From Planctomycetales bacterium (GTDB taxonomy: Bacteria > 4484-113 > JAFGCY01), in assembly GCA_022646745.1 (NCBI GenBank), contig CP060262.1:990001-1022000 (forward strand): a DNA stretch of 32,000 bases. Reading direction: 5' to 3'. The position numbers and the translations under genes were made by a program. The notes beneath the pieces are model-generated. The model saw nothing but the letters and a program-made list of their open reading frames with translations, did no database searches and had not been told where the DNA came from. Positions 1-32,000 of this stretch are shown in pieces (the stretch's first letter is position 1; each line of letters begins with the position of its first letter).

Positions 1-1433
1 CTGAAGCATTGCACCTTTTCGTAGGAGGCAAGCAGGATGTTGCCATTTGCGTCCAGCACAGGATAGGGTGAGGCCCCGCGGCGTATTTCTGCCTGCCAGT
101 TCAGCTGGCCCTGTGGACTGACTGACACAAGGTCGCCGAAGTAGAGGATCAGGTACACCGTGCCATCCGCAGCAACACTGGGGGAACTGTCAATCGACTC
201 CTCAAGTTCAAGCTCCCACAGCAGATCGCCAGATGGCGATATCGCGAGCAAGCGGTCCTGCCCGTTGTCACAGTAGATGGTGCCGTCTTGCGCGATCGCC
301 GGGCCGTGGTCGATTGTCTGGTCGGTGAAGTACCACCAGAGCAGCTCACCCTCTGCACTGATGCAAAACAAGCGCCTGCCGGCGTCGCCACAGATGATCG
401 CCCCGTCGGAACGCGGCACCGGTGGGCAGGAGATCCAGTTGCCGGCATCAAAGGTCCAGAGCAGGTCACCATCCGCTGTATAACGGTGGATGTAGAAACC
501 CGCTGCCACCAGCAATCCGCCATCCGCCGTAGCGGTCAGTGAACGCACTTCCGACGGTGCTTCCACGCGCCACAGCTCAGTATCGTCCTGCAGGCTGAAT
601 GCGGACACAGTAGCCCAGCCTGTGGCCCTGTAAAGCACTCCTCCGGGCGTGCTGATCAGCTGTATCTCCTCATCCTGTCCGTCGCGGGCCAGCTGGGAAA
701 CCACGACCGGCCCTGCCACGCTGAACGGACTGCGTCCGGTATGCCGGGCATTGCCGCCGAACATGCACCAGTTGTCAATCCCAACCGGCCGGCTGCTGTC
801 GACTGCCGTACCGGAATCCAGCGCCGTCACCCAGTATGTCCAGCCGGCCTGCCTGTCCAGCAGCCAGCTGTACTGCAGCCTGCCTTCACCGCTTCCCTCG
901 GCTGTCGCCAGCTGGCCCAACAGCTGGGCTCCGGGACCGACAGTTCCTGAATCCGCAGGATGGTCTCGGGCCTCATTGCTGCCCAGGACTGCGTAATGTG
1001 TGATCCGCCGGCCGTAGTTGCGGGCGATCACCTGCACGTCAGCGATGTTCACCTCGCCATTGCCATCCCCGTCCAGCATTTGCTGGATGCTGCCCTGTTC
1101 AAATGGCGCGCGCTCACCTAGATGGCGGCTGAGTGGCACAAGGTCAGCAAGGCCGACTTCGCCATCCTGGTTGTAGTCGCCATCGAGCTGGCCCTGCCAG
1201 CTCATTGTGTTGCCATCCAGGCTGATTGCCCAGTTCGATTGCGCACCTGGCGTAACGGTAGCGGCAGCCTTCTCAAGCTCCAGGTAGCGCTCCAGCTCTA
1301 GTTGCATGGCTGCAAGTACTGAATAGTCATGGCTTGCTGCATGGACAGGGGCAGGCAGTTCCTCCTGCTGGACCTGAGCTGATGTGCCAGCACACCCGGC
1401 AATCAACAGCTGCACTGCCAGCAGCAATGCCAT
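1..1433 (-). CDS. Dockerin-containing PQQ-like beta-propeller lipoprotein, N-terminal part only (ORF runs off the left edge, so it is absent from the supplied ORF track)
   Basis: Hand translation of the minus strand from ATG 1433 is open to position 1. An alternative ATG at 1481 overlaps the upstream stop by 11 nt. The product has an MALLLAVQLLIAGC lipobox, then dockerin-like DGDYNQDGEVGLADL...DGDGNGEVNIADV, then repeated DG-x-LLW propeller blades. Paralog of 1471..4806. Confidence 0.75.
   Translation of the reverse strand, partial: MALLLAVQLLIAGCAGTSAQVQQEELPAPVHAASHDYSVLAAMQLELERYLELEKAAATVTPGAQSNWAISLDGNTMSWQGQLDGDYNQDGEVGLADLVPLSRHLGERAPFEQGSIQQMLDGDGNGEVNIADVQVIARNYGRRITHYAVLGSNEARDHPADSGTVGPGAQLLGQLATAEGSGEGRLQYSWLLDRQAGWTYWVTALDSGTAVDSSRPVGIDNWCMFGGNARHTGRSPFSVAGPVVVSQLARDGQDEEIQLISTPGGVLYRATGWATVSAFSLQDDTELWRVEAPSEVRSLTATADGGLLVAAGFYIHRYTADGDLLWTFDAGNWISCPPVPRSDGAIICGDAGRRLFCISAEGELLWWYFTDQTIDHGPAIAQDGTIYCDNGQDRLLAISPSGDLLWELELEESIDSSPSVAADGTVYLILYFGDLVSVSPQGQLNWQAEIRRGASPYPVLDANGNILLASYEKVQCF
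1011..1184 (-). other. Dockerin-like duplicated Ca-binding module inside the partial lipoprotein gene
   Basis: Codons read DGDYNQDGEVGLADLVPLSRHLG...LDGDGNGEVNIADVQVIARNYG, i.e. two EF-hand-like D-x-D/N-x-DG-x-V-x-x-x-D segments. Nucleotide-level similarity to 4132..4305. Confidence 0.65.
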
Positions 1434-1470
1434 CAGGTTGTGCACAGGCTGACAACCAGCCCATCTGAGT

Positions 1471-4400
1471 TCAGTTGCCATTATTCACCCCGAAAGCGAA
1501 GATGCGGTTGTTCAGTCCGCCGATGTAGACATTTCCCGACGCAGATATCGCCGGGGCGGAGATGATTCCGGACTCCGTCGATCGCTTCCACAGTAATGCT
1601 CCGCTGCTGTCATATGCCAGCACGTTCCCTTCCAGCGTGCCGCAGAAGATGCTGCCAGCCCCGTCCACCGCCACCGGGCTGACAATGCTGCCTTCCACCT
1701 GGTAGGTCCTGAGGCTGTAGCCCAGCGGGCTGATCCTGTGCAGCTCACCCTCCTCACCGCCGGCATAGATGCTGCCATCAGGACCCAGCACTGGCATGCG
1801 CTCCTCACCCTGCCCGCCGAGCTCGAAACTCCACAGCAGCTTGCCTGCCGCGCTGACTGCATGCAACTGGTCAATTCCATCAATGTAGTATGCAGTCCCG
1901 TCCAATCCGACCGCCGGTGCACTGGCTCCGGAGTTGGAGGCAGCGCTCACCCATTCAAGCTGCCCGTCCGTATTCAGCTGGAACAGCCTGCCTCTCGAAT
2001 TCGTGCAAAGCAGTCTTCCACTCGGGCTCTGTGTCGGAGCATACTCGATTGCATTGCCAGTATCGTATTCCCACAGCAGTTCACCATTCCGCGACAGTGC
2101 CCGCAGCACACCGTCACGGCAGCCGAACACCACCAGGCTGTCCGTCACCAGAACGGAGCCGCCAACCGTTTCCGTAGTGGCGTAGTTCCAGCGGAAGCTG
2201 CCGTCCGGGTTATAGCAGATCATGCCGTCCAGCAGGCCGAGGTAGATGTTGCCATCCTCATCAAGTGTCGGCGTGGAAACGGCCGGGTTGTATGTCTCGA
2301 CCTCCCAGCGTACTGAGCCGTCCGGCCAGTAGACATGCAGCATCCTGTCCAGTCCGGCACTGTAGACGGTGCCATCGCTGCCGATCACCGGGGAGCTGCC
2401 GTAGTAGTAGGAATTGTAGTAGATGTCCTGCAGGTTGTATTGCCACAACAGCTCCGCATTGCGCGAGCCGATGTTCTGAGTGGAGCCACGCCGGCTTTTG
2501 TCGTTGCCAAGCGTTGGCCACTGCGGCCCGTCAGTCGGTGAAGGCTCAAGCCTTGAGCCAGCAGGCTCACACCAGGTCATTTCGTTGAAGCCATCGTAAA
2601 TGGCGGAGATCCTGTACTGGTAATCCACGCCAGGCCGGCAGGCCAGCCCAGCGGGCAGGCTGTCATCATGTGAGAATGTCCGTGCATCCGGCCCGGGTTC
2701 GCCCAGTTCCTGCCAGGCACCAGGCTGGACCCCTCCTGTGCGAAGCTGCAGGCTGTAACCGGTCGCGCCGCTGCTCCCTTCCCAGCCCAGTACAATCCGC
2801 TGCTGCTCACTGTCAGGCAGCGCTGTCAGCCCGCGAACACGCTGCGGATCGCCAAAGCAGTAGAGGTTGCCGGATATGTCGCAAAGCAGCAACTCTCCGC
2901 GGGCAGTGATCACCGGGGATGAGGAAATATTGCCCGAGGTCTGGAAGGACCACTCCAGCTGGCCGGAGGGACTGAGGCAGATCAGCAGTCCTCCCTCACT
3001 GCATACGTAAGCCCGCCCGGAGGCATCAAGCACCGCAGCACTGTTCTGGTACAGCTCTGTCCCGTACTTCCATTCGATGTTGCCATTGTGGTCTAGCCTT
3101 GCGAGATAGCGTGCTTCGGAAATGGCAAGCATGCTGCCGTCATGGGAATGCACCGGACTGGCCTTGTAGCCGCCGAAGTCCTGGTCGAAATCCAGTGGAT
3201 CTGACAACAACTGTCCGTCGGCAGTCCGCATATTGAGGATGCCGTACAGGTCATAGTGGGTCAGGATGCCCTCAGGACTGATGGAGACAGATCCCACGCA
3301 GCGGGACTGGAGCTCATCCTGCCAGCTGAGGCTGCCATCCGGGTTGACGGCAATGATCTGTTCGCGGGCCGCATAGATCCTGCCATCGCTGCCGATGGCG
3401 GGCGTGCCATGCATGCCATCTTCCATCGGCACTGTCCAGAGCAGGTTGCCGGAAGGACTGTACGCCGCCAGGCCGGCTTCCTCCTGCCCGATGTAGATAT
3501 CGCCATTTTCAGCAGCAACCGGGTTGTTCCAGCGGTAACGCGCCGGTTCCCCCGGCACTTGCCAGTTGATAGTGCCATCCGAGCTGAGACTTACCAGTGT
3601 GCCCTCTCTTGTCGACACGTAGATGTCGCCCTGCGTACCGATTGCCGGCACAGAGCAGTAGAAATTCCCCAGCTCCTGCGTCCATGCCAGCCTGCCATCT
3701 GCATCAAGTGAAATCAACTCACCATTCAGTGTGCCAGTGATGATGTTTCCATCCGCTGTCAGCACCACGGAGTCCATCAGGTTCGTACCGAAATCCTTCT
3801 TCCAGCGCACGATGCCATGCTGCGGGCCGCAGAAGGGACTCTGGCCACTGTTGCGATTGTCCATCTGGTACGAGAACCAGTTGTCAATCCCCAGCCTCTC
3901 ACTGACGGCGCCATCGACTGCATCGTCAGCAGTGACCAGCCAGTATGAAATTCCCGGAACCTGGAGTGTAGCGAAGCTGAAGCTGCGCCTGCCAGTTGGG
4001 CTGGAAGTGGAGTCCGTGAGCAATACCGTGCCAAGCTCAGTCGTCCCCGTACCATTGGCGGCAAGCCCTCCGGCGCCCGGGTAGTCCAGCTGGCTGCCAC
4101 TGGAGTAGATCGAATAGCCCGTCAGCCGCACGCCGTAGTGCTGTGCAATCGGGGCCACGTCGGCAATGTTGATCTCGCCGTTGCCATCGCCGTCCACCAC
4201 GGATTCGATGCTCGTGAACTCAAAGGGACCGCCTGAAGTGCCCAGCAGTTTCGCCAGCGGGATCAGGTCGGCGGCGTTGACCTCGCCGTTCTGGTCGTAG
4301 TCCCCCGTGTTGCGGTAGTGCCAGCGCAGGGCGCCCCCGGAGTAGCTCAGGGTGATCCGGTCGCGTTCATCCTGCGGCGGGACTGATAGGGAGCGCATGG

Positions 4401-4806
4401 TTTCCGGAATCGCTCCAGCGTGTATCGCGGCTGATTGCCGCCCGGGTGGTCCTGCCTCCTCAACTGATCGGGTTGTCAGCAGGCGACGCAGTTCGGCAGA
4501 TAGTTGCGAAATCAAGTCCGGCTGCACGTCAGCACTCGCCTGCACTGAGTCGATGTCAGCGAGCACAGCCTCAAGAGTGATGCTGCGGGCTGAAAATGAA
4601 CCCCCCGGCGGGCCTGCGCCGGGGTTGAGAGAAGCCTCAGTTCCAGGCGCGCGCAAGGCTGCACCCTGGTTTCCCGGATCCACATATCCCGCTTCCCCGA
4701 CCCGTGGATCGAGTGATCCCGGGTCCACTGCCTGTTTCCCGCCCCCGCAGGACCCAAGCAGCAACATCAATATCCAAAGAACGGACAGTTCAATGCGGCT
4801 GCGCAT
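1471..4806 (-). CDS. Large lipoprotein: N-terminal dockerin module, FN3-like spacers and multiple PQQ-like beta-propeller repeats (1111 aa)
   Basis: ORF track. LLLGSC lipobox after MRSRIELSVLWILM. Dockerin GDYDQNGEVNAADL...DGDGNGEINIADVAPIAQHYG. Many DG-x-(L/I)-x-W blades. GGGGGAGG SD-like run 5 nt before the ATG. Confidence 0.85.
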   Translation of the reverse strand: MRSRIELSVLWILMLLLGSCGGGKQAVDPGSLDPRVGEAGYVDPGNQGAALRAPGTEASLNPGAGPPGGSFSARSITLEAVLADIDSVQASADVQPDLISQLSAELRRLLTTRSVEEAGPPGRQSAAIHAGAIPETMRSLSVPPQDERDRITLSYSGGALRWHYRNTGDYDQNGEVNAADLIPLAKLLGTSGGPFEFTSIESVVDGDGNGEINIADVAPIAQHYGVRLTGYSIYSSGSQLDYPGAGGLAANGTGTTELGTVLLTDSTSSPTGRRSFSFATLQVPGISYWLVTADDAVDGAVSERLGIDNWFSYQMDNRNSGQSPFCGPQHGIVRWKKDFGTNLMDSVVLTADGNIITGTLNGELISLDADGRLAWTQELGNFYCSVPAIGTQGDIYVSTREGTLVSLSSDGTINWQVPGEPARYRWNNPVAAENGDIYIGQEEAGLAAYSPSGNLLWTVPMEDGMHGTPAIGSDGRIYAAREQIIAVNPDGSLSWQDELQSRCVGSVSISPEGILTHYDLYGILNMRTADGQLLSDPLDFDQDFGGYKASPVHSHDGSMLAISEARYLARLDHNGNIEWKYGTELYQNSAAVLDASGRAYVCSEGGLLICLSPSGQLEWSFQTSGNISSSPVITARGELLLCDISGNLYCFGDPQRVRGLTALPDSEQQRIVLGWEGSSGATGYSLQLRTGGVQPGAWQELGEPGPDARTFSHDDSLPAGLACRPGVDYQYRISAIYDGFNEMTWCEPAGSRLEPSPTDGPQWPTLGNDKSRRGSTQNIGSRNAELLWQYNLQDIYYNSYYYGSSPVIGSDGTVYSAGLDRMLHVYWPDGSVRWEVETYNPAVSTPTLDEDGNIYLGLLDGMICYNPDGSFRWNYATTETVGGSVLVTDSLVVFGCRDGVLRALSRNGELLWEYDTGNAIEYAPTQSPSGRLLCTNSRGRLFQLNTDGQLEWVSAASNSGASAPAVGLDGTAYYIDGIDQLHAVSAAGKLLWSFELGGQGEERMPVLGPDGSIYAGGEEGELHRISPLGYSLRTYQVEGSIVSPVAVDGAGSIFCGTLEGNVLAYDSSGALLWKRSTESGIISAPAISASGNVYIGGLNNRIFAFGVNNGN
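4132..4305 (-). other. Dockerin-like module of the 1111-aa lipoprotein (aa 168-225)
   Basis: Two D-x-N/D-x-DG-x-(V/I)-N-x-x-D Ca-binding-type segments separated by about 25 aa, the classic type I dockerin layout. Confidence 0.65.
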
Positions 4807-4921
4807 CTGCGCCTCCCCCCGAAGGGAATGTCCGCCCTACAGCGAATAACTAGATTGTCTTGCGGGCTGAAATGTTACACAGCTCCCCGCGCGCAATCGG
4901 CTTACTGGAAACCGGCGCGGT

Positions 4922-4952
4922 AAAAAAAGCTCACCCAGGGGACGGGTGAGCT
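4922..4952 (-). terminator. Rho-independent terminator of rpmB
   Basis: The minus strand reads AGCUCACCC-GUCCCCU-GGGUGAGCU followed by U7. It is a 9-bp perfect stem, 27 nt after the rpmB stop. Confidence 0.85.
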
Positions 4953-4978
4953 AGGAGGGTTGAGATGAAAGGGGATAG

Positions 4979-5173
4979 CTAGGTTTTGGGGCTGCGGTTC
5001 ATGGTGCGCAGTGCCTTGGCGCACATCTTGACCCGCTTCTTGCGGCCGAACTTGTCAACGATCGTGACCTGGATGAGGTTCGGCTGCCACTTGCGGCGCG
5101 TGTGACGCTGCGAGTGGGACACATTGTTCCCTGACATCGCACGCTTACCGGTTACTGAACAAACTTTAGACAT
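4979..5173 (-). CDS. rpmB: 50S ribosomal protein L28
   Basis: 64 aa, [33 protein letters not shown]..., the characteristic bL28 N-terminus. GGAGAA SD-like sequence upstream. Confidence 0.95.
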
Positions 5174-5315
5174 ATCAGTTCTCCAGGGGGGTTCCAGCAG
5201 ACCGGATCATTGACCCGGCAAGTCCGCCATTTCAGAATTTCGCCTTGCTACTCTTCCTCAGCGAGAACGGCCAGCCGCTCTCAGTCGGGCTCCACATGGA
5301 GCACCCCGTGACGGT

Positions 5316-5344
5316 AGTATATCCGACTGCATATAGCCTGTCAA
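5316..5344 (-). promoter_or_regulatory. Sigma70-type promoter for rpmB (-35 TTGACA, 17-nt spacer, -10 TATACT)
   Basis: The minus strand reads TTGACA (5344-5339), 17 nt, then TATACT (5321-5316). This implies a leader of about 135 nt before the rpmB ATG. Confidence 0.6.
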
Positions 5345-5373
5345 TAGCCCAGGGCCACAAAATTCCGCCTGCC

Positions 5374-6525
5374 TCAGTTCCGTTCCCGGCGCTGCATCAG
5401 CACCAGTCCCATCCCCGCTATCAGCAGGTTCGGGGCCCATGCCGCCAGCATCGGAGGCAGCACCCCGCCTGCCCCCATCTTCTGGCAGACGCTGAGGAGC
5501 ACGTAGTATACCATCACAATCAGGAGCGCCAGGCCCATTCCCATGCTGGTCGAGCTGCGCTGCGGCAGGATCGAGAGCGGAACCGCGATGATGATGAACA
5601 CCAGCGGGGTGAAGGGGATGGCGTACTTTGCGTAGAGCTTCGTACGGAATTCGAGGATCTGCTTGCTCTGGGGATCGGCCCCGCTGGCCAGCTCATCCGC
5701 GATCAGGCGCTCCAGCTGCACGATGCGCAGGTTCTCGACGTCCTGCTTGCGCACCCTGAGCGATTCCGGCGAGATGTTCAGCCCACCGAAGCTGGCCTCC
5801 GCCATGCTGCCGGTCAGCATGCCGGCCTCGCCCGTGTCCGGGTTGCTCAGCGAATAGGTGTGCAGGCGGCGGAAGATCCATGTGCTGCCCTCCCATTCCG
5901 CCTCGTCCGCAATGATGATCTGGTCCCGGGCATGGTCCAGCGGGTCACGCGACAGCAGGAATACGTCAAACAGCAGGTTGCCCTCGGAGTCGTCGGAGAT
6001 CAGCACCCAGCGCAGCTTGCCGTTCTCGTAGATCGGCTGGTTGATCGCCCCCATCTTCACACCGCTGGCCCCGCCGGTCAGCAGGCTGTTCTTCAGGTTG
6101 CGCAGGCTTTCGAGGCCCCAGGGCACGACTGACTCATTGCCGAGGAAGGTCAGGCCCGAGAGGAATGCGCCGGCGATGAAGTATGGTGCCAGCACGCGGT
6201 AGAGGCTGACCCCGCAGGCCCTCAGCGCCGTCACCTGCAGCTCGCTGTTGAGCTTGCCCATGCTGATCAGCGTGCCGAGCAGCACACCCATCGGGATCGA
6301 GAGGATGATGAACTGCGGCGAGGCGTACAGCAGCATCTTCAGCAGCACCGGGGCCGGCACGCTGTACTTGATGATGAACTTCAGTGACTCCTGCAGCACC
6401 ACCGTCACGATGGTGAGCATGCTGAACATCCCGACGCCGAACAGGAAGGGAGCGTACAGCTCCGAAAGGATCAGCTTATCCACTTTGCGCAGGGAGGAAG
6501 ACACCGCTGAAATTATAGACCGCAT
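5374..6525 (-). CDS. LptF/LptG (YjgP/YjgQ) family LPS export permease
   Basis: 383 aa. Multi-TM N- and C-terminal blocks flank a soluble beta-jellyroll-like middle. N-terminus KLILSELYAPFLFGVGMFSML is typical of the family. I cannot distinguish lptF from lptG. Confidence 0.8.
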   Translation of the reverse strand: MRSIISAVSSSLRKVDKLILSELYAPFLFGVGMFSMLTIVTVVLQESLKFIIKYSVPAPVLLKMLLYASPQFIILSIPMGVLLGTLISMGKLNSELQVTALRACGVSLYRVLAPYFIAGAFLSGLTFLGNESVVPWGLESLRNLKNSLLTGGASGVKMGAINQPIYENGKLRWVLISDDSEGNLLFDVFLLSRDPLDHARDQIIIADEAEWEGSTWIFRRLHTYSLSNPDTGEAGMLTGSMAEASFGGLNISPESLRVRKQDVENLRIVQLERLIADELASGADPQSKQILEFRTKLYAKYAIPFTPLVFIIIAVPLSILPQRSSTSMGMGLALLIVMVYYVLLSVCQKMGAGGVLPPMLAAWAPNLLIAGMGLVLMQRRERN

Positions 6526-6832
6526 GCCCGCCGGGAATTCTTGCCTTGCGCGGGAACAAAGAATCTGATATTAGTGTCTATGTCAGTAGCTACCGGTTGA
6601 TGTTTACCTTGGGGGTAAAAGTATGAGACGGCTGAAAGCAAACTGGTGTCAGGCGTTGATTACCCGGCGGTCACGCTGTCAGGGCTGATAGGAGGCCCTG
6701 TCATCCGACCAACGACCCATCCACCCACCCACCAACCAGTTGAAGGCTAAGCCTTAGGATCCGAGTGTGTGGCCGCCGCCCCCTGCTCCGGTAGCTGGAA
6801 CCCCCCTTGCCGCTTCGGGTCATTCGCGCGCT

Positions 6833-8029
6833 TCAGCTCATCGGGATGAATGCTGAGTCGCGGTACGAATTGATCACCACTCCATCTCCACCCGTGTCCA
6901 GAATGCCGAAGGCAAACATCGAACCGAGGTACCACGAATGCTGCTGCCTGCCGGCTTCATCCAGGATGCGCAGCTGGCTGCCTTCCCAGAATCGCAGCAT
7001 CCCGTTGGGGAACATGCGGTAGGGATAGGTGTCCGTGCAGACGGCAATCCGGCCGTCATCCAATGTCGAGACACGTGTGACCGGCTTGCGGAATATCCTC
7101 CGGCAATTGCCTGCGTCATCGATACGGTACAGGCCGGCGGAACCACCGAGCAGCAGCTCTCCCTTGTAATCCAGCAGGCCGCAGTCAAGCATCGAGAAGC
7201 TGCGGTAGAGCATGTCCTGCTCCGGTAATGAAACGAAGGGCTCGACGACACCCTCGGCGGTGATCCGCACGAGGCGCGCTGCATCGTCGTATTCCAGGCC
7301 TTCCTCCATGCAGTACAGCTCTCCCGTGGGGGTGCAAACCTGCACCCCGCTCCCCGGGCTGTACTGCAGGCTGGCAAGCGCCTCGCCTTCAGCACTGATC
7401 ACCCGCACGATGCCGGAGCCGACCGCGAAGATGCGCGGGCTGTCAGGATGTGTGATGGCGGTGGCATTCTCGTAGGGCATGGCGTACTGCCAGAGCATCA
7501 CGCCAGCCTTGTCCAGCGCACAGATGTACTGCCCCTTGCGCACGACCAGCCGGCCTGCGTTTACCTGGGCCCCCATGTTGCCATAGTTGTCAAGCAGCAG
7601 GTCCGTATCCGCCTGGCGCCAGAGTTGCTGCCCGGCCAGGTCAAAGCAGCACAGGCTGTTGTCCTTCAGTTCAACATAAAGCTGGTCCAGCGCATAAGCC
7701 ATCCTGACCGGCTCAGCCAGCAGCGGGCTTCCGCCGATGGACTTTCCCCTGCTATCCACGAGGTACAGTCGCCAGCCGGACTTGGCGGCAACATATCCCG
7801 CCCCGGCCAGTACTCCGTCATGGGCGGCGAGGAAACCCGGACTGACGCTGGCCGGCAATGGCAGGTCCTGCACCCCCGGCGACTTGTACCAGCCGCTGAA
7901 GTACTGCCCCCCGATGACCAGCAGCCACAGCAGCGCGAATATGAACTGCCGGAGATTCCCGAAGGATCCGCCCAGTCGTTTCCCAAGTTCACTCAAGCTG
8001 TCCGGCTGGCCATTCCGTCCTGTTCCCAC
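6833..8029 (-). CDS. Membrane-anchored PQQ/BamB-like beta-propeller protein, function unknown
   Basis: ORF track (GTG start). One N-terminal TM (FIFALLWLLVIGGQYF), then repeats with G-x-x-LW motifs (QQLWRQ, VMLWQY). Confidence 0.65.
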   Translation of the reverse strand: MGTGRNGQPDSLSELGKRLGGSFGNLRQFIFALLWLLVIGGQYFSGWYKSPGVQDLPLPASVSPGFLAAHDGVLAGAGYVAAKSGWRLYLVDSRGKSIGGSPLLAEPVRMAYALDQLYVELKDNSLCCFDLAGQQLWRQADTDLLLDNYGNMGAQVNAGRLVVRKGQYICALDKAGVMLWQYAMPYENATAITHPDSPRIFAVGSGIVRVISAEGEALASLQYSPGSGVQVCTPTGELYCMEEGLEYDDAARLVRITAEGVVEPFVSLPEQDMLYRSFSMLDCGLLDYKGELLLGGSAGLYRIDDAGNCRRIFRKPVTRVSTLDDGRIAVCTDTYPYRMFPNGMLRFWEGSQLRILDEAGRQQHSWYLGSMFAFGILDTGGDGVVINSYRDSAFIPMS

Positions 8030-8105
8030 GCCCGGATTATATGCCAGGCTGTGCCGGAGGATCCAAGTGCAGGATTGGCCTGCTCTGTCCTACAATCAGG
8101 GCACA

Positions 8106-9344
8106 ATGTCATTTGACCAGTACAGGCAGGACCCCGATGGCTTCCGGCAACATTACCAGCAGCCGAAGAAGCCCAACTACACCGGCTGGATCATCGGCTG
8201 CTGTGTGGTGCCGACGGTGATCGGCATCGGCATCGCGATCTGGGGCGCGGTCTGGACAGCACGCACGCTCAGCGGGCAGAACTCCTTCATGTCCAGCATG
8301 CTGCCCAGGGCCGGGGTGACAACCGGCACACAGCTGGCCTGGCAGGAACCGCTCGGGCGCAGCCACATGCTCAGCCCGCACATGGTCTGCGGGGACTTTG
8401 ACGGCGACGGCGCGGAGGAGATCCTGCTGCCCGGCCTGAGCGACATGAACCCCGGGCAGATCATGCAGCAGATGCAGAACCCGAACGCGATGCACTACAT
8501 GTACAACAACGTCACCGTGCAGGCGGATGGCAGTGTCAGCAGGCAGGGCACCAACAGCCCGGTGTACTTCTATGACACCACTGTCTGGGACTATGGCAAC
8601 GATGGCAAGGATGACATTGTCGACCTGTGGAATTCCACGGGCAATGCCGAGGTCTATGACGGCAAGCTCAATCCGCTCACCAGCCTCAGCGGCGGCAGCA
8701 TGGGATTCGGCACGAGCACCGCGGATGTCGATGGCGACGGCGTGCTTGAGCTGGTGCTGACGGATGCCAACCAGACGCAGCAGATGGTCTATGACAGCGC
8801 AGGCAGCCTGCTGCACACCCTGCAGAATGGCAACTCCTACAACCCGGTATGGGGCGACATCGACGGGGACGGCAAGGATGAGCAGCTGATCTGCGTGATG
8901 GGTGGCACCAACGACCTGCTGGTGCGCCATCCCGACAAGCAGGACGTGACGATTGCCAATGTCTGGCCGGACTACGCCTGGCCGACCCTGACGCAGGACG
9001 TGGATGGCGACGGCCGGGACGAGGTGTTCGCCTCGCATACCGGCTACTACAACCCGGCGACGGCCAGCTTCACGAAGTTCAGCTACCCGCTCAGCTACAG
9101 TGCGGACGACCCCAGCCGGATGGTCTATCCGGTGGACATCGACGGCGATGGCATCGTGGAGTTTGCCACCGGCGGCAGCAATTACAGCATGGACTCAGCG
9201 CTGTTCATCTTTGATGCCGCCGGCAACTGCACCTACCACGAGGAGTTCGGTGCCACGGTGGAAAGCAAGGCCGTGATCACTGATGGCAAAGGCCGGCAGC
9301 ACCTGGTTGTACTGTGCGACAACCGCCTGCTGCTGTACCCCTGA
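8106..9344 (+). CDS. Membrane-anchored FG-GAP/VCBS repeat protein
   Basis: In-frame ATG at 8106 (MSFDQYRQ...), chosen because the longer track ORF overlaps the divergent gene. TM segment GWIIGCCVVPTVIGIGIAIWGAVW. Six D-x-DGDG-x-x-E Ca-binding FG-GAP motifs. Confidence 0.8.
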   Translation: MSFDQYRQDPDGFRQHYQQPKKPNYTGWIIGCCVVPTVIGIGIAIWGAVWTARTLSGQNSFMSSMLPRAGVTTGTQLAWQEPLGRSHMLSPHMVCGDFDGDGAEEILLPGLSDMNPGQIMQQMQNPNAMHYMYNNVTVQADGSVSRQGTNSPVYFYDTTVWDYGNDGKDDIVDLWNSTGNAEVYDGKLNPLTSLSGGSMGFGTSTADVDGDGVLELVLTDANQTQQMVYDSAGSLLHTLQNGNSYNPVWGDIDGDGKDEQLICVMGGTNDLLVRHPDKQDVTIANVWPDYAWPTLTQDVDGDGRDEVFASHTGYYNPATASFTKFSYPLSYSADDPSRMVYPVDIDGDGIVEFATGGSNYSMDSALFIFDAAGNCTYHEEFGATVESKAVITDGKGRQHLVVLCDNRLLLYP

Positions 9345-9401
9345 ACAGTGGGCAGTAGGCAGTGGGCAGGTCAGATGGCAGTGGGCAGTTGTCAGAATCA
9401 G
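9345..9401. repeat. Heptanucleotide-phased array (TGGGCAG-like x8-9) filling the whole convergent spacer
   Basis: aCAG TGGGCAG TAGGCAG TGGGCAG GTCAG ATGGCAG TGGGCAG TTGTCAG AATCAG. CAG recurs at spacings 7,7,7,5,7,7,7,6. Confidence 0.8.
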
Positions 9402-10522
9402 CGGTCCAGCCGGCGCACAGCACCATGGATGTCCAGCTGGTAGATCGTGCCGTCCGGGCCTTCGTCAAACTGCCGTGTCTCCCAGCGGTAGCCGCTGAAG
9501 CGCTTCAGCTCATTGCCATCAAGGTCCAGAATCAGCAGGTCGCCACGGCCCAGCACCATGTCCAGCGTATTGCCGGAGCCCAGCTGCATGCTGTTGTCAA
9601 CTGCTAGCAGGCCGGCCTGTGGCAGGTAGTCCATGTGCATCGCATCACCGCTGTAAATGCGCCCAGGCGCCTTGTCCGACGGGCTGGACAGGCGGTAGAT
9701 CCCGCAGCTGGTCGGCAGTAGCAGGCCGCCGTCCGGCATGAACTGCACATCCCAGATGGACTGGAACATGCCGGCGCGGTCGGCATCGGGGATGCTGAAC
9801 AGTTCGCTGACGAGGCCATCCACGCTGATGCTGCGCAGCAGCTGGATCGCCCGGCTGTCAAAGCTGCCCGTGATGTAGTACAGCGTGCCGTCGCTCGCCA
9901 CCCGCCCGCGGATGCTTCCTGCCACCTTCACATCATGTGTTGCCAGTACATTGCCCCCGGCATCAATGAGTTGCAGCTGGTCCGCGCTGCCCAGCCAGAT
10001 CAACCCGCAGTCGTCATTGCAGGCCAGGCTGTTCGTGGTGGATGTGGCAAGCACTTCCCAGTCGAGATTGCCGGATGGGCCGAATGCCTTCAGCTGGCTG
10101 CCAACCAGTACCAGCAGCCGCCCGCCTATCAGCCAGGGCCCGTCGTCCCGGCCGATGCGCGGGTTCTCCGGCGTGCTGCTGGACCAGCGCGCGCTGCCAT
10201 CTGGCCCGAGGCAGGCCACAGCATTCCGGGCGGAAATGTAGATGTCCGTATCTGACAACAGCACCTGCATCCGGGCTGTGTTGCCGCCCAGCACTTCCGG
10301 CAACGCAACTTCAAGCACGTTGTCGCCGGGCGGTGAGCTGATCTTCAGCTTTGGCGGGCTGCCATCGATTATATGCACCAGCCTGCCGCTGCGCAGGTCG
10401 GAACCCGGCAGGTCCCAGTTGGTGGCGGCCTGGAAGCGGGTGTTGTTGCCCTTCGCCAGCAGCGGCACCCCGCGGTTGGCGAACAGCACGAGCGGCAGGA
10501 ACATCACCGCCAGCACAAGCAC
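9398..10522 (-). CDS. Membrane-anchored beta-propeller-like protein, function unknown
   Basis: ORF track (GTG 10522, alternative ATG 10504). N-terminal TM LVLAVMFLPLVLF. Repetitive DG-x-x-Y/W blade-like segments. Confidence 0.65.
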   Translation of the reverse strand: MLVLAVMFLPLVLFANRGVPLLAKGNNTRFQAATNWDLPGSDLRSGRLVHIIDGSPPKLKISSPPGDNVLEVALPEVLGGNTARMQVLLSDTDIYISARNAVACLGPDGSARWSSSTPENPRIGRDDGPWLIGGRLLVLVGSQLKAFGPSGNLDWEVLATSTTNSLACNDDCGLIWLGSADQLQLIDAGGNVLATHDVKVAGSIRGRVASDGTLYYITGSFDSRAIQLLRSISVDGLVSELFSIPDADRAGMFQSIWDVQFMPDGGLLLPTSCGIYRLSSPSDKAPGRIYSGDAMHMDYLPQAGLLAVDNSMQLGSGNTLDMVLGRGDLLILDLDGNELKRFSGYRWETRQFDEGPDGTIYQLDIHGAVRRLDR

Positions 10523-10618
10523 GATGCAGCCACCGCAGGCGCATGGCAGCAGCCTGCCGCAACCCCGCCGCTGTGGCGGAGGTCCAGCCTGCTGGATGCC
10601 GGTGTCGATTGCCAGCCC

Positions 10619-12142
10619 CTAGCCGGCCGCCGCGCTGCCCTGCTCCTCTGGCTGCCAGCGCACGTCAATATGCCTTGCGGCATATGTCTCGTCCAGCTGG
10701 GTCACGCGCAGGTTGTCCAGGTTGCGCAGCTTGTCCGCGTCCACCCTGGCCGTGTGGTGCAGCCCGAGCATCACATCCACGAAGCTGTCCAGCAGTTCCT
10801 TGCTTTCGGTCTCCGTCGGCTCGATCATCAGCGCTTCCTCGATGATCAGCGGGAAGTAGGTCGTCGGGGCGTGGAAGCCGGAGTTGAGCAGTGCCTTGGC
10901 GATGTCCTTGGCACTCACGCCGACTTCCTTCTTCAGGCGACCGCAGCTGGCAACGAACTCATGCATGCAGTAGCGGTCGCGGCCGTCCGACCACTTGTCA
11001 TAGCGCACCGGGTAGTGGTCCTTCAGGCGCGCCTGCAGGTAGTTGGCATTGATGATCGCGTTCTCGCTGATGCGGCGCAGGCCGTCCGGGCCATGCAGCA
11101 GGATGTAGATCCAGGCGCGCACGAGGATGCCGAACTGGCCGTGGAACAGCTTCATTCGGCCGATGCTCTGCTCCGGGCGGTAGAACTCGAAGCCGTCGCT
11201 GGTGCTGCGCACGTGCGGATGCGGCAGGAAGGGAGCGAGGTGCTGCTTCACGCCGATCGGGCCGCTGCCCGGGCCGCCGCCGCCGTGCGGTGTTGACAAT
11301 GTCTTGTGCGTGTTGATGTGGATCAGGTCGAAGCCCATGTCGCCGGGGCGCGCGATGCCCAGCAGCGCATTCAGGTTGGCACCGTCGTAGTACAGCAGCG
11401 CGCCGATCTCATGCATGCGCTCGCTGACGGCGAGGATGTCCTTCTCGAAGGTACCAAGCGTGCTCGGGTTCGTTAGCATGATGCCGGCGATGCGCTCCGC
11501 ACCATGCTTCTCGATCGCCGCGTTGAGGATGTCCATGTTCATGATGCCGTCGGCATCAGCGCACTTCACCTCGGCGACCTCGAAGCCCGACAGCACCGCG
11601 CTGGCCGGGTTGGTGCCATGCGCGCTGTCGGGCACGATCATCACAGTGCGCTGGTGCTCGCCGCGGCTCTCGAAGTAGCGCTTGAAGATCAGCATCCCGG
11701 CGAACTCACCCTGCGCGCCGGCGGCCGGCGTCAGGCTGATCTGGTCCATCCCGGTCATGTCCGCCAGCCAGTCCTGCAGGTCCGCGAACATCCTGAGGAA
11801 GCCCGGCAGGCTCTCGATCGGCTGGTGCGGGTGCGTGTTGGCAAAGCCCGGGTGCTTGACGTAGCGCTCGCAGGCCTTCGGGTTGTACTTCATCGTGCAG
11901 CTGCCCAGCGGGTAGAAGCCGGTGTCGATGCCGAAGCTGTCCTGCGCCAGCTTGACGTAGTGGCGCGTCAGCTCCAGCTCGCCGACCTGCGGCAGGGGCA
12001 GGCGCTCGCTGGCAACGAGGTTCTGCGGCAGGCGGCGCTTGTGGTCCTCCACGCGGCCATTGCGCATCCCGCCCACCACCTGCGTGCCGTGGCGGCCCTC
12101 AACGTCATATTCAAAGATCAGCTTGCTCTGGTTAGCTGCCAC
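10619..12142 (-). CDS. gcvPB: Glycine dehydrogenase (decarboxylating) subunit 2
   Basis: PLP-lysine motif INTHKTLSTPHGGGGPG. N-terminus (M)AANQSKLIFE from GTG 12142, overlapping the gcvPA stop by 11 nt. The longer track ORF would overlap gcvPA by 80 nt. Confidence 0.9.
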   Translation of the reverse strand: MAANQSKLIFEYDVEGRHGTQVVGGMRNGRVEDHKRRLPQNLVASERLPLPQVGELELTRHYVKLAQDSFGIDTGFYPLGSCTMKYNPKACERYVKHPGFANTHPHQPIESLPGFLRMFADLQDWLADMTGMDQISLTPAAGAQGEFAGMLIFKRYFESRGEHQRTVMIVPDSAHGTNPASAVLSGFEVAEVKCADADGIMNMDILNAAIEKHGAERIAGIMLTNPSTLGTFEKDILAVSERMHEIGALLYYDGANLNALLGIARPGDMGFDLIHINTHKTLSTPHGGGGPGSGPIGVKQHLAPFLPHPHVRSTSDGFEFYRPEQSIGRMKLFHGQFGILVRAWIYILLHGPDGLRRISENAIINANYLQARLKDHYPVRYDKWSDGRDRYCMHEFVASCGRLKKEVGVSAKDIAKALLNSGFHAPTTYFPLIIEEALMIEPTETESKELLDSFVDVMLGLHHTARVDADKLRNLDNLRVTQLDETYAARHIDVRWQPEEQGSAAAG

Positions 12143-13538
12143 TGAGCACCTCCCAGACCAGCCGGGCCAGCGCATCGCTGTCCTCGGTGGTGTGGATCTC
12201 CGTGAAGGCAAAGGTCAGGCAGTCGCCGACCAGCCCGGCATTGCTTTCGCTGTTGAGCGTGCCGTCGCTTTCCACCAGCGGGTGGATGCCGCACAGCATG
12301 CCTTCCTGCAGCCCGCGCTGGCGGATCGCCGCGGCGGTGCCGCCCGGGAAGCGCAGCGTGAACTCATTGAAGAAGTGGCGCTCCGGGAAGGCATCCTGCA
12401 CGCCGCTGATGTTGACAAGCTTCTCGTGGGCCTCGAGCGCGTTGGCATGGCACAGCGCCGCCAGCTGGCGGAAGCCGTTGCGCCCGACGCTGCCGAGGTA
12501 GATGCAGGCCCTGAGTGCCAGCAGCGCCTGGTTGGAGCAGATGTTGCTCATCGCCTTGTTGCGGCGGATGTGCTGCTCGCGCGCCTGCAGGGTCATCACG
12601 AAGCCCATGCCGGGCTCGCCGTCTCGCTGGCAGACCGTGCGGCCGATCAGGCGGCCGGGCAACACACGCACGAATTCCTCACGGCAGGCGAGGAAGCCGC
12701 AGTACGGGCCGCCGTAGTTGACATAGTTTCCGAAGCACTGGGCCTCACCGCAGACGATGTCCGCGCCCAGCTCGCCGGGGGTCCTGAGCAGGCCGGCGGT
12801 GTAGGGGTAGAAGCTGAATACCACCAGCGCGCCGCTTTCACGGACCACCGCACTGAGCTGCTCCAGCTCCTCCTCGAGGTAGCCAAGGCAGTCCGGGTAC
12901 TGGAAGATCACGCAGGCCACGTCCTCGGACAGGGCCCCACGCAGGGCATCCACCGTCAGGCGGCCGCTGCTGTCGGCGGACAGCACCTCGGTTTCCATTT
13001 CCATGCCGATCGCATAGGTGTCCACCACGTTGCGGAACTCGGCGTTGACAAACGGCGCAAACAGCACGCGCTTGCGCTTGCCCTTGTGGACGTAGTTGCT
13101 CATCAGCACCGCGTCGGCAAGGGTGGTTGCTCCGTCATATCCGCTGGCGTTCGAGATGTCCATCCCGGTCAGCATGCAGATGTAGCTCTGGTATTCGTAG
13201 ATGCTCTGCAGGTAACCCTGGCTGACTTCCGGCTGGTACGGGGTGTATGCGGTGTAGAACTCACCGCGGGAGCTGATTTCATCCACCACGCTCGGGACAT
13301 GGTGCATGTATGACCCACCGCCGGCGAACACACGGCCGGGCGGGATACGCAGGTTCTGCGCGGTCAGCGCCTCAACGGCGCGTCCGAGCTCAACCTCACC
13401 ATGGGCCTCCGGCACCAGCAGCTGGCGCTGCATGATCAGGTCCGGGGGGATAGCCACGAGCAGGTCCTCAAAGCGCTCGACGCCGATCAGTTTCAGCATC
13501 TCGGCGCGCTGAGCCGCCGTGTTGGGAACGAATGTCAT
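12132..13538 (-). CDS. gcvPA: Glycine dehydrogenase (decarboxylating) subunit 1
   Basis: 468 aa. N-terminus MTFVPNTAAQRAEMLKLIGV... and the YTPYQPEVSQG motif are typical of GcvPA. Operon position between gcvH and gcvPB. Confidence 0.9.
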   Translation of the reverse strand: MTFVPNTAAQRAEMLKLIGVERFEDLLVAIPPDLIMQRQLLVPEAHGEVELGRAVEALTAQNLRIPPGRVFAGGGSYMHHVPSVVDEISSRGEFYTAYTPYQPEVSQGYLQSIYEYQSYICMLTGMDISNASGYDGATTLADAVLMSNYVHKGKRKRVLFAPFVNAEFRNVVDTYAIGMEMETEVLSADSSGRLTVDALRGALSEDVACVIFQYPDCLGYLEEELEQLSAVVRESGALVVFSFYPYTAGLLRTPGELGADIVCGEAQCFGNYVNYGGPYCGFLACREEFVRVLPGRLIGRTVCQRDGEPGMGFVMTLQAREQHIRRNKAMSNICSNQALLALRACIYLGSVGRNGFRQLAALCHANALEAHEKLVNISGVQDAFPERHFFNEFTLRFPGGTAAAIRQRGLQEGMLCGIHPLVESDGTLNSESNAGLVGDCLTFAFTEIHTTEDSDALARLVWEVLSGS

Positions 13539-13574
13539 GCTCTGTTGCCTTCCTTAAGTTGTGCGGGCTGGGGA

Positions 13575-13943
13575 CTACTTGTCCATCGCGTCGTAGGCCG
13601 CCTGGTCCATCAGGCTGTCCAGCTGGGCGGGGTCCATGACCTCGACCTTGGCCATCCAGCCGCTGCCCTGGGCATCCGAGTTGATCACCTCGGGGGCGTC
13701 CTCAAGCGACGAATTGACTTCGATGATGCGCAGTGACACAGGAGCCATCACGCCCGCGACCGCCTTGACGGATTCCACCGTGGCGAGCTCGTCGCCCGCG
13801 CTGAACTCCGCGCCCGCCTCGGGCAGCTCAACGAAAGTGATGTCGCCCAGCGCTTCCTGGGCATGGTCGGTGATTCCGAGGAACCAGGCCGATCCCTCCT
13901 CGCGGAGGTACTCATGTGTCTTTGTGTACAGGATCCGGGACAC
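13575..13943 (-). CDS. gcvH: Glycine cleavage system H protein
   Basis: 122 aa, lipoyl-lysine motif ATVESVKAV. GTG start preceded by AGGGAG. Confidence 0.92.
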   Translation of the reverse strand: MSRILYTKTHEYLREEGSAWFLGITDHAQEALGDITFVELPEAGAEFSAGDELATVESVKAVAGVMAPVSLRIIEVNSSLEDAPEVINSDAQGSGWMAKVEVMDPAQLDSLMDQAAYDAMDK

Positions 13944-14032
13944 AGCGCGCTCCCTGTGTTGAAGTTGCAGTAAGTCTACTATCCGAAACGCGACTTTCTA
14001 CCTGATAAGTATGGAAATATTGCAGGGCGGAG

Positions 14033-14077
14033 GCCAAGCTGTAAGCTTGGCACGGAGGTCAGGCGGGGAGGTCAGGC
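14033..14077. repeat. 8-bp hairpin (GCCAAGCT-GTA-AGCTTGGC) followed by two direct copies of GGAGGTCAGGC (13-nt period)
   Basis: Read directly. The GGAGGTCAG core recurs at 17370 (+) and at 19413-19422 and 19439-19448 (-). Confidence 0.7.
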
Positions 14078-14212
14078 AGAGCGTAGCGGAAATGACAGCG
14101 GGCAGGTAAGCAGCAGCTCCCTGCCATATGTAGCAAGGATAGTGGCCCGTCTGTATGGGGTTTCAGGCTTGCGGCTTGTCTTGGCTCAGGCAACTGCCTG
14201 CTTCAGCAGCTT

Positions 14213-14719
14213 TCAATTGCTGCGGTCGAGCTGCTCATCCTTGTCGCCAGGCACAGCTCCGTCGGCACTTGTGGCTGTGTCGAACTCACCGTAGACCTCA
14301 AGCACATGGTAATGCTCCTTGAAGCCCTTCTCGGCACAGATGCGGTCCAGCATGCGGTGCAGGTCCTCATCGCCGGTGAACTCCAGCACGCGGCCGGTAC
14401 GGATGTCCACCATGTGGTGATGGTGCCCTTCGATGTCCGCCAGCTCATAGCGGTAGCTGTTCTCATGCACACGCGTCCGCGTCAGCACCTCGCTCTCGAC
14501 CAGCAGGTCGAGCGTGCGGTAGACGGTGGCGCGGCTGGCCACGCCGGGAGACTTCTCATTGAGCTCACGCAACAGGTCTTCCGCCTGGAAATGCCAGCCC
14601 TTCTTGGCCATCAGGTGCTCTATCAGCGCGCGCCGGGGCCGTGTCAGTTTGAGATTGTGCTCGAGAAACACCCGGTAGAAGCGTTCACGCACAAGATCAG
14701 AGCTCTTCTGCTTACTCAT
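14213..14719 (-). CDS. Fur-family metalloregulator
   Basis: Winged-helix ATVYRTLDLLVE, then an H-rich metal site (EGHHHHMV, HYHVLEVYG). ATG 14719 is preceded by GAGGA 8 nt upstream. No CxxC pairs. Confidence 0.8.
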   Translation of the reverse strand: MSKQKSSDLVRERFYRVFLEHNLKLTRPRRALIEHLMAKKGWHFQAEDLLRELNEKSPGVASRATVYRTLDLLVESEVLTRTRVHENSYRYELADIEGHHHHMVDIRTGRVLEFTGDEDLHRMLDRICAEKGFKEHYHVLEVYGEFDTATSADGAVPGDKDEQLDRSN

Positions 14720-14790
14720 TACACCAGTCCTCAACTCAAAGGCAGGGATACCGTAACCCGATTATACAGTAGCCAAATGTGGGTTAAAAC

Positions 14791-16635
14791 CTAACGCAGG
14801 AACATTTTCTCAAGTTCACTGCTGCCAATCTCAATTATCGTCGGCCGGCCATGCGGGCAGCTCAGGCTGCTCCAACTTTCCAGAAGCAGCCTGAGCAGGG
14901 CCAGCTGTTCGGATTCCGTCAGGCGCATGCGGGCCTTGATCGCCGCACGGCAGGAAATGCTGGCGGCCAGTTCCTTGATGCGGTCCTCGAGCAGGTCACT
15001 GATGCCCCGCGAACTGAACTCCTCCAGCGCATCCGCCATCAGCGCGGGGTTGATCCGGTTGCGCAGGAACTGGGGCACCTCTGATATGACAAGGCTGCCA
15101 CCCGCACCGGCTTCTGCATTGAAGCCGACGCGCCGCAGTGCCTCAAGCAGCGGCTGCATGTCCTCGCTTTCCGTGTCGTCAAGGCTGACCACCATCGGGA
15201 ACAGCAGGCTCTGGCGGGTGATTGCACTGGCCCGGGCCGGGTCCACCGCCTCATATATCTTCTCAAACAGGATGCGCTCGTGGGCTGCATGCTGGTCCAC
15301 CACATACAGGCGCTCGCCGCTGTTGAGCACGAGGTAGCTGTTGCCGACCTGGCCGACCAGGCTGAGCTGCGGTGCATCAGCGAAGCCGGCATCCGCATCA
15401 TCCTGCGCCAGCTGCACCCGCCGCTCCGGGATCACATCAATCGGTGGTGGGACGAAGGCGAAGTCATCCTCTGGCTCTAGCCTGGCTGGCGTTACTGATG
15501 CATCGACGGATACCTCGGCATACTGCCGGGCGGCATCAGCAAGGCTCAGGTTCGGCCGGCGGCGCTCAATGCTGTCCACCGGCCGGCCCGGCATACCGGC
15601 ATCCAGCTGGCGTACCACACTGCTCAGGCCGCTGCGCAGGCTGCCCTGGCGCTCCCCGGCGGCCCGGTTCATCCCACGGCGCACGGCCGTGCTGAGCAGG
15701 GTGTAGACGGCCTGGGGCTGGGAGAAGCTGACCTCCAGCTTCATCGGATGCACGTTGACGTCTATCTCCTCCGGGGGCAGCTCAAGGAAGAAGGCCCCGG
15801 CCGGGTACTTCCCTGAAGAGAGGAATTCTCGCATTGCATCATCAACCGCCTTATAAAGCAATCGGTTGGTTACTGGTCGGCGGTTGATGAAGAACCATTG
15901 CCGGCTGCGGTTGTTGCGGTGGTAGGTCGGGTCAGATATCAGGCCATGCACGGCGGATGGCGGGAATTCATAGTCCAGCTCGTGCAGCTCATGGCGGAAG
16001 CCCGGCTCTATCAGGTCTGAGAGTACCTGGCGGCGGTCCCCCGAGCCATCGGTGGACAGCAGGCTGCGCCCCGCGCTGAGCAGCTCCCAGCGCACCTCCG
16101 GCCAGGCAATGGCATAGGACACCAGCATCCGTCCAACCTGCGCCGATTCACTCTGGCGCGAGCGCAGGAACTTGAGGCGCGCCGGCGTGTTGTGGAACAG
16201 TTCGCGCACCTCGACTTCGGTGCCACCCTGCAGGTTGACCGGCTCAGTGCTGGACAGGCCAGCCGGATCAAGGCTGAGTGCCGTGCCCAGCTCATCGTCC
16301 GCATGGTGGCTGGCAATGCGCAGGCGGGACACGGCGGCGATGCTGGCCAGCGCTTCGCCGCGGAAGCCGAGCGAGGACAGGCCGAACACATCATCCAGGC
16401 TGCGGATTTTACTCGTATGATGCGGCAGCACGGCGAGCGGCAGCTCCGAGGCCGGGATGCCATGACCGTTGTCAGTCACGCGGATCAGCTGGCGGCCGCC
16501 GTCCTCCAGTTCCACCGTGACCTGCGTGGCCCCGGCGTCCAGTGCATTCTCCACCAGCTCCTTGACGACATTCACCGGGCGCTCGACGACTTCGCCTGCA
16601 CTGATGCGGCGTGCCTCCTGCTCACTGAGCGCCAT
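14791..16635 (-). CDS. mutL: DNA mismatch repair protein MutL
   Basis: GHKL motif ISAGEVVERPVNVVKELVENALDAG, DNGHGI, and a C-terminal dimerisation/endonuclease region. ATG 16635 (alternative GTG 16665). Confidence 0.9.
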   Translation of the reverse strand: MALSEQEARRISAGEVVERPVNVVKELVENALDAGATQVTVELEDGGRQLIRVTDNGHGIPASELPLAVLPHHTSKIRSLDDVFGLSSLGFRGEALASIAAVSRLRIASHHADDELGTALSLDPAGLSSTEPVNLQGGTEVEVRELFHNTPARLKFLRSRQSESAQVGRMLVSYAIAWPEVRWELLSAGRSLLSTDGSGDRRQVLSDLIEPGFRHELHELDYEFPPSAVHGLISDPTYHRNNRSRQWFFINRRPVTNRLLYKAVDDAMREFLSSGKYPAGAFFLELPPEEIDVNVHPMKLEVSFSQPQAVYTLLSTAVRRGMNRAAGERQGSLRSGLSSVVRQLDAGMPGRPVDSIERRRPNLSLADAARQYAEVSVDASVTPARLEPEDDFAFVPPPIDVIPERRVQLAQDDADAGFADAPQLSLVGQVGNSYLVLNSGERLYVVDQHAAHERILFEKIYEAVDPARASAITRQSLLFPMVVSLDDTESEDMQPLLEALRRVGFNAEAGAGGSLVISEVPQFLRNRINPALMADALEEFSSRGISDLLEDRIKELAASISCRAAIKARMRLTESEQLALLRLLLESWSSLSCPHGRPTIIEIGSSELEKMFLR

Positions 16636-16779
16636 GATCGGCTGGCGCGGCTGTGCCTCTTCCACGGGGATAGTGTAGCCCAGCGCGGGCCTGCTGCAGT
16701 GCTTTTCGCAGGTACTGTGGCGGGCGGTTGCCAGAATGAGCGGCTGTTACAATCAACTAATCAATCGGTTGGTGAGTGT

Positions 16780-17391
16780 ATGGAACAGCAGCAGCGCAGG
16801 GTGACACAGAAGGGGCAGCGCGCCAGGAGCGCGCTCGTCGAGGCCGCGCTTGCGGTGTTCTCGAAGAGTGGCTACGGCTCGGCCAGTGTGGCGGACATCG
16901 TGGACAGCGCCGGCCTGACGAAGAACCACCTGTTCTACCACTTCGGCAGCAAGGAAGCGCTGGCGGCGGCGGCACTTGAGCAGTCCCAGACCATCTGGCG
17001 CAATGAGCTCGCCATGCCGGCTGAAGTATTCCCGGACAGTGCACGGCGGCTCGGCTTCTGCATCCGCCGCCTGTCGGAAGGTTCGCTGCAAGGCCAATAC
17101 CGCCTGCTGGCGGCGATGCGGCTGGACCGCTCAGCATTGCCTGAGGAGCTGGCAGCGCAGGTGGATGCCTACGAGAAGGAGCTGGTGGAATTCTGGCGCC
17201 GGCTGCTGAAGGGACTGAAGGGTGAAGGCAGCCCAGCCCCGAAGATGAAGGCGCGAGCGATGGCCACGGCGATCACCTGGCAACTGTGTGGCGCGGCGAT
17301 CGCCGATGACGGGAAGAACGGTATGTTCGCGGCCCAGGCGGCCTTCATCGGCAGCCTGCTGGGGGATGGGGGAGGTCAGCTGTCAAGCTGA
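16780..17391 (+). CDS. TetR-family transcriptional regulator
   Basis: Internal ATG 16780 gives MEQQQRRV...ALVEAALAVFSKSGYGSASVADIVDSAGLTKNHLFYHFGSKEAL (TetR HTH). The upstream part of the track ORF is antisense to mutL. Confidence 0.85.
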   Translation: MEQQQRRVTQKGQRARSALVEAALAVFSKSGYGSASVADIVDSAGLTKNHLFYHFGSKEALAAAALEQSQTIWRNELAMPAEVFPDSARRLGFCIRRLSEGSLQGQYRLLAAMRLDRSALPEELAAQVDAYEKELVEFWRRLLKGLKGEGSPAPKMKARAMATAITWQLCGAAIADDGKNGMFAAQAAFIGSLLGDGGGQLSS

Positions 17392-17395
17392 CAAC
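17370..17395 (+). repeat. Hairpin repeat GGGAG-GTCAGCT-GTCA-AGCTGAC-AAC overlapping the tetR-family stop codon
   Basis: 7-bp stem, 4-nt loop. 24/26 identical to the reverse complement of 19397..19422. Confidence 0.8.
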
Positions 17396-17703
17396 TGCAC
17401 TCAGGTAGCAGAAAGCTGAAAGCAGACCCGGCATGATGAGGCATCGGTAATCGCTGCGCTCGGTTTACTACATGCAATTCGTAAATGTGCTTCAACCACC
17501 AAGGCACTAAGACACCAGGTAATCCTTCACAATACAAGTACCGGCGCGGCCCGGCAGCGCCAACGCGCGTGAAGTAGCGATTGGGCAGGATGCTCCGCAA
17601 GGCAGTTGAATTCGATTTCCTCTCACGCAATTCGCAATTCATACGCAGCATCCCCATGCGTCTTCATATTGAATGTCTTGCTCGCCTGATAACATGAAAT
17701 GGG

Positions 17704-18708
17704 ATGGACAGGAAGCGTAAGTTGTTTGTTCTCGTGGCAAGCGTTGTCACTTTGCTGCTGTCGCTGCTCATCATCAGGAACTTCTATACAGGTGGCAGAA
17801 TCCTGCCTGGAGCCCGATCAAACCCTGATCTGGTACTGGATCTCGGCAATGGCGTGAAGATGGAGTTTGCCAGCATCCCTGCTGGAATCGTACGAATGGG
17901 AGCACCTGACCATGAGAAATTTGGCGATCCTCAGTTTGCTCCGCGTTGGGAGTATGGAGAGCATAATGTTTCTTCCCTTCACATGGCCGTGTTCGAAACC
18001 ACGAACGAGCAGTTCCTCTGCTTCCTGAACAGTGGATATGCTTCCAAGGGCAACTGGAGCCAGGAAGGACTGGAATGGATGAGAGGCAACGGCAAGCTCA
18101 GTGCTCACTTGCAGCGTATCAGCAAACTGGACGGAAGGCTACCGGTAGCCGGGATCAACTTCTACGAAGCCGAAGCATTCTGCAACTGGCTCAGTGCACT
18201 TGCAGCAAAACAGCATGGCCTGTCCGCGAGATTGCCAACAGAAATCGAGTGGGAGTATTGTGCTGAGGGCGAGACTCAGGAAGGTGAGTCGCACCTCTGT
18301 GTCTGGGGAGATGCCAATGGCAACCGGGATATAGACGAGATTGATGCCGGATGGACCAATACCGACTGGAATTTCGGTAGAGACAATGTCAATGGATTGG
18401 CAAGGGGAGGACGCTTCCCACGAGACCTAAGCTGGTGTGGACTTTATGACATGAATGGCAATGTTGCAGAGATTGTTGTGAGTTCCCCCGGAAACCCAAG
18501 ACTGACTCCGCTGAATCCGAACTGGGGGCTTGATCCGATGATCACAAAGGGATACAGGGTTTTCAATACAGGTAACAAGGATTCAATCCAGAGGCAGCTT
18601 GAGGGTCAATGGGAAGTGATGAAGAGTGGATTGATAATTTCCGATTACAGTCTGCACCTAAAGGCAATTGATGCCGGGGGCATAGGATTCAGGGTTGCCT
18701 TGGATTAG
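17704..18708 (+). CDS. FGE-sulfatase (SUMF1/C-type-lectin-fold) family protein with N-terminal TM anchor
   Basis: FYEAEAFCNWLS, GNVAEIV and C-terminal GIGFRVA motifs. TM segment LFVLVASVVTLLLSLLII. GC about 43-53 % on sampled lines versus 63-67 % in neighbours. Confidence 0.8.
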   Translation: MDRKRKLFVLVASVVTLLLSLLIIRNFYTGGRILPGARSNPDLVLDLGNGVKMEFASIPAGIVRMGAPDHEKFGDPQFAPRWEYGEHNVSSLHMAVFETTNEQFLCFLNSGYASKGNWSQEGLEWMRGNGKLSAHLQRISKLDGRLPVAGINFYEAEAFCNWLSALAAKQHGLSARLPTEIEWEYCAEGETQEGESHLCVWGDANGNRDIDEIDAGWTNTDWNFGRDNVNGLARGGRFPRDLSWCGLYDMNGNVAEIVVSSPGNPRLTPLNPNWGLDPMITKGYRVFNTGNKDSIQRQLEGQWEVMKSGLIISDYSLHLKAIDAGGIGFRVALD

Positions 18709-18840
18709 GACTTTGTATTGTCCTGATTAACGTGATGGCGCGAATGACGAGAAGAATACTATCCCGGGTTTTCTGCTTGGTGTCTTGGTGACCTGGTGGT
18801 TCCTTTTACTTCCCCGCGAATCACTCTGCATTTGAATCAT

Positions 18841-18893
18841 CAGCACGCGTGCTGGTGTCGCTAGGCGACACCGCTACTTCATATTGTTGAAGT
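18841..18893. other. Three consecutive hairpins in ORF-free DNA
   Basis: CAGCACGCGTGCTG is a 14-nt perfect palindrome. GTGTCGC-TAG-GCGACAC has a 7-bp stem. ACTTCA-TATTGT-TGAAGT has a 6-bp stem. Confidence 0.7.
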
Positions 18894-19012
18894 GCCTATC
18901 AAGCCAAGGACCGGCGCGGCCCTGCCGCGACTGGGTGGGAATGCAGAGAAGTGCGCATGGCTGACGGGATTGGCAACAGGTATAACGATCTCTGCGCCTC
19001 TCTTCATTCTCC

Positions 19013-19138
19013 GCGCCTCTGCGCCAGAAAAACCAGACTGGCGAGCACGTTGTATCCCGCGCGCCGGCGCGCCGTGAGGTTCACATTCGTTCGGGTGAGA
19101 GTGTGCTAAGCAATTCGGCTCTTCTGGCGCAGAGGCGC
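19013..19138. repeat. 17-bp perfect inverted repeat enclosing 92 nt with a central 14-nt GC palindrome
   Basis: GCGCCTCTGCGCCAGAA (19013-19029) pairs with TTCTGGCGCAGAGGCGC (19122-19138). GCGCGCCGGCGCGC lies at 19059-19072. Confidence 0.75.
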
Positions 19139-19365
19139 TGAGTGAATCCGGAGACGCTGAGGGGATGTAATCTGGCAACGACCCCTGCCTTGCCAGGCTC
19201 GCTTGCTTTTTAACATACAAGACACAGAGAGCACAGAGTTTTGCGGATCTGATTGGCGGGAAGTGGAAATGGCTTTGCGGCACTCCCTGTCAGACGCCGC
19301 GAGGCAGCGCCGGTACGGCACTTTGAATGGAGTGCTAATCACATATCATGGTTTGGCTTCATATG

Positions 19366-19400
19366 CCGAAACCCGAAACCGGAACACCGAAACCCGATTG
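19366..19400. repeat. Heptamer array CCGAAAC x5 (degenerate)
   Basis: CCGAAAC CCGAAAC CGGAACA CCGAAAC CCGATTG read directly. Confidence 0.8.
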
Positions 19401-19448
19401 TCAGCTTTACAGCTGACCTCCCGTTGTCAGACTTTCGTCTGACCTCCC
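19397..19448 (-). repeat. Two tandem 26-nt hairpin repeats (GGGAG-GTCAGAC-GAAA-GTCTGAC-AAC and GGGAG-GTCAGCT-GTAA-AGCTGAC-AAT) directly 3' of the dnaA stop
   Basis: Read on the minus strand. Stems are 7 bp and both loops are GNRA-type. The stems differ by paired (compensatory) substitutions. Confidence 0.8.
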
Positions 19449-19453
19449 ATCCG

Positions 19454-20863
19454 CTACTTCAGCAGGCGGCTGATCTGGGTGACGGTCTGCTCGACGTAGG
19501 GATCCTCCACGATCTCACCGGCGATCTTGTTCGCGCCGTGGCTGATCGTGGAATGGTCGCGGCCGCCGAGTTCGTTGCCGATCTGGCTGAGCGTCAGGTT
19601 GGTGTACTCGCGGGCGAGGTACATCACCACCATCCGGGCCAGGGCCACGCGCTTCGAGCGGTTGGGGCTGAGCAGCAGCTGCTCGCTGACGTTGAAGTAC
19701 TCGCTGACAACGCTGATGATCTGCTTGATTGACAGTTCCTGGCGGAAGCCGCCGGTGTCGATGAAGTCAGCCAGCACGCGTGCTGCGACCTCGACGGTCG
19801 GCGGGTTGTTGCTGATGTCGCAGAAGGCCAGCAGGCGGATCAGCGAACCCTCAAGTTCGCGCACGTTGCTGGAGACCTTCTCCGCGATGAAGGTGCAGAC
19901 TTCCTCCGGCAGCTTGACCTGCTCGGCCTCGGCCTTCTTCTGCAGGATCGCGATGCGGGTCTCGAGGCTCGGCTCATCAACATCGGCTACGAGGCCCATG
20001 CTGAAGCGGGACACCAGGCGGTCCTCCATGCCCTTCAGGGTCCGCGGCGGGCGGTCGCTGGAGATCACGATCTGCTTGCCGTCCTCCACCAGGTGGATGA
20101 AGGTGTGGAAGAACTCGATCTGCGTCTCGGTCTTGCCGGACAGGAACTGGATGTCGTCAATCAGCAGCACGTCGGCATCGCGGTAGCGATAGCGGAAGTC
20201 GCTCATCCGGCCGGTGCGCACATGCTCGATGAAGTCGTTTGTGAATTTCTCGCTGGTGACGTAGATCACATGCGCGCTGTTGTTGCGGCGCCAGATCTCG
20301 TTGCCGATCGCCTGCATCAGGTGCGTCTTGCCCAGCCCGACGCCGCCGTAGATGAACAGCGGGTTGTAGCTCTGGCCGGGATTCTGCGCGACCTGCAGGC
20401 AGCTTGAATAGCAGAAGGTGTTATTGCTGCCGACCACGAAGCTGTCGAAGGTGAAGCGCGGGTTGAGCAGCGGGCGGCGGACGCGGGTCTCCTCGACGGG
20501 GGCGCGGCGCTCCAGCTGCATGCCGCTGCCACGGTCGGAACCGAACTCATGCTCGGCGTCAACCAGCATCGGGTTGGAATCGGTGGGATAGGAAGCGGCC
20601 TGGCTCACGGCGGCGGGGGTAGCCACGCTCACTGTCACCCTGGTCGGACGCCCGAGGATCAGGCTGGCCAGTTCATTGAGCAGATCGGCATACTGGTCGA
20701 GCAGCCAGCCCTTGAGCACCTCATTGGAGATGGTCAGATGCAGGCCATCGGCGTCGATCCCCCTGATTCCGAGGGGACGCACCAGTAGTTCATATTTGGG
20801 ACGAGAGAGCTGCCCGCCTAGCTGCTCCTTCATCATGCTTAGTACTTCTGCCGCACTTGTCAC
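19454..20863 (-). CDS. dnaA: Chromosomal replication initiator DnaA
   Basis: Walker A GGVGLGKTHL, LLIDDIQFL, and C-terminal DNA-binding signature LSQIGNELGGRDHSTISHG. Start set at GTG 20863 (MTSAAEVLSMMKEQL...) because the track start 20911 lies inside a DnaA box. ATG 20836 is an alternative. Confidence 0.92.
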   Translation of the reverse strand: MTSAAEVLSMMKEQLGGQLSRPKYELLVRPLGIRGIDADGLHLTISNEVLKGWLLDQYADLLNELASLILGRPTRVTVSVATPAAVSQAASYPTDSNPMLVDAEHEFGSDRGSGMQLERRAPVEETRVRRPLLNPRFTFDSFVVGSNNTFCYSSCLQVAQNPGQSYNPLFIYGGVGLGKTHLMQAIGNEIWRRNNSAHVIYVTSEKFTNDFIEHVRTGRMSDFRYRYRDADVLLIDDIQFLSGKTETQIEFFHTFIHLVEDGKQIVISSDRPPRTLKGMEDRLVSRFSMGLVADVDEPSLETRIAILQKKAEAEQVKLPEEVCTFIAEKVSSNVRELEGSLIRLLAFCDISNNPPTVEVAARVLADFIDTGGFRQELSIKQIISVVSEYFNVSEQLLLSPNRSKRVALARMVVMYLAREYTNLTLSQIGNELGGRDHSTISHGANKIAGEIVEDPYVEQTVTQISRLLK

Positions 20864-20903
20864 CAGTTTTACCCCGATTGCCCGTGATCCGCAGTTAGGC
20901 GAG

Positions 20904-20954
20904 TTATCCACCTTACAGGAAGGAAATGATAGCAGTTCTCCACAATCGATTCAA
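20904..20954 (-). promoter_or_regulatory. dnaA promoter (-35 TTGAAT, 17 nt, -10 TATCAT) with two DnaA-box-like 9-mers
   Basis: On the minus strand, TTGAAT is at 20954-20949 and TATCAT at 20931-20926. TGTGGAGAA (20944-20936) lies in the spacer and GGTGGATAA (20912-20904) lies downstream. Each box has one mismatch to TGTGGATAA. Confidence 0.6.
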
Positions 20955-20959
20955 TACTA

Positions 20960-21364
20960 TTATGAATCAGCGGGGCGTATCTCGCCGGTCTGGTCGACCT
21001 TGTATTTGCTCCCATCCGGCAGTTCGGCGAAGATCACGTAGAATTTCTGCTCTTCCATCGGTCCGCTGAACTTGATCCCCTCAACCAGCGAGACATCAGA
21101 CTTGAAGCGCAGGTCGAAGCGGTCGCGGATCTTCGGCTCCTCAGCGATCTTGCTGAAGGGTGCATATGTGCCGTAGAGCGTGTAGTACTCCTGCTCCAGG
21201 CTGTTGAGGTAGCCCAGCTGCTGCTTGGCGAAGCTGATGGTGGCTTCCTCTTCGTTCTCATTGAGCGTCGGCAATGCGATGAATATCAGCACGCCGACGA
21301 TGGCCAGCATGATCGCCAGCTCAAGCAGGGTCAGGCCCCGGCGCTCCCAATGGATTTTCAGCAT
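20960..21364 (-). CDS. Type II secretion/type IV pilin-like pseudopilin (prepilin N-terminal cleavage/methylation domain)
   Basis: RRG|LTLLELAIMLAIVGVLIFIALP class III signal peptide. ATG 21364 (alternative GTG 21370). Confidence 0.8.
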   Translation of the reverse strand: MLKIHWERRGLTLLELAIMLAIVGVLIFIALPTLNENEEEATISFAKQQLGYLNSLEQEYYTLYGTYAPFSKIAEEPKIRDRFDLRFKSDVSLVEGIKFSGPMEEQKFYVIFAELPDGSKYKVDQTGEIRPADS

Positions 21365-21398
21365 CCGCACAGCCAGACTTTAACAGCTGCTGGGGGGT

Positions 21399-22349
21399 TC
21401 AGTCCTCTTCCTCGGAAAGATATTCGCGGATGTCGATCGCCGCCGTGGCGCCGTTGCCGGCGCTGATCACCATCTGCTTGAGGCTGCCCTTGATGATGTC
21501 GCCCGCAGCCCAGATGCCCTTGCATGTGGTGCGCATGTGTCCATCCACCACGATGTAGCCTTCCTCGTCGGTGTCGATCAGGTGCGCGGCGAAGTGCGAG
21601 GCCGGCTCATAGCCGATGAAGCCGAACACGCCGTCCGCCCTGAAATCCTCCACCTCGCCGGTCTCGGTATGCTTCAGCTTGACACCGTTCACCGTGCCGT
21701 TTCCGTAGATCTCCTCCACGGTGTAGTTCGTCTTCTCGGTCCAGTTAGGCTTGGAGCGGGCACGGCGCTTGGCCAGCTCGGTGGCCCGGAATGCGTCGCG
21801 GCGGTGCACCAGGGTCACACTCTTGCCGAACTGAGTGAGGAACAGGCCTTCCTGGAATGCGCTCTCACCACCGCCGACCACCACGATGTCCTTGTCGCGG
21901 AAGAATGCACCGTCGCAGGTGGCGCAGTAGCTCACGCCGCGGCCGTAGTACTCCTCCTCACCGGCGGCAGGCAGGCGGCGCGGGGCTGATCCGCAGGCGA
22001 TCACCAGGCTGCGGGCACGGATCTGCTTGCCATCGGACAGGTTCAGGAAGAAGTCGTGGCTGTCCGGCACGCGCTCAACCTTCTGCACATCCTTATAGAG
22101 GATCTCTGTGCCGAACTTCTTGACCTGGGCTTCCATCTTCTGGGTCAGCTCCATGCCGGAGGCGAAGTCCACAGCCGGGTAGTTCTCAACCTCATGCGTC
22201 AGCGCAATCAGGCCGCCGACGAACTGCTTCTCGATGATCAGCGTGGAAAGGTCTGCGCGGGCTGTATACAGGGCGGCCCCCATCCCTCCGGGGCCACCTC
22301 CGACGATCACCACGTCCCAGCGCTTGTTGAGAATTTCCTCGTACTGCAT
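21399..22349 (-). CDS. trxB: Thioredoxin-disulfide reductase
   Basis: VVIVGGGPGG FAD motif, redox CATCDG, NADPH motif VVGGGESA. GGGAGGAG SD upstream. Confidence 0.93.
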   Translation of the reverse strand: MQYEEILNKRWDVVIVGGGPGGMGAALYTARADLSTLIIEKQFVGGLIALTHEVENYPAVDFASGMELTQKMEAQVKKFGTEILYKDVQKVERVPDSHDFFLNLSDGKQIRARSLVIACGSAPRRLPAAGEEEYYGRGVSYCATCDGAFFRDKDIVVVGGGESAFQEGLFLTQFGKSVTLVHRRDAFRATELAKRRARSKPNWTEKTNYTVEEIYGNGTVNGVKLKHTETGEVEDFRADGVFGFIGYEPASHFAAHLIDTDEEGYIVVDGHMRTTCKGIWAAGDIIKGSLKQMVISAGNGATAAIDIREYLSEEED

Positions 22350-22396
22350 GCCTTGCTCCTCCCTGTCGTTTCTCCGCTTAATTCAATACCCGTCGA

Positions 22397-22425
22397 ATTA
22401 TAAATTCTTTCGCAGGGAAGGGCAA
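22397..22425 (-). promoter_or_regulatory. Candidate trxB promoter (-35 TTGCCC, 17 nt, -10 TATAAT)
   Basis: Read on the minus strand: TTGCCC at 22425-22420 and TATAAT at 22402-22397. Confidence 0.5.
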
Positions 22426-22462
22426 GTAGTTTTCGACAATATTCGAAGAATTAGACGGAATC

Positions 22463-23077
22463 TCAGCGCAGCAGCAGGCGTTCCCCGCCGTTGAGTTCCA
22501 AGTCGCCAAGCTGGAAGCGGGCAAAACTGTGCTCACCGAAGTGCCGGCAAAGCCCCGTCAGCCTCAGCTGGGAGATGCCAAGAGCCATTCCATCCGGGAT
22601 CGTCAGCAGCAGGCTGCTGGGATTGCTGTCCGCGATGGACAGGTCCAGCGGCAGTTCGATCTCATTGGTCCCGGCAGCCAGTGCAGGCAGGTCCATCCTA
22701 ACGAGCAGCTGGTTCTGGCGGTTGTACAGTTCAAGGCTGATTCCCGCCGGGGCAGCAGCATCCATCTCGATCTGCAGCGCCATGCTGCCGCTGCGGTAAC
22801 CTTCCGGGCAGGCCAGCCAGACACCCTGCGGGTCCGGTTCATGGCGTGACCAGCTTTCAGCGGCGGTGCGGTTACCGAGGATGCTGTCCTCAAAGTAGCT
22901 GTTCTGCAGGCCCAGCGACCAGGCCACATCGCGGCGGCGATAGGCTTCCAGTTTCCAGGGAACGAAGGAACGCGCAGCGGCGATCACTTCACTGGTCTGG
23001 GATGAGTCGCTAACGGCCAGGGCTTGGCGCGGGCTGGCCGCTATCAGGATTGCCATCAGGATAAGAATGCGTGCCAT
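22463..23077 (-). CDS. Secreted hypothetical protein
   Basis: ATG 23077 gives MARILILMAILIAASPRQALA, a signal peptide. No recognisable domain. Confidence 0.6.
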   Translation of the reverse strand: MARILILMAILIAASPRQALAVSDSSQTSEVIAAARSFVPWKLEAYRRRDVAWSLGLQNSYFEDSILGNRTAAESWSRHEPDPQGVWLACPEGYRSGSMALQIEMDAAAPAGISLELYNRQNQLLVRMDLPALAAGTNEIELPLDLSIADSNPSSLLLTIPDGMALGISQLRLTGLCRHFGEHSFARFQLGDLELNGGERLLLR

Positions 23078-23176
23078 TACTGACAATGTACCCAATTGCC
23101 AGGTGCATTGCCATGTATTTGACAGGAATTACAGCGCAATTACGCCGAACCTACATATATGTTTCCCGGATGCGGC

Positions 23177-23881
23177 CTAGGGGTTGATCCAGTCTGTTGT
23201 TTCCGGGTCGCCGCGGAAGCCGGCGAACAGCTGCACCCACTGTTCGACGTGCAGGCCACCCGCGCTGTCGTAGTAGACACCGACCCCCATGTGCGTGAAG
23301 TTGGCATTAAGGATGTTGGCACGGTGGCCGGGGCTGGCCATCCAGGACACGACCACCTGCTGCGGGCTCGACTGGCCGGCGGCGATGTTCTCACCGGCGG
23401 TGTCGTAATAGGCCGTCTGCACGGCATCCATGCGGTCGAAGGGCGAGAGGTTGTAACCCTGGGCCGTATGGCTGAAGTAATCACGCAGGCCCATGTCGCG
23501 GGCATGCGCCTGGGCCACGTAGTCCAGGTGGTGGCTGCGCAGCAGCGGGTTGAGGCCGTAGCGGCCGCGCTCCACATTGGTCAGGCGCAGGATCTCATCC
23601 GCCCAGGCGGCCAGGCTGGCGTTCTGGTAGGCCTCGTCGCTGTCGCCGACCGCGGGCAGGGTATGGTAGGCGTCCTTCAGCCAGCTGGCGGCTGCGCCGT
23701 CAGTGGCCGGGCTGTTGTCAGTGAAGCTCTCGGCCGGCGGGCGCACGAGCGGTGGAATGTGGCTGTTGGAGCCGGAGCTGTTGTCAGTAGCAAAGATCTC
23801 GCCGGTTCCACCACCGCCGCAGGATGCCAGCAGCAATGCCGCCAGCAATGCCGCAGAACCGTTCTTCCATGAATTGTGCAT
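23177..23881 (-). CDS. CAP/SCP (PR-1-like, YkwD-type) domain lipoprotein
   Basis: LLLASCGGGG lipobox. AQAHARDM, GENIAAG and WMASPGHRANIL motifs. Confidence 0.85.
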   Translation of the reverse strand: MHNSWKNGSAALLAALLLASCGGGGTGEIFATDNSSGSNSHIPPLVRPPAESFTDNSPATDGAAASWLKDAYHTLPAVGDSDEAYQNASLAAWADEILRLTNVERGRYGLNPLLRSHHLDYVAQAHARDMGLRDYFSHTAQGYNLSPFDRMDAVQTAYYDTAGENIAAGQSSPQQVVVSWMASPGHRANILNANFTHMGVGVYYDSAGGLHVEQWVQLFAGFRGDPETTDWINP

Positions 23882-23973
23882 GCTGTCGTTCCAGGGGTTT
23901 TATTCGCTGACCAGATACTACCTGCCCGCAAGCGGACTGTCGGTGACACTTAAGCCCGATTTGAACGGGGACT

Positions 23974-24696
23974 TCAGGGAAGCAGCCAGACGTGCGCATC
24001 CGGGTCGCCGTTGAAGCGCGCGAACACCTGCACCCAGTAGATGTTGTAGGGACCGCCGCCGGCATCGTAGTAGCAGCCGATGCCGACATACTCATAGTTG
24101 TCATGCAGGATGTTGGCGCGGTGCCCGTCACTGTTCATCCAGGTGCTCATCACGGCCTGCGGGGTCTGCTGGTTGCCGGCGATGTTCTCGCCCATGAAGT
24201 TGTAGGGGGCGGGATCAATCGCATCAAGGCGGCCGACGTAGTCAATCCCGTAGCCTTCGGTGTCATGGCTGAAGTAGTCGCGCAGCGCCATGTCGCGGGC
24301 ATGGGCCTGGGCCAGGTTGTCAAGGTCAGTGCTGCGCATCAGTGCCGGCTTGCCGGCGGTTGCGCGCTCGTTGTTGGTGATGCCGAACACGCTGTCAGCG
24401 TAGGCCATGAGCGAGCTGTTCTGGTAGGGGCCGTCTGCATCGCCAACTTCCGGCAGGGTGTGGTAGGCGTCCTTCAGCCAGGAGGTGACGTTGTCATCAC
24501 TGGCCGGGCTCATGTCCTGGAAGGTCTCGACCGGCGGGATGGTCAGGCCGCCGCCGTTGTTGCCGCCGCCTCCGCCGTTGTTGTTGCCACCACCCGGGGG
24601 AGGAGTTGTCGTACCGCCGCCGCCACAGGCGGACAGGCAGCTCAGCAGCAGTACGGCGATCAGGGCCAGCAGGGCGTTCATTGCGCGGATGGTCAT
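23974..24696 (-). CDS. CAP/SCP domain lipoprotein, tandem paralog with a G/N-rich linker
   Basis: LSCLSACGGGG lipobox, GGGNNNGGGGGNNGGG linker. AQAHARDM, GENIAGN and WMNSDGHRANIL motifs. Confidence 0.85.
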   Translation of the reverse strand: MTIRAMNALLALIAVLLLSCLSACGGGGTTTPPPGGGNNNGGGGGNNGGGLTIPPVETFQDMSPASDDNVTSWLKDAYHTLPEVGDADGPYQNSSLMAYADSVFGITNNERATAGKPALMRSTDLDNLAQAHARDMALRDYFSHDTEGYGIDYVGRLDAIDPAPYNFMGENIAGNQQTPQAVMSTWMNSDGHRANILHDNYEYVGIGCYYDAGGGPYNIYWVQVFARFNGDPDAHVWLLP

Positions 24697-24766
24697 TCGG
24701 CACTCCAGATTCTTGATCCAAAAGCATCATATACCAGATCGCATTGAGACGCCAGCAAACTGCCAT

Positions 24767-24849
24767 GGCCGGGATCACAGTCGATCCCGGCCCTCCCTTG
24801 TCTGTCCTTGAATCCCCGTGCCAGGGGCCGGGCCACATTGCCCGGCCCC
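24767..24849. repeat. Two GC-rich 10-bp-stem hairpins sharing GGCCGGG/CCCGGCC arms
   Basis: GGCCGGGATC-ACAGTC-GATCCCGGCC lies at 24767-24792 and GGGGCCGGGC-CACATT-GCCCGGCCCC at 24824-24849. Confidence 0.75.
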
Positions 24850-24850
24850 G

Positions 24851-24995
24851 AATAGTGGTCAGTAATCAGTGGTCAGTGTTCAGATGGAAGCAGTTTGCAG
24901 AAACAGAAGCAGCAGACTCGATCTGTCTGCTTCCGGAGAACCAGACCTGATTCCCATACTGCTTCTGCCAGCCTGCCTGACCACTGACCACTATT
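24851..24995. repeat. Opposed heptamer arrays forming an imperfect long hairpin of about 145 nt immediately 3' of rtcB
   Basis: AATAGTGGTCAG (24851-62) pairs with CTGACCACTATT (24984-95). TGGTCAG (24870-76) pairs with CTGACCA (24977-83). Internal pairs are GGAAGCAG/CTGCTTCC and GCAGAC/GTCTGC. CAG spacing in the left arm is mostly 7 nt. Confidence 0.7.
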
Positions 24996-25008
24996 TGCCT
25001 GGCCTCCG

Positions 25009-26277
25009 TCAGTCAATGGCGTTGTCGCCACTCTTGAGCGTGATCACCGGCTGCAGGCGGTGCACGATCTTCACGAGGTCTCTCTGGCGGGCCATCACCT
25101 CGTCAATGTCCTTGTAGGCCTGCGGTGCCTCATCGATGCAGCCGCTGTCAGCCAGCGTGAAGGTGCCAGCCAGGCTCTGCTCCATGTCCGCCGTGCTGAA
25201 CTCACGCTTCGCCTGGGTCCGGCTCATCGCGCGGCCCGCACCGTGGCTGCAGGAGTGGAAGGAGTCGGCATTGCCAAGCCCCTCCACGATGTAGCTCGCG
25301 GTACCCATGCTGCCCGGGATGATGCCCGGCTGGCCGGCCCGCGCAGCGGTGGCTCCCTTGCGGTGCACCAGCACGTTCCTGCCGAAATGGTTCTCCATCG
25401 AGGCGAAGTTGTGCGGCAGGTTGAGCATGCGCTCCTCCTTAAACTCCACATCGAGTGCGCCGAGCGCGCCGCGCAGCATCTCCTTGCGGTTGAACAGCGC
25501 GTACTGCACCGACCACTGCATGTCGGCCAGGTAGTCCCGGCCATCCTCGCTGTCAGTCGGCAGCCAGTTCAGGCTCGGCGGGGCCTCGCTCTTCCACTGT
25601 GCATTCAGCTCACGCGCCCGGCGGTCGTAGTGACCCGCGAGGCGCAGGCCGATGTTACGCGAGCCGGAGTGCACCATGATCCAGACGTTGCCATCCTCGT
25701 CACGCTGCGCCTCCAGGAAGTGGTTGCCACCGCCGAGCGTGCCCGCCTGGCGGACCAGCTGCTCATGCAGGGAACGGAACTTGCGGCCCGGTTCGAGCTG
25801 GCCGGCGGCCCGCGGCTGCTTGTGCCAGTCCTCCGAGCCGAAGTGCTCGACGGCACGCTGTTCACGCTCCGGACCGCCACGGTTGCCCCGGCGGTCCCGC
25901 TCGTGGCAGGAGAAGCCGACCGGCACCGCCTCAGCGGTGCGGCTGAGCCAGCCCTGCCAGAAGGCACGCGTTGCCATTTCGCCCTCGAACTTCAGCCCGG
26001 TGTTGACGGCCGCCATCCCGCAGCCGATGTCCACTCCGACGCAGTTCGGCACGACGGCGCCATCAAGCGCCATCACGCTGCCGACGGTCGCGCCCTTGCC
26101 ATAGTGGCAGTCCGGCATGATCGCGAGGTGCCGGTAGAGCTGCGGCATGGTTGCCATCTTGCGGATCTGCTCGGCCGCGCTGCCCTCGATGGCAGCCGGG
26201 TCAGCCCAGCTGCGGGCGAAACGGCCGTTGCCGCAGTCGATCACCTGGTGGGTTGAAACATGTCCCATGGTCTCCAT
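25009..26277 (-). CDS. rtcB: RNA 3'-phosphate/2',3'-cyclic phosphate-5'-OH ligase RtcB
   Basis: GGGNHFLE, HSGSRNIG, GSMGTASYIV and SCSHGAGR motifs. ATG 26277 is preceded by AAGGA. The track start 26307 is a TTG. Confidence 0.93.
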   Translation of the reverse strand: METMGHVSTHQVIDCGNGRFARSWADPAAIEGSAAEQIRKMATMPQLYRHLAIMPDCHYGKGATVGSVMALDGAVVPNCVGVDIGCGMAAVNTGLKFEGEMATRAFWQGWLSRTAEAVPVGFSCHERDRRGNRGGPEREQRAVEHFGSEDWHKQPRAAGQLEPGRKFRSLHEQLVRQAGTLGGGNHFLEAQRDEDGNVWIMVHSGSRNIGLRLAGHYDRRARELNAQWKSEAPPSLNWLPTDSEDGRDYLADMQWSVQYALFNRKEMLRGALGALDVEFKEERMLNLPHNFASMENHFGRNVLVHRKGATAARAGQPGIIPGSMGTASYIVEGLGNADSFHSCSHGAGRAMSRTQAKREFSTADMEQSLAGTFTLADSGCIDEAPQAYKDIDEVMARQRDLVKIVHRLQPVITLKSGDNAID

Positions 26278-26512
26278 TTCGTTTTCCTTATAACTTGTCT
26301 CAATCAATTCCGTGCACGAATCATGATTGTCATGTTGATCCCGCCTTTTCGCAACTGCGGGAGATGTTGGTTCAGCGCGACCCGGTGAAACTTGCTTTCA
26401 CCGCAGCGCCAGTCCGAAGAGCGCTTGCGCGAATCGGAAAAACACACAAGCGTTGGTGGGGTGTCTAGTGGTGCGGTCTGCCGGCTGGTGTCGTCCTGCT
26501 CAGGACAGCCGG

Positions 26513-26596
26513 CTATCTATCGAGGAGATATCGGAGTATGGCCGACCCGGATTGCCGCACTGCACATGGCTTGCTGTTTCGCTTCACTACTTTCAT
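26513..26596 (-). CDS. Candidate 27-codon small ORF (MKVVKRNSKPCAVRQSGSAILRYLLDR) in the rtcB upstream region
   Basis: GGAGG (26607-26603) lies 6 nt before AUG 26596 and about 40 nt downstream of the consensus promoter. The stop codon forms the base of the 26480-26513 hairpin. No homology recognised. Confidence 0.3.
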   Translation of the reverse strand: MKVVKRNSKPCAVRQSGSAILRYLLDR

Positions 26597-26642
26597 GCTG
26601 CACCTCCGGGTGGAATATCCCCGCCATTGGCAGGGTCGAGGG

Positions 26643-26670
26643 ATTATACCCGTGATTCAGAAGTTGTCAA
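26643..26670 (-). promoter_or_regulatory. Perfect-consensus sigma70 promoter (TTGACA, 16 nt, TATAAT) pointing toward rtcB
   Basis: On the minus strand, TTGACA is at 26670-26665 and TATAAT at 26648-26643. This is the best promoter match seen in the window. Confidence 0.7.
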
Positions 26671-26754
26671 GCAAACGGGGGATGAGTTTTGCGGGATGGG
26701 GGATGAGGGAGGGAACAGGGAACCGGGATCAGCAGAAGCGGCTGCAAGCCGCTG

Positions 26755-26833
26755 TTGTCAGAATTCAGTGGTCAGTTTGCAGAAAGCAGTTGGCAGTTCC
26801 AATAACTGCAACCAGCAACCTACTCCCTGCAAC
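26755..26833. repeat. Opposed heptamer arrays: (NNNNCAG)x6 then (CTGCAAC-like)x4
   Basis: TTGTCAG AATTCAG TGGTCAG TTTGCAG AAAGCAG TTGGCAG has an exact 7-nt period. The right arm CTGCAAC CAGCAAC CTACTCC CTGCAAC follows. The TCAGTGGTCAGT..TTTGCAGAAA core is shared with 24866-24905. Confidence 0.8.
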
Positions 26834-26837
26834 CTGG

Positions 26838-27488
26838 TTAACGGCTGCTGAGCAGGGTGCGCTTGATGTCGAGGTAGTAGCGCTTCTTGAGCGTGGGCTT
26901 CAGCATGTCCGCCGTGGCGAACAGCGGGGCCGGGTTGCAGACCGCGCTCGACAGCTTGCGCTGCATCTGGTTGGCAATGCCGTAGTCCATCGCCGGGCAG
27001 CTTTCATCGCTGGTCGGGTAGTCCATTTCCTTCAGGCGGTCCACCGCCAAGCCGAGCATGTCTGAGTCGCGCCGGTAGTAGGCGATGTGGCTCATGCGGC
27101 TGGCGAGGTAGCCGCCCTCCCAGCCCTCGATGCGGGTGAAGGGTTCCAGCGTGTCCAGCCCGCTTTCACCGCTGGCGGCGATCACGTAGCGGCGCAGGCC
27201 TTCCTCGTACTCCGTCTCGGAATAATCCTGGTTGTTCTGGGCCGCCTGGGCGCAGAGCAGCTTGACGTAGTCGCCGCCGACGATGTCGCTGACCTGGCAG
27301 ACCGTGGCCAGCACCTTCCAGTCGGAGGGGCCGAACAGGCGCACGGTGGGCAGGCGCGGGATGGCGAGGTGGATCAGCTTTCCCATCAGGCGGAAATCGA
27401 AGAACACGTGCGGATTCGCCGCGAGATCGATCATCTCGAAGGTGAAATAGAAGTTGTGCAGGGGGTTCCTGTCGTTAGCTGATCCCAT
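26838..27488 (-). CDS. Hypothetical cytoplasmic protein (216 aa)
   Basis: ATG 27488 is preceded by GGGAGGAG 5 nt upstream. No signal peptide and no recognised domain. Confidence 0.65.
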   Translation of the reverse strand: MGSANDRNPLHNFYFTFEMIDLAANPHVFFDFRLMGKLIHLAIPRLPTVRLFGPSDWKVLATVCQVSDIVGGDYVKLLCAQAAQNNQDYSETEYEEGLRRYVIAASGESGLDTLEPFTRIEGWEGGYLASRMSHIAYYRRDSDMLGLAVDRLKEMDYPTSDESCPAMDYGIANQMQRKLSSAVCNPAPLFATADMLKPTLKKRYYLDIKRTLLSSR

Positions 27489-27645
27489 TTCTACTCCTCC
27501 CTTGAGATATTGCCCGCGCATAGATGATAACAATTTTCCCGGAATATTTCCATAATGAGTTGTTATTGATACAGTGTCTTGCCAGGCTTCAGGCCGCATC
27601 CAGACTCAGGCCAGACCTGGAATGCACCGCCTTGGAGCTTTTTCC

Positions 27646-28395
27646 CTACTGCTGGGGCTCGTCCTGGCTGGGGTTCTTGCCCGCCGGCGGGTACTTGTCC
27701 CACAGCTCGTCCACATTGCCAAGCTCATCGAGGCGGGCGAAGATCGCGTCGAATTCCTCGAAATGCTCCTCCAGCTGGCGGCGATCGATGGCGTAGTAGC
27801 CATCCGCCGTGCTGACCACACTGCGCAGCGCCGCAGCCAGCAGCTGGTACTGCTCTATTGCCAGCTGGCCATTGGGCCCGCCACCATCCGTGTCGAGCAG
27901 CAGCAGCACCAGGCTGCGCTTGAGCTGGATGATGCTCGAGATGCGCACGCTTTCATCAAGCTGGTCCGAGAGATAGCCTGCGGTGGCGTAGGCGATGCCC
28001 GAGGCCAGCGCGCCGGACAGTGCCGCTTCGCTCAGGCTGCGCTCGGAATGCGAAACCACGAGCATGCCGTCGAGGTAGCGCTTCAGTGCCGGCCAGTCCT
28101 TCTGGGTGAAGGCACAGTCCGCCAGGCGGTCGTAGAGGTAGATCGCCTCGCGGTAGACGCGGTAGTCGCTGGTATCCGTGTTGGTGTTGCGGAACTCCTC
28201 ACTGAGCGCCTCGAACATGCGGCGCGCCTCGGCATAGTCCCCGGACTGGTAGGTCTGCTCGGCCTTGCGGGAGTCCACGACGCTAGCGAGGGCAGGCCGG
28301 CACAGGCCACAGGCGCAAACGAGGAGCGCGATTGCGGCGATGCGAAGTGGATCCCTGAGGACTGCGGAGAAGATCACACAATAACGGTCGGTCAT
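27646..28395 (-). CDS. Secreted helical (TPR-like) hypothetical protein
   Basis: ATG 28395. Signal peptide-like IAAIALLVCACGLCRPALA. Helical repeats (YQSGDYAEARRMFEAL...). Confidence 0.6.
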   Translation of the reverse strand: MTDRYCVIFSAVLRDPLRIAAIALLVCACGLCRPALASVVDSRKAEQTYQSGDYAEARRMFEALSEEFRNTNTDTSDYRVYREAIYLYDRLADCAFTQKDWPALKRYLDGMLVVSHSERSLSEAALSGALASGIAYATAGYLSDQLDESVRISSIIQLKRSLVLLLLDTDGGGPNGQLAIEQYQLLAAALRSVVSTADGYYAIDRRQLEEHFEEFDAIFARLDELGNVDELWDKYPPAGKNPSQDEPQQ

Positions 28396-28421
28396 AGGGT
28401 GCAATTAACTAAAATAGCTGC

Positions 28422-29096
28422 ATGGCGCTTGACGTAATTTTGGGCATCGACGACCCCCGCCTGCTGCTCGGCATAGTCGAGATCACGGGCGGGACCCTTG
28501 GCGAATCCTCCGCGGAACTGCAGCAGGCCTGCTCAGAGCTGGCCACGCAGGTCTGTGCGGAGGACTTCAGTCTGGACGAAGGCCGGCGATCATCCGTTCG
28601 CAAGGTCCTCAAGCTGGCGGGATTCTCCGCCACCGGGCGCAACAAGCCGGCGCAGGAATTCCTGCTGGCGGATGTGCGGGAACGCGGGGCATTCAACCTG
28701 ATCAATAACTGTGTGGACGTGAACAACTATGTCTCGCTGAAGCACTGCCTGCCGATCAGCATCCTTGACGCCGGCAAGCTGGATGGGCGGCTGACGGCCC
28801 GGATCGCCAACGAGGGTGAAGGCTATGTCTTCAATAACGCCGGGCATCTGATCGACATGAAGAAGAGCATCTGCCTGTGCCGCGGTGAAGGAGATGGAGA
28901 ACCGACCGGCGGCCCAGTGAAGGATTCGATGGCAACGAAGATCTTCGAAGGCGCGACGGACTACATCGCCGTGCTGTATGCCTCTACAGAGGGCTTCAGC
29001 CGCGATGATGTGCAGGCCGCGGTGGACGAAATGGCAACGCTGCTGGCACGGGAGACCGGCGGGACGGTTGTCAGGCAGCAGGTGCTGCCTGAGTAG
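28422..29096 (+). CDS. B3/B4 (PheT-like tRNA-binding) domain-containing protein
   Basis: 224 aa. The core NLINNCVDVNNYVSLKHCLPISILD...GEGYVFNNAGHLIDMK resembles stand-alone B3_4 domain proteins. Confidence 0.7.
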   Translation: MALDVILGIDDPRLLLGIVEITGGTLGESSAELQQACSELATQVCAEDFSLDEGRRSSVRKVLKLAGFSATGRNKPAQEFLLADVRERGAFNLINNCVDVNNYVSLKHCLPISILDAGKLDGRLTARIANEGEGYVFNNAGHLIDMKKSICLCRGEGDGEPTGGPVKDSMATKIFEGATDYIAVLYASTEGFSRDDVQAAVDEMATLLARETGGTVVRQQVLPE

Positions 29097-29100
29097 GACT

Positions 29101-29200
29101 TAGGAGCTGGGTTGTAGGGGGTAGCAAGCGAGGGTGTAGGAGCCTGGGTGCAGGGGGTAGCAGGCGAGGGTGTAGGAGCTGGGGTGTGGGGCGTAGGGAT
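29101..29200. repeat. 36-nt tandem repeat, about 2.7 copies, each unit built of TAGG/TGGG-initiated heptamers
   Basis: Units start at 29101, 29137 and 29173: TAGGAGC TGGGTTG TAGGGGG TAGCAAG CGAGGGTG. Confidence 0.8.
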
Positions 29201-29318
29201 TTTGGGAGTAGAGCTGCGCTCGACCAGGATATGCTGGTGACACTTCGTGTCACGAATGCCGCACTCAATCCAGCCCCTGGCTGCAGTTCCTTCCAACCCT
29301 TTTTCTGAATCCTGGATT

Positions 29319-29445
29319 GCTACACCCTAGATCCGAGATCCTATGTCCTAGTATGCCTGGCCTCTGCTACACCCTAGATCCGAGATCCTATGTCCTAGTA
29401 TGCCTGGCCTCCGCTACACCCTACAACCGAGATCCTACATCCTAC
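29319..29445. repeat. 47-nt tandem repeat, about 2.7 copies, inverted relative to the 36-nt array and abutting the topA stop codon
   Basis: Units at 29319 and 29366 differ at one base. A third, diverged unit starts at 29413. The unit is GCTACAC CCTAGAT CCGAGAT CCTATGT CCTAGTA TGCCTGG CCTCT. Confidence 0.85.
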
Positions 29446-31799
29446 TCTTCAGCGCTTTCAGCGCTGACTGCAGCGCCCTCCTCCTCCTTGTCCTCATCGG
29501 TGAAGATGCCCTTGTGATTGTCACAGACGGCATTCGAGCAGTAGCGGCGGAAGCGGTCGGTGCCCTTGATCTTCTGCTCAGCGAGCCAGAAGCCGCACTT
29601 CTCGCACTTCTCCAGGAGCGGCTTGCCCCACAAGACGAAGTCGCAGTTGCCAACCTTGTTGCCATCCGGGGTCTCGTTGTTGCCACAGACGAGGATCACG
29701 CGGCGGTTGGGCAGGCGCTTCTTGTGCAGCTCGCCCTGGCACTTCGGGCACTTCGTCTGCAGCTCGCTCGTGTAGTCGCACTTCGGGTAGCCGGAGCAGC
29801 CGATGAACTTCGTGCCCCAGCGGCTGACCTTGACTGACAGCTCCTTGCTGCACTTCGGGCAGGGGTAGTCGACCTTCTGGCCGGCCTCGCTGACCGGGCG
29901 GTCGATGATGTTGCCCTTCTCGTCGATGTTCTTGATGTTTGAGCACTCCGGGTAGGCGGAGCAGCTCAGGAAGCGGCCGAACTTGCCATGGCGCAAAAGC
30001 ATCACGGAGCCGCACTTGTCACAGCTGTGCTCGGTCTCCTGCGGCTTGGCCTTGAAGTACTTCTTCTCCTCGCCTGCCGCGTCCACCTTGCTCTTGAAGG
30101 GCTGGTAGAAATTGCCAAGCACGTTGCGCCAGTCCATCTTGCCATCCTCGACCTCGTCGAGCTTGCCCTCCATGTCGCGGGTGAAGCCGACGTCGACGAT
30201 CTCGGGGAAGTAGTGCTCCATCATCTCCGTTGTCACGAAGCCCCACTCGGTGGGCTGGAACTGCTTCTGCACCCGGACGACGTAGTTGCGGAAGATGATC
30301 GTGTCGATGATCGAGGCGTAGGTGGACGGGCGGCCGATGCCGTACTCCTCCATCGCCTTGATCAGTGAGGCGTCGGTGTAGCGCGGCGGCGGCTTAGTGA
30401 AGTGCTGCGTCGGGCGCAGTTCCTCGAGGCTGACACCCTCGCTGGCTGACAGCGGCGGCAGCTCAGGCTGCTCGCTCTCATTGCGGGCGTCGCCATAGAC
30501 CTCGAGGAAGCCCTTGAACAGGGTGTTCGTGCTGGACAGGCGGAAGGTGTACTGCCCGCCGGTGATTTCGATTGAATGCGTCTCGAACTCCGCCGGCTTC
30601 ATCTGGCTGGCGATGAAGCGCTGCCAGATCAGGCGGTAGAGCCGCATCTGGTCCTCATTGAGGAAGCGCGCGAGCATCTCCGGGGCACGCTCGGCGCTGG
30701 TCGGGCGGATCGCCTCGTGGGCGTCCTGCGCATCCTTCTTGCTCTTGTAGTAGTTGGCCTTCTCCGGCAGGTGGGCCTGGCCGAAGCGGTTCAAGATCAG
30801 TGCGCGGGCGTCGTCAATCGCCGCCGGGTTGACACGCACGGAGTCGGTTCGCATGTAGGTGATCAGGCCCTCGGGGCCGCTGCCGAGGTCGATTCCCTCG
30901 TACAGCTGCTGCGCGATGCGCATGCTGCGCTTACCACTCCAGCCGAAGCGCCGGGCGGCATCCTGCTGCAGGGTGCTCGTGATGAAGGGCGGGGCCGGGC
31001 GGCGGGTGTGCTTGCGGCTCGAGATGTCGGAGACGGCGTAGCTCTGGGAGTTGGCATCGGCCACGAGCCTGTCCGCCTCCTCCTGGTTGCGGATGATCAC
31101 GCTGCGGCCGGTGTCCGCTCCGTTCTCCTCCTCACGGCGGTGCTCCTCGCTCGGGCGGCTGATGCGCTGGTCGCCGATGCGCACCAGGGCGGCCGTGAAG
31201 TTGTCAGAACCGCGGGAGAAGTCGGCTTCGAAATTCCAGTACTCCTCGCGGTTGAAGCTGCGGATCTCCTCCTCGCGCTCGCAGATCAGTCGCACCGCCA
31301 CGCTCTGCACGCGGCCGGCGGAGAGCCCGGGCTTGATCTTGCGCCACATCAGCGGGCTGATCTGGTAGCCGACCAGGCGGTCCAGCACGCGGCGCGCCTG
31401 GTAGGCGTCCACCAGCGAGGCGTTGATGTCGTGCGGGTTCTTCAGCGCCTCGAGCACGGCCTTCTTGGTGACTTCCTGGTACTCGACGCGCTTGACCGGC
31501 TTCTTCAGGATCTGCGCGACATGCCAGGCGATCGCCTCACCCTCGCGGTCGGGGTCGGTTGCCAGGTAGATCTCGTCGGCGTCCTTGATCGCGTCCTTGA
31601 GCGCCTTGATGGTCTTGGCCTTGCCGCGGATGTTCTGGTACTCCGGCTCGAAGTTCTTGTCAACGTCGACACCGAGGCTGCTCTTGGGCAGGTCCCGGAT
31701 GTGCCCGACGGTTGAAACCACCTTGAACTCCTTGCCAAGGTAGCGCGCGATTGTCTTGGCCTTGGTGGGCGACTCGACGATCAGTGCTTTATGTCCCAT
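29442..31799 (-). CDS. topA: DNA topoisomerase I
   Basis: TOPRIM ALIVESPTKAKTI...DPDREGEAI, active-site ITYMRTDSVRV, and multiple C-terminal Cx2C...Cx2C zinc ribbons. Confidence 0.95.
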   Translation of the reverse strand: MGHKALIVESPTKAKTIARYLGKEFKVVSTVGHIRDLPKSSLGVDVDKNFEPEYQNIRGKAKTIKALKDAIKDADEIYLATDPDREGEAIAWHVAQILKKPVKRVEYQEVTKKAVLEALKNPHDINASLVDAYQARRVLDRLVGYQISPLMWRKIKPGLSAGRVQSVAVRLICEREEEIRSFNREEYWNFEADFSRGSDNFTAALVRIGDQRISRPSEEHRREEENGADTGRSVIIRNQEEADRLVADANSQSYAVSDISSRKHTRRPAPPFITSTLQQDAARRFGWSGKRSMRIAQQLYEGIDLGSGPEGLITYMRTDSVRVNPAAIDDARALILNRFGQAHLPEKANYYKSKKDAQDAHEAIRPTSAERAPEMLARFLNEDQMRLYRLIWQRFIASQMKPAEFETHSIEITGGQYTFRLSSTNTLFKGFLEVYGDARNESEQPELPPLSASEGVSLEELRPTQHFTKPPPRYTDASLIKAMEEYGIGRPSTYASIIDTIIFRNYVVRVQKQFQPTEWGFVTTEMMEHYFPEIVDVGFTRDMEGKLDEVEDGKMDWRNVLGNFYQPFKSKVDAAGEEKKYFKAKPQETEHSCDKCGSVMLLRHGKFGRFLSCSAYPECSNIKNIDEKGNIIDRPVSEAGQKVDYPCPKCSKELSVKVSRWGTKFIGCSGYPKCDYTSELQTKCPKCQGELHKKRLPNRRVILVCGNNETPDGNKVGNCDFVLWGKPLLEKCEKCGFWLAEQKIKGTDRFRRYCSNAVCDNHKGIFTDEDKEEEGAAVSAESAEE

Positions 31800-31860
31800 A
31801 TATGCCTACTGCCTGATAGTGGAATTCACTGCCTATATATAAGGTGTCCGCTGAATTATT

Positions 31861-32000
31861 TCAAAGGCGGACATAATATCCGCCGCTGGCCGAGGAGATT
31901 AAACCCCTGATCTCCAGCATCGTCAAGAGGCTGGAGCATTGCGCCGTGTTCATCCCGAGCCGGCGCACGACCTCGTTGATGTGCGTTCCCTCATAGCTCA
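31861..32000 (-). CDS. dprA: DNA processing protein DprA, C-terminal winged-helix end (partial)
   Basis: Hand translation gives ...SYEGTHINEVVRRLGMNTAQCSSLLTMLEIRGLISSASGGYYVRL*. This is the typical DprA C-terminal WH domain, and dprA-topA adjacency is common. Confidence 0.65.
   Translation of the reverse strand, partial: SYEGTHINEVVRRLGMNTAQCSSLLTMLEIRGLISSASGGYYVRL

Follow-up and report, generated by a model that had tools for sequence, protein, structure and literature searches.

A conserved leader carrying a short open reading frame and adjoining hairpins precedes rtcB and may control it in cis

RtcB is widespread in bacteria, and its regulation is understood only where RtcR and sigma-54 are present; to our knowledge, how rtcB is switched on without them is largely unknown. 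This question is raised by an rtcB gene on the minus strand of a 32-kb stretch of DNA (the window, meaning the whole of the stretch analysed), the AUG of which lies at 26277, as originally predicted, and the product of which matches the Pfam family RtcB (4e-108). From the stop codon of the upstream gene (26838-26840) to this AUG, the gap on the minus strand measures 560 nt rather than the 530 nt first given, and it holds a perfect promoter, a short open reading frame (sORF) and a series of hairpins.

In E. coli and Salmonella, rtcBA is placed under RtcR and sigma-54 and responds to damaged tRNA (PMC7790460, PMC9650030). The locus described here shares with those systems the enzyme that is regulated and, presumably, the logic that RNA repair is induced on tRNA or ribosome damage, but it has a consensus sigma-70 promoter and lacks the sigma-54 site, RtcR, RtcA, Rsr and Y RNA. 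A search for TGGCAC-N5-TTGCW with up to two mismatches returned no site on the minus strand between 26278 and 26840, and across the whole window sigma-54-like matches numbered 15 against 23 expected. None of the 19 window ORFs scanned contained a Sigma54_activat, RtcR or RtcA / RTC domain, and Pfam and Rfam scans of the window found neither Rsr nor Y RNA. These scans bear out the prediction that rtcR, rtcA and a TGGCAC-N5-TTGC element are missing, and every testable defining feature of the RtcR/sigma-54 system is absent here. Control of this rtcB, if any, would lie in cis and at the RNA level.

The original prediction offered two possibilities, a leader-peptide or attenuator control of rtcB and an independent small RNA or micro-protein gene. 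Conservation well above the neutral level, a surviving reading frame and co-inheritance with rtcB lead us to favour a cis-regulatory leader, although neither a canonical terminator nor a clear antiterminator was found in it. We give about an even chance to the reading that the gap encodes a translated cis-regulatory leader of rtcB of the uORF type, possibly operating as a Rho-dependent attenuator.

The comparisons that support this reading draw on the window and three relatives. RtcB proteins identical to that of the window are found on short metagenome contigs, and among the matches listed, close RtcB in species-representative genomes was confined to two MAGs, L007 (labelled UBP7 HKST-UBA03, RtcB 90% identical) and L006 (AC1.30, 87%). 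A protein search adds L165 (82%), followed by a graded series at 65% identity or below, and in scans of metagenome and genome contigs with RtcB the matches listed were almost all at or below 47% identity, L006 and L007 apart. A conserved core, which extends from the promoter to the hairpin at the sORF stop codon (26670-26480), lies immediately 5' of rtcB in each of the four lineages in which RtcB identity is 82% or more. In L006, a contig of 2304 nt in which the last bases continue directly into the first, the element occupies 2020-2230, continues into 1-114 and is followed by rtcB. The features that frame the leader are as follows.

26754..26783, minus strand: upstream copy of a 30-nt direct repeat, 83% identical to 24855-24884
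26737..26753, minus strand: hairpin AGCGGCU-UGC-AGCCGCU followed by UCUGCU, read from the sequence, candidate terminator of the upstream 216-aa gene
26643..26670, minus strand: sigma-70-type promoter TTGACA-16-TATAAT, 12/12, with one spacer base differing across L007/L006
25009..26277, minus strand: rtcB, 422 aa, full-length, Pfam RtcB 4.3e-108
24911..24931, minus strand: terminator-like hairpin with U-rich tail 3' of rtcB, from a sequence scan
24855..24884, minus strand: downstream copy of the 30-nt direct repeat, which with 26754-26783 brackets the rtcB transcription unit

Both promoter hexamers are perfect, as had been noted before (TTGACA at 26670-26665, a 16-nt spacer and TATAAT at 26648-26643). 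This 12/12 site is unique within the 32-kb window, in which the runner-up scores 11/12 and stands in front of rpmB, and by our own estimate chance would supply about 0.01 such matches per 64 kb of strand. The promoter is retained in 3/3 lineages for which that stretch is available and is the sole promoter-like site within 1 kb; its position predicts a transcription start at A26636. A second promoter for rtcB was considered and rejected, as no site on the minus strand between 26636 and rtcB reaches 9/12. That a stress gene lies behind a promoter stronger than that of rpmB suggests that control is exerted after initiation. Farther upstream, the hairpin at 26737..26753 is a possible terminator of the 216-aa gene and would in that case insulate the leader promoter.

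The unit as a whole lies between repeats. A CACTGACCACTGA-like 13-mer occurs only at the two repeat copies in the 32 kb (0.06 expected), and L007 carries a different flanking repeat of about 80 nt; taken with the linkage to rtcB described below, promoter, leader, rtcB and terminator behave as one cassette. The ORFs neighbouring rtcB encode two unknown proteins, a B3_4 protein, TopA, two CAP-domain proteins and a TrxB-like protein. Immediately upstream, the neighbour is the 216-aa gene in the window and L007 and a reverse-strand ORF of 134 aa in L006. Two further candidates in the window were set aside: plus-strand antisense ORFs (87-175 aa) reach into flanking sequence that in L007 is either replaced or cannot be aligned, and a promoter and terminator pair at 5344-4928 that resembles a small RNA gene is in fact rpmB. 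A search for tRNA and tmRNA found none.

Within the leader itself, the following elements were distinguished.

26619..26635, minus strand: P1, 5'-terminal 7-bp hairpin CCCUGCC-AAU-GGCGGGG, from folding and the three close copies
26603..26607, minus strand: Shine-Dalgarno sequence (SD) GGAGG of the sORF, kept in 4/4 lineages, 6-8 nt before the AUG
26542..26613, minus strand: P2, predicted long imperfect helix between the SD/AUG region and sORF codons 10-18
26513..26596, minus strand: sORF of 27 codons plus UAG, MKVVKRNSKPCAVRQSGSAILRYLLDR, its frame kept in L165
26514..26530, minus strand: P3, small and weak hairpin of the last sORF codons, ending on the A of UAG
26480..26513, minus strand: P4, predicted two-tier GC-rich hairpin of 7+5 bp, beginning on the G of UAG
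26446..26479, minus strand: C-rich, G-poor tract, by composition a candidate rut-like Rho-loading site
26278..26445, minus strand: distal leader in its 'long form', carrying several hairpins as well as the rtcB SD AAGGA, 4.2% diverged from L006

Is the sORF translated? In the window it is organized as predicted, with GGAGG (26607-26603) 6 nt before the AUG at 26596 and the UAG at 26515-26513. The most informative comparison is with L165, in which the leader is 55% identical to that of the window and the sORF is 6 nt shorter, at 25 codons (peptide MFAVKRNYASLLRCLRLPVYPLLDR), with an AUG 8 nt on from GGAGG. This copy keeps the SD, the AUG, the reading frame, the VKRN and LLDR-UAG motifs and the same GAUAGAUAG end. 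Aligned in frame 0, the window and L165 share 11 of 26 residues and no stops intervene, whereas the other frames yield 5/23 and 4/23 identical residues and contain stops; shuffling the columns gave P = 0.004 for the combined identity and openness of the sORF frame, a value obtained with one diverged copy (L165). All three changes in the L165 VKRN codons affect only the wobble position, the changes in the LL codons are synonymous, and the rarest Arg codons, CGA (codon 6) and AGA (the last codon), are invariant in all four lineages. Far from being broken in orthologous loci, the frame survives 45% divergence, and its persistence together with that of the SD, AUG and UAG through this divergence and a 6-nt change in length makes the sORF look translated.

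The peptide as such is less clearly constrained. Changes among the three close copies comprise three non-synonymous and no synonymous substitutions, a pattern in which selection on the peptide itself is not apparent. Codon usage is extremely poor: the CAI-like value is 0.25, whereas 26-codon windows drawn from genes of the window average 0.66 with a first percentile of 0.29. Such a value would suit non-coding sequence as well as a regulatory ORF that is slow by design. The 27-aa peptide matched no Pfam family at E up to 0.01, a search that has little power with short peptides. The peptide also resembles the N-terminus of bL36 (MKV..K.C), but L165 does not share this likeness, and we take it to be coincidental.

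These observations bear on the possibility that the peptide is the product for which the region is kept, namely a functional basic micro-protein, for example one that binds RNA or RtcB, encoded by the first gene of an sORF-rtcB operon in which the hairpins set stability or the level of translation. Such a gene would be expected to keep its frame, SD, VKRN and LLDR with synonymous changes, to be inherited with rtcB and to share with it one promoter with no terminator between the two, all of which is seen. We nevertheless consider it unlikely, as the peptide reaches only about 40% identity in a comparison that gives 82% for RtcB, its codon usage is among the window's worst and would be odd behind the strongest promoter, its SD and AUG are buried in the predicted fold, and its synonymous sites are frozen within the clade. 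To this is added the want of a Pfam match, and the micro-protein reading accounts neither for a conserved spacer of 90-230 nt that is not translated nor for the C-rich tract.

The RNA structure of the leader was assessed in all four sequences, which fold alike into P1-P4. All of the hairpins in the original prediction are present on the minus strand where it had placed them, and one of them, UGCA(G)CAUG/CAUGUGCA, proves to be a portion of the longer helix P2 that buries the SD and AUG, for which the pairing probability in the P2 fold is mostly above 0.9 in 4/4 sequences. P1 differs among the three close copies only by a loop A>U in L007, and the L165 contig starts inside it. In L165, four pairs of P2 show compensatory double changes, and the weak P3, of 5 bp in the window and 9 bp in L165, has one compensatory pair. 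The stop-codon hairpin P4 (26513-26480) has the predicted 7+5 bp and a dG of -17.7 kcal/mol in the window; across the four sequences dG ranges from -17.7 to -19.2 kcal/mol, and the hairpin adjoins the stop codon in each. At its pair 7 the window has U-A, L006 has C-G and L007 has C.A, and there is one double change in L165. RNAalifold gives a consensus in which 95% of cells are paired and six pairs show double compensatory changes, against 0-2 in slid controls and with none of 500 shuffles reaching six; this covariation, like the frame evidence, comes from four lineages of which three are nearly identical and depends on the one diverged, 5'-truncated copy in L165.

Taken as a whole, the 367-nt leader does not stand out in folding stability (z = -1.5), the 32-kb window has no Rfam matches at gathering thresholds, and over the gap (26100-27000) at E up to 10 the best hit, with E = 1.8, is chance-like; the families missed include riboswitches, the T-box, Y RNA/YrlA, 6S and ribosomal-protein leaders. 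P4 has no U tract, is followed by AGACCGCACCAC and is not flagged by the terminator scan, which on the minus strand finds no intrinsic terminator between 26636 and rtcB; canonical U-tract terminators are present elsewhere in the window (4952-4928). P4 was rejected as an intrinsic terminator for want of a U tract.

Structure and conservation together might instead indicate that the 160-nt block is a structured non-coding RNA, either a riboswitch-like leader that binds a ligand or protein or a small RNA ending at P4, within which the ORF is incidental or weakly translated. Nearly all nucleotides are conserved within the clade, loops, linkers and synonymous sites included, four helices show compensatory changes, the ORF changes among close copies are all non-synonymous with a low CAI, and a perfect promoter would be typical for an abundant small RNA. 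This alternative, too, strikes us as improbable. Translation is argued for by the frame signal in L165 (P = 0.004), the wobble-only VKRN changes and the conserved spacing of SD and AUG, no Rfam family emerges even at E up to 10, and the stability of the whole leader is ordinary. Nor does P4 possess the U tract used for termination in this organism, rtcB has no second promoter of its own, and the element is never seen away from rtcB among 176 loci.

The sequence beyond P4 is of a different character. Within 30 nt it has 15 C and 4 G (C-G = 11), which places it in the top 0.9% of 30-nt windows on the same strand, and the best 78-nt window has a C/G ratio of 1.8-2.0 in 4/4 lineages. A C-rich, G-poor tract lies 3' of P4 in all four, its composition kept as its sequence drifts, the signature expected of a Rho-loading site, for which this tract, at a length of only about 30-35 nt, is a candidate. 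The 32-kb window contains no rho gene.

Beyond this tract the leader takes two forms, a long one of about 190 nt after P4 in the window and L006 and a short one of about 90 nt in L007 and L165, with only the first and last stretches of the long form in common. The distal hairpins of the original prediction, GGUGAAA-GCAAG-UUUCACC at 26402-26384 and CCCGC...GCGGG at about 26361-26340 (predicted at 26362-26341), are present in the window but do not belong to the core, since they lie in a segment of about 120 nt that is missing from L007 and L165. Folds differ in whether they pair the rtcB SD, so that its occlusion was not consistent. When a ribosome was modelled over codons 9-21, three of the four sequences (the window, L006 and L165, but not L007) showed pairing between the freed SD strand and the C-rich tract; this alternative pairing is suggestive only.

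The conservation of the region in relatives, on which the original prediction depended, is evident from L007, in which the core differs from the window by 5 substitutions in 191 nt (97.4% identical) against 88.6% identity for rtcB and 73.5% at its four-fold sites. Outside the core, the two are unalignable upstream of the -35 box, and the sequence is replaced downstream of about 26472. In the comparison with L006, the block from promoter to P4 is 4.7% diverged, the next 34 nt (26479-26446) 29% diverged and the remaining 168 nt to rtcB 4.2% diverged. A drifting tract of 34 nt between two frozen blocks argues for purifying selection and against a recent recombination tract.

The element is also linked to rtcB. 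Two close relatives with the same synteny, L176 (216-aa protein 94% identical) and L171 (88%), have neither the element nor rtcB. RtcB relatives at 59-65% identity (L166, L167, L169, L170, P0009) have upstream gaps of 16-174 nt without the element, and the sequence upstream of rtcB in L168 (P0013) is unrelated to it. An nhmmer profile and a covariance model detected no further copy in 176 loci (1.1 Mb), a set that included more than 150 rtcB loci from many phyla; distant rtcB loci without the core number more than 160, and viral contigs and plasmids gave no match. Judging from these genomes, the element is gained and lost together with rtcB. It is very unlikely that a strong promoter with a fortuitous ORF and hairpins has simply travelled on a recently exchanged rtcB cassette, its conservation reflecting recent transfer rather than function, for although direct repeats lie on either side of the unit, close relatives vary in whether they carry it and its distal leaders are mosaic (that of L006 is of the long form like the window's, yet its rtcB is closest to that of L007), the 29%-diverged 34-nt tract lies between 4-5%-diverged blocks in the same pairwise comparison, rtcB is 11% diverged right up to its start codon, and both architecture and frame survive in the 55%-identical copy of L165. 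As a separate observation, the freezing of nearly all bases within the clade of the window, L007 and L006, set against a difference of 45% in L165 with the architecture preserved, is not explained by a simple leader-peptide model.

How might such a leader operate? On the favoured reading, that of a translated cis-regulatory leader, a constitutive sigma-70 promoter of maximal strength would fire at about 26636, and the first 160 nt of the transcript would fold into P1-P4, with P2 burying the SD and AUG, the UAG at the junction of P3 and P4, and an unstructured C-rich, G-poor tract behind P4. By default, the untranslated RNA past the sORF would admit Rho, or the transcript would otherwise end or decay before rtcB. 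Ribosomes slowed or arrested on the sORF, perhaps at the rare Arg codons (CGA, AGA) or at its conserved end LLDR-UAG, would cause the leader to refold, and transcription or translation would then proceed into rtcB. With a signal and a polarity of this kind, damage to the translation machinery would switch on rtcB with no need for RtcR or sigma-54.

A more specific version, which we regard as quite unlikely, would have the leader replace RtcR at the RNA level as a sensor of damage to the translation machinery. Ribosomes on the sORF would stall once ribotoxins had cleaved specific tRNAs or the ribosome itself, and the RNA ligase that reseals such breaks would be produced only in that event. Invariant in the sORF are Lys-Arg-Asn near the start, Asp-Arg-stop at the end and the CGA and AGA codons, and anticodon nucleases target the tRNAs for Lys (PrrC), Arg (colicin D) and Asn, Asp and Tyr (colicin E5). 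As the invariant codons are read by tRNA species that these nucleases attack, the sORF would be a 'hungry-codon' detector of tRNA breakage. Bolder still is a variant in which the fully conserved fold might bind a small ligand, for example a 2',3'-cyclic nucleotide.

Precedents for the favoured design, a translated leader that gates the downstream gene, are found among uORF and leader-peptide sensors such as tnaC-tnaAB, speFL-speF and PA5471.1-armZ; within the peptide, conservation is strongest at the C-terminal residues and the stop codon, which is also the case in tnaC and speFL. The nearest functional counterpart is toiL-topAI of E. coli, in which a uORF acts as a sensor of translation stress and controls Rho-dependent termination (PMC12121999). 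The rtcB leader resembles sensors of this type in placing a short SD-led ORF in a long 5' leader behind a constitutive promoter, in an RNA structure that may be linked to ribosome position, in the C-rich untranslated stretch downstream and in a putatively regulated gene that handles translation-related stress. It differs from them in showing no sequence homology, in having an RNA ligase as its target and in a strong hairpin that starts on the stop codon; unlike that of topAI, the ribosome-binding site of rtcB is not clearly occluded, and Rho dependence and stalling are here putative. As far as the sequences allow, the design is one common to uORF sensors with no sequence shared, and the element is lineage-restricted, with four sequences.

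With the classical attenuators of amino-acid operons (trpL, hisL and pheL) the leader has in common an ORF, hairpins that overlap the end of that ORF, a strong promoter and rare or regulatory codons, but it lacks a run of a single codon, a U-tract terminator and a clear set of 1:2, 2:3 and 3:4 helices. Our literature searches found no description of a leader peptide or attenuator for rtcB. Should the favoured reading be true, promoter, sensing leader, rtcB and terminator would form a self-contained cassette of about 1.9 kb and a new route linking RNA repair to translation status. The cassette would be a compact, portable, stress-responsive module; its hosts are uncultured, and the consensus sigma-70 promoter and GGAGG SD make it testable in E. 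coli. It would also add a candidate family of uORFs or arrest peptides from a poorly known lineage (L007 is labelled UBP7).

A variable hotspot occupies the slot that separates the gene for a 216-aa protein from the CAP-domain genes, and its content was compared among the window, two metagenome-assembled loci with the same leader upstream of rtcB (L007 and L006) and two syntenic relatives lacking both rtcB and leader (L171 and L176):

Window, between 24855-24884 and 26754-26783; L007, between 3560-3700 and 5255-5340: rtcB cassette
L006: 134-aa reverse ORF plus rtcB cassette
L171:2980-4995: two unrelated reverse ORFs
L176:4652-4726: empty, a 76-nt gap

Direct repeats lie on both sides of the rtcB cassette. 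The L006 contig (L006:1-2304, a MAG contig of 2304 nt) is circularly permuted, as its 3' end (…GCGGTGAAAGCAA) runs on into its 5' end (GTTTCACCG…). This permutation likely arose from assembler collapse of the ~80-nt direct repeat that flanks the rtcB unit and is seen in L007, while a genuine circle or a tandem copy may also account for the contig.

The distal leader, the stretch between rtcB and the C-rich tract that follows the stop-codon hairpin, occurs in two forms, long in the window and L006 and short in L007 and L165:

Window 26278-26445: distal leader, long form
L007:3919-4000: distal leader, short form
L165:140-229: distal leader, short form

The distribution of these forms is discordant with the rtcB tree, as L006 carries the long form of the window yet its rtcB is closest to that of L007. 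Within the short form, one hairpin shows compensatory changes (UUCCGU-GACG-ACGGGA in L007 versus UUCCGC-GACG-GUGGAA in L165), and a UUCCG motif is common to the long and short forms. In a further lineage (L169), whose rtcB is 59% identical, a different SD-led sORF of 30 codons (MRYSPRYLQPCARVSWLLPLRTFRQGTVPV; L169:1652-1744) precedes rtcB in a 174-nt divergent-promoter gap. Only residues P10-C11-A12 are common to its peptide and the window peptide; this sORF may be a coincidence or a hint that uORFs upstream of rtcB are more widespread.

Short repeats are clustered just past the 216-aa gene's stop codon, both in the window (26770-26836, minus strand), where GGTTGCAG-like octamers occur in either orientation, and in L007 (3395-3460), where the motifs are TCCGGAG/C-like; arrays of the heptamer GGTCAGT / ACTGACC occupy intergenic DNA in both genomes (for example, window 24860-24990). 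These repeats may be REP-like elements of the window/L007 lineage. Immediately downstream of rtcB are two paralogous CAP/SCP-domain genes in tandem (window 23177-24696), followed by a conserved ~205-aa protein of unknown function and a TrxB-like reductase, a block whose synteny is kept across all relatives, whether rtcB is present or not.

Elsewhere in the window, an rpmB unit (4928-5344, minus strand) comprises:

5344-5316, minus strand: near-consensus promoter, TTGACA-17-TATACT
5173-4979, minus strand: rpmB, a 64-codon ORF reading as ribosomal protein bL28
4952-4928, minus strand: canonical U-tract terminator

The long leader between promoter and ORF (~140 nt), which matched no Rfam family, could be an autoregulatory ribosomal-protein leader. 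Finally, dnaA (19454-20911, minus strand) adjoins a stretch at 17-19 kb where the GC content is lower than anywhere else in the window (0.52-0.57), with GC skew rising beside it, and this region (17000-21400) is possibly the replication origin region.
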